Positions 1 to 61,166 of a stretch of DNA of 61,166 nucleotides are shown piece by piece. How positions within the stretch are numbered: position 1 is the stretch's first letter; each line of letters starts with the position of its first letter. The notes beneath the pieces were generated by a model. The model saw only the letters and a list, made by a program, of their open reading frames with translations, ran no database searches and was not told the origin of the DNA. Both the position numbers and the translations under genes were made by a program. Source of the stretch: Butyricicoccaceae bacterium (GTDB lineage Bacteria > Bacillota > Clostridia > Oscillospirales > Oscillospiraceae); NCBI GenBank assembly GCA_963629655.1, contig CAVGKI010000001.1, positions 1-61,166 on the forward strand, given 5' to 3'.

Positions 1-212
1 GTGTTACATTCGGTGGCCGGTCTGACCACTGCGTGTTTTACGCTGTTATTATAATACTATTCATATATGTTAAGATTCTATTCTCATAAACGTCCACAGC
101 TTAAAGAAACGGTAAAGAAAGTAACCCGGCTTATAAATAACTTAGCACGCGTGTCTGCGCGGCGCGGTGGGCAGAGGAGCTGCGGCTGCCGCTCATAACG
201 GAAGCCGCAACA

Positions 213-242
213 AAAGACACCCTGGGTTGGCAGGGTGTCTTT
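213..242. terminator. Hairpin downstream of the giant LysM gene (candidate intrinsic terminator)
   Basis: Perfect 12-bp arms aaagacaccctg / cagggtgtcttt with a 6-nt loop. The minus-strand reading is followed by ttttgttg. Confidence 0.5.
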
Positions 243-286
243 CGTTTTATATTAGGGGGATAAGAGATTAGCGGGTTAGGTGAACA

Positions 287-3200
287 TTAGGAGATTTTTG
301 TAAGTTCAACATGAATTTTTATGCTTTCTCCCTCTGCTATAGGCTTGTCAATCGTAAAGGAAACGGGGTCAGTGTCAGCGCCGTTAACATATTTATGAGT
401 GGCTGTTCTGTAATCTTTGGTCGTTGTCTTGCCGTTGTCCTCGGTGCATGTATACGTGCCCTCCATCTTGGAGAATTTGAAGCCTTCCGGAGGGGCAACT
501 GTAATTACATCGCCAGTTTTGACGTACAATCCAACATCGTCAGCTTGAACCTCTTTGCCTTCACCGCCGTTGACGCTGATCGTGACTTTTTCCCAGTAAT
601 TCACATCGTCTGTTCTGTTGACTGACATACTGTGCTTGTTCTCTGCGAAGGTCACAGCAACCTCTATGCTCTTAGCACCTGTCGGTACACCAAACTGATA
701 TGTGCCGTTCTGGTAATCTGTAATCGCTGTAATCTTCTTGCCATCGACTGCGACACTGAGACTTGCACCGACATCATAGGTGTCCTCATCGGCTTTCGCG
801 GTGACAGTGACGCAAGAGCCTATATCAACACTGCCGCCTTCGTTCGCGATAACTGTATCGCCGACCTGCATCGTTGCCGTGCCGTCACCGCTGGTCGTGA
901 GCTTGATGGTCGCGGGCGTGTCCTTGAGTGTCAGTACAACGTAAACACAGCCGTTTGCTTTTGAGCTTTCAGGAACAACAAACTTTACGGAAGTCTCTGT
1001 AATTTCGGCGTTAAGATCGTTAGTTATATCCGCACCGCCTTCAGCATACAGCGTCACACCGGTAATTACTTTACCCTTTTCTTTGGGAGTTACCGTTACC
1101 GTATCACCTACGCGAGGAGTTTCCACATCCACGTTAATTTCCGGTGCCATGCTGAGCGCCTTCACAGGAACTTCTTCAGCCGGTGTCTTGTCCAGTACGA
1201 ACTTGAACTTCACATCAGACTGCGGCTTGCCTGTGATGGGAATGGTGAACGTAAATGTGTTAGTTGCGCTGTCATATGCCGCTTCTTTAGTAGCCTCGTT
1301 GTCGTGCGTCTTACCATCGAAGTCTTTGTAAGAAATATATGCCGTCTTGTTGGTCTCATCATAGCCCGTACCGAGTTCGACCTTGACTGTTATATCTTTG
1401 CCGACAGCTATTGCTGTTGTCGCGCTGGAGACTTCTTTAGTAAACGTTGTATCGTTGATACTGGTTATCGTGCCGCCGGTCACGTCGGCAACGAAGTCAT
1501 ACTTGTTGCTGTCCTTGAGCGCGTAGCGGACATGAACCTCGCAGGAGCCGACCTCAACGTTAGGCATGGTGAAGTAGTAATCACCGTTGGTGTACTTCTG
1601 CGCCGCATTGCTGTTGCCATTGTAGAGCACCCAGATGTCCGTTATCTCGAAACGCTCATCCTTGCCGTTGGTGTTCTCGCTGATAACAACGGTCTTTCCG
1701 GTATCAACGCCCTTCGAGACAGTGTCTGCATTAGTTCCAGCGCCTCTCTCGATATCCTGCTTCACGCCATCGACAAGAACATCCACCTTATAGGTGTTCG
1801 AGCTGCTGACGCTGTCCTTATCCGTGCCGAACTCATAGACTATCGTGAGAGCCTGAGACACGGGTGCAAACTCGACCTCGACGGTGACTGCGCCGTTCGG
1901 AAGCGTGGTGGGCTTGACAATGTACTTGCCGTCGTCGGACTTTGCGACCTCTTTCTTATCAAAGACCTGACCGTTTATATCGGTGTAGCTCATGTAGACA
2001 TGGTCGATCTTATAACCCGCTGCGGGCTTGATATCGGTGATCTCAGCGCCGCTGCCGAGGCTGGCGTTGGCAGGGATGGAGTACGTGCCGTTCGCGGAGG
2101 CCTTCGCATCAATCACGAAGAAGTCGTCCTTATAGACCGGCGTGATGGTGACGTTTTCAAGCGGCATCACGAAGCTGCATGTAGTCTCAGACAGCTGCGT
2201 CACCTTGACCTCCTCGCCGGAATCCGTCGTGACTTTTATCGAATCAAGATAGTATCCGGGGAGAGATTCGTGCGTGACTATCACGCCCTTGCCCGCCTTG
2301 ACGTACAGCGTGGACTTGTCTGCATTGAGCAGGTCGCCCTTGCCGTCAGAGCCGGTGAAGTCGGTGTAAATAACATTGTCAATGGTGCACTTGATGACGC
2401 CCTTGGCGGTCGTGCCGTCGGAGGCAATGCGCTGGTAGGAAATCTTGTGCATCTGGTTGGTGATTGCCGATGTGAAGTCAACAATGACATCCTGCTCGGG
2501 CATCACAAAGGTTTGGTCAATGGGGTCATAGCTGCACTTTGTGGTGATAGGCACACCTGCGGCATCAAGTATCTCGACCTTGTTCCAGTCAAGCGTGTAC
2601 TCGCTCTTGACGTTCGGGCGGATCCAGACCTTGGACTTCTCGGCGACCTTGTCGGTGTAGCCGAGGGAGGTCATGTATTCCACACTGCCCCATGTATTAT
2701 CCTTGTCCAGCGGATCGGAGGTTATCGTGTAGCTTGCGATTTCTTTAAATCTGACATACAAGTCAACGCGCTCATTGACGTTGGAGGGCATCTCAAACTG
2801 CCAGTTGCCGGTCTGCGCGTTCTTGTACGCGGGATATTTGGTTTTCTCGTTGTAGTCAACTATGTAGTAGATTTCTGCAAGCTCATAGCCGATGTTTGCG
2901 GACGGCTTGACGACGACGGTGTTTCCGCCGGCTGCCCACAGCTCAACGGTCTGACCCTCCGTGCCGGTCTTGTCGGCAAGGGTGCGTCCGAGGACGGTGT
3001 AGCTGTTGCCCCAGCTCGGGCAATTGTCATTGCTATCGGTTGCGGGGTGCGCAACGAGCTTCACGCTCGGCTTGAAGTCCACACGGACGCGCACGTCGCA
3101 GTCAGGCATGATGAACTCATTAGTGTTGACGAGGGTGTAGCTGCTGCCGTCAGCATAGTGGAGGGTTATGGTGCCGGCTGCATAGCCGTTCTTAACGCCC

Positions 3201-5161
3201 CAGGTGTTGACGTAGAGCTTCACGCCTGCGCCGCAGCTCGTGATGACCGTGCCGCCGTTAGCGGTGACGTTGAACGAGCCGAGGGTGCCGTTGGAGCTGT
3301 CAAGCACGACGCGGTGATAGACGTAGAACTTGACATTGACGTTGACGGCATAATCGGGCATGGTAAAGGTGTTGCCCTCGCCGAGGTTGATGACCGTGCT
3401 GCTGTCGCCGACCTTGGTGACAGTGCTCAGCGCATAGTAGTAAGCCTTAGAAGAGCTGGACTCAATCTTGACGGTCTGTCCGGGCGAGGCGGAGGTGACC
3501 TCCTTGCCGTCGACCGTTATCTTGACGTTGCCGTCGGGATTCTCCGCGACGTTTATGGCAAACTTCGCGTCGGAGGTGGGCTTGACAACAGCCACGACGG
3601 TGACAGAACCGTCCGGCATGTCGAAGCTCATTTTGTCGAGCGCGACGGTCTTGGTGAAGTTCTCGTAATAGACCTTGATGGACTCAAGGACATAGTTGCT
3701 GTTGGGCGCGACCTCAAGGGTGACTCGGTCGCCCGCCTTCGCATACTCCGTGGCGGTGCTGCCGAGCTTTGCGGTGACGGTGGCGTTGGTGACGTCGGTG
3801 AAGATCCTGTAGCCCTTGGTGGGGTTATAATCGGGGTCAACCTTGAACGTCGCCGTGACGGTCACGGGGAAGTTGGGCATGGTGAACTTGCCGTTCTCCA
3901 CCGCTACGGTGTCGCGGTACTCGTTATAGGTGACGCGGATATTGTCGAGCTTGAAGCCGGTGGCGGGCGTGGTCTTGACGGTGACCTGCGTGCCGGCATA
4001 CGCCTTGCTCACTGGCGTATTGTCGACCATAGTGACAATGCCGCCGTTGTTTGACGCGTCTATCGTTATCTCCGACTGCTTCGCCTGCTTGAAGGTGACG
4101 CTGACAATGGCGGAGTAGGCAGGCATGACGAAGCTGTTGTTACTGACGGTCGTGGTGGTGGCGGTGTCGCCGACCTTGCTGACCTTTATCGTGTCAACGG
4201 CGTAGCCCGTGTTGGGGACGGGGACGACGGTGACAACCTGACCGGCGGAGGCGGTCTTGACGCTCTTGCCGCTGACCTGCAGGTCAAAGCTGCCGTTCGT
4301 CGCCGTCTCGCTGACGAGGTTATAGTAGCCGGAGGTGTTGACCGTGCCGTTGGTGGTGGTGGTGCCGGTGGTGGTGTTGGTGGTGGTGCTGGCGGTCACA
4401 ACGCCGGAAACGGGTATGTACAGCGTCTCGCCGACGCGGAACACGCCGAGATCCGTTCTGTTATTGAGAGACTGAAGCATCGCCTGCGCGCTGCTGTAAT
4501 TCAGACCGTAATCGCTGCAGATAACGTTATAGGCGCTCTCGCCGGAGCGCATGGTGTGCGCCATAACGGTGGTGTAGGTCGAGCCGGCAAGACCGGGGTT
4601 GGTCGTGGGCAGGACGAGAGTCTTGCCCGCCTGAATGGCGTCGACGGAGCGGAGGTTGTTGAGCTTGACGATCTGGTTTGCATACGTCTTGTAGCTCAGA
4701 CCCCATCTGCCGTAGATGCCGCCGATAGTCTCGCCCTTCTGGACGGTGTAGGTGGCGAGGTAGTACGCCACGCGGTCGCCGGAGGGCAGCGAGGAGACCG
4801 TGCCGGTCGTGAGGCTGCTGCTGGTCGTGCTGCCGGCGACGGTGGTGCCGGTCGTGGTGGTTGCGGTCGTGCCGTTGGCAAGTGCCGCCGCCGCCTGATT
4901 GCTGACAGGCAGGCTGATCTGCGTGCCGACAGCAATTTTGCTGAAAGCGCTCTCGCTCGTGAAGCCGTTGAGCTTCATGATCAGATTTTTATAGGTATAG
5001 AAATCTATACCCTTCGCCTGGCAGATGCTGAGAACCGTGTCTCCCTTTGCGACGGTCACGGTGGTGACCTGCGCATCGGCGGATGCAGTCGTTGCAAACA
5101 CCGAGAACAGGGAAACGAGCATGACCAGCATCATGATGAAACTGATAAGCCGCTTTTTCAT
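287..5161 (-). CDS. Giant secreted cell-wall-associated protein: signal peptide, three LysM domains, Thr/Ser-rich linkers, then about 14 divergent beta-sandwich (Ig-like) repeat modules; no LPXTG or other C-terminal anchor
   Basis: N-terminus MKKRLISFIMMLVMLVSLFSVFATTASA is a signal peptide. Three LysM-like blocks are present (TVAKGDTVLSICQAKGIDF...GTQISLPV; YTVQKGETIGGIYGRWGLSY...GKTLVLP; HTMRSGESAYNVICSDYGLNY...GETLYIPV). Poly-T/S linkers follow, then recurring ~75-95 aa modules with the signature G..VTV...P..GY.L..I.V.....F.MP...V.V...F. SD GGGGGAG lies upstream of the ATG. Confidence 0.85.
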   Translation of the reverse strand: MKKRLISFIMMLVMLVSLFSVFATTASADAQVTTVTVAKGDTVLSICQAKGIDFYTYKNLIMKLNGFTSESAFSKIAVGTQISLPVSNQAAAALANGTTATTTTGTTVAGSTTSSSLTTGTVSSLPSGDRVAYYLATYTVQKGETIGGIYGRWGLSYKTYANQIVKLNNLRSVDAIQAGKTLVLPTTNPGLAGSTYTTVMAHTMRSGESAYNVICSDYGLNYSSAQAMLQSLNNRTDLGVFRVGETLYIPVSGVVTASTTTNTTTGTTTTNGTVNTSGYYNLVSETATNGSFDLQVSGKSVKTASAGQVVTVVPVPNTGYAVDTIKVSKVGDTATTTTVSNNSFVMPAYSAIVSVTFKQAKQSEITIDASNNGGIVTMVDNTPVSKAYAGTQVTVKTTPATGFKLDNIRVTYNEYRDTVAVENGKFTMPNFPVTVTATFKVDPDYNPTKGYRIFTDVTNATVTAKLGSTATEYAKAGDRVTLEVAPNSNYVLESIKVYYENFTKTVALDKMSFDMPDGSVTVVAVVKPTSDAKFAINVAENPDGNVKITVDGKEVTSASPGQTVKIESSSSKAYYYALSTVTKVGDSSTVINLGEGNTFTMPDYAVNVNVKFYVYHRVVLDSSNGTLGSFNVTANGGTVITSCGAGVKLYVNTWGVKNGYAAGTITLHYADGSSYTLVNTNEFIMPDCDVRVRVDFKPSVKLVAHPATDSNDNCPSWGNSYTVLGRTLADKTGTEGQTVELWAAGGNTVVVKPSANIGYELAEIYYIVDYNEKTKYPAYKNAQTGNWQFEMPSNVNERVDLYVRFKEIASYTITSDPLDKDNTWGSVEYMTSLGYTDKVAEKSKVWIRPNVKSEYTLDWNKVEILDAAGVPITTKCSYDPIDQTFVMPEQDVIVDFTSAITNQMHKISYQRIASDGTTAKGVIKCTIDNVIYTDFTGSDGKGDLLNADKSTLYVKAGKGVIVTHESLPGYYLDSIKVTTDSGEEVKVTQLSETTCSFVMPLENVTITPVYKDDFFVIDAKASANGTYSIPANASLGSGAEITDIKPAAGYKIDHVYMSYTDINGQVFDKKEVAKSDDGKYIVKPTTLPNGAVTVEVEFAPVSQALTIVYEFGTDKDSVSSSNTYKVDVLVDGVKQDIERGAGTNADTVSKGVDTGKTVVISENTNGKDERFEITDIWVLYNGNSNAAQKYTNGDYYFTMPNVEVGSCEVHVRYALKDSNKYDFVADVTGGTITSINDTTFTKEVSSATTAIAVGKDITVKVELGTGYDETNKTAYISYKDFDGKTHDNEATKEAAYDSATNTFTFTIPITGKPQSDVKFKFVLDKTPAEEVPVKALSMAPEINVDVETPRVGDTVTVTPKEKGKVITGVTLYAEGGADITNDLNAEITETSVKFVVPESSKANGCVYVVLTLKDTPATIKLTTSGDGTATMQVGDTVIANEGGSVDIGSCVTVTAKADEDTYDVGASLSVAVDGKKITAITDYQNGTYQFGVPTGAKSIEVAVTFAENKHSMSVNRTDDVNYWEKVTISVNGGEGKEVQADDVGLYVKTGDVITVAPPEGFKFSKMEGTYTCTEDNGKTTTKDYRTATHKYVNGADTDPVSFTIDKPIAEGESIKIHVELTKIS
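290..4320 (-). repeat. Protein-level tandem array of about 14 diverged Ig-like modules inside the giant LysM protein
   Basis: The terminal motif recurs: SFVMPAYSAIVSVTF, KFTMPNFPVTVTATF, SFDMPDGSVTVVAVV, TFTMPDYAVNVNVKF, EFIMPDCDVRVRVDF, QFEMPSNVNERVDLYVRF, TFVMPEQDVIVDF, SFVMPLENVTITPVY, YFTMPNVEVGSCEVHVRY, plus degenerate copies. The repeats are diverged at DNA level. Confidence 0.7.
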
Positions 5162-5312
5162 GTTTTTGCTCCCCCTAACCGACCCTTTACGGGTCGTAAT
5201 TTCACTGAGTTTTTTCCCGCCCGTGACCGTCTTTCAGACGGTCCCCGGGCAGATCCTAATATAAATGTTAAGCTCGACCCTCGCTCTTTTCAGCGCGTTG
5301 GGTTCGATGGGC

Positions 5313-6125
5313 TTACTTTGTTGCGGCAGCGGCGGTCGAGCCGCTGCTGATATTGACGACCCCACTGATCGGGATATACAGCGCTTCGCCGACCTTGAAC
5401 GCGGCGAGGTTGTCCTTCCCGTTGAGTGTTTTCAGCATATCCTGATTCACATTGAAGTCAAGACCGTAGCCTGTGGTGACGACGTTATACACCGTCTCGC
5501 CGGACTTCATCACGTGCTTCATAACGCTGTAACGCACATCCGTTCCGGCGGCGGCGACGGTGGTTGGCAGAAGAAGCTGCTTGCCGACACCTATCTTGTT
5601 GAAGCCGGAGATGTTGTTGAGCGCGAGGATCTGGTTGGCGTAAGTCTTATAGCCCAGCCCCCAGCCCTTGTAGATGCTGTTGATGGTGTCGCCCGTCTGC
5701 ACCTGATAGCTGACGATGTAATAACCGACGGTGTCGCCGCCGAGTATCTGCGTCGCCATACCGGGCTCCTTGGCGGAAGATGTCGCCGCGGCAGCGGTCT
5801 GGGCGCTTGACGGTGTGATGGTGACGGACGCGGCAGCGGCGGAAAGCGTCTTTGCCGCAGCCTCGGACACGGGAACGGCAAACTGCCCGCCGACCTTGAT
5901 CTTGCTGAACTCGCTCTCGTCAGACACGTTGTTGAGCGCCATGACGATCTTCTTGTAGCTGTAATAATCAAAGCCGTACTTCTTGCAGATGCTGATGACC
6001 GTGTCGCCCTGGGCGACGGTCACTATCGTGACTGTAGGCTCGGCATATGCCGTGACCGTTATCGCGGAGATCATTGCCGCCATCATAAGTACAGTCAACA
6101 ATAAGCTTATCATTCTTTTTTTCAT
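5313..6125 (-). CDS. Secreted triple-LysM protein, a short paralog of the N-terminal module of the giant protein
   Basis: Signal peptide MKKRMISLLLTVLMMAAMISAITVTAYA and three LysM blocks in the same order as in 287-5161 (VAQGDTVISICKKYGFDY..., YQVQTGDTINSIYKGWGLGY..., HVMKSGETVYNVVTTGYGLDF...). Start set at the Met preceded by AGGAGA (ATG at 6125), not the ORF-track Met at 6143. Confidence 0.85.
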   Translation of the reverse strand: MKKRMISLLLTVLMMAAMISAITVTAYAEPTVTIVTVAQGDTVISICKKYGFDYYSYKKIVMALNNVSDESEFSKIKVGGQFAVPVSEAAAKTLSAAAASVTITPSSAQTAAAATSSAKEPGMATQILGGDTVGYYIVSYQVQTGDTINSIYKGWGLGYKTYANQILALNNISGFNKIGVGKQLLLPTTVAAAGTDVRYSVMKHVMKSGETVYNVVTTGYGLDFNVNQDMLKTLNGKDNLAAFKVGEALYIPISGVVNISSGSTAAAATK

Positions 6126-6204
6126 TTTGTTTTCTCCTGACATTTTTGCCTCTTGCTGCTTATGACGAAGAACAGCGTTATATGTTCCCCATGATTCGGT
6201 TACA

Positions 6205-6233
6205 ATATTACTACAAGTTCAAACAAATTGCAA
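6205..6233 (-). promoter_or_regulatory. Sigma-A-like promoter for the short LysM gene
   Basis: Minus strand reads TTGCAA, 17 nt, TAATAT, about 70 nt upstream of the start codon. Confidence 0.45.
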
Positions 6234-6335
6234 GAGGTATTTTTCAAAAAGAATCGAAAAATTACAGAAAAATTTCGATAAATTATTCCGGTTTGTTTAC
6301 ATAATTTTATGCAAGCTGACAAATCCGCGTTTTAT

Positions 6336-6394
6336 CCCAAAAACAGGGTGCAGCCTATACTATTATATATCAGACAATAGTATAAGCTGCACCC
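6336..6394 (-). terminator. Intrinsic terminator after the Dabb-domain gene
   Basis: 19-bp stem (gggtgcagcctatactatt / aatagtataagctgcaccc, one mismatch), followed on the minus strand by tgttttt. Confidence 0.65.
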
Positions 6395-6414
6395 TACATC
6401 TCGCCGCAAGCGCT

Positions 6415-6699
6415 TCACTCGCAGTCGAAGATCGCCTTCTGCGCGATATAACCGCCGAAGTCGCTCTTCCAGCGCTTGTGAACGGCAGACGCGTCCCACG
6501 CGCCGAGCGCCTCGCGCGGCATATGCACGATTATCATAAGGTCATAGCGGTTCGGGCGGTCGATGCAGTTTTCAATAAAGCTGTACCCCTCAATGCCCTC
6601 CGGCTTTGCCTCGCCCGCGAACATCGCGCGTATCTCGCCGATGAGCGCGCCCTTATCCGCGGCATCCTCCGTAAACTTTACAATAATATGGTGCTTCAT
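6415..6699 (-). CDS. Dabb (stress-responsive alpha/beta-barrel) domain protein
   Basis: 94 aa. MKHHIIVKF...PNRYDLMIIVHM...WDASAVHKRWK is typical of Dabb-family small proteins. Confidence 0.7.
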   Translation of the reverse strand: MKHHIIVKFTEDAADKGALIGEIRAMFAGEAKPEGIEGYSFIENCIDRPNRYDLMIIVHMPREALGAWDASAVHKRWKSDFGGYIAQKAIFDCE

Positions 6700-6849
6700 G
6701 GCTTTCCTTTCCCGCCCGCGCAGAAAAATGTTGCAATTTCGTGCCGGACGTGCTACTATATAATTTATAATATTTGTAACTTTATGTAAAAAGTGAATTA
6801 TATTATATCAGATAATAATATAAGGTGTCAAGAAGGGAGCGGTGTGAAA

Positions 6850-7653
6850 ATGAGAGTTGTGGTAAAGGTCGGGACATCCACGCTGGCGCACTCCACGGGG
6901 CGGCTGAACATACAGCGGATGGAGCGGCTGTGCAAGGTGCTCAGCGACCTGAAAAATGCCGGACATGAGATAATTCTCGTCTCCTCCGGCGCGATAGGCA
7001 TGGGCGTGGGAAAGCTGAGTCTCGGCGAGCGCCCAAAGGATATGCCCACAAAGCAGGCAGCAGCGGCGGTAGGACAGTGCGAGCTGATGTATTTCTACGA
7101 CAAGCTTTTTGCCGAGTATAACCACATCGTCGCGCAGCTTCTCATCACCGCGCCGGATATTGCCGACGACGGGACGCGGAAGAGCAACTTCCACAACACG
7201 CTGGAGCGCCTTTTGCAGCTTGGCGCGCTGCCCGTCATAAACGAGAACGACACCGTGTCCACGGACGAGATAGTGATCGGCGACAACGACACGCTCTCCG
7301 CCGAGGTTGCGGCGCAGGTGTCGGCGGCGCTGCTGATAATCCTGTCGGACATCGACGGGCTGTACGACAGCGACCCGCACACAAACCCGAACGCGCAGCT
7401 CATATCCGAGGTCAAAGCGCTCGACGAGCGCATAATGTCCCTCGCGGGCGGCAGCGGCTCCGCCCTCGGCACGGGCGGCATGGTGACAAAGCTGCGCGCG
7501 GCAGCCATCGCCACCGCGCACGGGTGCGAGATGGTGATAGCAAACGGGCAGAAGCCGGAGGTGCTCTACGACATAATGGACGGGAAGCGCGTGGGCACAA
7601 GATTTCTGGCAGACAACAAAAAACAGGAGGAGCGCCGAAATGACTACACTTGA
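6850..7653 (+). CDS. proB: Glutamate 5-kinase (short form, no PUA domain)
   Basis: [12 protein letters not shown]...[11 protein letters not shown]...[21 protein letters not shown]. Start moved to the internal ATG at 6850. Overlaps proA by 14 nt. Confidence 0.92.
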
Positions 7654-8896
7654 AATAATCAAAAAGACAAAGGCGGCATGGGGCAGCATCGCCAATGCCA
7701 CGGCAGAGGAGAAAAACGCCATACTGCTCGGCATGGCGGACGCGCTGGAGTATGACAGTGCGGACATACTCGCGGCAAACGCGCGCGACATGGATAAGGC
7801 GCGCGGGCATATCTCCGAGGTCATGCTCGACAGGCTCAGTCTGGACGAGGGGCGCATACGCGCCATGGCGGACGGCATCCGCGCCGCCGCCGCGCTGCCC
7901 GATCACACGGGGCAGATAATATCCGAGACGGTGCACAAAAACGGAATGCATATATACAAAAAGCAGGTGCCGCTCGGTCTTGTCGCTATCATTTACGAGA
8001 GCCGCCCCAACGTCACCTCCGACGCGGCGGCGCTGGCGATAAAGAGCGGGAACGTGTGCATGCTGCGCTCCGGCAAGGAGGCGTTTGAAAGCTGCACCGC
8101 GATAGTCGCGGCGCTCAAGCGCGGGATAAGCGACGCGGGCGGCAATGCGGACATCGTCAACATCGTCGAGGATACGAGCCATGAGAGCGCAAACGAGATC
8201 ATGCGGGCATCGGGGCTTGTGGATCTGCTCATACCGCGCGGCGGCGCGGGGCTCATACGCGCCTGCGTCGAGAACGCAACCGTCCCCTGCATCGAGACGG
8301 GCACGGGCATATGCCACGTGTATGTCGATGAGCACGCCGACCTTGGCAAGGCGGTGCGCATCATCGTCAACGCAAAGACGAGCCGCCCCTCGGTCTGCAA
8401 TGCGGGGGAGGTCTGCCTTGTCCACTCCGCCGTCGCGCCGCGTTTTCTGCCGATGCTCAAGCGGGCGCTGGTGGACGAGCGGCGTGCGCAGGGTCTGCCG
8501 AGCGTGGAAATGCGCCTCGACAGCCGCGCGGCGGAGATAATAGACGGCACGCCCGCGACGGAGAAGGACTTCGACACGGAGTTTTTGAACTATATCCTCG
8601 CCGTGGCGGTGGTGGACGACCTCGATGCCGCCATTGCGCACATTGCGCGCCACTCCACCCATCACAGCGACGCGATAGTCACGGAGAGCGCCGACGCGGC
8701 GGAGCGCTTTGCCGCCGGGGTGGACAGCGCGGCGGTGTACATCAACGCCTCCACGCGCTTCACGGACGGGGGCGAGTTCGGGCTCGGCTGCGAGATGGGC
8801 ATCTCCACGCAGAAGCTTCACGCGCGCGGTCCTATGGGGCTGGACGAGCTGAGCACATATAAATATATCATCAAGGGCGACGGACAGGTCAGATAG
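7640..8896 (+). CDS. proA: Gamma-glutamyl phosphate reductase
   Basis: 418 aa with [19 protein letters not shown] and [15 protein letters not shown] motifs. AGGAGG SD. Confidence 0.93.
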
Positions 8897-8908
8897 GAGG
8901 CGTGCGGA

Positions 8909-9706
8909 ATGTATAAATACGAGGTCGGCTTTATCGGCGCGGGCAGCATGGGCGGCGCGCTTGCCGCCGCCGCAGTAAAGGCTGTCGGCAGGGAGCACGT
9001 CGCGGTGTCCTGCTCGACGGAGGAGAGCACCGCCCGCGCGGCGGCGCGTATCGGCTGTGCCGCCGTCACGGCGCAGGAGGTGCTGAGCGAGTGCCGGTAT
9101 GTTTTCCTCGGTGTCAAGCCGCAGGTGATAGACGGCGTGGCGGCAGCGCTTGCGCCGGACATTGCCGCGAGCGGCGCGGTGTTCGTGTCCATGCTCGCGG
9201 GGGTGACGCTCGCGCGGCTGGAGACGCTGCTGGGCGAGAAGAAGATAATACGCATCATGCCCAACACACCCTGCGCCGTCGGCAGCGGAATGATACTCCA
9301 CTGCGCAAACGCGCGCGTCAGCGTGGACGAGGAAGGCGGCTTTGAGGCGCTGATGCGCTGCGCCGGCGCACTCGATGCGCTTGATGAGCGCCTCATCGAC
9401 ACGGCGACGGCGCTGTCCGGCTGCGGTCCGGCGTATGCGTATATGTTCATCGAGGCTCTGGCGGACGGGGCGGTGAAGTGCGGTCTGCCGCGCGCAAAGG
9501 CGCTGCGCTACGCCGCGCAGACGCTTCTCGGCAGCGCCGAGATGGCGCTGCACTCCGGCAAGCACCCGGAGCAGCTCAAGGACGATGTGTGCTCCCCCGG
9601 CGGCAGCACCATCGCGGGCGTGGCTGCGCTGGAAAACGGCGCGTTCCGCGCCGCGTGCATTGCAGCGGTCGATGCCGCGTATGAGAAAACAAAAAAGCTC
9701 GGATAA
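8909..9706 (+). CDS. proC: Pyrroline-5-carboxylate reductase
   Basis: 265 aa with GFIGAGSMGGAL, RIMPNTP and SPGGSTIAG motifs. Third gene of the proBAC operon. Confidence 0.92.
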   Translation: MYKYEVGFIGAGSMGGALAAAAVKAVGREHVAVSCSTEESTARAAARIGCAAVTAQEVLSECRYVFLGVKPQVIDGVAAALAPDIAASGAVFVSMLAGVTLARLETLLGEKKIIRIMPNTPCAVGSGMILHCANARVSVDEEGGFEALMRCAGALDALDERLIDTATALSGCGPAYAYMFIEALADGAVKCGLPRAKALRYAAQTLLGSAEMALHSGKHPEQLKDDVCSPGGSTIAGVAALENGAFRAACIAAVDAAYEKTKKLG

Positions 9707-9720
9707 GCCGAGCGCAAGGC

Positions 9721-9769
9721 TCCCCCTGCATGGCATTCAAGCCGTGCAGGGGGAACGTTTTTTCTTTTT
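9721..9769 (+). terminator. Intrinsic terminator after proC
   Basis: tccccctgca / tgcaggggga stem followed by ttttttcttttt. Confidence 0.75.
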
Positions 9770-9772
9770 ATA

Positions 9773-10252
9773 TTATTCTTCGCGACGGAAATCTCCGTGC
9801 ACGCCGCCGGTCTTGCCAAGAAGGCGTATGTCGGTGATGACCATATCCTTCTGCACCGCCTTGCACATGTCGTACACCGTCAGCGCCGCCGCGCTCACCG
9901 CGCTCAGCGCCTCCATCTCCACGCCCGTGCGCCCCGCGCAGGACACCGCCGCGCGTATCTCCACGCTGCACCGCGCCTCGTCGAGCGAGAGCGAGAGGTC
10001 TATCCCGTCGATGAGCACGGGGTGGCACATGGGGATAAGCTCCGGCGTGCGCTTCGCGCCCATCACGCCCGCGACCTGCGCCACGGTCAGCACGTCGCCC
10101 TTTTTCATTCCGCCGCTTTTGATGAGCGCAAATGTCGTCTCGTTGACGAGCACGCGCCCTGCGGCGACAGCCGTGCGCACGCTCTCCGGCTTCTCGCCGA
10201 CATTTACCATCTTGGCTCTCCCCTGCTCGTTGAAATGTGTGAAATCCTGCAT
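9773..10252 (-). CDS. moaC: Cyclic pyranopterin monophosphate synthase MoaC (no other moa/moe genes in this window)
   Basis: FTHFNEQGRAKMVNVGEK...GDVLTVAQVAGVMGAKRTPELIPMCHP...GVEMEALSAVSAAALTVYDMCKA. Start set at Met20 (ATG at 10252), which lies downstream of a consensus promoter. Confidence 0.88.
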   Translation of the reverse strand: MQDFTHFNEQGRAKMVNVGEKPESVRTAVAAGRVLVNETTFALIKSGGMKKGDVLTVAQVAGVMGAKRTPELIPMCHPVLIDGIDLSLSLDEARCSVEIRAAVSCAGRTGVEMEALSAVSAAALTVYDMCKAVQKDMVITDIRLLGKTGGVHGDFRREE

Positions 10253-10280
10253 CTTGCCGCCCTCCCCTGCTCTGCCCGAA

Positions 10281-10309
10281 ATTATATTCTCTGCGCGCCG
10301 TGCTGTCAA
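10281..10309 (-). promoter_or_regulatory. Consensus sigma-A promoter for moaC
   Basis: Minus strand reads TTGACA, 17 nt, TATAAT, about 28 nt upstream of the moaC ATG. The -35 sits inside a 10-bp inverted repeat (10291-10300 / 10314-10323). Confidence 0.6.
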
Positions 10310-10445
10310 GCAGCGGCGCGCAGTTCATTTTCGCCCATTTCTCACCGCAAAGAAATATATTTTTACAGCGCGTAGCGACAGCCTTTTATGAATTACATAA
10401 CTATAATAATTATTAACTTATGTAAACCTAAGTGGAGGGTTGAAA

Positions 10446-12776
10446 ATGCAAACAGGAGGTCTGGGTAAGCTGGCGGAGCTCACCGGCGCGCCGGCGCGGC
10501 GGCGGGTAGACCCGCGGTTTTATATGGCGGCACGCTGTGCGGCGTACATGGGGCTTGGCATGATGATGTCGTGCGCGCGTGTCGGCGGCGGAGGCGCGCC
10601 GCTGGGAATGGCAATGGTGGCATGCTCCGGCGCGGGACTGAGCGGGGTGTTCGCGCTTGTGGGCGCGTCGCTGGGCTATGTGCTCAGCGGCGGCGTGGAA
10701 TGGGGCATACGCTACGTCGCCGCGTCGGTGCTCGTGTACACGGTGGCGTTCGTGTTTCAGGAGCTTGCGGCGTATAAGCAGGATTTTTTCATGCCGTGTG
10801 CCGCGGCGACGGTCATGGCGCTCACCGGCTTTCTCGGCAGCTTTTCCTCGGAAAGCGGGACAGTGCCGCTATATGCGCAGCTGCTGCTTGAAACGGCGCT
10901 CGCTTTCGGCGGCGCGTATTTCTTCCGCGCGGCGCTGTCGAACGACCCGCGCACCACGGAGACGGCGGAGCTGCGCCACAGCGTGTCGGCAATGATAATG
11001 GCGGCGTGCGCACTGATGAGCTTTGCGCGCGTGACAGTGGCGGGGACGGTGTCCGTCGGGCGCACGGCGGCGCTCGTGCTGGTGATGACCTCGGCGATGA
11101 GGGGCGGAATGCTCACGGGCGCGGCTGTCGGCACGGTGCTGGGGCTGGCGATGGATATGTCCGGCGCGCCTGCGCCGTTTTACACGATGGCGTATGCGTT
11201 CGCAGGGCTGCTCTCGGGCGTGTTCGGCAAGCACGGGCGTGTGATATTCGCGCTGTCGTTTATCCTCGGCATGGCGCTGGCTGTCGCATGCGCGTGGGAC
11301 GCGGAAAGGTGGATGTCCGTCGGGATAGAGACGGGCAGTGCCTGCGCGGTGTTCATGCTGCTGCCCGCGTCGTGGCTCAACGGCGCGGGGCTGATGCTGC
11401 AATACGTTGAGCGCGGCACGGGGGAGACGGGATTGCGGCGGTTCGTGGCGGGGCGCGTGAAGAACTTAAGCGAGGCATACGCCGACCTTGTCGAGACGGT
11501 GCGCAAAAACGTTGAGGAGCCGTATAACGACGAGAACATCGCGCGCGTGTTCGACCGCGCGGCGGACGAGGTGTGCATCCGATGCAGGTACAAAAACCGC
11601 TGCTGGAACACGGAATACATGGACACGCTCTCCGCCATGAACGATGCGACCGATGCCATGACAGAGCACGGCACGCTCACCGCGCTCGACCTGCCGGGGT
11701 ACTTCCGCGAGCGCTGTGAGGGAATGGAGGCGTTCGTCGCGGCGGTGAACGGCGAGCTGCGGGCGCTGTCCTATCGGCGGGCACTGAGGGCACACCTCAA
11801 GGAGAGCCGCAGCGTCGCATGGGAGGTCTACGGCGACATTGCGGAGGTGCTCTCGCGCGTGGCGGAGGAGCTGGGCAGTCTCAACGGCTCTGACCCGCTG
11901 GCGGAGCGGCGGCTCGTGCGCTATCTCAAGAGCCTTGACATCGACGCGGAGGCGGCGGTGTACCGCGACGGGAGCGGGCGTGTACGCGTGGTGATAGAGA
12001 GCGGACGGCTCACCCCGCTGACAAAGCACGCGGACTATCTCGAACGCCTCTCCTCCGTCGTCGGCGTTCGGCTGTGCCTGCCGACGGAGGAGGACGGCGC
12101 GCTATCGCGTCTGACGCTGCTGGAGGCGGAGCCGCTGGCGGTGTCGGTGGGCATCGCGGCGATGAAGAAGCGCGGGGAGAAGGTCAGCGGCGACAAGGGG
12201 ACGTACTTCAAGACCGACGAGGGCGTGCTGTGCGTCATTCTCTCCGACGGCATGGGCACGGGCGACGAGGCGGCGCGCGACAGCGGCGAGGTCGTCGCCA
12301 TACTTGAAAAATTCCTGCGCTCCGGCGTTGACCCCGCCGCCGCGATGAAGATACTCAACTCCGTCATGCTGCTGAAAAGTCAGGATAGCTGGGGCTATGC
12401 CACAGTCGATTTGATGTGCGTCGATCTCTTCACCGGGGATACGAGCTTTTATAAATACGGCGCTGCGCCCTCGTATGTCAGCTCGCCCAAGGGCGTGCAC
12501 CGCATAAAGGGCGAGACGCTTGCCGCAGGACTGGACACCGGGGAGGGGACAGCGCCGGACATCGTGCGCATGCGTCTCAAGCCGGGGTGCACCGCCGTCA
12601 TCGCCTCGGACGGCGTGATAGTCGACACGGACGACGAGTGGATAAAAAATCTGCTCGGCAAGGGCTTTGAGGACATGAAGGCGCTCGCGCGCTCGACGCT
12701 GAAGGAGGCAGAAAAGCTCTACGGCGCGAACGACGACATGACGGTCGTGACCGTGCGGGTGGAGGAGCGCGTATGA
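10446..12776 (+). CDS. spoIIE: Stage II sporulation protein E (polytopic membrane domain plus C-terminal PP2C phosphatase)
   Basis: About 10 N-terminal TM helices, a central regulatory region and a C-terminal PP2C block (KVSGDKGTYFKTDEGVLCVILSDGMGTGDEAARDS...VIASDGV...DDMTVVTV). ATG at 10446 lies 6 nt after GGAGGG; the ORF track starts at TTG 10440. Confidence 0.9.
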   Translation: MQTGGLGKLAELTGAPARRRVDPRFYMAARCAAYMGLGMMMSCARVGGGGAPLGMAMVACSGAGLSGVFALVGASLGYVLSGGVEWGIRYVAASVLVYTVAFVFQELAAYKQDFFMPCAAATVMALTGFLGSFSSESGTVPLYAQLLLETALAFGGAYFFRAALSNDPRTTETAELRHSVSAMIMAACALMSFARVTVAGTVSVGRTAALVLVMTSAMRGGMLTGAAVGTVLGLAMDMSGAPAPFYTMAYAFAGLLSGVFGKHGRVIFALSFILGMALAVACAWDAERWMSVGIETGSACAVFMLLPASWLNGAGLMLQYVERGTGETGLRRFVAGRVKNLSEAYADLVETVRKNVEEPYNDENIARVFDRAADEVCIRCRYKNRCWNTEYMDTLSAMNDATDAMTEHGTLTALDLPGYFRERCEGMEAFVAAVNGELRALSYRRALRAHLKESRSVAWEVYGDIAEVLSRVAEELGSLNGSDPLAERRLVRYLKSLDIDAEAAVYRDGSGRVRVVIESGRLTPLTKHADYLERLSSVVGVRLCLPTEEDGALSRLTLLEAEPLAVSVGIAAMKKRGEKVSGDKGTYFKTDEGVLCVILSDGMGTGDEAARDSGEVVAILEKFLRSGVDPAAAMKILNSVMLLKSQDSWGYATVDLMCVDLFTGDTSFYKYGAAPSYVSSPKGVHRIKGETLAAGLDTGEGTAPDIVRMRLKPGCTAVIASDGVIVDTDDEWIKNLLGKGFEDMKALARSTLKEAEKLYGANDDMTVVTVRVEERV

Positions 12777-13153
12777 TAGAGCGTATACGCCGGGGGATAT
12801 TTGAGCTTCTTGACGCGCTGTCCGCGCGCCGCTGCCGCCGGAGGCAAAAAAAGCCCCGCCGCGCGCCGCTGCGCGGCGCACTGCGGGGGAATATGCGCAA
12901 TGTCATTGTTGTGCACCCGCCGGAGGGGATGTTCTCCGAGGCGGTGTTCATCCTGCGCGATGATTACTTTGCCCGAACAGGTGTCAGCCGCGAGGCGCTC
13001 ATGCAGCAGGCGCGCGAGGCGGCGGAGGAGTACACCCGCACGGCGCTGCCGGAGAGTGCGGGCGGCGCGGCGCTCATCGCGCGCATCGCTGTGCTCGTGC
13101 TCATCGCCGCCGCGGCGGCGCTTGCGCTGTGGCTGACGGGGGCAATAGGCTGA
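12773..13153 (+). CDS. Hypothetical small protein with an Arg-rich N-terminus and a C-terminal TM helix, translationally coupled to spoIIE
   Basis: ATGA start/stop overlap with spoIIE. Third-codon positions are strongly G/C as in neighbouring genes. C-terminus LIARIAVLVLIAAAAALALWLTGAIG. I do not recognise the family. An alternative start is at MRNVIVVHPP. Confidence 0.5.
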   Translation: MIERIRRGIFELLDALSARRCRRRQKKPRRAPLRGALRGNMRNVIVVHPPEGMFSEAVFILRDDYFARTGVSREALMQQAREAAEEYTRTALPESAGGAALIARIAVLVLIAAAAALALWLTGAIG

Positions 13154-13160
13154 GGCGACA

Positions 13161-13964
13161 CTAATATACAAATATTTGTACCCATGACAGTCCAAACTCA
13201 TCGTTCGGCGCGACGGACAGAGCCACACCCTTGGCATTGGCGTTGAGAATGAGCGCGCGGTGTCCCTCGGAGTTCATGAACGCCTCCATCGCCATCTCCG
13301 CCGTCGGCGGACCGAGAGTGTAATTCTCACCCGCCATAGTGTAGGTGATGCCAAGGTCGGCGAATACCGTGACCGCCTCGCGCCCGTCGGGGCGGTTGTG
13401 CTGCATATCGTAATACTCGTTCAGCTCCGCCGCACGCAGATCGGCGGCGGACTGAATATCGCTGCAGTAATATACCGCTGCCAGCCCCGCCGCCGCGCGT
13501 TCGGCATTGATGAGCTCGAACATCGTTTTTAACGACTCGTTGCCGGAGGAGGTGTCTATCGTGGGCGTGGGGTTGGTGACGCGCTCCTCCGTCGCGCCGC
13601 AGTATATGCACTCGCGCGTGTCAAGCCCGTTGGAGGTCGCCGTCGCCGCGACGACCGTGACCCACTCCCCGTAGGAATGCACGCACGCCGTGGCTGTCGG
13701 CGCGGCAGTGGGTGTGGCGGTCGGTGTGGCGGTCGGCGCTGTTGGCGCTGCGGCTGACGGCATGGGTGAGGCTGCGGTCTGCACCGCCGTCTCCGTCTTT
13801 GTCTCTGTCTCTATCTCCGCTGCTGCGGCGCGCATGGCGCGCAGCGTCCTTGCCCCGGAGGCAAACTGCCACGCCGCGATCGCGGCGCAGATGCAAGCAT
13901 ATATCACCAGCAGGACGGTGCCGACGGTGCGCCGCCTGCTATTTTTGCTGTCCAAGCATATCAC
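13161..13964 (-). CDS. Membrane-anchored CAP/SCP (YkwD-like) domain protein with a Pro/Thr/Ala linker
   Basis: N-terminal TM (VGTVLLVIYACICAAIAAW), linker APTAPTATPTATPTAAPTATA, and C-terminal CAP domain (LINAERAAAGL...NSEGHRALILN...). Confidence 0.75.
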   Translation of the reverse strand: MICLDSKNSRRRTVGTVLLVIYACICAAIAAWQFASGARTLRAMRAAAAEIETETKTETAVQTAASPMPSAAAPTAPTATPTATPTAAPTATACVHSYGEWVTVVAATATSNGLDTRECIYCGATEERVTNPTPTIDTSSGNESLKTMFELINAERAAAGLAAVYYCSDIQSAADLRAAELNEYYDMQHNRPDGREAVTVFADLGITYTMAGENYTLGPPTAEMAMEAFMNSEGHRALILNANAKGVALSVAPNDEFGLSWVQIFVY

Positions 13965-14038
13965 TTCTTTCCGCGTGTGTTTTTAATATAGCACATATAA
14001 GGAGAGAAAAAAAGAGGGCGGTTGTGAACAACGGCGCA

Positions 14039-14067
14039 TTGAAAAGCGTCGGTCGGCATGGTATACT
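14039..14067 (+). promoter_or_regulatory. Sigma-A-like promoter for the solute-binding protein gene
   Basis: TTGAAA, 17 nt, TATACT, with TG two nt upstream (extended -10). Confidence 0.5.
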
Positions 14068-14130
14068 CTCACTGGAAAACAACACGCAGCGTGTGCGGCG
14101 CATAAACAACGAGACGAGGTAAAGATAAAC

Positions 14131-15468
14131 ATGAAAAAATTGACGGCATTGGCGCTCATCCTTGCCCTGCTCTGCGGGCTGTGCGCCTGCGGGCAAAGCA
14201 CGGAGAGCGCACAAAACGCGCAGGAGGAGGTGCAGGAAACCTCTCTCCCCGCACCGAGCGAGAGCGCGGAGACAAGCGTGACGCTCAGCGTCGCCGCGGC
14301 GTATGACGGCGATGCCGACCGCGAGGGCTGCTACGGGCGCGCCATTGCCGCATATGAGCGCACGAGCGGCAGCACCGTCACGCTCCGCACGGGCGGCGGC
14401 GAGGAATGGGAGCGCGCGGTGATAGACGGCTTGAACGGCAGCGAGAGAGCTGACGTGCTGCTTCTCCCCGTCAAGGGCGAGAACGCGGCGCGGCTGACAG
14501 CGGGGGGCGCTGTCGTGTCGATAGAGACGGTGCGAGGCGAATACCCCGATTATGCCTCCAATATGAAGGACGGTATGCTGCCCGCCGCAGCCGACGGACA
14601 GCACTATGCCATCCCGACCGAGGGCGACTGGCTGCGGCTGTACGTCAACCGCAGCGTGCTGTACAACTGCGGCATAGACGAGCCGGGCAATGACTATACA
14701 TGGGCGCAGTTTATCACCGACTGCGGCACACTGCACGATAACGGCTACACGCCGCTCGCTTGTGCGCTCGGCACGACACCCGAGGGGCTTCTCGACTATC
14801 TTCTTTTCAACATCGGTGCGCCGCTTGAAGCCCCGACCACGGATGCGAGCGGGAAAACGGCGGAAAACGAGGCGTATGAGGGCTGGCTTGCTGTTCTTGA
14901 CGAGCTCACGGCGCTGTATAAGCGCGGCTTTTTCCCGCTCAACACGCTCACGGCTGAGAGCGGCACGGTGACGGATATGTTCGCCTACGGCGCGGCGGCG
15001 TTCCTCATCGGCGGCAGCACGGTCGCGGACTATCTCGCCGAGAGCTTCGGCGGCAGTCTGGACAATTACGCCGTTGTGTGCGTCCCCGCAGAGGGCGGGC
15101 GCGCAGCAGCGGACGCGATAGGCGGGTTTGAAACGGGCTGGTACATCACGCAGAGCGCGTGGAACGACCCTGCAAGGCGCGCTGCCGCCGTGGCGCTCGT
15201 CTCCGCCCTCACGGCGGACGCCGTGCTCGGCGAGCTTGTCACAACGCAGCTGACCGCGCTGAAAAACGCCGCGCAGCCTGCCGAGCTCAACGCGCTTGAG
15301 CGCTCCGCCTTTGAGGCGGGCGCGGCGCTCACCTCGCTCACCCCCTCCGTCTGGGACAGGTTCACGGATGAAGCGCATTCCGCCCTCGTCTCCGACCTCC
15401 CCGACCTCCTCAAGGGCAACACGACCGCCGAGCGTGTGCTGGCAAGCACCGCCACGGCGGGAAAATAA
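14131..15468 (+). CDS. Extracellular solute-binding lipoprotein (family 1, sugar type) with no adjacent permease or ATPase genes
   Basis: Lipobox LLCGLCAC at the N-terminus. 445 aa with an overall SBP_bac_1-like pattern. Confidence 0.7.
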   Translation: MKKLTALALILALLCGLCACGQSTESAQNAQEEVQETSLPAPSESAETSVTLSVAAAYDGDADREGCYGRAIAAYERTSGSTVTLRTGGGEEWERAVIDGLNGSERADVLLLPVKGENAARLTAGGAVVSIETVRGEYPDYASNMKDGMLPAAADGQHYAIPTEGDWLRLYVNRSVLYNCGIDEPGNDYTWAQFITDCGTLHDNGYTPLACALGTTPEGLLDYLLFNIGAPLEAPTTDASGKTAENEAYEGWLAVLDELTALYKRGFFPLNTLTAESGTVTDMFAYGAAAFLIGGSTVADYLAESFGGSLDNYAVVCVPAEGGRAAADAIGGFETGWYITQSAWNDPARRAAAVALVSALTADAVLGELVTTQLTALKNAAQPAELNALERSAFEAGAALTSLTPSVWDRFTDEAHSALVSDLPDLLKGNTTAERVLASTATAGK

Positions 15469-15478
15469 TGAAAATATG

Positions 15479-15521
15479 CACTCACCCGCGCGGTCGATGA
15501 CCGCGCGGGTGAGTGTTTTTT
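15479..15521 (+). terminator. Strong intrinsic terminator
   Basis: 17-bp perfect stem cactcacccgcgcggtc / gaccgcgcgggtgagtg followed by tttttt. Confidence 0.85.
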
Positions 15522-15570
15522 ATCTTGCTGCAGGAGAGATGCTTAAGGTTGGGAGGGTCGTTATCGGATA

Positions 15571-16764
15571 TCAGATAACGTTGTGTGCCTTCAGCGTCTC
15601 AAGGTCACCTTCGGTCAAGCCGAGCATTTCACCGTAAACTGCCTTGTTGTCCTGTCCGAGATCGGGTGCGCACTTGGATATGTCGGGCTTCGTGTCGAGA
15701 AGCTTGACGGGGTTGCCGGGGACGGTCATATCGCCGATAACGGGGTGGTGCATATGGATGAACATCTCGCGCGCGCCGGCGATGTGCTCGTCATTGACGA
15801 CATCGGCGAGCATATTGATGGGCGCGACGGGCACGCCTGCCGCGTCGATGAGGGAGACGCACTCGGCGATGGTGTGCTGGCTGCTCCACTTCTCTATTTC
15901 GGGCTTGAGCGCGGCGTGATTCTCGCAGCGGTGGATGTTGGTGTCAAAGCGCGGATCGGTCAGCAGATCCTCACGGTCGAGCACCTTGGTGCACAGCAGC
16001 GTGAAGAGCTTATCGTTGCCGCAGCCGATGACGAAGCGCCCGTCGCTTGCTTTGAATGCGTCATAGGGGAAAGCGGAGGCATAGCGGTTGCCGATGAGCT
16101 CGGGCTGCTTGCCGGAGGCAAAGAAGCGCTGCCAGCCGACCTCAAGGCTGGAAACAACGGAGTCGACCAGCGACACGTCCACGCGCTGACCGCGCCCGGT
16201 GACGTTGCGGGCGTTGATCGCCATGAGGATGCCTATCGTGAGGTTCATGCCGCCGAGCACGTCGCCCATCGCGTTGCCGACGCGCAGAGGCTGACCGCCC
16301 GCCTCGCCGGTGATGCTCATCAAGCCGGAGGTTGCCTGGGCGATAATGTCATAGCCGGGGCGCTTGTACTTCGGACCGTAGCAACCGAAGCCTGAGACGG
16401 CGGCGTAGATGATCTGGTCATTGACCTCCTTGAGCACGTCATAGCCAAGGCCGAGCTTGTCCATAACGCCGGGGCGGTAGTTCTCAACGACGACATCCGC
16501 CTTCTTGACCATCTCAAGGAACATCTTCTTGCCCTCTTCCTCCTTGAGGTTGAGGGTAATGCCCTTCTTGCCGCGGTTGACATATGCGTAGTACATGCTG
16601 TAATCGTTCTTCTTCGGACCCATGGCGCGGGTATCGTCGCCCTTGCCGGGAACCTCTATTTTTATCACGTTTGCGCCGTAGTCGGCGAGCATCATGGTGC
16701 AGTAGGGACCGGCGAGAACGCGGGTGAGATCGAGAACGGTGATATTGCTTAATGCCTTATCCAT
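15571..16764 (-). CDS. Family III (CaiB/BaiF-type) acyl-CoA transferase
   Basis: N-terminus ITVLDLTRVLAGPYCTMMLADYGANVIKIEVPGKGDDTR is the family III signature; 397 aa. Confidence 0.88.
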   Translation of the reverse strand: MDKALSNITVLDLTRVLAGPYCTMMLADYGANVIKIEVPGKGDDTRAMGPKKNDYSMYYAYVNRGKKGITLNLKEEEGKKMFLEMVKKADVVVENYRPGVMDKLGLGYDVLKEVNDQIIYAAVSGFGCYGPKYKRPGYDIIAQATSGLMSITGEAGGQPLRVGNAMGDVLGGMNLTIGILMAINARNVTGRGQRVDVSLVDSVVSSLEVGWQRFFASGKQPELIGNRYASAFPYDAFKASDGRFVIGCGNDKLFTLLCTKVLDREDLLTDPRFDTNIHRCENHAALKPEIEKWSSQHTIAECVSLIDAAGVPVAPINMLADVVNDEHIAGAREMFIHMHHPVIGDMTVPGNPVKLLDTKPDISKCAPDLGQDNKAVYGEMLGLTEGDLETLKAHNVI

Positions 16765-16836
16765 TTTTTTGAGCTCCTTTTTAATATTGATATGGGTGTG
16801 GCGGTGATACCGGGAATGCCGGTATCACCGATATTA

Positions 16837-18108
16837 TCAGCCGTGCAGCAGCGCGGCGATGGGGTTGTAGAACACGGCGCAGCAGATGGAGAGCGTCAGC
16901 AGAGCGATACCTGCCATGATGAAGAGCTGGATGAAGCGGCGGTTCTCCTCCTCCTTGCTGAGGTTGGGGATGGCAGTGCCGAGCGCCGCCATTGCAAGCG
17001 CGCCGCCGGTGGACAGTGGGGAAATACCGGCGAGAGAGCCGCCCGCGCCGACAGCCGCCATCAGTGCCACAGGGTTCACCCCTCCGACCTGCTCGGCTAT
17101 GCCTGCGCACATGGGCATCATCGTCGGGTACACAACGCCGAGCGCGGAGCTGACAAGGCTGAGCAGTCCGGCGGAAAGACCCATTATCGGGGTCGCGGTG
17201 GACTTCGTCATTATCGCGGACATGCCCTGGCTCATCAGGTCGATGCCGCCCATCTCGTTAACAATGTCAAGCAGCGCGCCGACGGCAAGAACCATGACGA
17301 TCGTGCCCCAGGGGAGCGCCTTTATCGCCTTGGAATCGTCCGCCACGCCCAGCAGGAACAGCAGACCCGCCACGCCGAACGCCGCAAGACCGATGTTGAC
17401 ATCGAAGAACACCAGCAGAATCATCATCAGCAGCACGCCGCACAGGGACATGATCTGCTTCGTGTTGAACTTGGGAAGGCTGTTTTTCTCGATGGGGTTG
17501 AGCGGGGTCTTGACCTTGTAGCCCTTGAAGAGCACCCACATGATGACGGAGTATATCATGGTGACGAGCGTCTGGCAGAGCAGGACAGTGCCCATAACGC
17601 CCTCAATGCCGGCATCGGCGGCAGCCTTGGTGATTATTGCCGCCTCGGGGGTTATCGGGGTCATACGCCCCGCCATAAGACCCGCCTCACCGATGAGCAC
17701 GAGCATTATCGGGTCGAAGCCGACCTCCACCGCGATGACGGCGGCAATAGCCGGGATGATGGCAAGCGCGGGGATAGCGCCGGGGCCGACACCGGCAACG
17801 ATGAAGCCGGCGATGTAGACCGCGATGGGGATTATCCACATACGGTTGCCCGCGAGGGCGATTATCTTGCGCGCGAGAAGGTCGAGCGCGCCCGTCTGCG
17901 TGACGGCAGCGAAGAGAAGCGTGATACCCACGAGGGTGGTGAACATTGACGAGCTTATGCCGGCAATGAGCTGCTTGTCGGTCATGCCGAATATTCTCAC
18001 GGCGATAACGCCCACAGCGAGCGCCACCACGCCGACGTTGACCTTGCGGAAGAACGCAAGGAGGATAACGCCGATAAACAGAAGCAGGGAAATTACATCA
18101 AGTGCCAT
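16837..18108 (-). CDS. Polytopic anion permease of the ion-transporter superfamily (CitMHS/ArsB/DASS-like); substrate unknown
   Basis: 423 aa, about 11-12 hydrophobic helices with a two-halves architecture. Family assignment is by general appearance only. Confidence 0.6.
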   Translation of the reverse strand: MALDVISLLLFIGVILLAFFRKVNVGVVALAVGVIAVRIFGMTDKQLIAGISSSMFTTLVGITLLFAAVTQTGALDLLARKIIALAGNRMWIIPIAVYIAGFIVAGVGPGAIPALAIIPAIAAVIAVEVGFDPIMLVLIGEAGLMAGRMTPITPEAAIITKAAADAGIEGVMGTVLLCQTLVTMIYSVIMWVLFKGYKVKTPLNPIEKNSLPKFNTKQIMSLCGVLLMMILLVFFDVNIGLAAFGVAGLLFLLGVADDSKAIKALPWGTIVMVLAVGALLDIVNEMGGIDLMSQGMSAIMTKSTATPIMGLSAGLLSLVSSALGVVYPTMMPMCAGIAEQVGGVNPVALMAAVGAGGSLAGISPLSTGGALAMAALGTAIPNLSKEEENRRFIQLFIMAGIALLTLSICCAVFYNPIAALLHG

Positions 18109-18150
18109 TAACTTGTTCCTCTCGTTTCTTTATGTATTAAATACGTGTAA

Positions 18151-19050
18151 TCAGCAGCAGGGGGTCTTGGTGGTGATGTTCTGCTGGTGTCCGCTGTATA
18201 TGCCGTCGACGAAGCTCTTCTGGTGCTTTGCCGCAGCGAGCAGCTTTTCAAAGTCGATGCCGGTGTCATAGCCCATGCGCTCAAGCATGTAGACGAGGTC
18301 CTCCGTCGCGGTATTGCCGGACGCGCCGGGCGCGAACGGGCAGCCGCCCAAACCGCCGAGCGTGCTCTGCACCGTCGTGATGCCGCACTCGATCGCCGCG
18401 AGCGTGTTGACAAGTCCCATACCGCGCGTGTCGTGGATGTGTATCTGAAGCTCGCAGCCGGGCAGCGCCTCAAGCATGGCGGAGATGGTCTCGCGCACCT
18501 GCTTGGGGTCGGCAATGCCGATGGTGTCGGCAAGGCAGATGCTGCGGATGCCCATGTCGTAAACGCGCTTTGCAAAATCGACCGGCTTCTGGATGGGAGG
18601 GATGCCCTCGAACGGGCAGCCGAACACCGTCGCGAGCGACACGCAAATATCCGCCTGCGGGTAGGTGTCCATTATCTTCTGCAGCTCGGCAAGAGACTCC
18701 TCATGCGTGCGTCTGATGTTCGCCTTGTTGTGGCTCTCGCTGACGGAAATAACGTAGGAGATATTGGTGATACCGGCGTTCACGGCGTTCTCCACGCCTC
18801 TGAAGTTCGGCGCAAGCGCGTACAGCTTGTGCTCGGGGTACTTGGCGATGCATGCCTTTGCCAGTTCGGACGCATCCGCCATCTGCGGGATCGCCTTGGG
18901 GCTGACGAAAGAGGTGACCTCCATCTCCTGCACGCCGGCAGCAAACATCTCATCGATGAGTCCGAGCTTCTGCTCAAAGGTGAGCATCTGCTTGAGGTTC
19001 TGCCATCCGTCGCGCGGACCGACTTCCAAAACATTGATCTTCTTTGCCAT
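18151..19050 (-). CDS. Hydroxymethylglutaryl-CoA lyase family enzyme (HMGL-like)
   Basis: EVGPRDGWQN near the N-terminus and HIHDTRGMGLVNTLAAIECG...LGGLGGCPFAPGASGNTATEDLVYMLERMG closely match the HMG-CoA lyase signature. Confidence 0.88.
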   Translation of the reverse strand: MAKKINVLEVGPRDGWQNLKQMLTFEQKLGLIDEMFAAGVQEMEVTSFVSPKAIPQMADASELAKACIAKYPEHKLYALAPNFRGVENAVNAGITNISYVISVSESHNKANIRRTHEESLAELQKIMDTYPQADICVSLATVFGCPFEGIPPIQKPVDFAKRVYDMGIRSICLADTIGIADPKQVRETISAMLEALPGCELQIHIHDTRGMGLVNTLAAIECGITTVQSTLGGLGGCPFAPGASGNTATEDLVYMLERMGYDTGIDFEKLLAAAKHQKSFVDGIYSGHQQNITTKTPCC

Positions 19051-19107
19051 TGTTCGTTCTCCTTTGCTTAATAATTTGCTTAATAATTTGGGTTAATCTA
19101 TGCTTAT

Positions 19108-19135
19108 ATTTTATATGAATTTACGATTTTGTCAA
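19108..19135 (-). promoter_or_regulatory. Sigma-A-like promoter of the lyase-permease-CoA-transferase operon
   Basis: Minus strand reads TTGACA, 16 nt, TAAAAT. One TGCTTA repeat sits at the predicted transcription start. Confidence 0.45.
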
Positions 19136-19225
19136 TCAGTCTTATCGAAAACCGTGCATTTTCATAATTTCAGTCTCTTTAATTTAGCGTAATCCTCTAA
19201 TATTTGCTTAATTTCGTATCGCGTT

Positions 19226-19260
19226 AAGCTTGCTTATATTAAATTATTTTAAGCAAGCTT
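19226..19260. promoter_or_regulatory. Inverted repeat, candidate LacI-family operator overlapping the -35 of the regulator gene promoter
   Basis: aagcttgctta (19226-19236) and taagcaagctt (19250-19260) are perfect 11-bp inverted arms with a 13-nt spacer. A TTGCCT, 17 nt, TATACT promoter (19259-19287) starts inside the right arm. Confidence 0.45.
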
Positions 19261-19335
19261 GCCTTTTTGCATTCTTTGGTGTATACTTCTTTCAGTATCG
19301 CGCAAATATTTTTGACTTCGACGGAATTTTTTGAT

Positions 19336-20328
19336 ATGCCTACCTTGAAAGATATTGCCGCAAAATGCGGCACCTCCACCGCAACCGTGTCATACGTGCT
19401 CTCCGGGCACGGCACGGAAAAGCGCATTTCCCCGGAGATGCAGGCACAGATAAGAGAGATCGCTGAAGCGATGGACTACGCCCCTAAGGGGCGCAGCCGC
19501 AGCGCGCTGAAATACCGCGTGGCTGTCTATTTCCCGCTCAACGACCTGAAAATGCTGCTGCCGACGTTTTGGGACGGGTTCAACAGCGCCATCAATGTCG
19601 AGACGGCAAGCATCGACATCATCCTGCGCCCGTTCGAGCAGAACAAGCTGCACCTGCAGCGCGATTTATGGAGCGCGGAAAAGAACCTCGCCGCGCTGGT
19701 CATCTCCCCCGGCGGGCTGGATCTCGCCGGTCTGGCGGAAACGCCGACCGCCGTGCCGGTCATTCTGCTCAACCGCACCCTGCCCAATTACTCCTCCGTC
19801 AGCGTGGATCAGCTTGAATCCGGGCGCATGGCGGCAAAGCACGCCATGAAAAAGGGCGGGTCGGACATTATCCTCGTCTCGTCCAATGCGCTCTTCGGCG
19901 TGACGTGGCGCAGCAACGCCTTTCTCGACTGCTGCCGCAGCAACGGGGTCAGCCTTGAAAACCGCGTCTATTATGCCGACCCGGACATTGCCGCCGGCTA
20001 TGAGCTGGGCAAGCGCCTGATTAAGACGGGGAACACGGCAAAGGTGATAGTGTGCACATATGACATGACTGCCCTGGGCATCGCCTCCGCGCTCACGGAG
20101 AGCGGCGTTGCCGTCGGGCGCGAGGTGCAGATAATCGCGACCTGTTCAAGCAGTGAGGAGCTTTTTGCGCACTATACCCCGCCGATAACGGTAGTCGACC
20201 TGCGGCTGAGAGATGCCTGCCAGATGGCGATGCGCCTTGCGATGGACATCGCGACGGGGCGCGCGAGCTATCCGCAGGATATATCCATCCGCCCCGTGAT
20301 GATCTACCGGCAGTCCTGCCCGCTGTGA
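19336..20328 (+). CDS. LacI family transcriptional regulator
   Basis: MPTLKDIAAKCGTSTATVSYVLSG is a LacI HTH, followed by a periplasmic-binding-protein-like sensor domain. Start moved to the ATG at 19336. Confidence 0.88.
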   Translation: MPTLKDIAAKCGTSTATVSYVLSGHGTEKRISPEMQAQIREIAEAMDYAPKGRSRSALKYRVAVYFPLNDLKMLLPTFWDGFNSAINVETASIDIILRPFEQNKLHLQRDLWSAEKNLAALVISPGGLDLAGLAETPTAVPVILLNRTLPNYSSVSVDQLESGRMAAKHAMKKGGSDIILVSSNALFGVTWRSNAFLDCCRSNGVSLENRVYYADPDIAAGYELGKRLIKTGNTAKVIVCTYDMTALGIASALTESGVAVGREVQIIATCSSSEELFAHYTPPITVVDLRLRDACQMAMRLAMDIATGRASYPQDISIRPVMIYRQSCPL

Positions 20329-20347
20329 TACTTCCAAGCGCAAAAAT

Positions 20348-20381
20348 TTGACCCGGCGGTGCTCTCGCACCGTCGGGTCAA
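20348..20381. terminator. Bidirectional terminator between the LacI gene and atpC
   Basis: 15-bp stem ttgacccggcggtgc / gcaccgtcgggtcaa (one G-T pair), flanked by an A-run and a T-rich run. Confidence 0.7.
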
Positions 20382-20399
20382 TTTGCTATATTTTATTGC

Positions 20400-20666
20400 T
20401 TATTCGGCGAGCCTCGCGTCCGACGCGAGCACCGTGACGACATTCTCGGACACCTCGGCGATGCCGCCGCCGACCTCGATGACAGCGCCGCCATCCTCGC
20501 CCATGCCGCAGCGGATGCGGCCGCGCTCAAGCGCGCACACCATGGGCGCATGCCCCGTGAGTATGCCGACAGAGCCGGAGACCGTGGGCAGATTGACATA
20601 GCTGACCGTCTCGTCAAAGACGGTGCTGTCCTGCGTCACAACGCACAGATGCAGCTTACTTTCCAT
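20400..20666 (-). CDS. atpC: F1 ATP synthase epsilon subunit, beta-sandwich domain only (88 aa)
   Basis: LHLCVVTQDSTVFDETVSYVNLPTVSGSVGILTGHAPMVCALERG...VTVLASDA matches the epsilon N-terminal domain. The ORF stops where the C-terminal helical hairpin normally begins. Confidence 0.85.
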   Translation of the reverse strand: MESKLHLCVVTQDSTVFDETVSYVNLPTVSGSVGILTGHAPMVCALERGRIRCGMGEDGGAVIEVGGGIAEVSENVVTVLASDARLAE

Positions 20667-20676
20667 GTCCTATCCC

Positions 20677-22080
<1,404 letters not shown>

Positions 22081-22109
22081 TTATAGTAAAGGGGTTTGTG
22101 CTATACGAT

Positions 22110-22961
22110 TTACATCATTGCGCTGCCGCCGACGATCTCGGATATCTCCGTGGTGATGGCGGCCTGTCTTGCGTGGTTAAGCTCCAGCGTGAGGGTGGCT
22201 ATAAGCTCCTCGGTGTTGTCCGTGGCGGCGGTCATCGCCGTCATGCGCGCCGAATGCTCGCCGGTCTTTGCCTCCAGCAGGACGGAATAGACCGTGTTGC
22301 TGATATAAAGCTCGACAAGCGAGTCGAGTACGGACGATGCGTCCGGCTCGAAGATATAGTCCCCGGTGATGCCGTGCTGCTCCTCCATCGTGGGAACAGG
22401 CAGCAGCGTGAGCCGCCCCGGTGTCTGCGAGAGGACAGACTTGAACTGCTGATACAGCAGCACGATCTCGTCCGCCTCGCCGCTAAGGTAGAGCTCCTTG
22501 AGATAATCGGTGAGCGCGCGGCATTCCTGCGCGGTGGGTGTGTCGCTGATATCGTCAAAAACACGCTTGACATTGATACCGGCGGCTTCAAAGCTCTCCT
22601 TGCCCCAGCGCCCGCACACCACCGCACAGCTCTCGCCGCCGTCGGCGGCAAGCTGCTCCTCGGCGTAGTGCAGCAGCGCGGAATTGTACACTCCGCAAAG
22701 ACCTCTGTTGCCGACAAAGATGACATAGCAGCGCCGTTTGACCTCGTCCCTCGCCTTGAGGAAGGGGTTGTCGGAATCCGACACGTTGCCCATCAGGTGC
22801 GAGAGGATGAAGCGGCTTTTATCGGAAAAGCTCTTGAGATTGCCGACAGCCGTCTGGGTGTGGCGGCGCTTTGTCGCCGCGACGACCTTCATGGACTTTG
22901 TTATCTGCCGGGTGTTCTCAATGCTCTTTATCCTTGTTCGGATAGCGCGCATATTTGCCAT
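22110..22961 (-). CDS. atpG: F1 ATP synthase gamma subunit
   Basis: MANMRAIRTRIKSIENTRQITKSMKVVAATK... Start set at ATG 22961, 6 nt after GAAGGAGGTG (the ORF-track GTG at 22970 lies inside the SD). Confidence 0.93.
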   Translation of the reverse strand: MANMRAIRTRIKSIENTRQITKSMKVVAATKRRHTQTAVGNLKSFSDKSRFILSHLMGNVSDSDNPFLKARDEVKRRCYVIFVGNRGLCGVYNSALLHYAEEQLAADGGESCAVVCGRWGKESFEAAGINVKRVFDDISDTPTAQECRALTDYLKELYLSGEADEIVLLYQQFKSVLSQTPGRLTLLPVPTMEEQHGITGDYIFEPDASSVLDSLVELYISNTVYSVLLEAKTGEHSARMTAMTAATDNTEELIATLTLELNHARQAAITTEISEIVGGSAMM

Positions 22962-23036
22962 ATGCCCCACCTCCTTCTTTTATGATTCACCCGCAGCGGG
23001 CGAGCGCACGGCGCGCCCGCTGCGGGGCTTGGGGAA

Positions 23037-25274
23037 TCAACCCCGCTTGAACTCCTCTATCACGGCGCGCAGCTTGTCTTGGCTCTCCTTGCTAAGCTTT
23101 CTGCCGCTGAGGATCTCATCGTGCAGCTCGGGATAATGCTTGTTGACATAGGGGATAAGCTCTTTTTCAAACTCTGCTATGTCCTTGACCTCCACATCGT
23201 CCGCGTAGCCCTCGGAGGCGGCGAAGATGGAGATGACCTGGTCGGCGGCATCCATCGGCGAGTAGCACGGCTGCTTCAAAAGCTCCGTCATTCTGTCGCC
23301 GCGGTGGAGGGTGTCGCGCGTCGCCTTGTCAAGGTCAGAGCCGAACTGCGAGAACGCTGCCAGCTCTCTGTACTGCGCCAGATCCATTCTCAGTCGTCCC
23401 GCAAACTGCTTCATCGCGCCGAGCTGTGCGCTGCCGCCGACACGGGACACGGAAAGACCCACGTTGACAGCCGGACGCACGCCGGAGTTGAAGAGGTCGG
23501 TTTCGAGGAATATCTGACCGTCGGTGATGGAAATGACGTTTGTGGGGATGTAGGCGGAGATGTCGCCCGCCTGCGTCTCGATGATGGGCAGAGCCGTCAT
23601 GCTGCCGCCGCCCAGCTCGTCACTGAGTCTCGCGGCGCGCTCAAGCAGTCTGGAGTGCAGATAGAAAACATCGCCGGGGTACGCTTCACGTCCGGGCGGA
23701 CGGTGCAGCAGCAGCGACAGCTCGCGGTAAGCGACAGCCTGCTTGCTCAAATCATCGTAGATGATGAGCACATCCTTGCCCTTGTACATGAAGTATTCGC
23801 CCATTGCCGCGCCGGAATAGGGCGCGATATAGAGCATGGGGGCAGGCTCGGATGCCGTGGCGCTGACAACAATGGAGTAATCCATTGCGCCGTGCTCGCG
23901 CAGCTTATCGACAAAGCTGGCAACCGTGGACTCTTTCTGACCTATGGCAACATAGATGCAGATCATGTCCTTGCCCTTCTGGTTGATGATGGTGTCAAGC
24001 GCGATGGAGGTCTTGCCCGTCTGGCGGTCGCCGATGATAAGCTCACGCTGACCGCGCCCGATAGGAATGAGCGCGTCGATCGCCTTGATGCCGGTCTGCA
24101 TAGGCGTGGAAACACTCTTGCGTTCGATAACGCCGGGAGCCTTCGTCTCGATGGGGCGCGTCTCGGTGGTACGCACTCTGCCCTTGCCGTCGATGGGACG
24201 GCCGAGGGAATCGACCACGCGCCCAAGCAGCGCCTCGCCCACGGGCACCTCGATAATGCGCCCGGTGCGGCGAACCTCGTCGCCCTCCTGCACGTAGTCG
24301 TAGTTGCCCAGCAGCACAACGCCGACATTGTCCCGCTCAAGGTCCATGACCATGCCGCGCAAATCGCCCTTGAACTCCAGAAGCTCGCCCGCCATAACGT
24401 CGGCAAGCCCGCTCACGCGGCAGATACCGTCGGAAAGCGACGTGACATGCCCGGTCTGATACGTCTCCATATCCTTGGGGGCGTTGGCGAGCTTGTCGCG
24501 GAACGCGCCGACCATGTCGTCGGTGTCCTCCGTCTCGGCGACGGAGCGGCGCACGCGGTCGAGCCGGCTGCGCACGGAGCCGTTGTAGAGAGAATCCCCT
24601 ACGGCAACGCACACGCCCGCAATGAGCGCGTCATCGCGCGCAACTGTGACATTCACGGCATCTTCGCCGAATTTATCCTTGAGAATTTGGGTGATCTTTG
24701 CCGCGTCCTCATCCGTCAGCTCCGCGCCGGCGGTGATTGTGGCATTGAGCTTCTCGCCGGAGGCGAGCTTCACCCTGTCGCTCTGGTTGATGACGAGCTT
24801 TTCGGGCAGCTCATCTATAAAGCGGGCAATGAGGCGCTTTTTACTCTCGGGGTCTGCCTGGCGCAGCATATCCGCCGCCGCGTCCGTCAGCTCCTTTGCC
24901 GCCTCGCTGTTAAAGCGGCGCTGCATATCGAAGCACATCTGCTCGTAGCTGCTGGCGTTGTCCGCCTCCGCCACGGCGCGCAGATGCTCCTCCTCGCGCT
25001 CGGACTCCTGCGAGAGCGCGGCAGCCTCGGCGTTCGCCTCGGCAATTATCCTGTCGCAGTCGCTTTTGCCCTCTGCAGTGACCGTTTCCATGCTCTCTCT
25101 GAGCTCGGCAGCGTTCACCTGCGCCTGCTTGGAATGCTCGATCTCGCCGGAAACCTTGTCGCGGTAGTCCGTGTAGAATTTCACGGCGAGCTTTTTGCCG
25201 AATTTGTACACGCCAAAGGCGAGTATCGCAAAGTTGATGAGGTTAAAGAGTAAACTCCACTCAAACGATAACAT
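23037..25274 (-). CDS. atpA: Fusion ORF: b-like membrane/stalk segment + delta(OSCP)-like domain + complete F1 alpha subunit
   Basis: Residues 1-30 form a TM helix like subunit b ([22 protein letters not shown]). Residues 30-135 are an A/E/R-rich helix. Residues ~175-245 carry the delta C-terminal signature (...[30 protein letters not shown]). From ~254 on it is a canonical alpha (Walker [10 protein letters not shown]). It has its own SD (AAGGAGGGG) and ATG at 25274. No separate atpH or atpA exists in the operon. Confidence 0.85.
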
Positions 25275-25315
25275 TTGTCAGTCACCCCTCCTTTCTGCTG
25301 TCTTTCTTTTCTTGC

Positions 25316-25738
25316 TCATTCGCTCATGAGCCTTTCTGCCAGTGCCTTTGCCATCTCGTCCTTATCGGAATCGAGCTGCGCTCTGGCGTCCTTTGCCATT
25401 GCGTCCACGCGCGCCTTTGCGTCCTTGCGCTCATCGGCGTTCTCGGCGGTGAGGCGGCGGGCGTACTCCTCGCGCTTCTTGCCGTCCTCCGCTCTCTGAC
25501 GGGCGAGTATTGCCTTCGCCTCGTCGCGGCTGGCGGCTTTGTCCGCCTCGACGCGCGCCTGATTGGCGGCGGCATCGTCCTTGGCGGCGCGCTCTGTCTC
25601 AAGCGCCGCGTCTATGCGCGCCTGACGCTCCGCCATGAATTTCGTGACGGGCTTATAAAGGAACTTATCAAGAATGAACAGCAAAACGAAGAAGCTGACT
25701 ATGGTGAGAACAAGCTCTGAAATATTGATACTCAGCAT
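25316..25738 (-). CDS. atpF: Fo ATP synthase subunit b
   Basis: 140 aa: an N-terminal TM helix (LVLTIVSFFVLLFILDKFLYKPV), then an A/E/K/R-rich coiled coil. Confidence 0.9.
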   Translation of the reverse strand: MLSINISELVLTIVSFFVLLFILDKFLYKPVTKFMAERQARIDAALETERAAKDDAAANQARVEADKAASRDEAKAILARQRAEDGKKREEYARRLTAENADERKDAKARVDAMAKDARAQLDSDKDEMAKALAERLMSE

Positions 25739-25833
25739 ATTTATCTCCTTCAGCCGCCTTTATGTACTCACGAGCACCCCTGCCGGCGGCAGACACGGGG
25801 CAACGCACACCGCGCATGCGCGCGGCTGGGTTC

Positions 25834-26085
<252 letters not shown>

Positions 26086-26099
26086 TTATTTAATTACTC

Positions 26100-26765
26100 T
26101 TAATCTTCACCGGCGGCTTCCGAAATGTAAATCGAAAGCAGCATGGTGAACACCAGTGCCTGTATCAGGCAGAACAGCAGCGACAGCACGTTCATCAGCA
26201 GCGGGGCGATCACGGGGAACAGCTTGTAGAGGTTTTCCGTGACCATTTCTTCGCCGTAGAGGTTGCCGTAAAGTCGCAGAGCCAGAGAGAACGGACGGGT
26301 GAACTGCTCAATGATGGTCAGCGGCAGCATCACGCTCAAAAACGACTTCAGATAGCCGCCCACGCCGCGTTCCTTGACACCGACGGTGTGGATGGTGAAG
26401 AAGCCGACAAGCGCCAGCGCCGCAGTGACCGAGAGGTTCGCCGTTGGGACTTTAAAGCCCTTGTAGTGACCCGCGCCGGGGATCAGACCGGAATAGTTGC
26501 TGACAATGATGAAGATAAAGAGCGTGGCGAGCACCGGGAAATATTTCTGCGCCATTTTCGCGCCGAGAATATCGCCGTAGTACCCCTGAAGCTTGCTCAC
26601 GACCTGCTCCGCGATATTCTGAAGCGGACCGGGCACATCCTTCATGTTCCTCGTGGCAAGGATGGACAGCACCGCCAGCACCGCGATTATCACCCACATT
26701 GTCACGACCGTGCCGGTGATCTCCACAGGACCGATCGAGAACAGGACGCTACTTGTTTCTTCCAT
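26100..26765 (-). CDS. atpB: Fo ATP synthase subunit a
   Basis: 221 aa, polytopic, with the conserved Arg in FSLALRLYGNLYGEE. Confidence 0.9.
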   Translation of the reverse strand: MEETSSVLFSIGPVEITGTVVTMWVIIAVLAVLSILATRNMKDVPGPLQNIAEQVVSKLQGYYGDILGAKMAQKYFPVLATLFIFIIVSNYSGLIPGAGHYKGFKVPTANLSVTAALALVGFFTIHTVGVKERGVGGYLKSFLSVMLPLTIIEQFTRPFSLALRLYGNLYGEEMVTENLYKLFPVIAPLLMNVLSLLFCLIQALVFTMLLSIYISEAAGED

Positions 26766-26838
26766 CTTATCACCTCCATTTGCTAAAATTTTTTGCCGTG
26801 GTTTTTTGCTGCCGGCACACTATATAATCTGCACGGAC

Positions 26839-26868
26839 ATTATAAAATGCGCCGCAATAAATTGTAAA
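26839..26868 (-). promoter_or_regulatory. Candidate promoter of the atp operon
   Basis: Minus strand reads TTTACA, 18 nt, TATAAT, about 75 nt upstream of atpB. The -35 is part of a duplicated 14-mer. Confidence 0.4.
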
Positions 26869-27285
26869 GTCCAATTCGTACAAGTGCCATAAAATTGCAT
26901 TTATAGACTGTAAAGTACAATTTATTTAAGATAAATGCAAAAATTTCTATATGGGCGGCATTCCGTGCACACCGCCGCATCGTCACCGCCTAAAGCGGCT
27001 CTTTTTGCAAAGAATATAATACCATTCCTCCGCCGCGTTTTCAACACATTTTATCGCACACTTGCGCCGTTTTGTGAAATAAGCGCACTTTGGGGGCGTT
27101 TTTTTAACGCTTTCGTTTGCATTTCCGCGCATACGTAAACTCTTGTCAACGAAAATTGAAGCGCAGTTGAATAAACGTTGAATTTGCGCTGCGATTTGGG
27201 GCGATAAAAGCCAATACTGCTATCCGTAAAACCAAAGATTCTAGCAGACAGCAGTATTATATCTAGTATTATATCTTATATATTA

Positions 27286-28401
27286 TTATCGAACCAAGCG
27301 CAATATTGCATCGCCGTAGTCGGCGCAGGTCGCGCCGTCGGGCTGCCCCGTGATGACAACGGGGCAGGTGTCGAGCGCCGCCTCCAGCTTCTCCGCCGCA
27401 GATGTGCGCCCGATGTGCCGCAGGAGCATTGCCTCCGCCTTCAGGATGCTTTGGGGATTGGCATAAGCGCCCATGCCGCGCTCGATCATGCGCGGGGCAG
27501 AGCCGTGGATGGCTTCAAACATGGCGTAGCGGTCGCCGAGGTTGGCACTGCCCGCCGTGCCGACACCGCCCTGAATCTGCGCCGCCTCGTCGGTGATGAT
27601 GTCTCCGTAGAGGTTGGGCAGCAGCAACACCTGAAACTGACTGCGGATATTCTCGTTGACGAGATTTGCCGCCATGATGTCAATGTAATAATCATCGACC
27701 GTGATTTCGGGATAATCCTTCGCCACCTCGTGACAGACGGCGGTGAACTTCCCGTCCGTCTTTTTGAGAATATTTGCCTTCGTGATGACGGATACGCGCG
27801 TTTTGCCGTTGCGGCGCGCGTAGTCAAACGCCGCGCGGGCGATGCGGCGCGTTCCGGGGTCGGTCGTGACCTTGAAGTCCACCGCCATGCCGGGCAGCTC
27901 CACCCCGCGGCTGCCGAGGGCATACTCCCCCTCCGTATTCTCGCGGAAGAACATCCAGTCGATGCCCTGAGCCGGAATTGTCACGGGGCGGACGTTGGCA
28001 TAGAGATCCAGCGCGCGGCGCAGCTTCACGTTCGCGCTCTCAAGACTGCCGCCCATAGGCGTTGTCGTCGGTCCCTTGAGCAGCACGTCGCAGTCCATAA
28101 TCTCTGCAAGCACATCGTCCGGGACTGCCTGCCCGCATGCCAGCCGGTTTTCGAGCGTGAGGCCGCGAATGCGCCGCAGCGCGATGCTGCCGCGCGCGAT
28201 CTCCTCCGCCAGCAGCTGCTCCAGCACGCGCACCGCCTGCTCCATGATAACAGGTCCGATGCCGTCGCCGTCCGCAAGACCGACGGTCACCGTCTCCTTT
28301 GCCGCATAGTCCACCCGCTCGGCCGTCATTGCCGCCGTGCGGGCACTCTGCTCCTCAAGCAGCCTGCGAAACTGCGCGCAGGCAAGATCCAGCTCGTTCA
28401 T
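27286..28401 (-). CDS. icd: Isocitrate dehydrogenase (isocitrate/isopropylmalate dehydrogenase family)
   Basis: VTVGLADGDGIGPVIM..., LLKGPTTTP, LDLYANVRP, NLYGDIITDEAAQIQGGVGTAGSAN. Start at ATG 28401 in an ATGA overlap with the aconitase stop. Confidence 0.85.
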   Translation of the reverse strand: MNELDLACAQFRRLLEEQSARTAAMTAERVDYAAKETVTVGLADGDGIGPVIMEQAVRVLEQLLAEEIARGSIALRRIRGLTLENRLACGQAVPDDVLAEIMDCDVLLKGPTTTPMGGSLESANVKLRRALDLYANVRPVTIPAQGIDWMFFRENTEGEYALGSRGVELPGMAVDFKVTTDPGTRRIARAAFDYARRNGKTRVSVITKANILKKTDGKFTAVCHEVAKDYPEITVDDYYIDIMAANLVNENIRSQFQVLLLPNLYGDIITDEAAQIQGGVGTAGSANLGDRYAMFEAIHGSAPRMIERGMGAYANPQSILKAEAMLLRHIGRTSAAEKLEAALDTCPVVITGQPDGATCADYGDAILRLVR

Positions 28402-30329
28402 ACCTTGTGCTCCTTTGTATAGTTCAGCAGTCCTCCGGCGAGCAGGATGGACTGCTGCCGTTCGGTGAGGCTGCACACAACGGGGTAGGCTCTGCCCGCC
28501 GCCGTATCCGTCAGCTCAAGCCTCCCCACCGCCATGCCGCCGCGTATATTCTCAATGCTCAATCGCGCGCCCTGCTGCAGCGCGTCATAGTCCGCGGGAT
28601 TTTCAAACGTCAGCGGCAGGATGCCCGCATTGATGAGATTTGCCGCATGGATGCGCGCAAAGCTTTTCGCCACGACGCAGCGGATGCCCAGATACATCGG
28701 CACGAGCGCCGCGTGCTCGCGCGACGAGCCCTGACCGTAGTTGCCGCCGGCAACGATGATTCCGTCACCCGCCGCCTTGGCACGCTCCGGGAAGCTTGGG
28801 TCACATACCTGAAAGCAGAACTCCGACAGCTTCGGGATATTCGAGCGGTACGGCAGAACCTTTGCCCCCGCCGGCATGATGTGGTCGGTGGTGATATTGT
28901 CGCCCACCTTGAGCACGAGCTCCGCCGAAAGCGTGTCGGCAAACGGACGACTCTTGGGGAAGGGCTTGATATTCGGTCCGCGCAGCACCTCCACCGCGTC
29001 CGCCTCATCCGCCCGGGCGGGCGGAAGCACGGCGCTGTCGTCTATGCGGAAGTGTTTTGGCAGAGTGACAGCCGGCATCGTGCCGAGTGTGCGCGGGTCG
29101 GTGATGCAGCCGGTGAGCGCGGCGGCGACGGCAGTCTCCGGGGAGACGAGATAGACCTGTGCGTCCTTTGTGCCGCTGCGGCCGAGGAAGTTGCGGTTGA
29201 ACGTGCGCAGGCTCACACCGCCGGAGTTCGGCGAGAAGCCCATGCCGATGCACGGACCGCAGGCGCATTCGAGCACGCGCGCGCCGGCGGCAAGTATGTC
29301 GGAGAGCGCGCCGCAGTCGGCAAGCATGGTCAGCACCTGCTTTGAGCCCGGCGAGACTGACAGGCTCACCCCGGGGGCAACGGTTTTGCCGCGCAGCAGA
29401 GCCGCGACCTTGAGCATATCCTGCAGGGATGAGTTCGTGCACGAGCCTATGCAGACCTGATCGACCCTTGTGCCCGCAAGCTCACTGACGGGAAGCACAT
29501 TGTCCGGGCTGTGCGGGCAGGCAATCATGGGCTGCAGCGTGTCAAGGTCGATGGTAATAACGCGGTCGTATACCGCGTCCGGGTCGGCGGAGAGGGGCGT
29601 GTAGTCGCCCTCCCGCCCCTCGGCGGCGAGAAACGCGCGCGTGACCTCGTCCGACGGAAAGATTGAGGTCGTTGCGCCAAGCTCCGTGCCCATGTTCGTG
29701 ATCGTGGCGCGCTCCGGCACGGACAGCGACGCGATGCCGGGTCCGCCCCATTCGATGATCGCGCCGACACCGCCCTTGACCGATAATATCCGCAGCAGCT
29801 CCAGACTGATGTCCTTGGCGGTGACATAGGGGCGCAGCGTCCCTGTGAGGTTGACGCGGAGCATTTTCGGCATGGTGATATAGTACGCGCCGCCGCCCAT
29901 AGCGACCGCAACGTCGAGCCCGCCTGCGCCGAACGCCAGCATGCCGATGCCGCCGCCGGTGGGCGTGTGGCTGTCGGAGCCGATGATCGTCCTGCCGGGC
30001 TTGCCAAAGCGCTCAAGATGCACCTGATGGCAGATGCCGTTGCCGGGGCGGGAGAAGTATACGCCGTGCTTGCGCGCGACGGTTTGCAGATAGCGGTGGT
30101 CGTCCGCGTTTTCAAAGCCGGATTGAAGCGTGTTGTGATCGACGTATGCCACGCTCAGCTCGGTTTTCACGCGCGGAATGCCCATCGTCTCAAATTCCAG
30201 ATACGCCATGGTGCCCGTAGCATCCTGCGTGAGCGTCTGGTCGATGCGCAGAGCGATCTCGCTGCCGGGGGTCATGTCGCCGTGCAGCAGATGGGCGCGG
30301 ATTATTTTTTGAGCAAGAGTTTCACTCAT
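28398..30329 (-). CDS. Aconitate hydratase (about 640-aa clostridial type)
   Basis: RIDQTLTQDATGTM, IGSDSHTPTGGG, GSCTNSS and CGPCIGMG cluster-ligand motifs, plus a swivel domain with GGNYGQGSSREHAA. Confidence 0.9.
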   Translation of the reverse strand: MSETLAQKIIRAHLLHGDMTPGSEIALRIDQTLTQDATGTMAYLEFETMGIPRVKTELSVAYVDHNTLQSGFENADDHRYLQTVARKHGVYFSRPGNGICHQVHLERFGKPGRTIIGSDSHTPTGGGIGMLAFGAGGLDVAVAMGGGAYYITMPKMLRVNLTGTLRPYVTAKDISLELLRILSVKGGVGAIIEWGGPGIASLSVPERATITNMGTELGATTSIFPSDEVTRAFLAAEGREGDYTPLSADPDAVYDRVITIDLDTLQPMIACPHSPDNVLPVSELAGTRVDQVCIGSCTNSSLQDMLKVAALLRGKTVAPGVSLSVSPGSKQVLTMLADCGALSDILAAGARVLECACGPCIGMGFSPNSGGVSLRTFNRNFLGRSGTKDAQVYLVSPETAVAAALTGCITDPRTLGTMPAVTLPKHFRIDDSAVLPPARADEADAVEVLRGPNIKPFPKSRPFADTLSAELVLKVGDNITTDHIMPAGAKVLPYRSNIPKLSEFCFQVCDPSFPERAKAAGDGIIVAGGNYGQGSSREHAALVPMYLGIRCVVAKSFARIHAANLINAGILPLTFENPADYDALQQGARLSIENIRGGMAVGRLELTDTAAGRAYPVVCSLTERQQSILLAGGLLNYTKEHKV

Positions 30330-30975
30330 AATGCTTCATCCTCTCGATTATGCTTTTCTTTGCGTTCTCGGTGTGCTCCGCCGTAAGCGCGGCAGCGCGA
30401 TCCGCATCGCCGTCGGCGATGGCATCGAAGATGGCGCGGTGCTCCTGCACGACCTGCGCCATGCGCGTCTCGTCGTCGATGGAGACCTTGCGATAGCGGC
30501 GGGTCTTGCGGTGCAGCGGCACGAGAGTGTCGCAGATGACGGTGTGCCCGCTCATCTCGCAGATGGCATCGTGGAACTGATCGTCCATCTCGCGCAGATG
30601 CTCGGTGTCATGACGGGTAAAGTAAAATTCCTGAAGATCCATGATGTGGCGCAGGCGCTTCAGCTCCTCCGGGGTCATGCTCTTTGCCGCATAATACGAC
30701 GCGAGCCCCTCGATACGGCAGCGGATATCCATGATGTCGAGCATATCCTCGCGCGTAATGCCCAGCACGACCGAGCCCTTGCCGCTGTCGGCGATAAGAT
30801 GCTCCTGCGCCAGACGGCGCAGCGCCTCGCGGATGGGCGTTCGGCTCACATCGAGCTGCTCGGCAAGCTTCAGCTCGGTGAGCACCTCGCCGCGCGGGTA
30901 CACACCCTGGATTATATCGGCTTCCAGCCTCTCAAACACCTGGTCTGCAAGCGTGACGGAATGAAAATCCTTCAT
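30322..30975 (-). CDS. GntR family (FadR/FCD subfamily) transcriptional regulator embedded in the operon
   Basis: N-terminal winged HTH (LTELKLAEQLDVSRTPIREALRRL) and a helical FCD-like C-terminal domain. 8-nt overlap with the aconitase start. Confidence 0.85.
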   Translation of the reverse strand: MKDFHSVTLADQVFERLEADIIQGVYPRGEVLTELKLAEQLDVSRTPIREALRRLAQEHLIADSGKGSVVLGITREDMLDIMDIRCRIEGLASYYAAKSMTPEELKRLRHIMDLQEFYFTRHDTEHLREMDDQFHDAICEMSGHTVICDTLVPLHRKTRRYRKVSIDDETRMAQVVQEHRAIFDAIADGDADRAAALTAEHTENAKKSIIERMKHYE

Positions 30976-30988
30976 GTGACACCCCCGA

Positions 30989-32365
30989 TCAGTCCCGCGC
31001 AAAGCGGCCGGGAGCCAGCTCCGCTATCTTGCTCTCAAGCTCCTTGTTGGACAAAACGGTCTGACGGCCGTCCTCATATTCGGCATCGACCCAAGCCTTC
31101 AGCGCAGTCACAAGCGGGTCGTGCTTGTCGATGCGCGCCTCATCGCTCAGGCGGTAGTTCTGGTTGATCCAATAGGCTATGCCGGCAAGCCCGGAGGTCT
31201 TGCCGATCTGCACGGCGGCAGGACGGTTGAGCAGCTTCTCCGTGTCAAAGATTGTGTATATCTCGGCATCCTTGAGCAGCCCGTCGGCGTGGATGCCGGC
31301 GCGCGTGACGTTGAAGTCGCGCCCGACAAACGGTGTCATAGGCGGAATGTCGTAGCCGATCTCATGCCGGAAGTAGTCGGCGATCTCCGTGATGACGGTC
31401 GGATCCATGCCGTCCAGCGAGCCGCGCAGAGACGCATACTCGAACACCATCGCCTCCAGCGGTATGTTGCCCGTACGCTCGCCGATGCCGAGCAGCGAGC
31501 AGTTGACCGCGCACGCACCGTAGAGCCACGCGGTCGAGGCGTTGACGACCGCCTTGTAAAAGTCATTGTGCCCGTGCCATTCCAGACACTCGCTCGGCAC
31601 GTCGGAATAATGCTGCAAGCCGTAGACGATGCCTGCCACGCTGCGCGGCAGCGCCGCCTCCGTGTAGGGGATGCCGTAGCCCATAGTGTCGCACGCGCGT
31701 ATCTTGACGGGTATGCCCGCCTGCTGCGAAAGCTTTTGCAGCTCGTTGACAAACGGCACAACAAAGCCGTAAAAGTCTGCGCGCGTGATGTCCTCCAAAT
31801 GGCAGCGCGGAACCACGCCTGCCTCAAACGCATCGCTGACCGTGGCAAGGTAATAGTCCATCGCCTGGCGGCGTGTCATCTTCATCTTTTTGAAGATGTG
31901 ATAGTCGCTGCAGCTGACGAGGATGCCGGTCTCGCGGATACCGAGGTCACGCACAAGGTGGAAATCCTCCTTCGTGGCGCGGATCCATGTCGTGATCTCC
32001 GGGAATTTCAGCCCCAGTTCCTGACACTTTTCCAGCGCCTGACGGTCTTTTTTGCTGTAAATAAAAAATTCCGTCTGCCGGATGATGCCGTAAGGTCCGC
32101 CGAGCTTGGACAGAAGCTTGTAGATGTTCACGATCTGCTCGACCGTGTACGGCTCTACCGACTGCTGACCGTCGCGCAGGGAGGTGTCTGTGATCCATAT
32201 CTCCTCCGGCATATTGATCGGCACACGTCTGTGGTTGAACGCCACCTTCGGCACTGCACCCTGAGTGTAAATATCGCGCTGCAGGTTCGGCTCCTCCACG
32301 TCCTGAAGCGAATATTTGTATGACTTCTGCTCCAGCAGGTTTGTTTTCCCGGATATTTCGAGCAT
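30989..32365 (-). CDS. Re-face citrate synthase / homocitrate synthase-like enzyme (HMGL-like DRE-TIM family)
   Basis: ITDTSLRDGQQS motif and a 458-aa homocitrate/isopropylmalate-synthase-like sequence. The operon context with aconitase and isocitrate dehydrogenase matches the Clostridium kluyveri Re-citrate synthase arrangement. Assigning Re-citrate rather than homocitrate synthase is an inference from context. Confidence 0.75.
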   Translation of the reverse strand: MLEISGKTNLLEQKSYKYSLQDVEEPNLQRDIYTQGAVPKVAFNHRRVPINMPEEIWITDTSLRDGQQSVEPYTVEQIVNIYKLLSKLGGPYGIIRQTEFFIYSKKDRQALEKCQELGLKFPEITTWIRATKEDFHLVRDLGIRETGILVSCSDYHIFKKMKMTRRQAMDYYLATVSDAFEAGVVPRCHLEDITRADFYGFVVPFVNELQKLSQQAGIPVKIRACDTMGYGIPYTEAALPRSVAGIVYGLQHYSDVPSECLEWHGHNDFYKAVVNASTAWLYGACAVNCSLLGIGERTGNIPLEAMVFEYASLRGSLDGMDPTVITEIADYFRHEIGYDIPPMTPFVGRDFNVTRAGIHADGLLKDAEIYTIFDTEKLLNRPAAVQIGKTSGLAGIAYWINQNYRLSDEARIDKHDPLVTALKAWVDAEYEDGRQTVLSNKELESKIAELAPGRFARD

Positions 32366-32385
32366 GACAAGGTTTCCTCCTAACT

Positions 32386-32409
32386 TTGTATTATTGTATA
32401 CAATTATAC
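32386..32409. promoter_or_regulatory. 24-bp near-perfect palindrome with a GntR-type core, candidate operator overlapping the -10
   Basis: tgtattattgtatacaattataca contains the perfect 12-bp palindrome ATTGTATACAAT (32393-32404), of the GT-N-AC type. It overlaps the -10 of the operon promoter. Confidence 0.55.
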
Positions 32410-32430
32410 ATCAAATGTGTCACTTGTCAA
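32403..32430 (-). promoter_or_regulatory. Sigma-A promoter of the citrate synthase operon
   Basis: Minus strand reads TTGACA, 16 nt, TATAAT, about 38 nt upstream of the start codon. Confidence 0.6.
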
Positions 32431-32511
32431 CGCCGCAAATATTACTAATAGTGATATTAAAAAAGCCCTGCTTTTATTGAATATGTTTGTTATATGCGGG
32501 TCTGTCCGCGC

Positions 32512-33354
32512 TTACCCGAATCTGCGGGCGTAGCCGCAGCGGCGGCACAGCTCCTCCGCCGCACGGCGGGAGGAGAAGCCGTCGTATATTGCGCGGGCTC
32601 TGCCGCTTGACACGATGTCGTCCATGCTGCTGTCAAAGAGATTGCCGAGGGCGAGCTCACCGTCATGGTCAAGACAGCACGGCACGACCGTACCGTCGGC
32701 GAGCACGCCGATTTGGTCGCGCAGACCGTAGCAGAACACGCGCTCTCCCCCGTCCTCGGCTGTCATGTCCGGCCAGTCGAAGCGCTCTCCGTGCTCTAGC
32801 CACACGCGCTCCGCCAGTCCTGCGCTGTGCCGCGCCTCGCGCCACGGGCGCGGAAAGTGCTCGGCAAGGATATTCTCAATGTCGGCATTGAGGGCGTTCA
32901 GCCCGTTCCCGTTCCACAGGCGCAAAACGCACAGCTTCCCCGCCGCGTTCATTTGCGCGGCGAAGGCGGCGCAGCGGTTTATATAACCGTCAAGCTCTCC
33001 GCCGGTGTTTGCCTCGAAGGATTGGAGCGAGATGTTGACCTTGTGCACGGCGGAGGCATAAATCAGCGCGCCGCCGCGCTCATCAAGAAGCGTGCCGTTC
33101 GTCGTGACGATGACGCGAAAGCCAAGCGCCCCCGCCTCGTCGAGCAGAGAGGGCAGCTCCGGGTGCAGCAGCGGCTCTCCCATGAGATGGAGATAGAGAT
33201 AGTCAGTATACGGTCTTAACCGCGCGGCGAGCACGGCGAACTCCTCGCGCGTCATGAACCGCGGGGCGCGGCGCGTGCCGGGGCAAAAGGCACAGCGCAG
33301 ATTGCAGACGTTTGTGATCTCAAGATAGGCTTTTTTGAATCGCATTGGGTGCAC
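32512..33354 (-). CDS. Radical SAM protein with a C-terminal Cys-rich (SPASM-like) region
   Basis: The CNLRCAFC (CX3CX2C) motif is near the N-terminus (ITNVCNLRCAFCPG). C-terminal cysteines are VFCYG...VVPCCLDHD...LCRRCGY. Confidence 0.8.
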   Translation of the reverse strand: MHPMRFKKAYLEITNVCNLRCAFCPGTRRAPRFMTREEFAVLAARLRPYTDYLYLHLMGEPLLHPELPSLLDEAGALGFRVIVTTNGTLLDERGGALIYASAVHKVNISLQSFEANTGGELDGYINRCAAFAAQMNAAGKLCVLRLWNGNGLNALNADIENILAEHFPRPWREARHSAGLAERVWLEHGERFDWPDMTAEDGGERVFCYGLRDQIGVLADGTVVPCCLDHDGELALGNLFDSSMDDIVSSGRARAIYDGFSSRRAAEELCRRCGYARRFG

Positions 33355-33420
33355 TCCGTTCGCACAGTAAAAGTACAGCCCGGCGCATACGTCCGGGCTG
33401 GGCAGTGTTTTTGTGGGGTA

Positions 33421-33768
33421 TCAGAACATTCCGGGGAAGCCGGGCAGACCGCCGTTGAGCTTCGCCATGGACTGGCTTGTCTTGTCGTCGGCGAGCTTGA
33501 GCGCGCCGTTGACCGCAGCGAGGATCATATCCTGAAGCATTTCGACATCCTCTGGATCGACGACCTCGGGGTTTATCTCGATCGACTGAAGCTCGCGCGT
33601 GCCGATGATGGTCGCCTTTACCGCGCCGCCGCCGGAGGTAAACTCAAACTTCGTCGATTCAAGCTCCTGCTGCATCTTCATAAACTCCTGCTGCATCTTC
33701 TGCGCCTGCTTCATCATGTTCATCTGTCCGCCGCCGGGATAGCCGCCGCGGAATCCGCCTTTTGCCAT
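33421..33768 (-). CDS. ybaB: Nucleoid-associated protein YbaB/EbfC
   Basis: 115 aa: QMNMMKQAQKMQQEFMKMQQELE...GGGAVKATIIGTRELQSIEINPEVVDPEDVEMLQDMILAAVN. Confidence 0.93.
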   Translation of the reverse strand: MAKGGFRGGYPGGGQMNMMKQAQKMQQEFMKMQQELESTKFEFTSGGGAVKATIIGTRELQSIEINPEVVDPEDVEMLQDMILAAVNGALKLADDKTSQSMAKLNGGLPGFPGMF

Positions 33769-33839
33769 TTTCTTGTCCTCCGAAAAATTTTTATAATTAT
33801 AATGTTATTTTACCAAAAACGCACACCGGGTGCGCGGTA

Positions 33840-35516
33840 TTATATAAACCTGACTTCCTTGAATTTGCGCAGCTCGTCAACGCTGCGCTCCCCTTGCGTA
33901 TCAGCGCCCATCTCGCCGAGAATGACGCGCACCTCGTGCCCGCACCTTCGGCTCGCCGCAGCGGCGAAGCTGTCAAGCACCTCCTGCCGGTTAAAGCGCC
34001 CGTACACAAAGCCGGGCAGACACTCCATGCGGAGAACGCCGTTTTCCATTCTGCCGCGCACCTTCGCGCTGTCGCTCAGCACATAGCGCAAATCGGGCGT
34101 AAGCCTCGGCGCGACTGCCTCGCACACCGCGCGCCAAAGCCCGTCGGCAGGGGGAGGCGGCGCGGGCGGCTCATCCTCCGGCAGCGGGGGCGCTTCCTCT
34201 GCGGGCGGGGCGGGTTCACGCTCCGGCGCGGGAGGCGCGGTGGGCGCAGGGGGCGCACTTGGTGCAGGCGGCACAGATACGCTCGCAGGGGCGGGCTTTT
34301 GCGCCGAGGGCGCGGTCTGTACAGGCTCCGCCGCCGTCGGCGGCGCGGGGGGCGGCACGGGCGTAGGCGCGGCGGTGCCCGCCGCGGCGACCTCCAGCCG
34401 TGATATGCGCGCGCGCAGAGCGTTCACGTCCTCCCCCAGCGTGTTGTCGCACAGGGAGATGAGGCACAGCTCCACCACGGTCTTGGGGTTTTTCGCCTCG
34501 CGTAGCTGCGCGGAATAGCGCTGAACGGTCTCCAGTGCGCAGATAAGCTCCTCGCGCGTCATGCGCCCGGCAAAGTCCGCGAGCTCCGCCGCGTCATAGC
34601 CGCCGGTGAGCAGGCTTGTGCCGCTCTTCGAGGCGACGGCGGTGATGAGTACATCGCGCAGAAGCGTGGCAAGCTCCTTGAGGAACGTGGCTGGGTCTTT
34701 CCCGTCCATCCACAGCGCGGAAAACTCCTCCAGCGCGGCGGGCGTGTCATGGCGCAGAATATGACAGAGCATGTCCGTGATGCGCTTGTTGCCCGCAAGC
34801 CCCATCGCGGAATACACCGCCGGCGAATCTATCTTCTCATAAGCCGAGCACTGATCCAGCAGGCTGAGCGCGTCGCGCACGCCGCCGTCCGCCAAGCGGG
34901 CGATAAGCTCCGCCGCGTCATGTGTGAGCGAAAACTGCTCCTGTCGGGCGATATACTCCAGATACTCCGCGATCTGCGGCGTGTCGATGCGGCGAAAGCT
35001 GTGCCGCTGGCAGCGGGAAAGTATCGTGGCTGGGACCTTTTGCAGCTCCGTCGTGGCGAGAATGAACATCAAATGCTCCGGCGGCTCCTCAAGTATTTTC
35101 AACAGGGCGTTGAACGCCGAGGCGGAGAGCATATGCACCTCGTCGATGATGTACACGCGCTTTTTCACCGCAGCCGGCGAGAACACCGCCTCCTCCCGCA
35201 GGGCGCGGACATTATCCACACCGTTGTTGGACGCGGCATCCAGCTCCACCACGTCGAGCACGGAGCCGTCCGCAATGCCCCGGCACGCCGGGCACTCCCC
35301 GCAGGGGTTGCCGTCCACCGGGTGCTCGCAGTTGACCGCCTTGGCGAGAATGCGCGCGCAGGTGGTCTTGCCCGTGCCGCGCGTGCCGATGAAAATATAG
35401 GCATGCGACAAGCGCCCGGACTTCACCTGATTTTTCAGCGTCTCGGTAATATGCTTTTGTCCGACGACCTCGTCAAAGGTCTGCGGCCGCCATTTGCGGT
35501 ACAGCGCCTGATACAT
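33840..35516 (-). CDS. dnaX: DNA polymerase III subunit gamma/tau
   Basis: MYQALYRKWRPQTFDEVVGQ...GTRGTGKTTCARILAKAVNC...CGECPACR. Start moved to ATG 35516. The upstream part of the ORF-track ORF overlaps the SRP RNA. Confidence 0.93.
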   Translation of the reverse strand: MYQALYRKWRPQTFDEVVGQKHITETLKNQVKSGRLSHAYIFIGTRGTGKTTCARILAKAVNCEHPVDGNPCGECPACRGIADGSVLDVVELDAASNNGVDNVRALREEAVFSPAAVKKRVYIIDEVHMLSASAFNALLKILEEPPEHLMFILATTELQKVPATILSRCQRHSFRRIDTPQIAEYLEYIARQEQFSLTHDAAELIARLADGGVRDALSLLDQCSAYEKIDSPAVYSAMGLAGNKRITDMLCHILRHDTPAALEEFSALWMDGKDPATFLKELATLLRDVLITAVASKSGTSLLTGGYDAAELADFAGRMTREELICALETVQRYSAQLREAKNPKTVVELCLISLCDNTLGEDVNALRARISRLEVAAAGTAAPTPVPPPAPPTAAEPVQTAPSAQKPAPASVSVPPAPSAPPAPTAPPAPEREPAPPAEEAPPLPEDEPPAPPPPADGLWRAVCEAVAPRLTPDLRYVLSDSAKVRGRMENGVLRMECLPGFVYGRFNRQEVLDSFAAAASRRCGHEVRVILGEMGADTQGERSVDELRKFKEVRFI

Positions 35517-35556
35517 GGTGCACCCTCTTTCATGAAACGCCGACGGATATAGTGAT

Positions 35557-35850
35557 GGCTCTTGACAAGACTGCACACCCGACTTTGAATAATGGGCTAT
35601 GCCCGTTACGCCGGCAGCCGGCTCGAACCCGGCTGCCTCGCGGCACACGAAAAACACCGCTTAATGCTGCTCGGTTCCCCGCCTGACATGGTTCACGGGT
35701 TTCCGTTGCGCGAGACCGGGTCGTCATCACTGCTTACCGGAGTCAGACGACACAGCGCACATCCTCGGTCGGGAATTCATCCCTGCTTTAGCGGATTGCA
35801 GGTCACAGGGCACCGCTGGCTCCCCGACTAGTGCAGCCTTGTCAAAAGCC
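35557..35850 (-). ncRNA. ffs: Signal recognition particle RNA, long Bacillus/Clostridium type with Alu domain
   Basis: The minus strand contains GUGAACCAUGUCAGGCGGGGAACCGAGCAGCAUUAAG (domain IV; compare B. subtilis GAACCAUGUCAGGUCCGGAAGGAAGCAGCAUUAAG) and AGCGGUGCCCUGUGACCUGCAAUCCGCU (Alu domain). The 5' and 3' ends pair (GGCUUUUGACAAGGCUGCAC / GUGCAGUCUUGUCAAGAGCC). TTGATA, 17 nt, TAATAT lies just upstream. Position upstream of dnaX is conserved. End coordinates are approximate. Confidence 0.88.
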
Positions 35851-35907
35851 ACGATTGATATATTACTACATCTTTTAAAATTTATCAAGATTTATATCAA
35901 GTTTTTC

Positions 35908-35935
35908 TTTACAAATTAAAAATTTGTGCTATAAT
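35908..35935 (+). promoter_or_regulatory. Promoter for tRNA-Ala
   Basis: TTTACA, 16 nt, TATAAT with the extended -10 TG (tgctataat). Confidence 0.55.
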
Positions 35936-35972
35936 GAACAAGCTGTCGAATGAAACAGCGCAGTGCACATTT

Positions 35973-36049
35973 GGGCCCGTAGCTCAGCTGGGAGAGCGCA
36001 CGGTTCGCATCCGTGAGGTTCGAGGGTTCGATCCCCTTCGGGTCCACCA
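35973..36049 (+). tRNA. tRNA-Ala (anticodon CGC), CCA encoded
   Basis: Cloverleaf: acceptor GGGCCCG/CGGGUCC with the G3:U70 alanine identity pair, D-arm GCUC/GAGC, anticodon stem CACGG/CCGUG with loop UUCGCAU, T-loop UUCGAUC. Confidence 0.88.
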
Positions 36050-36055
36050 CGAAGT

Positions 36056-36091
36056 CCGCCGTAATTCTGATAGAATTGCGGTGGGCTTTTT
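36056..36091 (+). terminator. Intrinsic terminator after tRNA-Ala
   Basis: 12-bp stem ccgccgtaattc / gaattgcggtgg (two G-U pairs) followed by gcttttt. Confidence 0.7.
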
Positions 36092-36130
36092 CTATACCCT
36101 TACGGCGGCTGTTCTTCTATCTATATTATT

Positions 36131-36170
36131 GAGCTCCCGCAGCCTCAACGTCTGCGGGAGCTGCTTTTTT
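36131..36170 (+). terminator. Second hairpin plus T-run (tandem terminator, possibly also serving the convergent deaminase gene)
   Basis: gagctcccgcag / ctgcgggagct stem followed by gctttttt. Confidence 0.6.
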
Positions 36171-36199
36171 CAGCGTCTTGCGGGTATTCGCGCCACGGT

Positions 36200-36691
36200 T
36201 TATACGGATATCATATCAAATATCGAATCGTCGTTTTCTATCCAGTCGCTGACCATTATGGTCTTGTACTCCGTCGCGGTCACGCGGATAACGACGCGCT
36301 CTATCCCGGCGTTTATTATCTGCCGCTTGCACATGGAGCAGCTCATCGCGTCATTCAAAAGCTCGCCCGTGCGCGCGTCGCGCCCGACAAGGTAGAGCGT
36401 CGCGCCGATCATGTCGCGCCGGGAGGCGGAAATGATGGCGTTCGCCTCGGCATGGACGCTGCGGCACAGCTCATAGCGCTCGCCGGAGGGAATATTGAGC
36501 GTCTCGCGCGTGCATACGCCCAAATCGCTGCAATTGCGCCGCCCGCGCGGTGCGCCGTTATAGCCTGTGGAAATTATCTCGTCGCTGCGCACGATTATCG
36601 CGCCGTATCTGCGTCTGAGGCAGGTGGAGCGCTCCAAAACGGAGTCGGCAATGTCAAGATAATAGTTTTGCTTGCTGGTGCGGCTGTCCAT
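36200..36691 (-). CDS. Deoxycytidylate (dCMP) deaminase, ComEB-like
   Basis: Zinc motifs SVHAEANAI and CSMCKRQIINAGI. Start moved to ATG 36691 after GGGAGGA. Confidence 0.85.
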   Translation of the reverse strand: MDSRTSKQNYYLDIADSVLERSTCLRRRYGAIIVRSDEIISTGYNGAPRGRRNCSDLGVCTRETLNIPSGERYELCRSVHAEANAIISASRRDMIGATLYLVGRDARTGELLNDAMSCSMCKRQIINAGIERVVIRVTATEYKTIMVSDWIENDDSIFDMISV

Positions 36692-36852
36692 GATACGTCC
36701 TCCCGTGGGTATATTTTTTATTATTTGGGTATGTTTTTTATTATTATAGTATAAGTGCCGCGCAAAGGCAAGAAGAAAAGAACGTCGGGCATATTTCCGA
36801 GTTTCGCATTTGTCTATGGATTTTTGCGCCATGCTGTGCTATACTGCAAATA

Positions 36853-37530
36853 ATGAACAAGAGAAATTATCAAAAAGAGCTTGAGCGGATAATACAAAAG
36901 CGCGGCAGGCGTATGCCGCGCGTGCTGCTGCATAGCTGCTGCGGCCCGTGCTCAAGCGCCGTGTTGGAATATCTGACGCAATATTTTGACGTAACGCTGC
37001 TGTGGTACAACCCCAACATCTACCCCAAGGAGGAGTTCGATCGCCGCTTCAAGGCGCAGGTGGAGCTCATCGAGAAGATGGGGCTCGCCGACCGGGTGAG
37101 CGTGCTGGCAGAGCCGTGGAAGAGCGAGGACTATTACGCGCGCATAAAGGGGCTGGAGGCAGAGCCGGAGGGCGGAAGGCGCTGCGCGGAGTGCTTCCGC
37201 GTCCGCCTTTTGGAGGCGGCGCGCCTCGCCAGGCATTACGGCTTTGACTATTTCTGCACAACGCTGACCCTCTCGCGCCACAAGAATGCCGAGCTTATCA
37301 ACACGCTCGGTGAGGAGATAGGGCGCGCCGCCGGGGTAAGCTGGCTGCCGTCGGACTTCAAAAAGCGCGACGGGGAGAACCGCTCGGTCGAGCTGAGCGA
37401 GAAGCACGGCATATACCGGCAGCTGTACTGTGGGTGTGAATTCTCGCTGCACCGCAGGGAGGACATTGCGGCAGAGCGTGCCGCCGCGCAAAACAACAGT
37501 GATAATGAGGAAAGCCTGACCCATGAATAA
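36853..37530 (+). CDS. queH: Epoxyqueuosine reductase QueH (DUF208 family)
   Basis: NYQKELERII...LLHSCCGPCSSAVLEYL...YNPNIYP...RCAECFRVRLLEAARLA...FCTTLTLSRHKN. Confidence 0.88.
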   Translation: MNKRNYQKELERIIQKRGRRMPRVLLHSCCGPCSSAVLEYLTQYFDVTLLWYNPNIYPKEEFDRRFKAQVELIEKMGLADRVSVLAEPWKSEDYYARIKGLEAEPEGGRRCAECFRVRLLEAARLARHYGFDYFCTTLTLSRHKNAELINTLGEEIGRAAGVSWLPSDFKKRDGENRSVELSEKHGIYRQLYCGCEFSLHRREDIAAERAAAQNNSDNEESLTHE

Positions 37531-38047
37531 TAAGACCCGTGTTCTTTGTGTTTCCGCCGCCATCGGCGCGGCTTACGCCGTCATGACCGTCGTCCTCGCG
37601 CCGATAAGCTACGGCGCGGTGCAGTTCCGCGTGTCGGAGGCTCTGTGCATTCTGCCGCTGTTCATTCCCGGAACGGCTTGGGGGCTCGCCGCCGGCTGCG
37701 TGCTGGCAAACCTCCTGACAGGCAATATATTTGACATCATCTTCGGCTCGCTCGCCACGCTCGCCGCCGCGTTCTGCACCGCCGCCATCGGCAAACGCGG
37801 CAGCACCCGCCTTATAACGCTCGCTGGCTGCATGATGCCGGTGGTGTTCAACGCCGTCGTCGTGGGCGCGGTGATAACAGAGGCATATAACGGCATGGAC
37901 ATATTCTCGCACCTCGGCGTGTTCGCGCTCAACGCGGCACAGGTCGGGCTGGGTGAGCTTGGGGTAATGCTGCTCATCGGCTACCCGCTCGCGCGCTTTC
38001 TGCCGCGTCAGGCGTTTTTTACCGATTTTGTGAAAAAGTGCAGCTAA
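37523..38047 (+). CDS. queT: Queuosine-precursor transporter QueT (ECF S-component type)
   Basis: 174 aa, 5-6 TM: VSAAIGAAYAVMTVVLAPISYGAVQFRVSEALCILP... Overlaps queH by 8 nt. Confidence 0.8.
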   Translation: MNNKTRVLCVSAAIGAAYAVMTVVLAPISYGAVQFRVSEALCILPLFIPGTAWGLAAGCVLANLLTGNIFDIIFGSLATLAAAFCTAAIGKRGSTRLITLAGCMMPVVFNAVVVGAVITEAYNGMDIFSHLGVFALNAAQVGLGELGVMLLIGYPLARFLPRQAFFTDFVKKCS

Positions 38048-38089
38048 CCACTAGCCACTGACCACTGACCACTAATCACTGACCACTAA
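38048..38089 (+). repeat. Six tandem heptads CCACTRR directly after the queT stop
   Basis: ccactag ccactga ccactga ccactaa tcactga ccactaa. The terminal triplets are TAG, TGA, TGA, TAA, TGA, TAA, falling twice in each reading frame. Confidence 0.9.
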
Positions 38090-38117
38090 TAATCGTGAAT
38101 GAAAGGAAAAGGAAAAC

Positions 38118-38993
38118 ATGAAAGTTCGGAAAGCCATAATCCCCGCCGCAGGGCTCGGCACAAGGCTTCTGCCCAACACGAAGAGCATCCCCAAGGAGAT
38201 GCTGCCGCTGGTGGACAAGCCCGTCATTCAGTACATCGTGGAGGAGGCGGTGTCCGCCGGTGTTGAGGAGATACTCATCATCACCAACCGCGGCAAATCC
38301 CCCATTGAGGACTATTTCGACTACGCCCCCGACCTTGAGGAGCGCCTGATACGCGACGGCAAGGTCAAGGACGCGGAGACGGTGCGCCGCGTCGCCGACA
38401 TGGCGGACATCTTCTTCCTGCGCCAAAAGGAGACGAAGGGTCTGGGGCACGCGGTGTGGCGCGCAAAAACCTTTGTCGGCGACGAGCCGTTCGCCATTCT
38501 CCTCGGCGACGACATCATGCTCTCGGAGAAGCCGGTCTTGAAGCAGCTCGTCGAGGCGGCGGAGGCAAACGAGTGCTCCGCCATCGCCATCCGCGAGCAG
38601 CCGGACAGCCAGATCACGAAATACTCCTCCGTCAAGCTTGAGGAGAAGCTGGGCGAGCGCATATACCGCATCAGCGACATGAACGAGAAGCCGACGCTTG
38701 AGGAGAAATTCTCCAACTTTGCCATCATGGGGCGTTATGTCCTCACGCCCGCCATCTTCGACATTCTCGGGCACACCGCCCCCGGGCGCAACAACGAGAT
38801 ACAGCTCACCGACGGCATGAAGGAGCTGTGCCGCAAGGAGAAAATGTGCGCGGTCGACTTTGAGGGCCGCCGCTACGACACCGGCAATCTCAAAGGCTAT
38901 CTCGAATCCACCATCGACTTCGCGCTGCAAAACGAGGAGGCGGGCGAGTGGCTGCGCCGGTTCATCATCGAAAAGGCGGAAATGCTGAAATAA
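38118..38993 (+). CDS. galU: UTP-glucose-1-phosphate uridylyltransferase
   Basis: KAIIPAAGLGTRLLPNTKSIPKEMLPLVDKPVIQYIVEEA...; 291 aa. Confidence 0.93.
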   Translation: MKVRKAIIPAAGLGTRLLPNTKSIPKEMLPLVDKPVIQYIVEEAVSAGVEEILIITNRGKSPIEDYFDYAPDLEERLIRDGKVKDAETVRRVADMADIFFLRQKETKGLGHAVWRAKTFVGDEPFAILLGDDIMLSEKPVLKQLVEAAEANECSAIAIREQPDSQITKYSSVKLEEKLGERIYRISDMNEKPTLEEKFSNFAIMGRYVLTPAIFDILGHTAPGRNNEIQLTDGMKELCRKEKMCAVDFEGRRYDTGNLKGYLESTIDFALQNEEAGEWLRRFIIEKAEMLK

Positions 38994-38997
38994 ACTG

Positions 38998-39026
38998 TTG
39001 ACAAAGCGCGGTCAAGGTACTATCAT
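38998..39026 (+). promoter_or_regulatory. Sigma-A promoter for the TPP riboswitch-thiT-thiN transcript
   Basis: TTGACA, 17 nt, TATCAT. Confidence 0.6.
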
Positions 39027-39059
39027 ATCTTGCGGTAAAACAAAATAGCGGCCGATAAG

Positions 39060-39165
39060 ACCGCAAGCAAAAGGGGTGCTGAGTAACTCTCGGCTGAGAC
39101 GGGGCTAAATGAGGCTCCGAAACCCTCATACCTGATCCGGGTAATGCCGGCGTAGGAAACATAGA
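39060..39165 (+). promoter_or_regulatory. TPP (THI-box) riboswitch
   Basis: GGGGUGCUGAG...GGCUGAGA...ACCCUCAUACCUGAUCCGGGUAAUGCCGGCGUAGG carries the conserved CUGAGA and ACCUGAUCUGGAUAAUGCCAGCG-type elements. A thiamine transporter gene lies downstream. Confidence 0.9.
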
Positions 39166-39178
39166 ATACGTCAGTTAA

Positions 39179-39215
39179 GCGCAGGATCAAGCAATTCTTG
39201 ACCCTGCGCTTTTTC
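39179..39215 (+). terminator. Riboswitch expression-platform terminator
   Basis: gcgcaggatcaag / cttgaccctgcgc stem (one mismatch) followed by ttttt. Confidence 0.75.
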
Positions 39216-39264
39216 GCGTATATGTGCTTCCTGAAAAATTTTTTATTTCACGGAGGTCAAAAAA

Positions 39265-39834
39265 GTGAAAAACTACTCCCATCTCAAGCTTCGCGCCCTG
39301 TGCGAGGGCGCTGTCCTCGTGGCTCTGGCGCAGGTGCTGGGCTACATCAAGCTCTTTGAGCTGCCGCAGGGCGGCTCGGTGTGTCTGAGCATGCTGCCGA
39401 TATTCATCTACTGCGCGCGCTGGGGCTTCGGTCCGGGCATGCTGGCAAGCTTCGCCTTCAGCCTTTTGCAGCTTTTGCTCGACGGCGCTTACGCCTGGGG
39501 CTGGCAGTCGATGCTGGGCGACTACATCGTCGCGTTCACGGTGCTGGGGCTGGCTGGGCTGTTCCACGGGAAGAAGAACGGCTTCTTCATCGGCTCTGCC
39601 GTCGGCTCCGCCGCGCGCTTTCTCGTGCACTACATCGTCGGCGTGGTCGTCTGGGGCGAATATATGCCGGAGACGTTTTTCGGCATGACCATGACCACCC
39701 CGTGGTTCTACTCCGCGCTCTACAACGGCAGCTACATGATGCTCGACCTTGTGTTCTGCCTTGTTGTGGGCTGGCTGCTGTGGAAGCCGCTGGGCAAGTA
39801 TATTCGCGGCGAGGATATCCCAGCAAAGGCATGA
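39265..39834 (+). CDS. thiT: Thiamine transporter ThiT (ECF S-component)
   Basis: GTG start 8 nt after GGAGG. 189 aa, 6 TM, with the YAWGWQSMLGDY region typical of ThiT. Under a TPP riboswitch. Confidence 0.85.
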   Translation: MKNYSHLKLRALCEGAVLVALAQVLGYIKLFELPQGGSVCLSMLPIFIYCARWGFGPGMLASFAFSLLQLLLDGAYAWGWQSMLGDYIVAFTVLGLAGLFHGKKNGFFIGSAVGSAARFLVHYIVGVVVWGEYMPETFFGMTMTTPWFYSALYNGSYMMLDLVFCLVVGWLLWKPLGKYIRGEDIPAKA

Positions 39835-39901
39835 TACTATCTGTATTTTTCGCGGCTGTCATGTTATAATGACAGCCGTGAGTTTTATTCGGAGGCAAGG
39901 T

Positions 39902-40558
39902 ATGGACAATGAAAAGATATGCGCGATAATCTCCGGCGGGGAGTATGCGCCGATGGAGGGCATAGAGGAATGCGCCCTCACGATCGCATGTGACCGTGGC
40001 TATGTCCACGCGCGGCGCGCCGGGGTACACCCCGATATCATCCTCGGCGATTTTGACTCCTACTCCGGCGCGCTGCCGGATGGAACGGAGATACTGCGCC
40101 TGCCCGTGGAAAAGGACGACACGGACACCATGTCCGCCGTGCGCGGCGCGCTGGAGCGCGGCTATCGGCGCATACGCATATACTGCGCGCTCGGCGGGCG
40201 GCTCGACCATCTCTATGCCAACATTCAAGCCGGCGCGTTCGCCGCAGCGCACGGCGCGCGCGCGGAGCTTATCGGCGGCAATGCGCACATATACGTGCTG
40301 CCCGGCGGGGAGATAACTCTGCCGTACCGGCAGGGGTGGTCGCTGTCGGTGTTCGCGGTGACGGACGAGGTGCGCGGCGTGAGCATAACGGGGGCAAAAT
40401 ACCCGCTCTCAGATGCCGTCATCACCAACACCTTTCCCATCGGCACGAGCAACGAATGGCTGCCCGGAGAGGCGGTCACCGTGCGCGCGGAGAAAGGCAT
40501 ATACGCCGTAATGCTCTGCCGCATGCCGCAGCGCCCCGCCGAAAGTGAAAAAATGTGA
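39902..40558 (+). CDS. thiN: Thiamine pyrophosphokinase
   Basis: ICAIISGGEY...ACDRGY...PDIILGDFDS...KDDTDTMSAV...GGRLDH motifs. Start moved to ATG 39902 after GGAGG. Confidence 0.88.
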   Translation: MDNEKICAIISGGEYAPMEGIEECALTIACDRGYVHARRAGVHPDIILGDFDSYSGALPDGTEILRLPVEKDDTDTMSAVRGALERGYRRIRIYCALGGRLDHLYANIQAGAFAAAHGARAELIGGNAHIYVLPGGEITLPYRQGWSLSVFAVTDEVRGVSITGAKYPLSDAVITNTFPIGTSNEWLPGEAVTVRAEKGIYAVMLCRMPQRPAESEKM

Positions 40559-40567
40559 TTTTTCCTG

Positions 40568-40597
40568 TTGACAAGGCAGTTTATTTTAATGTATAAT
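40568..40597 (+). promoter_or_regulatory. Sigma-A promoter for rpmH-rnpA
   Basis: TTGACA, 18 nt, TATAAT preceded by TG. Confidence 0.6.
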
Positions 40598-40691
40598 CAA
40601 CACTCGACAGCGCTGTGCGCTGTCGAAGAATTGTCAACTGCTTCGGGGGCGACCCCGATGTTGAGTATTAACCTGAAAGGAGTGCCAGACA

Positions 40692-40826
40692 ATGTTACGT
40701 ACCTACCAGCCCAAGAAGATCCAGCGCAAGAAAGAGCACGGTTTCCGCAAGAGAATGAAGACCTCCAACGGCCGCAAGATCCTTGCCCACCGCAGAGCAA
40801 AGGGTAGAGCAAAGCTCAGCGCCTGA
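40692..40826 (+). CDS. rpmH: 50S ribosomal protein L34 (44 aa, below the ORF-track cutoff)
   Basis: My own translation gives [44 protein letters not shown]. Confidence 0.95.
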
Positions 40827-40922
40827 TCCCTCCCCGGCACGTGAGCAGGTTCTAAAAGGAAATATTTTTCAGGGCGGAGCGATCCGCCCTAGTTGTGTTT
40901 ACAGCAAAAAGGAGCTTCCGCC

Positions 40923-41270
40923 TTGAACGTCAGATGCACGCTAAAAAAGAACAGTGATTTCAGACGGCTGTACTCCAAGGGCAAAAGCGCGGTGAACCCC
41001 TATATGGCGGTGTACTGCCGCCGCAACGGGCGCGGCGTGAACCGCGCGGGCTACACCGTGTCAACAAAGCTCGGTCATGCCGTCGTGCGCAACCGCGTGC
41101 GGCGCAGACTGCGCGAGATATACCGCCTCAACTCCCCCGCTCTCAAGGGCGGATGGGACATTGTCGTCGTCGCGAGAATGCGCGCCGTCGGGGCGGATTA
41201 TAAAAAGCTGGACGCGGCATTCATCGATGCCTGCGGCAAGCTTGGGCTCATGCGGGAGGCGCAGCCATGA
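40923..41270 (+). CDS. rnpA: Ribonuclease P protein component
   Basis: [16 protein letters not shown]...[16 protein letters not shown] start at 40923, 8 nt after AAGGAG (the ORF-track start at 40893 is less likely). Confidence 0.88.
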
Positions 41271-41485
41271 AGCGTCTCATGCTCGCGCTCATCCGCTTTT
41301 ACAGAAGGTATATCTCCCCCAACCGCCCGCCCTGCTGCCGCTTTGTCCCCACCTGCTCGCAGTACGCAATGGAGGCGATAGAGAAATACGGTGCCTTGAA
41401 AGGCGGCGCTCTCGCCCTCCGGCGCATTTTGCGGTGTCATCCTTTCCACGGAAAGGATTATGACATCTACGACCCCGTCCCATGA
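41267..41485 (+). CDS. yidD: Membrane protein insertion efficiency factor YidD
   Basis: [35 protein letters not shown]. Confidence 0.93.
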
Positions 41486-41514
41486 AGAAACTATAAACAC
41501 ATCAAGGAGAAACT

Positions 41515-42930
41515 ATGTGGGCAGCAATTACTAAGCCCTTTGCGTGGCTTATGGTCAAGCTCTATGAGCTGACCGGAAATTACGGTGTGTCCGTCATATT
41601 CTTCGCGCTCGTCGTCAACCTCATTCTGACCCCGTTCATGGCGAAGAGCAAGAAGGGCATGATGCGCACCTCTCGTCTCCAGCCCCAGATCCAAGAGATC
41701 CAGCGCAGGCACGAGGGCAACCCCCAGAAGCTCAACCAGGAAATGCAGAAGCTCTATCAGGAGAACGGCGCGAACCCCATGTCCGGCTGTCTGTGGTCCC
41801 TCATTCCTTTCCCCATCCTCATCGCCCTTTACAGCGTCATCCGTCAGCCGCTCACGCGCATGATGTTCGTCACGCAGGACGTTGTGGACGCTATCCAGAC
41901 CTACTTTGTCGATGCGGGGCTCTACACCGTCCCCGCCAAGACCGACGCTTATTTCGAGATAAAGCTCACGGAGCTGGCGCACCGCTACTGGCAGCCGCTC
42001 CATGACGCGCTCCCCGATCGGCTCACCGGGCTTATCGACGTTGACTTCGGCTTTATCGGTCTTAACCTCGGCAGTCAGCCGCAGTGGAACTTCATGTTCA
42101 AGACCGATTGGAGCGATGTGAGCGTGTGGCTGCCCGCACTGGGGCTGTTCCTCATTCCGTTCATCTCCGCTTTCCTCTCCTGGGCATCCATGAAGATCTC
42201 CAACGCCATGAACCCGCAGACCGGCAATGAGCAGGCGCAGGCTTCCATGAAGAGCATGAGCATCATGATGCCGCTGATGAGCGTGTGGATCTGCTTTGTC
42301 ATGCCCGCCGCAATGGGTATCTACTGGATCGCTAACAGCGTTTTCGGGCTTATCCGTGACTTCATCCTCACAAAGGTGTACACCAAGAAGCTCGACAAGG
42401 AGGATGCGGAGCGCATCGCCGCCAGAAGCGCCAGAGAAAAGGAGCTTGAGGCAAAGCGCCTTGAGACCGAGCGTCTGCGCGCCGAGGGCAAGACCGAGAA
42501 GAACGCCAACACCAGCAAGAAGAAGATGCAGGCCGTCGAAAAGCAGAAGAGCGACGAGCGCAAGGCCGCGCTCGACCGCGCCGACAGAGCCGCCCGCCGC
42601 GAGAGACTTGGCATAAAGGACAATGAGCTTCCCCCCTCTCAGGTCGGCAGCCGCCGCTATGCGCGCGGACGCGCCTACGTCCCCGACCGCTTCACCAACC
42701 CCGAAAACGCCGAGGAGGCGACGCTCGCCGCCGCTGCGGAGTCGGAGTTTGCCCCCGCGATCGACGAGAGCATTCCCGATGACATCACCGCCGTCGAGAC
42801 CGCCCCGGTCGAGGACGAGATCGCAGCCGCCGAGAGCACCGAAAATGCCGAGGCTGTCGAGAGCGATGAAAGCGCCGAAACCGGCGAGCGCACCGAGGAG
42901 CCTGTCTCCGAGGAGAGCAAAGAAGAATAA
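41515..42930 (+). CDS. yidC: YidC/Oxa1 membrane insertase with a long charged C-terminal extension
   Basis: The core (about 285 aa) has PFMAKSKKGMMRTSRLQPQIQEIQRRH and GCLWSLIPFPILIALY. The remaining ~185 aa is a K/E/R-rich then acidic tail. Confidence 0.88.
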   Translation: MWAAITKPFAWLMVKLYELTGNYGVSVIFFALVVNLILTPFMAKSKKGMMRTSRLQPQIQEIQRRHEGNPQKLNQEMQKLYQENGANPMSGCLWSLIPFPILIALYSVIRQPLTRMMFVTQDVVDAIQTYFVDAGLYTVPAKTDAYFEIKLTELAHRYWQPLHDALPDRLTGLIDVDFGFIGLNLGSQPQWNFMFKTDWSDVSVWLPALGLFLIPFISAFLSWASMKISNAMNPQTGNEQAQASMKSMSIMMPLMSVWICFVMPAAMGIYWIANSVFGLIRDFILTKVYTKKLDKEDAERIAARSAREKELEAKRLETERLRAEGKTEKNANTSKKKMQAVEKQKSDERKAALDRADRAARRERLGIKDNELPPSQVGSRRYARGRAYVPDRFTNPENAEEATLAAAAESEFAPAIDESIPDDITAVETAPVEDEIAAAESTENAEAVESDESAETGERTEEPVSEESKEE

Positions 42931-42947
42931 CTAGGAGTAACGACATT

Positions 42948-43859
42948 ATGATAAAAACTTTGGAAAAGTCCGGCCGCACCGAGGACGATGCCATCAATGC
43001 GGCACTCAAGGAGCTTGGGCTTGACCGCGACGACGTGTCCGTCGAGATAGTCGCGCGCGCGAAATCCGGCTTTCTTGGTATTGGCGCTTCCCCCGCAGTC
43101 GTCCGCGTGAGCTATGAAGCCCCGGACGAAAAGCCCGCCCCTTCCCCCGCTCCCGTGAGCACTCCCGCAAGTGCAAAGGCGGCAAAGTCGACCCCTGCCC
43201 CCGCCGCACCCACCGCCGCCGCAGCAGCGGACGAACCGGCGGAGTACGCCGCGATCCGCACGTTCCTGTCGGGTCTGCTTGAGCGCATGGGTGTCAAGGC
43301 GGACATCGCCATCTCCCCGCGCGAGAACGGCGGCATCAACGTCGACCTCTCCGGCAGCGGCATGGGCGCGATCATCGGCCGCCGCGGCGAGACGCTCGAC
43401 GCTATACAGCATCTGACCAACTATGCCGTCAACCGCGGCATCGACACTCATCTGCACATCAGCGTCGATGCGGAGAACTACCGCAGCAAGCGTGAGGAAT
43501 CGCTCACAAGGCTCGCCGAGAAGATGGCGGAAAAGGCGATAAAGTACAAGCGCAGCATGGCGCTTGAGCCGATGAACTCCTACGAGCGTCACGTCATTCA
43601 CACGGCGCTGCAAAACTACGAGGGTGTCACGACCAGCTCCACCGGCGTTGAGCCGAACCGCCGCGTCGTCGTGTCCTGCGTCAGAGGCGAGGACAGCCGC
43701 GCCTACCGCGGCGGCGACCGCCGTGACCGCCGCGATGCCCCGCGCGCAAGCGCAAGCACCGCCGCAAAGGTGAGCACCGGCGAGAGCAGCCCCGCGCCCG
43801 CGCCCGCCGTTGAGCCCGCCCCCTCTGCCAACAAGCCGCAGAGCCGCGAATGGGCATGA
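42948..43859 (+). CDS. jag: Jag/KhpB RNA-binding protein (Jag_N, KH, R3H) with low-complexity linker and tail
   Basis: MIKTLEKSGRTEDDAINAALKELG... (Jag_N), IGRRGETLDAIQHL (KH GXXG), LEPMNSYERHVIHTAL (R3H). Confidence 0.88.
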   Translation: MIKTLEKSGRTEDDAINAALKELGLDRDDVSVEIVARAKSGFLGIGASPAVVRVSYEAPDEKPAPSPAPVSTPASAKAAKSTPAPAAPTAAAAADEPAEYAAIRTFLSGLLERMGVKADIAISPRENGGINVDLSGSGMGAIIGRRGETLDAIQHLTNYAVNRGIDTHLHISVDAENYRSKREESLTRLAEKMAEKAIKYKRSMALEPMNSYERHVIHTALQNYEGVTTSSTGVEPNRRVVVSCVRGEDSRAYRGGDRRDRRDAPRASASTAAKVSTGESSPAPAPAVEPAPSANKPQSREWA

Positions 43860-43953
43860 CCCGTTGACTTTACGCTTTGTTCATTATTTCGCTCTTTTTT
43901 GTTAATCATTTTATGTTAAATAATATGTGCATTGCACATCGGAGGATGAAACG

Positions 43954-44181
43954 ATGATATTTGACAATGTAAGAGACGCACTCGCCCAGCAGTTTGAGAT
44001 CGACCCCGAGAGCATCACTATGGACACCAGTCTTATTGACGATCTCGGCGCGGACTCCCTCGACGTTGTGGAGCTTATCATGTCCCTGGAGGATCTGTTC
44101 GGCGTTTCCATCAGCGACGATGAGGCGGCGCAGCTTACGACCGTGCGCAAGATCGTCGACTATCTTGAAAAGCTCAAATAA
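43954..44181 (+). CDS. Acyl carrier protein (stand-alone)
   Basis: 75 aa with DDLGADSLDVVELIMSLEDLF (phosphopantetheine Ser in DSLD). ATG at 43954 after GGAGGA. Confidence 0.85.
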   Translation: MIFDNVRDALAQQFEIDPESITMDTSLIDDLGADSLDVVELIMSLEDLFGVSISDDEAAQLTTVRKIVDYLEKLK

Positions 44182-44196
44182 TTTTCACGTGCTTTT

Positions 44197-44230
44197 GAGA
44201 GGAGGGAGCGGCTGCTCCCTTCTCTTTTAT
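44197..44230 (+). terminator. Weak hairpin plus T-run after the ACP gene
   Basis: gagaggagggagc / gctcccttctc imperfect stem followed by ttttat. Confidence 0.4.
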
Positions 44231-44284
44231 CCCCCGCAGCCATGCTGTTATCCCATTATCCCTGAAAGGATGTGACCGCTTTTT

Positions 44285-46027
44285 ATGATAAAGCAGCTTT
44301 TGAAAAGCGTGCGAGAATACAAAAAGCCCACTGTTATCACTGTCATCCTCATGGTGTTCGAGGTCATCATCGAGGTCGTCATTCCCTTTATCACCGCCAA
44401 CCTCGTCAATGATATCAAGGCGGGCGCGGAAATGAGCGAGGTCGTGCACACGGGGCTCATCCTCGTCGCGATGAGCTTTGTGTCGCTCGGCTGCGGCTCT
44501 GCCGGCGGCTTCACCTCCGCCCGCGCCTCCTCCGGCTTTGCCAAAAACCTGCGCCATGACGTTTTCGCCAAGGTGCAGAGCTTCTCGTTTGAGAACATAG
44601 ATAAGTTTTCCACCGCGTCCCTCGTCACGCGCCTGACCACCGACATACAGAACGTGCAGTTTGCGTATATGCAGATTATCCGCACCGCGATACGCTCGCC
44701 GCTGATGCTCATATTCGCGATAGTCATGGCGTTTGCCATGGGCGGCAGGCTTGCGCTGACCTTCGTCATCGTCATTCCCCTGCTCGTCGTCGGTATGCTG
44801 CTCATCGCCAAGAAAGCGATGCCGGCGTTCCGCGCGGTGTTCAAGAAGTACGACAAGCTCAACGAATCCATCGAAGAGAACGTGCGCGCCATGCGCGTGG
44901 TCAAGAGCTTTGCACGCGAGGGCTATGAGAAGGAGAAGTTCGGCGCGGCATCGCGCAACATCTGCAAGGACTTCACCTATGCCGAGCGCGTCGTCGCGCT
45001 CAACGCCCCGCTGATGCAGGTGTGCATCTACTTTAACATGATCTTCATCCTCACCGTCGGCTCGAAGCTCATCGTCACGAGCGGCGGCACAACCATAGAT
45101 GTCGGGCAGATCTCCGCCATGCTGACCTACGGCTTCCAGATACTCATGAGCCTTATGATGCTCTCGATGATCTATGTTATCCTCACCATGTCCGCCGAAT
45201 CTGCCGAGCGTATAGGTGAGGTGCTGGCAGAGAAGCCCGCGCTGGCAAACCCCGAGAACCCCGTATACGACATTCCCGACGGCTCGATCGATTTTGACGG
45301 CGTGTCGTTCAAATACTCGCTCTCTGCGGAAAATTACACCCTGTCGAATATCAACCTGCACATTCCCTCCGGCACGACCGTCGGCATTCTCGGCGGCACG
45401 GGCTCGTCCAAGTCCACGCTTATCCAGCTTATCTCCCGCCTCTACGACGTGACCGAGGGCAGCGTGAAGGTCGGCGGGCACGATGTGCGCGAGTATGACC
45501 TTGCGTCGCTGCGCTCCGCCGTGGCTGTGGTGCTGCAAAAGAACACGCTCTTCTCCGGCACGATAAAGGAGAACCTCCGCTGGGGCAACCCGGACGCGAC
45601 GGATGAGGAGCTCGTCGAGGCTTGCCGCCTCGCGCAGGCGGACGATTTCGTCCGCTCGTTCCCCGACGGGTATGACACGTATATCGAGCAGGGCGGCACA
45701 AACGTCTCCGGCGGGCAGAAGCAGCGGCTGTGTATCGCCCGCGCGCTGCTGAAAAAGCCGAAGGTGCTTATCCTTGACGACTCCACCAGCGCCGTCGATA
45801 CGCGCACCGACGCGCTCATCCGCACGGGCTTTAGGGATTATATTCCCTCTACCACAAAGATAATCATTGCCCAGCGCTTCGCCTCCGTGCAGGATGCGGA
45901 CGTTATCCTCGTCATGGACAACGGCACGATTGCCGACATGGGCACGCATGATGAGCTTCTCGCGCGCAGCCCCATCTACCGCGAGGTCTATGAGCAGCAG
46001 ACGAACGGAGGTGAGGTCAGTGAATAA
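44285..46027 (+). CDS. ABC exporter half-transporter (TMD-NBD) with a degenerate catalytic site
   Basis: Six TM helices; Walker A GGTGSSKST; signature VSGGQKQR; Walker B ILILDD followed by S (the catalytic Glu position after Walker B is Asp). Confidence 0.88.
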   Translation: MIKQLLKSVREYKKPTVITVILMVFEVIIEVVIPFITANLVNDIKAGAEMSEVVHTGLILVAMSFVSLGCGSAGGFTSARASSGFAKNLRHDVFAKVQSFSFENIDKFSTASLVTRLTTDIQNVQFAYMQIIRTAIRSPLMLIFAIVMAFAMGGRLALTFVIVIPLLVVGMLLIAKKAMPAFRAVFKKYDKLNESIEENVRAMRVVKSFAREGYEKEKFGAASRNICKDFTYAERVVALNAPLMQVCIYFNMIFILTVGSKLIVTSGGTTIDVGQISAMLTYGFQILMSLMMLSMIYVILTMSAESAERIGEVLAEKPALANPENPVYDIPDGSIDFDGVSFKYSLSAENYTLSNINLHIPSGTTVGILGGTGSSKSTLIQLISRLYDVTEGSVKVGGHDVREYDLASLRSAVAVVLQKNTLFSGTIKENLRWGNPDATDEELVEACRLAQADDFVRSFPDGYDTYIEQGGTNVSGGQKQRLCIARALLKKPKVLILDDSTSAVDTRTDALIRTGFRDYIPSTTKIIIAQRFASVQDADVILVMDNGTIADMGTHDELLARSPIYREVYEQQTNGGEVSE

Positions 46028-47924
46028 GAAAAAAGCAGTGTCCGGCGCGGATCTTCGCGCGCTCGGACGCACGATAAAGAAATTCTTCGCATACTACCCC
46101 CGTCTCGCGCCGCTGACCGTCGCGTGCATTCTCTTCTCCGCCATCGTCAGCTCCATTCCGTCGCTGTTCGTGCAGAATGTGCTGACCGTCGTTGAAAAGT
46201 GGTACACCACCGGCGATTGGGCATCCGCCAAGGCGGAGATCGTCCCCTATCTCATACTGCTCGGCGTGCTGTACGTGCTGTCCGTCGCGGCTCAGACGTT
46301 CTATACCCAGCTTATGGCGATAATGACGCAGGGCTTTCTCGACAAGCTGCGCCGCGAGGTGTTCGGAGGGATGCAGGATCTGCCAATAAAATACTTCGAC
46401 ACGCATAAGCACGGCGATATAATGAGCTATTACACCAACGATATCGACACGCTTCGCCAGCTTATCTCTCAGGCGCTCCCCTCGCTCATCCAGTCGGGCG
46501 CTATCGTGCTGACGGTGTTTGCGATAATGCTGTACTTCTCCGTATGGCTGACGCTGGTGCTGGTGCTGGGCGTGGTGGCAATGGCTGTCGTGTCCAAGCG
46601 GATAGGCGGCGGCTCGGCGCGCTACTTCCTCGACGCGCAGAAATACGTCGCGCATACCGAGGGCTTCGTGCAGGAGATGATGAACGGGCAGAAGGTCATC
46701 AAGGTGTTCTGCCACGAAGCTCAGAGCATAGAGGACTTCGACCGGCTCAATGAGGAGCTGTATGCCGCAAGCTTCCGCGCCAACGCCTATGCCAACACTC
46801 TCGGTCCCATCATCGGCAACATCGGCAACGTGCTGTATGTCGTGCTCGCGCTCGTGGGCGGCGTATTCATGATCGCGGGTGTGCCGAATGTCAGCTTTTC
46901 CGGGCTTGCGTTCGACGTGACCATACTTGTGCCGTTTTTGAACATGGCAAAGCAGTTTACCGGCAACGTCAACCAGCTCTCGCAGCAGATAAACGCCGTC
47001 GTCATGGCGGCGGCGGGCGCGCAGCGCATTTTCACCCTCGTCGATCAGCCCCCCGAGGCGGATGGCGGCTACGTCACCCTCGTCAACGCCGACATTGCCC
47101 CCGACGGCACGGTGACCGAAACGCCGGAGCGCACCGGGCACTGGGCATGGCGGCATCCGCACGGTGACGGGACGCTCACCTATACCGAGCTTCGCGGCGA
47201 CGTGCGCATGGTGAATGTGGACTTCGCATACGAGGAGGGCAAGGACGTGCTGCACGATGTCAGCGTCTACGCCGAGCCGGGGCAGAAGGTCGCCTTTGTC
47301 GGCGCGACCGGCGCGGGCAAGACCACGATAACCAACCTCATCAACCGCTTTTACGACATTGCCGACGGCAAGATACGCTATGACGGCATAAACATCAACA
47401 AGATAAAGAAAGCCGACCTGCGCCGCTCGCTCGGCATCGTGCTTCAGGACACGAACCTCTTCACCGGCTCTGTCATGGAGAACATCCGCTACGGTCGTCT
47501 CGACGCGACGGATGAGGAGTGCATCGCGGCGGCAAAGCTCGCCGGTGCGGACGACTTTATCACCCGTCTGCCGCAGGGCTACGCCACGGAGCTGTCCGGC
47601 AACGGCGCAAACCTCTCTCAGGGACAGCGGCAGCTTATTGCCATCGCGCGCGCCGCTGTTGCCGACCCGCCCGTCATGATCCTCGACGAGGCGACAAGCT
47701 CCATCGACACGCGCACCGAGGCGATCGTCCAGCACGGCATGGACAAGCTCATGGAGGGGCGCACGGTGTTCGTCATCGCCCACCGGCTCTCCACCGTCAT
47801 GAACTCCGACGTTATCATGGTGCTCGACCACGGGCGCATCATCGAGCGCGGCAGCCATGCAAAGCTCATCGCCGAAAAGGGCGTGTACTATCAGCTTTAC
47901 ACCGGCGCGTTCGAGCTTGAATAA
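46020..47924 (+). CDS. ABC exporter half-transporter (TMD-NBD), canonical site; partner of the preceding gene
   Basis: GTG start at 46020 after GGAGGTGAGG, overlapping the upstream stop by 8 nt. Walker A GATGAGKTT; signature LSQGQRQL; Walker B MILDEATS. Confidence 0.88.
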   Translation: MNKKKAVSGADLRALGRTIKKFFAYYPRLAPLTVACILFSAIVSSIPSLFVQNVLTVVEKWYTTGDWASAKAEIVPYLILLGVLYVLSVAAQTFYTQLMAIMTQGFLDKLRREVFGGMQDLPIKYFDTHKHGDIMSYYTNDIDTLRQLISQALPSLIQSGAIVLTVFAIMLYFSVWLTLVLVLGVVAMAVVSKRIGGGSARYFLDAQKYVAHTEGFVQEMMNGQKVIKVFCHEAQSIEDFDRLNEELYAASFRANAYANTLGPIIGNIGNVLYVVLALVGGVFMIAGVPNVSFSGLAFDVTILVPFLNMAKQFTGNVNQLSQQINAVVMAAAGAQRIFTLVDQPPEADGGYVTLVNADIAPDGTVTETPERTGHWAWRHPHGDGTLTYTELRGDVRMVNVDFAYEEGKDVLHDVSVYAEPGQKVAFVGATGAGKTTITNLINRFYDIADGKIRYDGININKIKKADLRRSLGIVLQDTNLFTGSVMENIRYGRLDATDEECIAAAKLAGADDFITRLPQGYATELSGNGANLSQGQRQLIAIARAAVADPPVMILDEATSSIDTRTEAIVQHGMDKLMEGRTVFVIAHRLSTVMNSDVIMVLDHGRIIERGSHAKLIAEKGVYYQLYTGAFELE

Positions 47925-47948
47925 TACTATCATTCGATAGAAAACTTT

Positions 47949-47984
47949 CTCCCCTCTGCCTAAAACAGAGGGGAGATTTTTATT
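47949..47984 (+). terminator. Intrinsic terminator after the ABC exporter pair (part of a repeated element)
   Basis: ctcccctctg / cagaggggag stem followed by atttttatt. Confidence 0.7.
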
Positions 47985-48806
47985 GCAATATATTTCTATA
48001 TTTGCGCTTTTTTCACATTGTCTGACATTTATCACTTGATATTTGCAATGCGGCAAAGTATAATGATTTTGCATTAGAGCATTAAACCAAGTAATTTCAT
48101 GGGGGTATGAAAATGACAGGGAACGCGCAAAGCCGCTGCGGTGCGCGAGGCGGTGCCGTGCTTCTGGCGCTCAACGCCGTCTATCTTGAGCTGCTTCTGC
48201 GCCTGACGACGGATCAGGCGCTTTTTGCGCGCGGCTCGGCGGGCGGCATATGCACCGCGCTCGCCCTCGCGCTGCTTTTTGCCGCGCTGTGCAGCCTTTT
48301 GAAGAGCGAGCGCGCCGCGTGGCGCGCAAGCGTCGTCTGCGCCGCGCTTATGACAGTGTGGTTTCTCTTCTGCGCGCTTACATACGACGCATACAAGGTG
48401 TTCATGCCGCCGGATATTATTCTCAGTCAAGCCGGCAACGCCGCGCGCGACTTCGGAGGCAATGTCCGCAGCACGGTCTTGAAGAGTCTCCCTCTCATAT
48501 TGCTGTATTTTCTGCCCGTTATCGCGGCGCTGCCTATGCCGCGTATTCTCCGCCGCGGCGCGCATTCCGCCGCAAGAGCGCGCGGACGGCTGACACTGCG
48601 CCTTGCCGTATCAACGCTGGCGCTCGCCGCCGGCGGGTATCTCCTCTCCAACTGCACCGCCGCACTGCGCGCGGAATATTCCTCCTGCACCTATGACAGC
48701 GCGATAAAGGAGTACGGCGCGGTCACCGCCCTCGCCCGCGCCGCTTTCGGCGCGGACAGCGCGGACAGCTTTTCCGCCGCCGCGCCGCTTTTGTCCACAC
48801 CCTCCA

Positions 48807-48813
48807 CCCCCCC
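48807..48813 (+). repeat. Homopolymeric C7 tract at the frameshift point
   Basis: cacccccccat, read directly from the sequence. Confidence 0.95.
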
Positions 48814-50035
48814 ATATTGCCGGACAGCAATGGCGGCGTAGATGCCCCTGCTGACGCACAGGACACGGAGGCTGAGGAGCGCACGGACTACGGCTATAAC
48901 GTCATGGATATCGACTTTGCCGCGCACGAGACATCGAACGCAAAGCTCTCCTCGCTCAACGAGTACGTACAGCGCGTTGAGCCGACGCAGAAGAACAAGT
49001 ATACCGGGCTTTTCAACGGAAAGAACCTTATCCTCATCACGGCGGAGGCGTTCTCCAAGGAGGTCATCGACCCGGAGCGCACACCGACGCTCTACCGCCT
49101 TGCCACGCAGGGCATAGTGTTTGAGGACTTCTATCAGCCCGCTTGGGGCGGCAGCACCTCTACCGGGGAATATTCGTTTCTCACGGGGCTTGCGCCTGTT
49201 GACCCGATGGTGATGATGGCATCGCGCAGCAGGAATATGTACTTCACAATGGGCAATCAGCTCCATCGCCTCGGCTATAACTCCTTTGGCTACCACGACG
49301 GCACATACTCCTATTACTCCCGCAACCTCACCATTCCGAACATGGGGTATGACAGCTTTGTCGGCATCGGCAACGGCATGGAGAACGGACTGACCGGCGG
49401 GCTCTTCCCGGAGAGCGACAAGGAGATGATGGACTACACCGTCCCCATCTATATCGACGCGCAGCCGTTCAGCGTCTATTACATGACCATCAGCGGGCAT
49501 GCCAGCTATTCCTTTAAGGCGGATATCAACGATATGTCCGTGAAAAACCAAGCCGTCACCGAGGGGCTTGACTATTCCGAGCCGGTGTGCGCCTATCTCG
49601 CGGCAAATCAGGAGCTGGAATACGCGCTGGAAAGCCTCGTGTCACAGCTTGAGGACGCGGGCATTGCCGACGATACGGTTATCGCCCTCGTGCCTGACCA
49701 TTACCCCTACGGGCTGCTGCCGAGCAACGCGTGGGGCGGGCAGACCGGGCTTCTGGAGGAGCTTTACGGCGCTGAAGCCGACTCCTGCCGAGGGCGCGAC
49801 CACAACGCCGCCATCATATGGAGCGGCTGTCTGGAGGACGATGCGCCGATAACCGTCTCCAAGCCCGTCTCCAGCATTGACATTCTCCCCACGCTCTCCA
49901 ATCTCTTCGGTGTCGAGTATGACTCCCGTCTGCTCGCAGGGCGCGATGTGTTCTCCGGCGAGGAGGGGCTCGTGTTCTGGAACGACGGCTGCTGGCTGAC
50001 GAAGCACGGCTACTATGACACGCACGAGCGCGCGT

Positions 50036-50166
50036 TCACGCCGACCGAGGGCGCGGAGGAGGCGGATGAGGAGTATATAACGCGCGTGAGCGCCACTGTC
50101 GCCGACCGGCTCTCCCTCTCGCGCATTATTGAGAACGAGGACTACTACGGCTTCTTGTTCGACTAG
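50036..50166 (+). repeat. Direct repeat copy A (functional 3' end of the LtaS-like gene)
   Basis: 131 nt matching 51580-51709, with 6 substitutions and a 1-nt indel by manual alignment. Confidence 0.9.
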
Positions 50167-50178
50167 CCGTATACGCCA

Positions 50179-50209
50179 AAAGGCGCGCTGCCCGGTGCAG
50201 CGCGCCTTT
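50179..50209 (+). terminator. Hairpin after the LtaS-like gene
   Basis: aaaggcgcgctg / cagcgcgccttt 12-bp stem with only a short T-run. Confidence 0.5.
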
Positions 50210-50370
50210 CTCAAATAATTATACTATATTACTTATTCTTCTATCAGCTTTCTATACTATTGTTCGATAAGAAGCTTTAATAAGTAATGGTGCATCCCTC
50301 CCCTCTGCCGAAAGCAGAGGGGGGAGATTTTTATTGCAACTTATACTATTATATGCATACGGGCGAATGC

Positions 50371-51468
50371 TCATGCCGACGCTGCAATCTTTGCCCTCTG
50401 TTTTGCCGCAAGTGTGGTGCGCACACGGTCGCTTATGCACGAGGCGATGAGCGTTATCGCAATGATGCTGACAATGTACACCGCCCTTTGTACCGCGAAC
50501 GATACGGGCAGCGCCGTGCATATCGGCGTACACGCAAAAATGACCACGTAGTGGATAAGGAATATATCAGAGCTGATGTGTGAGATAAATGCTGTGAGCT
50601 TACAGGTAAGAAGCTTTGATATATACCCCTCGTTTGCCGCGAAGGTGTACACCAGCGCCGCAGACGCAGGGAGAAAAAGCGTCGTGCTGTTCACATTCAG
50701 CCAGAAGTTTTCAAAGCACAGCTCTGTGACGACGATGAGCGCTATCGCGCCCGCCTCCGCCGCCGTGGCGAGCAGAGGGGACACGGCATTCTCACGCCGC
50801 GTAAGGAACAGCTTTGCCATCAGGCAGCCCACCGCGAAATCCCCAAGTCGGAACACCGGGAACACATAGGTGAACCATTTGATAAAGTCCCGTATGCTGT
50901 TTTCGTCTGTAACAAAAGACACGTATATCCGCCCGGCAAATTCCGCGAGAGCGGCACGTCCGAGCCATATGGCGATCATGGCGAGCATCACAGCACGCCG
51001 AGTGCGGCACCTTTTCACCACGCGCAGCACCAGCGGCAGCATGAGATAAGAAAAGAGTATCGTCGATAGATACCACTCCGGGACATTATATGAAAAATAG
51101 AAGCTGTTTACGGGTATCCATGACTGCACAAGCAGCACGTTCGCCGCAATTTTGCCCAGCATAACCGGCAGAGATGTCAACCCGTTGAGTACGCCGTACA
51201 GTTCCGCGACGACGGGTATGACAAGCATGATAAGGCACATCGGATAGAGTTTTATGATCTTCCTGTACGCAAAGCGGGCGCACCTGCCGAGTGTAATATG
51301 GTCGGTATCCATACTCTCAAGATGGTTATACCCGGAGAGAAAGCCGGACATCACGAAAAAAGTCGATACACCGAGATCTCCAAGCAAACTCAGATACATA
51401 TGAAAAGTCATGATCCCAAGGCACGCAAACGTGCGCACGGCATCAAGCGATGTCAGTTTCTTCTTCAT
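50371..51468 (-). CDS. Acyltransferase family 3 (integral-membrane O-acyltransferase)
   Basis: MKKKLTSLDAVRTFACLGIMTFHM...GVSTFFVMSGFLSGY; about 10 TM helices; 365 aa. Confidence 0.85.
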   Translation of the reverse strand: MKKKLTSLDAVRTFACLGIMTFHMYLSLLGDLGVSTFFVMSGFLSGYNHLESMDTDHITLGRCARFAYRKIIKLYPMCLIMLVIPVVAELYGVLNGLTSLPVMLGKIAANVLLVQSWIPVNSFYFSYNVPEWYLSTILFSYLMLPLVLRVVKRCRTRRAVMLAMIAIWLGRAALAEFAGRIYVSFVTDENSIRDFIKWFTYVFPVFRLGDFAVGCLMAKLFLTRRENAVSPLLATAAEAGAIALIVVTELCFENFWLNVNSTTLFLPASAALVYTFAANEGYISKLLTCKLTAFISHISSDIFLIHYVVIFACTPICTALPVSFAVQRAVYIVSIIAITLIASCISDRVRTTLAAKQRAKIAASA

Positions 51469-51579
51469 GTTCTCTCCTTCGCATCAACAGTTCAAATTCA
51501 TGTCAATTATACCACCCACCGCGCCTATTTCGCAAGCCCTGTCGCGGCAGTCTTCGTGCGAAGCTGCTTTTCGACCGTA

Positions 51580-51709
51580 TCACGCCCACAGAGGGCGCGG
51601 AGGGGCGGATGAGGAGTATATAACTCGCGTGAGCGCCACGGTCGCCGATCGCCTCTCCCTCTCGCGCATTATTGAGAACGAGGACTACTACGGCTTCTTG
51701 TTCGACTAG
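51580..51709 (+). repeat. Direct repeat copy B: orphan remnant of the LtaS-like gene 3' end
   Basis: Encodes ...ADEEYITRVSATVADRLSLSRIIENEDYYGFLFD*, identical at protein level to the end of 48817-50166. Nothing upstream of it matches the gene. Confidence 0.9.
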
Positions 51710-51853
51710 AGGGTGCTGTCTCAAAATGCGAATTGCAAGAAAATATTTTCCATCTAAAGTTAGATAAAGTCGTGAAAATCCGATAAAAATCGGATTTTCA
51801 CGACTTTTTTGTTGGACTGATTTTTAGAAAATTCTATTTTGAGACAGCACCCT
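51710..51853. repeat. 144-bp nested palindromic element (18-bp perfect terminal inverted repeats enclosing a perfect terminator hairpin)
   Basis: agggtgctgtctcaaaat (51710-51727) and attttgagacagcaccct (51836-51853). The inner hairpin is gtcgtgaaaatccgat aaaa atcggattttcacgac plus tttttt. Confidence 0.85.
51769..51810 (+). terminator. Perfect 16-bp-stem intrinsic terminator inside the palindromic element
   Basis: gtcgtgaaaatccgat / atcggattttcacgac, loop aaaa, then tttttt. Confidence 0.8.
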
Positions 51854-51862
51854 TTTTCAAGC

Positions 51863-52867
51863 TTATTTCTCTATCAGCTTTCTCAGTATCTGCACCGCGT
51901 TTGCCGCCGCGCCCTTGCGTATCTGGTCGCCGCAGCACCACAGCGTCAGCCCGTTTGCGTCCGTCAGATCCTCGCGCACACGTCCGACCCACACAAGGTC
52001 TTGATTCGACGTGTCGAGCGGCGTGGGATAATTCCTGCCCTGATAGTCCTCAACAAGGCGCACGCCGGGGAAAGCGCGTATCGCGTCCTTCGCCTCCTCG
52101 ACGGATATTTTGCGCTCCGTGCGCAGCGTGACGGAGATGGAGTGCGAGCGCATGACGGGCACGCGCACACAGGTGCAGGTGACGGCAAGCTCCGGCGCGT
52201 GCAGTATGCGCCGCCCCTCGTTCTGCATCTTCATCTCCTCGTCGGTGTAGAGGTTGTCGAGCTCATCGCCGATGTGCGGGATAACGTTCATGGCGATCTG
52301 CGCGGGGAACACCTTCGGCTCGACCGCCTTGCCCTCCGCGAGTGCGAGCATCTGGCTCTCCAGCTCCACAAGCCCCGCCTGACCCGCACCGGACACCGCC
52401 TGATATGTGCACGCGATCATTGACTTTATTGGGCTTATTCTCGCCAGCGCCGCAACTGCCATCAGCGTGATTATCGAGGAGCAGTTCGGATTTGCGATAA
52501 TGCCCTTATTCTTGAATGCGTCCTCGCCGTTTATCTCCGGCACGACAAGCGGCACGTCGGGATCCATGCGAAACGCGGAGCTGTTGTCTATGTACACTGC
52601 GCCGCTCTTGACTATTGCGGGGGCAAAGCGGCGGGACATCGGGTTTTTCACCGCGCCGAGGACAAAATCCATGCCCTCGAAGCTGTCCTCCCGCGCCTCC
52701 TCTATCTTCACGTCCTCGCCCTTGAAGCGCACCGTGCCGCCCGCGCTCTTCGCGCTCGCCAGCGGCAAAAGCTTCCCCACGGGAATGTCGTACTCCTCCA
52801 GAACCTTCAGCATCTCCTGCCCGACTGCGCCCGTCGCGCCCAGTATTGCAACATTGTATTTTTTCAT
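51863..52867 (-). CDS. asd: Aspartate-semialdehyde dehydrogenase
   Basis: MKKYNVAILGATGAVGQEM...IANPNCSSI...; 334 aa. Confidence 0.93.
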   Translation of the reverse strand: MKKYNVAILGATGAVGQEMLKVLEEYDIPVGKLLPLASAKSAGGTVRFKGEDVKIEEAREDSFEGMDFVLGAVKNPMSRRFAPAIVKSGAVYIDNSSAFRMDPDVPLVVPEINGEDAFKNKGIIANPNCSSIITLMAVAALARISPIKSMIACTYQAVSGAGQAGLVELESQMLALAEGKAVEPKVFPAQIAMNVIPHIGDELDNLYTDEEMKMQNEGRRILHAPELAVTCTCVRVPVMRSHSISVTLRTERKISVEEAKDAIRAFPGVRLVEDYQGRNYPTPLDTSNQDLVWVGRVREDLTDANGLTLWCCGDQIRKGAAANAVQILRKLIEK

Positions 52868-52887
52868 TTTATATTCCTCCTGTTTTT

Positions 52888-54204
52888 TTACCCTGCGAAG
52901 CCGTCATACAGCACCTGTATTGCAGTCTCGAAGTCCTTGTTTTCCACGCCTACTATTATACTCGTTTCATCCGCGCCCTGTGCAATGGTGCGGATGTTCA
53001 CGCCGTTGTCGCCCAGCGCCTTGAATATCTTGCCCGATACGCCGGGGCGGAACGGCATCTTCCGCCCGACCGCCGCCACAAGGGCAATCCCGTCACGCAC
53101 CTGAACATCGTCCGGGCGGCAGCCCTTTTGTATCTCGTTGACAATGTCGTATATCGCGTCGCCCAGCGCCGCCGTCGCGCACACGAGGGCGAAGCTGTCC
53201 AGCCCCAGCGTGATGTGCTCTATCGTCGCCTTGAACCGCTCCAGTATCTCAAGCGTCCGGCGGAGCGTCTGACACACGTTCATGTTGTGCTTTGTGACGG
53301 TGATAACGGTGAAGTTCCTGCGCCCGGCGATGCCGGTTATAAAGCGCTCGTGCTCGCCCTCGCTGTCCTCCACGTGCTCGACGATCATTGTGCCGGGGTC
53401 GTCGGGGGCATTGGTGTTGCGGATGTTGAGGGGTATGCCCTTTTCCTTCACCGGCTGCACCGACTCCTCATGCAGCACCGACGCACCCATGAACGCCAGC
53501 TCCCGCAGCTCCCCGTAGGTTATGCGCGGGATGGGCTTCGGGTCGCGGACGATCTTCGGGTCTGCCATCAGTATGCCGGACACGTCCGTCCAGTTCTCAT
53601 ATACATCCGCTCCCGCCGCCGCTGCCGCCAGCGCGCCGGTTATATCGCTGCCGCCGCGGCTCATCACCTTTATCTTGCCCGTCGGTGACAGCCCGTAGAA
53701 CCCCGGTATCACAATGCGCCCGTACTCCTTCACGGCGGCGCTTATCGCGGCGTAGCTGCGCTCCGTCTCCACCTGTCCGTCAAAGCCGAAGAACACGCAG
53801 TCCTTCGCGTCTACGAACGTATAGCCGAGGTAGTCCGCAAGGAGCTTCGAGGTGAAATACTCCCCGCGCGATACAAGCTCGTCCACGCTCATGTCGCGGC
53901 TGAGCCGCGCGCGCAGTGCTTTGAAGTCCGCCTCCACGTCGTAGGCGATGCCCAGTGCGCTGCGTATCTCGGCAAAGCGGCGCTCGATGCCGTCCAATAT
54001 CTCATCGCACGACACCCCGTAGGTGAGGTGCGCATGGCACAAATACAAAAGGTCGGTCAGCTTGTGGTCGTCCGGCGTGCGCTTGCCCGCCGCGCTTGAG
54101 ACAACGATGCGCCGCGCGCCGTCCGCCTCGACGATGTTCTTCACCTTTTCAAACTGCTCCGCACCCGCGACGGACGAGCCGCCGAATTTCACAACCTTAA
54201 GCAT
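52888..54204 (-). CDS. Aspartate kinase
   Basis: MLKVVKFGGSSVA..., RGGSDITGA, and C-terminal ACT repeats; 438 aa. Confidence 0.9.
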   Translation of the reverse strand: MLKVVKFGGSSVAGAEQFEKVKNIVEADGARRIVVSSAAGKRTPDDHKLTDLLYLCHAHLTYGVSCDEILDGIERRFAEIRSALGIAYDVEADFKALRARLSRDMSVDELVSRGEYFTSKLLADYLGYTFVDAKDCVFFGFDGQVETERSYAAISAAVKEYGRIVIPGFYGLSPTGKIKVMSRGGSDITGALAAAAAGADVYENWTDVSGILMADPKIVRDPKPIPRITYGELRELAFMGASVLHEESVQPVKEKGIPLNIRNTNAPDDPGTMIVEHVEDSEGEHERFITGIAGRRNFTVITVTKHNMNVCQTLRRTLEILERFKATIEHITLGLDSFALVCATAALGDAIYDIVNEIQKGCRPDDVQVRDGIALVAAVGRKMPFRPGVSGKIFKALGDNGVNIRTIAQGADETSIIVGVENKDFETAIQVLYDGFAG

Positions 54205-54264
54205 GAATTTTCATCTCTTTCTTTTTTCGCTTTATATGATATAATCAAGGGCAAGACCGCATGA

Positions 54265-55410
54265 TCACGCTAATTCTGCGAAGAATATCTCCGCGCCGCT
54301 GCGGCGCAGTGCGCGCACCTTTTCGTGCATCTCGCTGACGCTTACGGGCTTCACCACCGCGCGCACAATATCGCCCTCGCGCTCCATGCTCTCGCAGTCG
54401 AAGCTGTCCGCAAGCACCGCCGGGCAGCGCACATAGTAGCGGCACAGACAAGCGTCGTTGTTCGCCGTCACCGCGCGGCAGTTGTTTTTCAGCATCTCCC
54501 GCTGTCCGACGGCGAGACACTCCAAATCGCGCAGCACGGCGGAGGCGGTGGGGTAGCGCCCCGCGCCCTGACCCATGAGCACGATGTCCCCGGAATTTTT
54601 GCCGTGATATTTTGCCATGTTGAAGTTTTTCTTTACCGCGCACTCCGGCGCGTCGGCGGGCAGCAGCACGGGCTGCACATAGGCATAGACACTGCCGTCG
54701 GCATTGAGCCCGCCCTTCGTCACAAGGCGGCAGCACAGCCCCCGGCGCTTTATATCCTCAACGTCGGCGGCGCGCAGGCTCTCTATCCCCTCGTTTTTCA
54801 GCCCGTCCGCCGGCAGCATATCATACGCCACCGCACACGCCAGCATTATCTTTCTCAGTGCGTCCAGCCCGCTCACGTCCGCCGTGGGGTCAGCCTCGGC
54901 ATAGCCGAGCCGCTGCGCGTCGCCGAGCGCCGCGTCATAGTCCAGCCCCTCCGACTGCATCATGTCGAGCATATAGTTCGTCGTGCCGTTGAGTATGCCA
55001 CCGAGGGAAATTATCTCGTCGCTCTTGCGCGCAAGCTCCAGATTGTGCAGAAACGGTACAGCGCCGCCGCACGCCGCGCTGAAAAGAAAGCCCACGCCAT
55101 TGGAGCGCGCAAGCTCGGCAAGCTCTATCCCGCGCGCGGCGACGAGCGCCTTGTTCGACGTGACGAAATGCTTCCCCGCGCGCAGCGCCATCGCGGCGTA
55201 TGCATAGGCAGTATCAACGCCGCCCATCGTCTCCGCGACCGCGTCAATGCCTGCATCCGCGCATATGCTCTCTATCGAGTCGCATTTGAAGGCTTCGTCC
55301 GCCTTGCCGTGCCGCACCAGCACAGGTCCCGCCTCAAGAAGCGGACAAGTTCGCAGCATATCGTAAACACCCTTGCCGACAGTACCGTATCCCAAAACCG
55401 CAACTCTCAT
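54265..55410 (-). CDS. hom: Homoserine dehydrogenase
   Basis: MRVAVLGYGTVGKGV..., FVTSNKALVA, GILNGTTNYML, EADPTADVSGLDA. Confidence 0.9.
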   Translation of the reverse strand: MRVAVLGYGTVGKGVYDMLRTCPLLEAGPVLVRHGKADEAFKCDSIESICADAGIDAVAETMGGVDTAYAYAAMALRAGKHFVTSNKALVAARGIELAELARSNGVGFLFSAACGGAVPFLHNLELARKSDEIISLGGILNGTTNYMLDMMQSEGLDYDAALGDAQRLGYAEADPTADVSGLDALRKIMLACAVAYDMLPADGLKNEGIESLRAADVEDIKRRGLCCRLVTKGGLNADGSVYAYVQPVLLPADAPECAVKKNFNMAKYHGKNSGDIVLMGQGAGRYPTASAVLRDLECLAVGQREMLKNNCRAVTANNDACLCRYYVRCPAVLADSFDCESMEREGDIVRAVVKPVSVSEMHEKVRALRRSGAEIFFAELA

Positions 55411-55543
55411 AATTCCGCCTCCAAAAATTTTTGTGTCCGTTTGTCAAAAACACTTGTTTTTTTGACGTGGACAGTGTATCATATACTCATGGAAAATACA
55501 AGCCCTTATTTCATCCGCAAATTGTACAAGGAGTGTCGCCGTT

Positions 55544-55981
55544 ATGCTTGAAAATTATCTCATCATTCACAAAAGCATACTCCCGGAGTATTACGAGAAG
55601 GTGCTGGAGGTGCGACATCTGATGGAATCCGGGCGCGTGCACGACGTGAGCCAGGCCGTGCGCGAGGTCGGCATCTCGCGCAGCACGTATTATAAATACA
55701 AGGACTATATACTCGAGCCTTCGGAGCTGGCAGGCGGGCGCAAGGCGGTGCTGTCGATGATGCTGGCGCACGAGCCGGGCGTGCTGAGCGCGCTTTTGAG
55801 CTGTATATCCGAGGCGGGCGCGAGCGTGCTGACCATCACGCAGAGTCTGCCCATCCACAACCGCGCAAGCGTCACGCTGTCCATTGATGTCAGCTCCATG
55901 TCCTGTGAGCTGACAAAGCTGCTCTCGCTCATGGAGCAGACCCCCGGCGTGGACAAGGCAAAGCTCCTCGCCGTTGAATAA
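55544..55981 (+). CDS. ACT-domain protein of the UPF0735/PheB-like type with an N-terminal HTH-like segment
   Basis: 145 aa: VSQAVREVGISRSTYYKYKDY (HTH-like), then an ACT fold (VLSMMLAHEPGVLSALLSCISEAGASVLTITQS). Confidence 0.7.
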   Translation: MLENYLIIHKSILPEYYEKVLEVRHLMESGRVHDVSQAVREVGISRSTYYKYKDYILEPSELAGGRKAVLSMMLAHEPGVLSALLSCISEAGASVLTITQSLPIHNRASVTLSIDVSSMSCELTKLLSLMEQTPGVDKAKLLAVE

Positions 55982-56007
55982 GATTTTTCGGAGGATAAAC
56001 AACCATC

Positions 56008-57495
56008 ATGTACTATCAGAGCACCAGAAGCAGCCACACCGCAAGCTCCCTTGATGCCGTGATACGCGGCATCGCGCCGGACGGCGGGCTGTATGTTGAC
56101 CCGAATATCGCCGCGCGTCCGTTCGACTGGCGGCACTGTCTCACGCTCGATGAGCTCGGCATGGCGGAAATGCTGCTGTCGCACCTGCTGCCCGATTTTG
56201 AGGATATGGGCGCGCTCGTCAGGCGTGCGTACTGCGGCAAATTTGAAAATGACCGCCTGTCGCCGCTCGTGCGCGCAGGCGACGCATGGGTGCTGGAGCT
56301 TTTCCGCGGTCCGACGAGCGCATTCAAGGATGTGGCGCTCTCCATGCTGCCGCAGCTTATCACCAAGGCGCGCGAGCAGCTCGGCATTACCGAGCGCATT
56401 GTCATTCTCACCGCGACCTCCGGCGACACGGGCAAGGCGGCGCTGGAGGGATTTCACGATGTGCCGGGGACGGGCATCGCGGTGTTCTACCCCGACGGCG
56501 GCGTGTCCGCCGTGCAGCGGGCGCAGATGGTCACTCAGCGCGGCGATAACGTCCACGTCACCGCAGTGCGCGGCAATTTTGACGACTGCCAGCGCGGCGT
56601 AAAGGAGGCGTTCCGCGACGTGGACGCGGCGGAATACGGCATGCGCCTGAGCTCCGCCAACTCCATCAACATCGGCCGTCTCGCGCCGCAGCTTATTTAT
56701 TACTTCTCCGCCTATGCCCAGCTCGTCGCCTCCGGCAGTGTCAGCGTGGGCGACCCGGTCGATTTCATCGTTCCGACCGGCAACTTCGGCGACATTCTCG
56801 CGGGGCTGTACGCAAAGCTGCTTGGTCTGCCCGTGGGGCGGCTCGTGTGCGCCTCGAACATCAACAATGTCCTCTGCGATTTTATCCGCACCGGCAAATA
56901 CGACGCGCGGCGTGAGTTTGTGCGCACGTCCTCCCCGTCGATGGACATTCTCGTCTCCTCCAATCTTGAGCGTCTGCTCTTCCTCGCCTCCGGCGGCGAC
57001 ACCGCCGCCGTGAGCGGCTGGATGAGTGCGCTCTCCGAGTGTGGCGTGTACGAGGTCGACAGTTCAACGCATGCGCGCATACGCGGCTGGTTCTCCGCCG
57101 GATATACCGACGAGGGCGCGACGCGCCGCACCATTGCCCGCGTGTGGGCGGAGTGCGCATATCTGTGCGACCCGCACACCGCCGTTGCCATGTCCGTGCT
57201 CGATGATTACCGCCGCAGCGCGGACTACACCGGTGCGCCGTGCGTCGTTTTGTCCACGGCTTCCCCGTTCAAGTTTCCCGCTGTCGTGCTCTCCTCCATC
57301 ACCGGGAGCGCCGAGGGCGACGAGTTCGCGCAGATGGAGGCGCTGTCCGAGCTGTCCGGTCTGCCGATACCGAAAAACCTCGCCTCTCTCCGCTCCCAGC
57401 CGGAGCTGCACCACGCCGTCGTCGCGCGCGACGGCATCACCCCCGCCGTGCGGGATATTCTCGCCAGTATAAATCAGGAGGCTGAAAGAGCATGA
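56008..57495 (+). CDS. thrC: Threonine synthase (long form)
   Basis: GPTSAFKDVAL (PLP lysine motif), ATSGDTGKAA, VPTGNFGDILAG; 495 aa. Confidence 0.92.
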   Translation: MYYQSTRSSHTASSLDAVIRGIAPDGGLYVDPNIAARPFDWRHCLTLDELGMAEMLLSHLLPDFEDMGALVRRAYCGKFENDRLSPLVRAGDAWVLELFRGPTSAFKDVALSMLPQLITKAREQLGITERIVILTATSGDTGKAALEGFHDVPGTGIAVFYPDGGVSAVQRAQMVTQRGDNVHVTAVRGNFDDCQRGVKEAFRDVDAAEYGMRLSSANSINIGRLAPQLIYYFSAYAQLVASGSVSVGDPVDFIVPTGNFGDILAGLYAKLLGLPVGRLVCASNINNVLCDFIRTGKYDARREFVRTSSPSMDILVSSNLERLLFLASGGDTAAVSGWMSALSECGVYEVDSSTHARIRGWFSAGYTDEGATRRTIARVWAECAYLCDPHTAVAMSVLDDYRRSADYTGAPCVVLSTASPFKFPAVVLSSITGSAEGDEFAQMEALSELSGLPIPKNLASLRSQPELHHAVVARDGITPAVRDILASINQEAERA

Positions 57496-58370
57496 AGATA
57501 CTTGTCCCTGCCAGCTCCGCCAATCTCGGTCCGGGGTTTGACTGCTTCGGCGTGGCGTGGAAGCTGTATAACGAGCTGGAGTTCATTCCCGGCGGCGACG
57601 GGCTCACCGTCACGGGGTGTGATGAAAAATACTGCAATGCGGATAACCTCGCCTACCGCGCATATAAGGCGGTGCTGGAGCGCTGTCACCTCGCGCCGGA
57701 GGGATTGACGATCAATTTCCTCCGCTGCGACATTCCGATTTCGCGCGGGCTCGGCTCCTCGTCGGCGCTGCTCGTTGGCGGTGTAATGGCGGCAAACGCC
57801 ATTCATAAGCTCGACATGAGCCGGGATGAGCTGCTCTCTGTCGCGACAGCGCTGGAGGGGCACCCCGATAACGTCGCCCCGGCGCTATTCGGCGGGCTGA
57901 CCGCCTCCACCGTCGAGGCGGGCATTCCCCTCTCCGTGCACTATTCCCTCTCACCGATGCTGCATTTCACGGCGCTCATTCCGCCCTTCGAGCTGTCCAC
58001 CGCGCTCTCGCGCAAGGTTCTGCCGCACGATGTGCCGCGCGCGGATGCTATATTCAACGTCTCCCGTGCAGCGCTGCTGCTGAGCGCGCTGGGCAGCGGG
58101 GATATTCCCTTGCTGCGCGCCGCAATGGCGGATCGCCTGCATGAGCCGTACCGCCGTGCACTCATCGACGGTTATGACACCGCGCGCGCCCTCGCCTACA
58201 AGCATGGCGCGGAGGCGATGTGCATCTCCGGCGCAGGCTCGACGCTGCTGTGCGTCGCGGCGCATCCGAGCCTTGCCGAGGATATCTCCGCCGACCTCGC
58301 CGCGCATCTGTGCGGCTGGCGCGCTGTGACACTCCTGCCGGAGCTTGAGGGCGCGCATATAGAGGAATAA
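57492..58370 (+). CDS. thrB: Homoserine kinase
   Basis: KILVPASSANLGPGFDCFG..., PISRGLGSSSA (GHMP motif). ATGA overlap with thrC. Confidence 0.92.
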   Translation: MKILVPASSANLGPGFDCFGVAWKLYNELEFIPGGDGLTVTGCDEKYCNADNLAYRAYKAVLERCHLAPEGLTINFLRCDIPISRGLGSSSALLVGGVMAANAIHKLDMSRDELLSVATALEGHPDNVAPALFGGLTASTVEAGIPLSVHYSLSPMLHFTALIPPFELSTALSRKVLPHDVPRADAIFNVSRAALLLSALGSGDIPLLRAAMADRLHEPYRRALIDGYDTARALAYKHGAEAMCISGAGSTLLCVAAHPSLAEDISADLAAHLCGWRAVTLLPELEGAHIEE

Positions 58371-58379
58371 CCGCAACAA

Positions 58380-58407
58380 GCTCGCCGGTGCTTCTGCACC
58401 GGCGAGC
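58380..58407. terminator. Bidirectional hairpin between convergent thrB and nudF
   Basis: Perfect 12-bp stem gctcgccggtgc / gcaccggcgagc, loop ttct. Flanking T-runs are weak. Confidence 0.55.
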
Positions 58408-58426
58408 CTGTTGTCATCAAATGTTA

Positions 58427-58996
58427 TCAAATTCCAAGCAGGCGCGCCGCCTTGAGTATGGCTGCCTGCGTTTTTATGTCCACTATCTCTCCGTCCATGA
58501 CCTCGCGCACGAGCTGCGCGAGCGGCACAGTCATTATATTCAAAAATTCGTCCTTATCCAGCTTCTGCTCGCCCTCATGCAGCGAGCGCGCGAGGTACAT
58601 GCTTATGCGCTCCGTGCTGTATGCCACAGCCGGGTAAAAATCGCCCAGCTCCGTCCACTCATCGGCGGTCAGCCCCGTCTCCTCGTGCAGCTCGCGCTTG
58701 GCGGCGGACAGCCTGTCCTCCTCCGGCGTGTCGAGCTTTCCCGCCGGTATCTCGGTTATCACCATGTCCAGCGGATAGCGGTACTGCCGCTCAACAACGA
58801 CCTGCCCGTCCGCCGTGACGGGGACGATGCACACCGCGCCAAGGTGCTTTATATAATCCCGACCGCTCTCATCGCCGTTCGGCAGACGCACGCGGTCATG
58901 GAACACGTGCAGCAGCGGTCCGTGATACGTCTCCCTGCCGGAGATGCGCACCTCAGTGAGCTGCTTATATTCCCATTCGTTTCTGTTCATGTTCAT
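58427..58996 (-). CDS. NUDIX hydrolase (ADP-ribose pyrophosphatase-like)
   Basis: Nudix box GKLDTPEEDRLSAAKRELHEETGL; 189 aa. Confidence 0.85.
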   Translation of the reverse strand: MNMNRNEWEYKQLTEVRISGRETYHGPLLHVFHDRVRLPNGDESGRDYIKHLGAVCIVPVTADGQVVVERQYRYPLDMVITEIPAGKLDTPEEDRLSAAKRELHEETGLTADEWTELGDFYPAVAYSTERISMYLARSLHEGEQKLDKDEFLNIMTVPLAQLVREVMDGEIVDIKTQAAILKAARLLGI

Positions 58997-59014
58997 AATA
59001 TCGCCGTCCTTTTG

Positions 59015-59051
59015 AAAAAATCGGAAGTGAGAGCTTTCACTTCCGATTTTT
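59015..59051. terminator. Bidirectional intrinsic terminator after rplQ
   Basis: aaaatcggaagtga / tcacttccgatttt, with an A-run upstream and a T-run downstream. Confidence 0.8.
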
Positions 59052-59068
59052 CGTGCATTATTGGGTGA

Positions 59069-59410
59069 TTATACGAGCTCGATGACTGCGGTCTCGGCAG
59101 CATCGCCGCGGCGAACGCCGACGCGGGTGATGCGGGTGTAGCCGCCGCTGCGCTCTGCATACTTGGGCGCGATCTCATCGAAAACCTTCTTGGCGACATC
59201 CTCGCGGGTGATGAACGCGAGCGCCTGACGATAGCTCGCCAGATCCTTTGCCTTGCCAAGAGTTATCATCTTCTCGGCCATAGGCGCGATCTCCTTGGCG
59301 CGGGTGACAGTGGTCTCCATGCGGCCGAGGTCAAGGAAATCCGTGACCTGCTGACGGAGCATTGCCATACGGGCAGCAGTCGGCTTGCCGAGTTTTCTGG
59401 TTCCGGGCAT
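59069..59410 (-). CDS. rplQ: 50S ribosomal protein L17
   Basis: [22 protein letters not shown]...[18 protein letters not shown]. Confidence 0.96.
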
Positions 59411-59436
59411 AATTGCAATTCCTCCTTCTTGAGAGC

Positions 59437-60393
59437 TTACTGTTTGTTGTCGTCATCGTCAGCAAGCGTCAGACCCATCATGGTGAGCTTATGCTCGACC
59501 TCTTCAAGGGACTTGCGACCGAGGTTGCGCACCTTGATCATCTCGTCCTGAGTCTTGCTTACGAGATCCTCGACAGTATTGATATTTGCGCGTTTGAGGC
59601 AGTTGAAGCTTCTGACACTGAGATCCAGCTCTTCAATGGTCATCTTGAGCATGGTGTCGGGCTCCTTCTCGACCTTCTCCACAACGATGGGATTGTTCGA
59701 GATGGTGTCAGACAGATCAGTGAAGAGCGTGAAGTGATCGCAGAGTATCTTTGCACCCAGCGATACCGCATCACGGGCGGTCATGGTCTTGTCTGTCCAC
59801 ACCTCAATCGTCAGCTTGTCAAAGTCCGTCTGATTGCCCACACGGGTGTTCTCGACGGTGTAATTGACCTTGAGGACAGGGGTGTATATGGAGTCGACAG
59901 GAATAGTGCCGATGGGCATCTGCGGGTTCTTGTTCTTCTCCGCCGAGACATAGCCTCTGCCGTGGTCAAGGACGAGCTCCATATTCAGCGCGCCGTCCGA
60001 ACCGAGCGTGGCGATAGGCTGTTCGGGGTTGAGTATTTCCACCTCCGCGTCCGCCTTGATGTCGCCGGCGGTGACAACGCCCTCGCCGGCAGCCTCGATG
60101 TAGACGGTCTTGGGACCGATGCTGTGGAGGCGGGCGATAATGCTCTTGACGTTGAGCACTATCTCCGTCACATCCTCCTTGACACCGGGAATGGTGGAGA
60201 ACTCATGCTGCACACCGGCGATCTTGATGCTGGTGCAGGCAGTGCCGGGGAGAGAAGAAAGGAGTACCCTGCGAAGAGAGTTACCAAGTGTTGTGCCGTA
60301 GCCACGCTCCAACGGTTCGATAATATACTTGCCGTAGGAACTCTCGGTGGGAGTCTCGATGCATTCGATGCGCGGCTTTTTAATTTCGATCAT
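59437..60393 (-). CDS. rpoA: DNA-directed RNA polymerase alpha subunit
   Basis: [13 protein letters not shown]...[25 protein letters not shown]...[17 protein letters not shown]. Start moved to ATG 60393. Confidence 0.96.
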
Positions 60394-60473
60394 ATTGTTA
60401 TATAACCCTCCTTTTAAGTCTAGCGCCGGGCGGCGCTGCAATGAATCAGCTTACCAATTTGAGGGTGTCTTTA

Positions 60474-61082
60474 TTACTTGGAGTACAACTCGACGATAAG
60501 ATGCTCTTCGATGGGCATATCAATGTCATCACGCGCAGGAACTGCAACGATCTTTGCCGTCAGATTGTTTTTGTCATACTCGATCCACTTGGGAGCGGCG
60601 CGGAAAGCGTTATCCTCAATGTTATCCTTTATCTTCTGCATACTCTTGCCCTTCTCGGTCAGGGAGATGACCATGCCGGGCTTGACCTGGAAGCTGGGGA
60701 TATTGACCTTGCGTCCGTTGACCGTGACGTGACCGTGGTTGACGAGCTGGCGCGCCTCGCGGCGGGTCATGCCGAAGCCAAGTCTGAACACCACGTTGTC
60801 AAGGCGCTGCTCAAGGATGGCGAGGAGGTTTTCGCCGGTGATGCCGGGCATTTTCTCCGCTCTCTCATAGTAGAGGCGGAACTGCTTCTCCAGCACGCCG
60901 TAGATGAACTTGACCTTCTGCTTCTCATTGAGCTGCATACCGTACTCGCTCTGTTTTTTGCGAACCTGAGCCTTGGGGTTGCGGATGGTGTCGATCTTGC
61001 TCTTGCCGGTGTAGCCCAGAGATGCCGGGGTAACGCCGAGAGCCTTCGCACGCTTAACAACAGGCTGTGTATTCTTTGCCAT
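60474..61082 (-). CDS. rpsD: 30S ribosomal protein S4
   Basis: ...YGMQLNEKQKVKFIYGVLEKQFRLYYE...LDNVVFRLGF...RQLVNHGHVTVNGRKVNIPSFQV. Confidence 0.96.
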   Translation of the reverse strand: MAKNTQPVVKRAKALGVTPASLGYTGKSKIDTIRNPKAQVRKKQSEYGMQLNEKQKVKFIYGVLEKQFRLYYERAEKMPGITGENLLAILEQRLDNVVFRLGFGMTRREARQLVNHGHVTVNGRKVNIPSFQVKPGMVISLTEKGKSMQKIKDNIEDNAFRAAPKWIEYDKNNLTAKIVAVPARDDIDMPIEEHLIVELYSK

Positions 61083-61101
61083 TATCTGTACCCTCCTTCA
61101 A

Positions 61102-61166
61102 TTAGACGCGGCGACGTTTCGGAGGACGGCAGCCATTGTGAGGAATGGGGGTAACGTCCTTGATCA
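61102..61166 (-). CDS. rpsK: 30S ribosomal protein S11, C-terminal fragment (runs off the window)
   Basis: My own translation of the minus strand gives ...IKDVTPIPHNGCRPPKRRRV*. Confidence 0.9.
   Translation of the reverse strand, partial: IKDVTPIPHNGCRPPKRRRV

Follow-up and report, generated by a model that had tools for sequence, protein, structure and literature searches.

A single gene encoding b, the delta C-terminal domain and alpha in an F-type ATP synthase operon of Oscillospiraceae, and its possible bearing on peripheral stalk number

The ATP synthase operon and its fused gene

The window analysed here is the whole stretch of 61,166 nucleotides from contig CAVGKI010000001.1. Its minus strand carries an ATP synthase operon with the gene order a, c, b, fused ORF, gamma, beta, epsilon, which is the F-type order and is common to the related loci L009, L081 and L082. 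The features, all on the minus strand, are as follows.

26100 to 26765, minus strand: a subunit, 221 aa (PF00119, 161.8 bits)
25834 to 26070, minus strand: c subunit, 78 aa (PF00137, 73.1 bits)
25316 to 25738, minus strand: free b/b' subunit, 140 aa (PF00430, 50.6 bits)
23037 to 25274, minus strand: fused gene b-delta(deltaN)-alpha, a continuous ORF of 745 codons plus stop, with Pfam and NCBIfam domains
24798 to 25274, minus strand: b segment of the fused gene, residues 1 to about 159, with a membrane helix at the N-terminus and then a long stalk helix
24537 to 24794, minus strand: delta/OSCP C-terminal domain, residues 161-246 (PF00213)
24516 to 24536, minus strand: acidic linker E247-T-E-D-T-D-D253, read from the sequence, the codon of E247 being GAG
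24526 to 24531, minus strand: SD-like GGAGGA within the linker, 10 nt 5' of the Met254 codon
24513 to 24515, minus strand: candidate internal start ATG (Met254), in frame
23037 to 24515, minus strand: alpha proper, residues 254-745 (PF02874, PF00006, PF00306), with a Walker A motif
22110 to 22970, minus strand: gamma subunit (PF00231, 281.7 bits)
20677 to 22065, minus strand: beta subunit, 462 aa (PF00006 and PF02874)
20400 to 20666, minus strand: epsilon subunit, 88 aa (PF02823 at residues 5-84)

The fused ORF starts with an ATG, contains no internal stop and yields a product of 745 aa, and the exact protein was found in NCBI. It has its own SD, as an earlier note on this DNA had claimed, with AGGAGG placed 12-13 nt 5' of the start codon. 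Every Pfam match on the ORF exceeded its gathering score, those to the b and OSCP profiles included, and the Pfam and NCBIfam domains bear out the proposal of that note that b, the C-terminal part of delta and alpha share one ORF.

The first segment has the N-terminal transmembrane helix and the long amphipathic helix expected of a b subunit, and is of b length. PF00430 (ATP-synt_B) covers residues 8-100 (33.3 bits for a cutoff of 28), and NF004411 (b) aligns over residues 6-155, corresponding to positions 5-155 of a 156-position model. The AF2 model shows a single helix from 3 to 138, then helices from 142 to 159. The fused b segment is therefore a full-length b running to about residue 159. 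The parts had been recognised correctly in the earlier note, but the end of b had been set too early, at about residue 135.

The segment that follows is the C-terminal alpha/beta domain of delta, the one that binds the C-terminus of b. PF00213 (OSCP) matches residues 161-244 with 55 bits, for a cutoff of 22.3, over profile positions 88-171 of 172 only; TIGR01145 (delta) scores below its cutoff on the window ORF (47.4 for 57.5) and aligns at positions 100-170 only. The alpha/beta fold spans residues 176-246 in the AF2 model. In an HMM search this part hit the delta C-terminal domain in many enzymes of solved structure, the engineered chain 9jc1_I among them, and with Foldseek the junction between the delta C-terminal domain (delta-C) and alpha superposed on 9jc1_K/I/J with an rmsd of 3.2-4.0 A. 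The N-terminal helical bundle of delta (delta-N), which binds the N-termini of alpha, is absent from the fused ORF as judged by Pfam coverage and the AF2 model, where a single long helix stands in its place; the earlier remark that this part of delta looked short was correct.

Delta-C is joined to alpha by a linker of 4-7 residues, acidic and predicted to be unstructured in the AF2 model. Residues 251-744 then match TIGR00962 (atpA) at model positions 4-499 of 503, with 809.8 bits for a cutoff of 484.45. All three F-type alpha domains are found (ATP-synt_ab_N at 274-338, ATP-synt_ab at 395-610, ATP-synt_ab_C at 617-742), together with the Walker A motif GDRQTGKTS. One chain thus holds b, the delta C-terminal domain, a short linker and a complete alpha.

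Neither a second alpha nor a separate delta was found in the whole window, a tblastn search with the alpha part returning only the gene itself and beta; within these bounds, the absence of a separate atpH or atpA claimed earlier is upheld. Upstream of a, the coding strand has no ORF of at least 50 aa. The best NCBIfam matches of the free b subunit are B' models, below their cutoffs, and this 140-aa protein is presumed to be the partner of the fused b segment. The window epsilon consists of the beta-sandwich only, without the C-terminal inhibitory helices; in the subclade of the window it is always 87-88 aa long, against about 137 aa in the majority of the other fused lineages. For gamma, the listed start is the GTG at 22970, and the ATG at 22961, which follows AAGGAGG, is a likelier one.

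Conservation of the fused gene

Loci from 21 species representatives were recovered, and in all of them the junction from b to alpha is one uninterrupted frame. In nineteen the ORF is complete, with 711-800 codons from stop to stop; the two others run off the end of a contig. Homolog searches by word index, with residues 1-250 or with a profile of the junction, gave mostly fragments. These loci come from MAGs of Oscillospiraceae and related Clostridia, including Vescimonas, Ca. Cacconaster and 'Oscillibacter sp.', and deeper fused lineages were also found (P0019, P0020, P0044, P0075, P0027, P0032, P0082 and P0120). The conservation in relatives about which the earlier note had asked is thereby established. 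The 90% cluster of the window protein has 6 members, all of 745 aa, which derive from independent NCBI and ENA assemblies, and one of them occurs on 14 contigs. In a related species cluster of 1,339 members, the full-length ones among those listed are continuous fusions of 732 aa. Ratios of dN/dS were 0.13-0.26 for residues 1-250 and 0.06-0.11 for alpha, so that the b-delta arm is under purifying selection. The fusion is real, old and conserved, and the family occurs widely among Clostridia of human and animal guts, also in cultured genera, Vescimonas for example.

A few in-frame TAG codons were encountered. In locus L001, 99% identical to L002, TAG stands in place of the E247 codon (GAG in the window), and in L081 and L082 TAGs fall within the alpha beta-barrel. 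Each of the three is a minority variant, the other listed members of those species carrying the continuous fusion. If the L001 variant is real and viable, separate expression of alpha would be possible. As proof of a functional split, this TAG is nevertheless weakened by its minority status and by the beta-barrel TAGs of L081 and L082. Recoding of TAG found no support: no tRNA is present in the TAG-bearing loci, and TAG is the ordinary stop of the L082 gamma gene.

Stoichiometry of alpha and number of peripheral stalks

The gene encodes what would be a whole stator arm as a single polypeptide, made of the b anchor and stalk helix, the b-binding delta-C and alpha. As it is the only alpha gene in the window, each of the three alpha copies is expected to carry its own b-delta(C) arm. 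Each arm would most likely pair with the free 140-aa b into a heterodimeric stalk of the b/b' type.

The H+/ATP ratio is a basic constant of cellular energetics, and was formerly thought to be set only by the size of the c-ring. Two reports of 2025, one on an engineered enzyme (PMC12229609) and one on the Chloroflexus structure described below, show that additional stalks with their a-subunits can multiply it. Ueno et al. 2025 (Nat Commun 16:5410; PMC12229609; PDB 9JC1/9JC2) deleted delta-N from the Bacillus PS3 FoF1 and fused delta-C to alpha. The resulting enzyme had as many as three stalks, and every stalk came with b2 and an a-subunit of its own; its H+/ATP was 5.8 vs 3.0, and its equilibrium pmf 68 vs 133 mV (PMC12229609). 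So far, this is the only enzyme in which a delta(deltaN)-alpha fusion has been shown to give several stalks.

Because the same two changes, loss of delta-N and fusion of delta-C to alpha, yielded up to three functional stalks in the engineered enzyme, the best-supported reading of the window gene, by analogy and with somewhat more for it than against it, is an enzyme with two or three peripheral stalks. A stalk on every alpha had been the second option of the earlier note, and gains strength from the engineered enzyme. By the same analogy each stalk would recruit its own a-subunit, and several a-subunits would translocate more protons per turn and raise H+/ATP; this would permit ATP synthesis at low proton-motive force or, in reverse, the pumping of more protons per ATP. 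The stricter form, an obligate F-type ATP synthase with three stalks and three a-subunits in abundant gut Oscillospiraceae, its stalk number hard-wired by a single polypeptide, is put forward only tentatively. Were it true, H+/ATP would reach about three times its usual value, close to the c-ring number, and ATP could be made at very low pmf, or a small pmf be cheaply maintained by ATP hydrolysis. All F/N-type ATPases lacking delta-N, stand-alone b-delta(C) types included, would then be candidates for multi-stalk assembly.

Among the alternatives, the one that fares best is internal initiation, the first answer of the earlier note to the stoichiometry question. Translation would start at Met1 and also at Met254, the latter served by GGAGGA, and each complex would receive one full-length chain and two free 492-aa alpha. 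The product would be a conventional single-stalk enzyme in which a covalent tether replaces delta-N, and the arrangement would be confined to the window's subclade. The positions that the note gave proved exact, the ATG at 24515-24513 being preceded by GGAGGA at 24531-24526 with a 10 nt spacer. The duplex of GGAGGA with the anti-SD has an energy of -9.5 kcal/mol, which ranks 2 of 45 in-frame internal start codons and comes near the values for true gene starts of related loci (-10.6 to -12.8 kcal/mol). An ATG is kept at this position in the window and six relatives (L002, L003, L006, L007, L009, L010), and L001, with its TAG at the junction, would need an internal start to make alpha at all.

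The signal does not, however, extend over the family. In the 20 sequences scored (the window and 19 relatives, 2 further loci being left out), the codon aligned with Met254 is ATG in 7 and GTG in 5, one of the latter being L004, where an ATG is found one codon downstream; in another 7 it is a non-start codon (ATC, ATT, GTC, GTA or CTC). GGAGG is common only to the window and L007, with some SD-like signal in L006, L004 and L015, and it is lost even at 77-81% identity, in the close relatives L002 (GAGGCGGAC) and L003 (GATGCTGAC). Most deeper fused lineages have no Met at all at the junction. Both elements could also have arisen by chance, as GGAGG merely spells Glu-Asp codons of an acidic linker, and Met254 falls at a hydrophobic helix position occupied by M, V, I or L. 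The L001 TAG may itself be a sporadic nonsense variant, comparable to the TAGs of the other species within the alpha beta-barrel, where a split would be non-functional. The internal start is thus, on sequence comparison, not conserved across the fused family, and without a family-wide internal start the full-length chain must serve as alpha. Some free alpha may be made in the window organism, given its strong SD-like motif and ATG; as a general answer to the stoichiometry question, initiation at two sites is unlikely.

If all three alpha are fused, it could still be that only one arm docks on a single a-subunit, the two others being idle tethers or folding back, with an unchanged proton stoichiometry. 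This agrees with the lack of a family-wide internal start, which implies that all alpha copies are fused, and the sequence bears no sign that extra a-subunits are recruited. In the engineered enzyme, however, each observed stalk had its a-subunit, the stalk count setting the a-subunit count, and the natural two-stalk Chloroflexus enzyme has two a-subunits. We consider such idle arms improbable. Still less credit is given to a precursor whose acidic linker would be cut by a protease once the complex is assembled, to leave free alpha and a b-delta(C) resembling the stand-alone subunits of about 245 aa known elsewhere. The linker is indeed short, acidic and predicted to be unstructured, and the two halves can work apart, since a stand-alone b-delta(C) and a separate alpha exist, for instance P0094 in L083/L084. 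On the other hand, the linker sequence varies among relatives, no protease gene was found linked to the operon, and cleavage alone would leave the 3:1 stoichiometry unsolved.

Finally, an artefact or pseudogene, i. e. a stop or indel between atpH and atpA missed in assembly or sequencing, as the junction stop of the close relative L001 might suggest, is effectively refuted by the conservation of the continuous frame in 21 of 21 species representatives and in the cluster of 1,339, by the independent assemblies, by purifying selection on the arm, and by the complete absence of delta-N, which a missed stop does not explain.

Comparison with known ATP synthases

Residues 1-250 find their best structural and sequence match in the mycobacterial b-delta fusion (AtpH; PDB 7JG5, 7NJK, 8J0S; NF009961). 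There too b is N-terminal to delta, and the fusion pairs with a separate free b (b') into a heterodimeric stalk. The mycobacterial protein (445 aa) differs in that it has a full delta, with the N-terminal domain and an insertion, has no link to alpha, and occurs as a single copy in each complex. The window ORF reaches 56.2 bits with NF009961, far from the cutoff of 328, and only its b part and the delta C-terminal part align.

The long AtpF of N-ATPases (TIGR03321, PRK14474; Dibrova et al. 2010) likewise consists of b and the C-terminal part of delta only, without atpH. Window residues 11-245 align end to end with positions 11-245 of the 246 of TIGR03321, and many stand-alone b-delta(C) homologs of about 245 aa were found. 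The N-ATPase protein and these stand-alone homologs end before alpha, whereas the window chain continues into it. The N-ATPase operon is ordered atpDCQRBEFAG, with atpQ and atpR, in contrast to the F-type order of the window. Membership in the N-ATPases is rejected on this order and on scores below cutoff for the models of N-type alpha, TIGR03324 (646.6 for 750.5), and N-type b, TIGR03321 (35 for 224.7).

In the F-type enzyme of Chloroflexus aurantiacus, two stalks and two a-subunits are present, which has been put down to a shortened delta-N (PNAS 2025; PDB 9ITJ and related entries). Like the window enzyme it is a natural F-type enzyme whose delta-N is altered, a change that in Chloroflexus permits more than a single stalk and a-subunit, and its delta-C matches that of the window. 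Chloroflexus, however, still has its delta as a separate protein, whose shortened delta-N of four helices dimerises on top of F1, and fuses neither b nor alpha; in the window delta-N is wholly missing and delta has no gene of its own.

A more distant likeness is to the E-G stalks of V/A-type enzymes and to FliH/SctL of type III secretion ATPases, where the N-terminus of each non-catalytic subunit has a stalk to itself. Pallen et al. 2006, as reported in a paper citing it, proposed that E is the equivalent of a b and delta fusion. V-ATPase E chains are among the weaker fold matches of the window protein, and a match to NF002424 was marginal (E = 0.007). E/G stalks differ in that they lack a membrane anchor and are not covalently joined to the B subunit.

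The closest relatives in architecture are the delta(deltaN)-alpha fusions as defined by Ueno et al.: in these as in the window, delta-N is missing, a short linker joins delta-C to the N-terminus of alpha, and there is no separate delta. The statement of the earlier note that no linkage onward to alpha had been described is overtaken by this work. Natural examples have so far been mentioned in one Discussion paragraph only, for Acidaminococcus: A. fermentans D2RLW6, with UniProt G4Q3K6 and A0A1I2C5T3 (PMC12229609). D2RLW6 is considered here by its description in that paper, as a delta(deltaN)-alpha protein; its host belongs to the Acidaminococcaceae (class Negativicutes), that of the window to the Oscillospiraceae (class Clostridia). 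A natural 575-aa version without b is found in the related locus L085. Literature searches on Oscillospiraceae or an atpH-atpA fusion gave nothing beyond Ueno et al., and in the literature searched no description was found of b in the same chain or of the distribution in Oscillospiraceae.

Compared with the engineered construct, the window shares an epsilon without C-terminal domain. Its partner subunit is a separate b/b', unlike the b2 homodimer of the construct, and its b lies within the chain (745 aa vs 580 aa), whereas the engineered b is not covalently attached. With b in the same chain, each alpha is locked 1:1 to a stalk that cannot dissociate. The gut Clostridia family thus goes one step beyond the Acidaminococcus type, with a b fusion that would fix the stalk:alpha ratio at 1:1. 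As a natural example of a three-stalk F-type ATP synthase it is a strong candidate, and would offer a direct test of whether nature lives on very small ion gradients by the multi-stalk route.

Domain anatomy and operon of the fused ORF

The 745-codon gene that the earlier note had described at 23037..25274 (-) is real: it starts with ATG, is preceded by AGGAGG and contains no internal stop. By product, its operon reads ATP-synt_A, ATP-synt_C, ATP-synt_B (140 aa), the fused ORF, gamma, beta and epsilon. Neither a separate delta nor a second alpha was found in the whole 61-kb window by tblastn with the alpha part and the N-terminal part as queries, in agreement with that description. An N-ATPase identity was excluded, since the gene order is F-type, atpQ and atpR are absent, and alpha passes the F-type model and fails the N-type model. 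On the opposite strand, a 724-aa ORF without domain support (23079-25253, +) spans nearly all of the fused gene; a GC-rich shadow ORF is the most likely explanation.

Domains of the chain are listed below; all Pfam domains scored above gathering scores, and the AlphaFold2 model covers residues 1-300 (mean pLDDT 77.5).

Domains and predicted structure of the fused ORF product (residue numbers)
8-100: ATP-synt_B (Pfam)
161-244: OSCP (Pfam), profile positions 88-171 of 172 only
274-742: three alpha domains (Pfam)
251-744: atpA TIGR00962 (NCBIfam, 810 bits)
3-138: single helix, followed by two short helices (AlphaFold2)
176-246: compact alpha/beta domain (AlphaFold2)
247-253: acidic linker, unstructured (AlphaFold2)
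254-263: alpha N-terminal helix (AlphaFold2)

The b-subunit NCBIfam models align to residues ~6-157, which is the whole length of a normal b. From these domains and the model we conclude that the chain consists, in order, of a complete b, delta's C-terminal domain (delta-C), a linker of 4-7 residues and a complete alpha. A profile search against solved structures matched mycobacterial b-delta chains, many delta C-terminal domains and b subunits, as well as chain 9jc1_I, annotated "ATP synthase delta subunit, ATP synthase subunit alpha". Foldseek agreed with this search, placing the delta-C/alpha junction on 9JC1 chains at 3.2-4.0 A over 112-117 columns.

Conservation of the fusion and related architectures

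A scan for related loci, limited to one genome per species, returned 21 loci, hosted by uncultured Oscillospiraceae, Vescimonas spp., Ca. Cacconaster stercorequi, "Oscillibacter sp." MAGs and UBA/UMGS/RUG bins. All 21 run from the b helix to alpha in one unbroken frame (19 complete, 2 running off the contig end). An exhaustive HMMER search, whose profile covered b-delta only, recovered full-length fusions (724-753 aa) of far greater divergence, together with many truncated ones. The exact window protein is present in NCBI, and its 90% cluster (n=6, several assemblies) holds 745-aa proteins exclusively; in a related species cluster (n=1,339), the full-length members among those listed are all 732-aa fusions. 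Between close relatives, dN/dS was 0.13-0.26 for residues 1-250, the b-delta(C) arm, and 0.06-0.11 for alpha, so the arm is translated and constrained. An artefact was therefore rejected, the fusion being continuous in relatives and independent assemblies, with a constrained arm.

The b-delta(C) module also occurs outside the window's clade. Stand-alone proteins of ~245 aa are numerous in HMMER searches, and their best NCBIfam matches, below cutoff, are the N-ATPase-type long b (TIGR03321) and PRK14474; the C-terminus of the long N-ATPase AtpF was aligned with delta by Dibrova et al. 2010. At two related loci (L083:3971-6332 and L084:3971-5843), a and c precede a single b-delta(C) gene (245 aa), and alpha follows as a gene of its own; gene calling placed no further b between c and b-delta(C). 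This operon may represent a pre-fusion or split state, and raises the question of stalk number in enzymes lacking the delta N-terminal domain (delta-N). In a third locus (L085:3707-6276), b is followed by a second b of 250 aa, whose end resembles a degenerate delta-C, and then by a delta(deltaN)-alpha of 575 aa, i.e. delta without delta-N joined to alpha, here without b and clearly related in sequence to the window's family; the locus thus carries the delta C-terminal domain twice, on b and on alpha. Taken with the window, these arrangements mean that in nature delta-C is carried by b, by alpha or by both at once, the window being the "both" state. The b-delta profile search also returned a 340-aa protein (P0126) with two tandem delta-C-terminal-like domains and neither a b nor an alpha part.

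A possible internal start and in-frame TAG codons

The earlier note had proposed internal initiation as a way out of the stoichiometry problem posed by three alpha per delta. The in-frame ATG at Met254 (24515-24513) and the GGAGGA motif (24531-24526) lie exactly where it put them, and the site is strong in the window, with an anti-SD duplex energy of -9.5 kcal/mol; only one of the 45 in-frame internal start codons ranks above it. However, of the 20 sequences that allowed scoring (the window and 19 relatives), 7 have ATG at the aligned codon, 5 have GTG (L004, one of these, with ATG one codon on) and 7 have ATC, ATT, GTC, GTA or CTC. GGAGG is common to the window and L007 only, being already gone in relatives at 77-81% identity, and most deep fused lineages have no Met at all at the junction. 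The Met254 position is a hydrophobic helix position, and GGAGG corresponds to Glu-Asp codons of the acidic linker. Free alpha may be produced from Met254 in the window's subclade, but, the site not being conserved, this cannot be the family's answer to the stoichiometry problem.

A TAG at L001:4375-4377, in a locus 99% identical to the fused L002, replaces the Glu247-equivalent codon at the delta/alpha junction, and alpha continues in frame. It looked at first like a natural split. In L081 (about 6853-6855) and L082 (about 6856-6858), in-frame TAGs fall within the alpha beta-barrel, at Tyr and Glu codons of relatives, where a split cannot work. These three independent stops come from different species, all are TAG, and the frame is intact after each; all are minority variants, other listed members of those species carrying the continuous fusion. 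Because a split cannot work in the beta-barrel and all three are in the minority, which also weakens the case for a split in L001, we treat them as sporadic nonsense variants or errors and do not count them in favour of a programmed split. Of the three stop codons, TAG is the least used in the contigs concerned. In the 90% cluster of the L081-type alpha (L081:6892-8211), a 274-aa form (P0282, P0283) occurs on up to 90 contigs beside the 736-aa fusion, its longest contigs equal in size to those of the fusion; this form may reflect a different gene call or be a further common truncation.

Comparison with multi-stalk ATP synthases

Two recent papers changed our reading of the fused gene. Ueno et al. 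2025 (PMC12229609) started from Bacillus PS3 FoF1, removed delta-N (residues 2-104) and joined delta-C (105-178) to the alpha N-terminus. The resulting enzyme had as many as three peripheral stalks, and every stalk came with b2 and an a-subunit of its own. Its H+/ATP was 5.8 instead of 3.0 and its equilibrium pmf 68 instead of 133 mV, and they concluded that delta-N limits the enzyme to one stalk. Zhang et al. 2025 (PMC12002316) solved the structure of the Chloroflexus aurantiacus enzyme, a natural case of two stalks and two a-subunits, which they ascribed to its shortened delta-N.

In the best-supported model for the window, every alpha would bring its own b-delta(C) arm and each arm would pair with free b, giving an enzyme with at least two and at most three stalks and a-subunits, and a correspondingly higher H+/ATP. 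The domain order of the chain and its conservation are established by the data above, while we infer the stalk and a-subunit numbers, and the energetics. With b covalently attached, stalk and alpha would be locked at 1:1, and this makes these culturable gut bacteria a strong natural system in which to test for a three-stalk F-type ATP synthase.

The earlier claim that delta had not been described as linked to alpha no longer holds, as Ueno et al. (PMC12229609), besides engineering such a protein, point to gene fusions of the delta(deltaN)-alpha type that occur naturally, in Acidaminococcus fermentans (D2RLW6) and in two further entries. Full-text literature searches found no description of the triple b-delta(C)-alpha chain, or of its occurrence across Oscillospiraceae; Niu et al. 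2017 listed only a delta-less transcription unit in Clostridia. Going by the name that Ueno et al. consistently use, delta(deltaN)-alpha, the Acidaminococcus fusions would lack b; Acidaminococcus belongs to the class Negativicutes, whereas the window's clade belongs to Clostridia.

The window's epsilon (20400-20666, -) is an 88-aa beta-sandwich without the C-terminal inhibitory helices. The same form, 87-88 aa long, recurs in every member of the window's subclade (L002-L007) as well as in L051, against ~137 aa in most other fused lineages; the multi-stalk enzyme of Ueno et al. likewise used an epsilon without its C-terminal domain. Like their design, the window protein lacks delta-N and has delta-C joined directly to alpha, with no other delta; unlike it, b is also part of the same chain, and a free b/b' gene adjoins.
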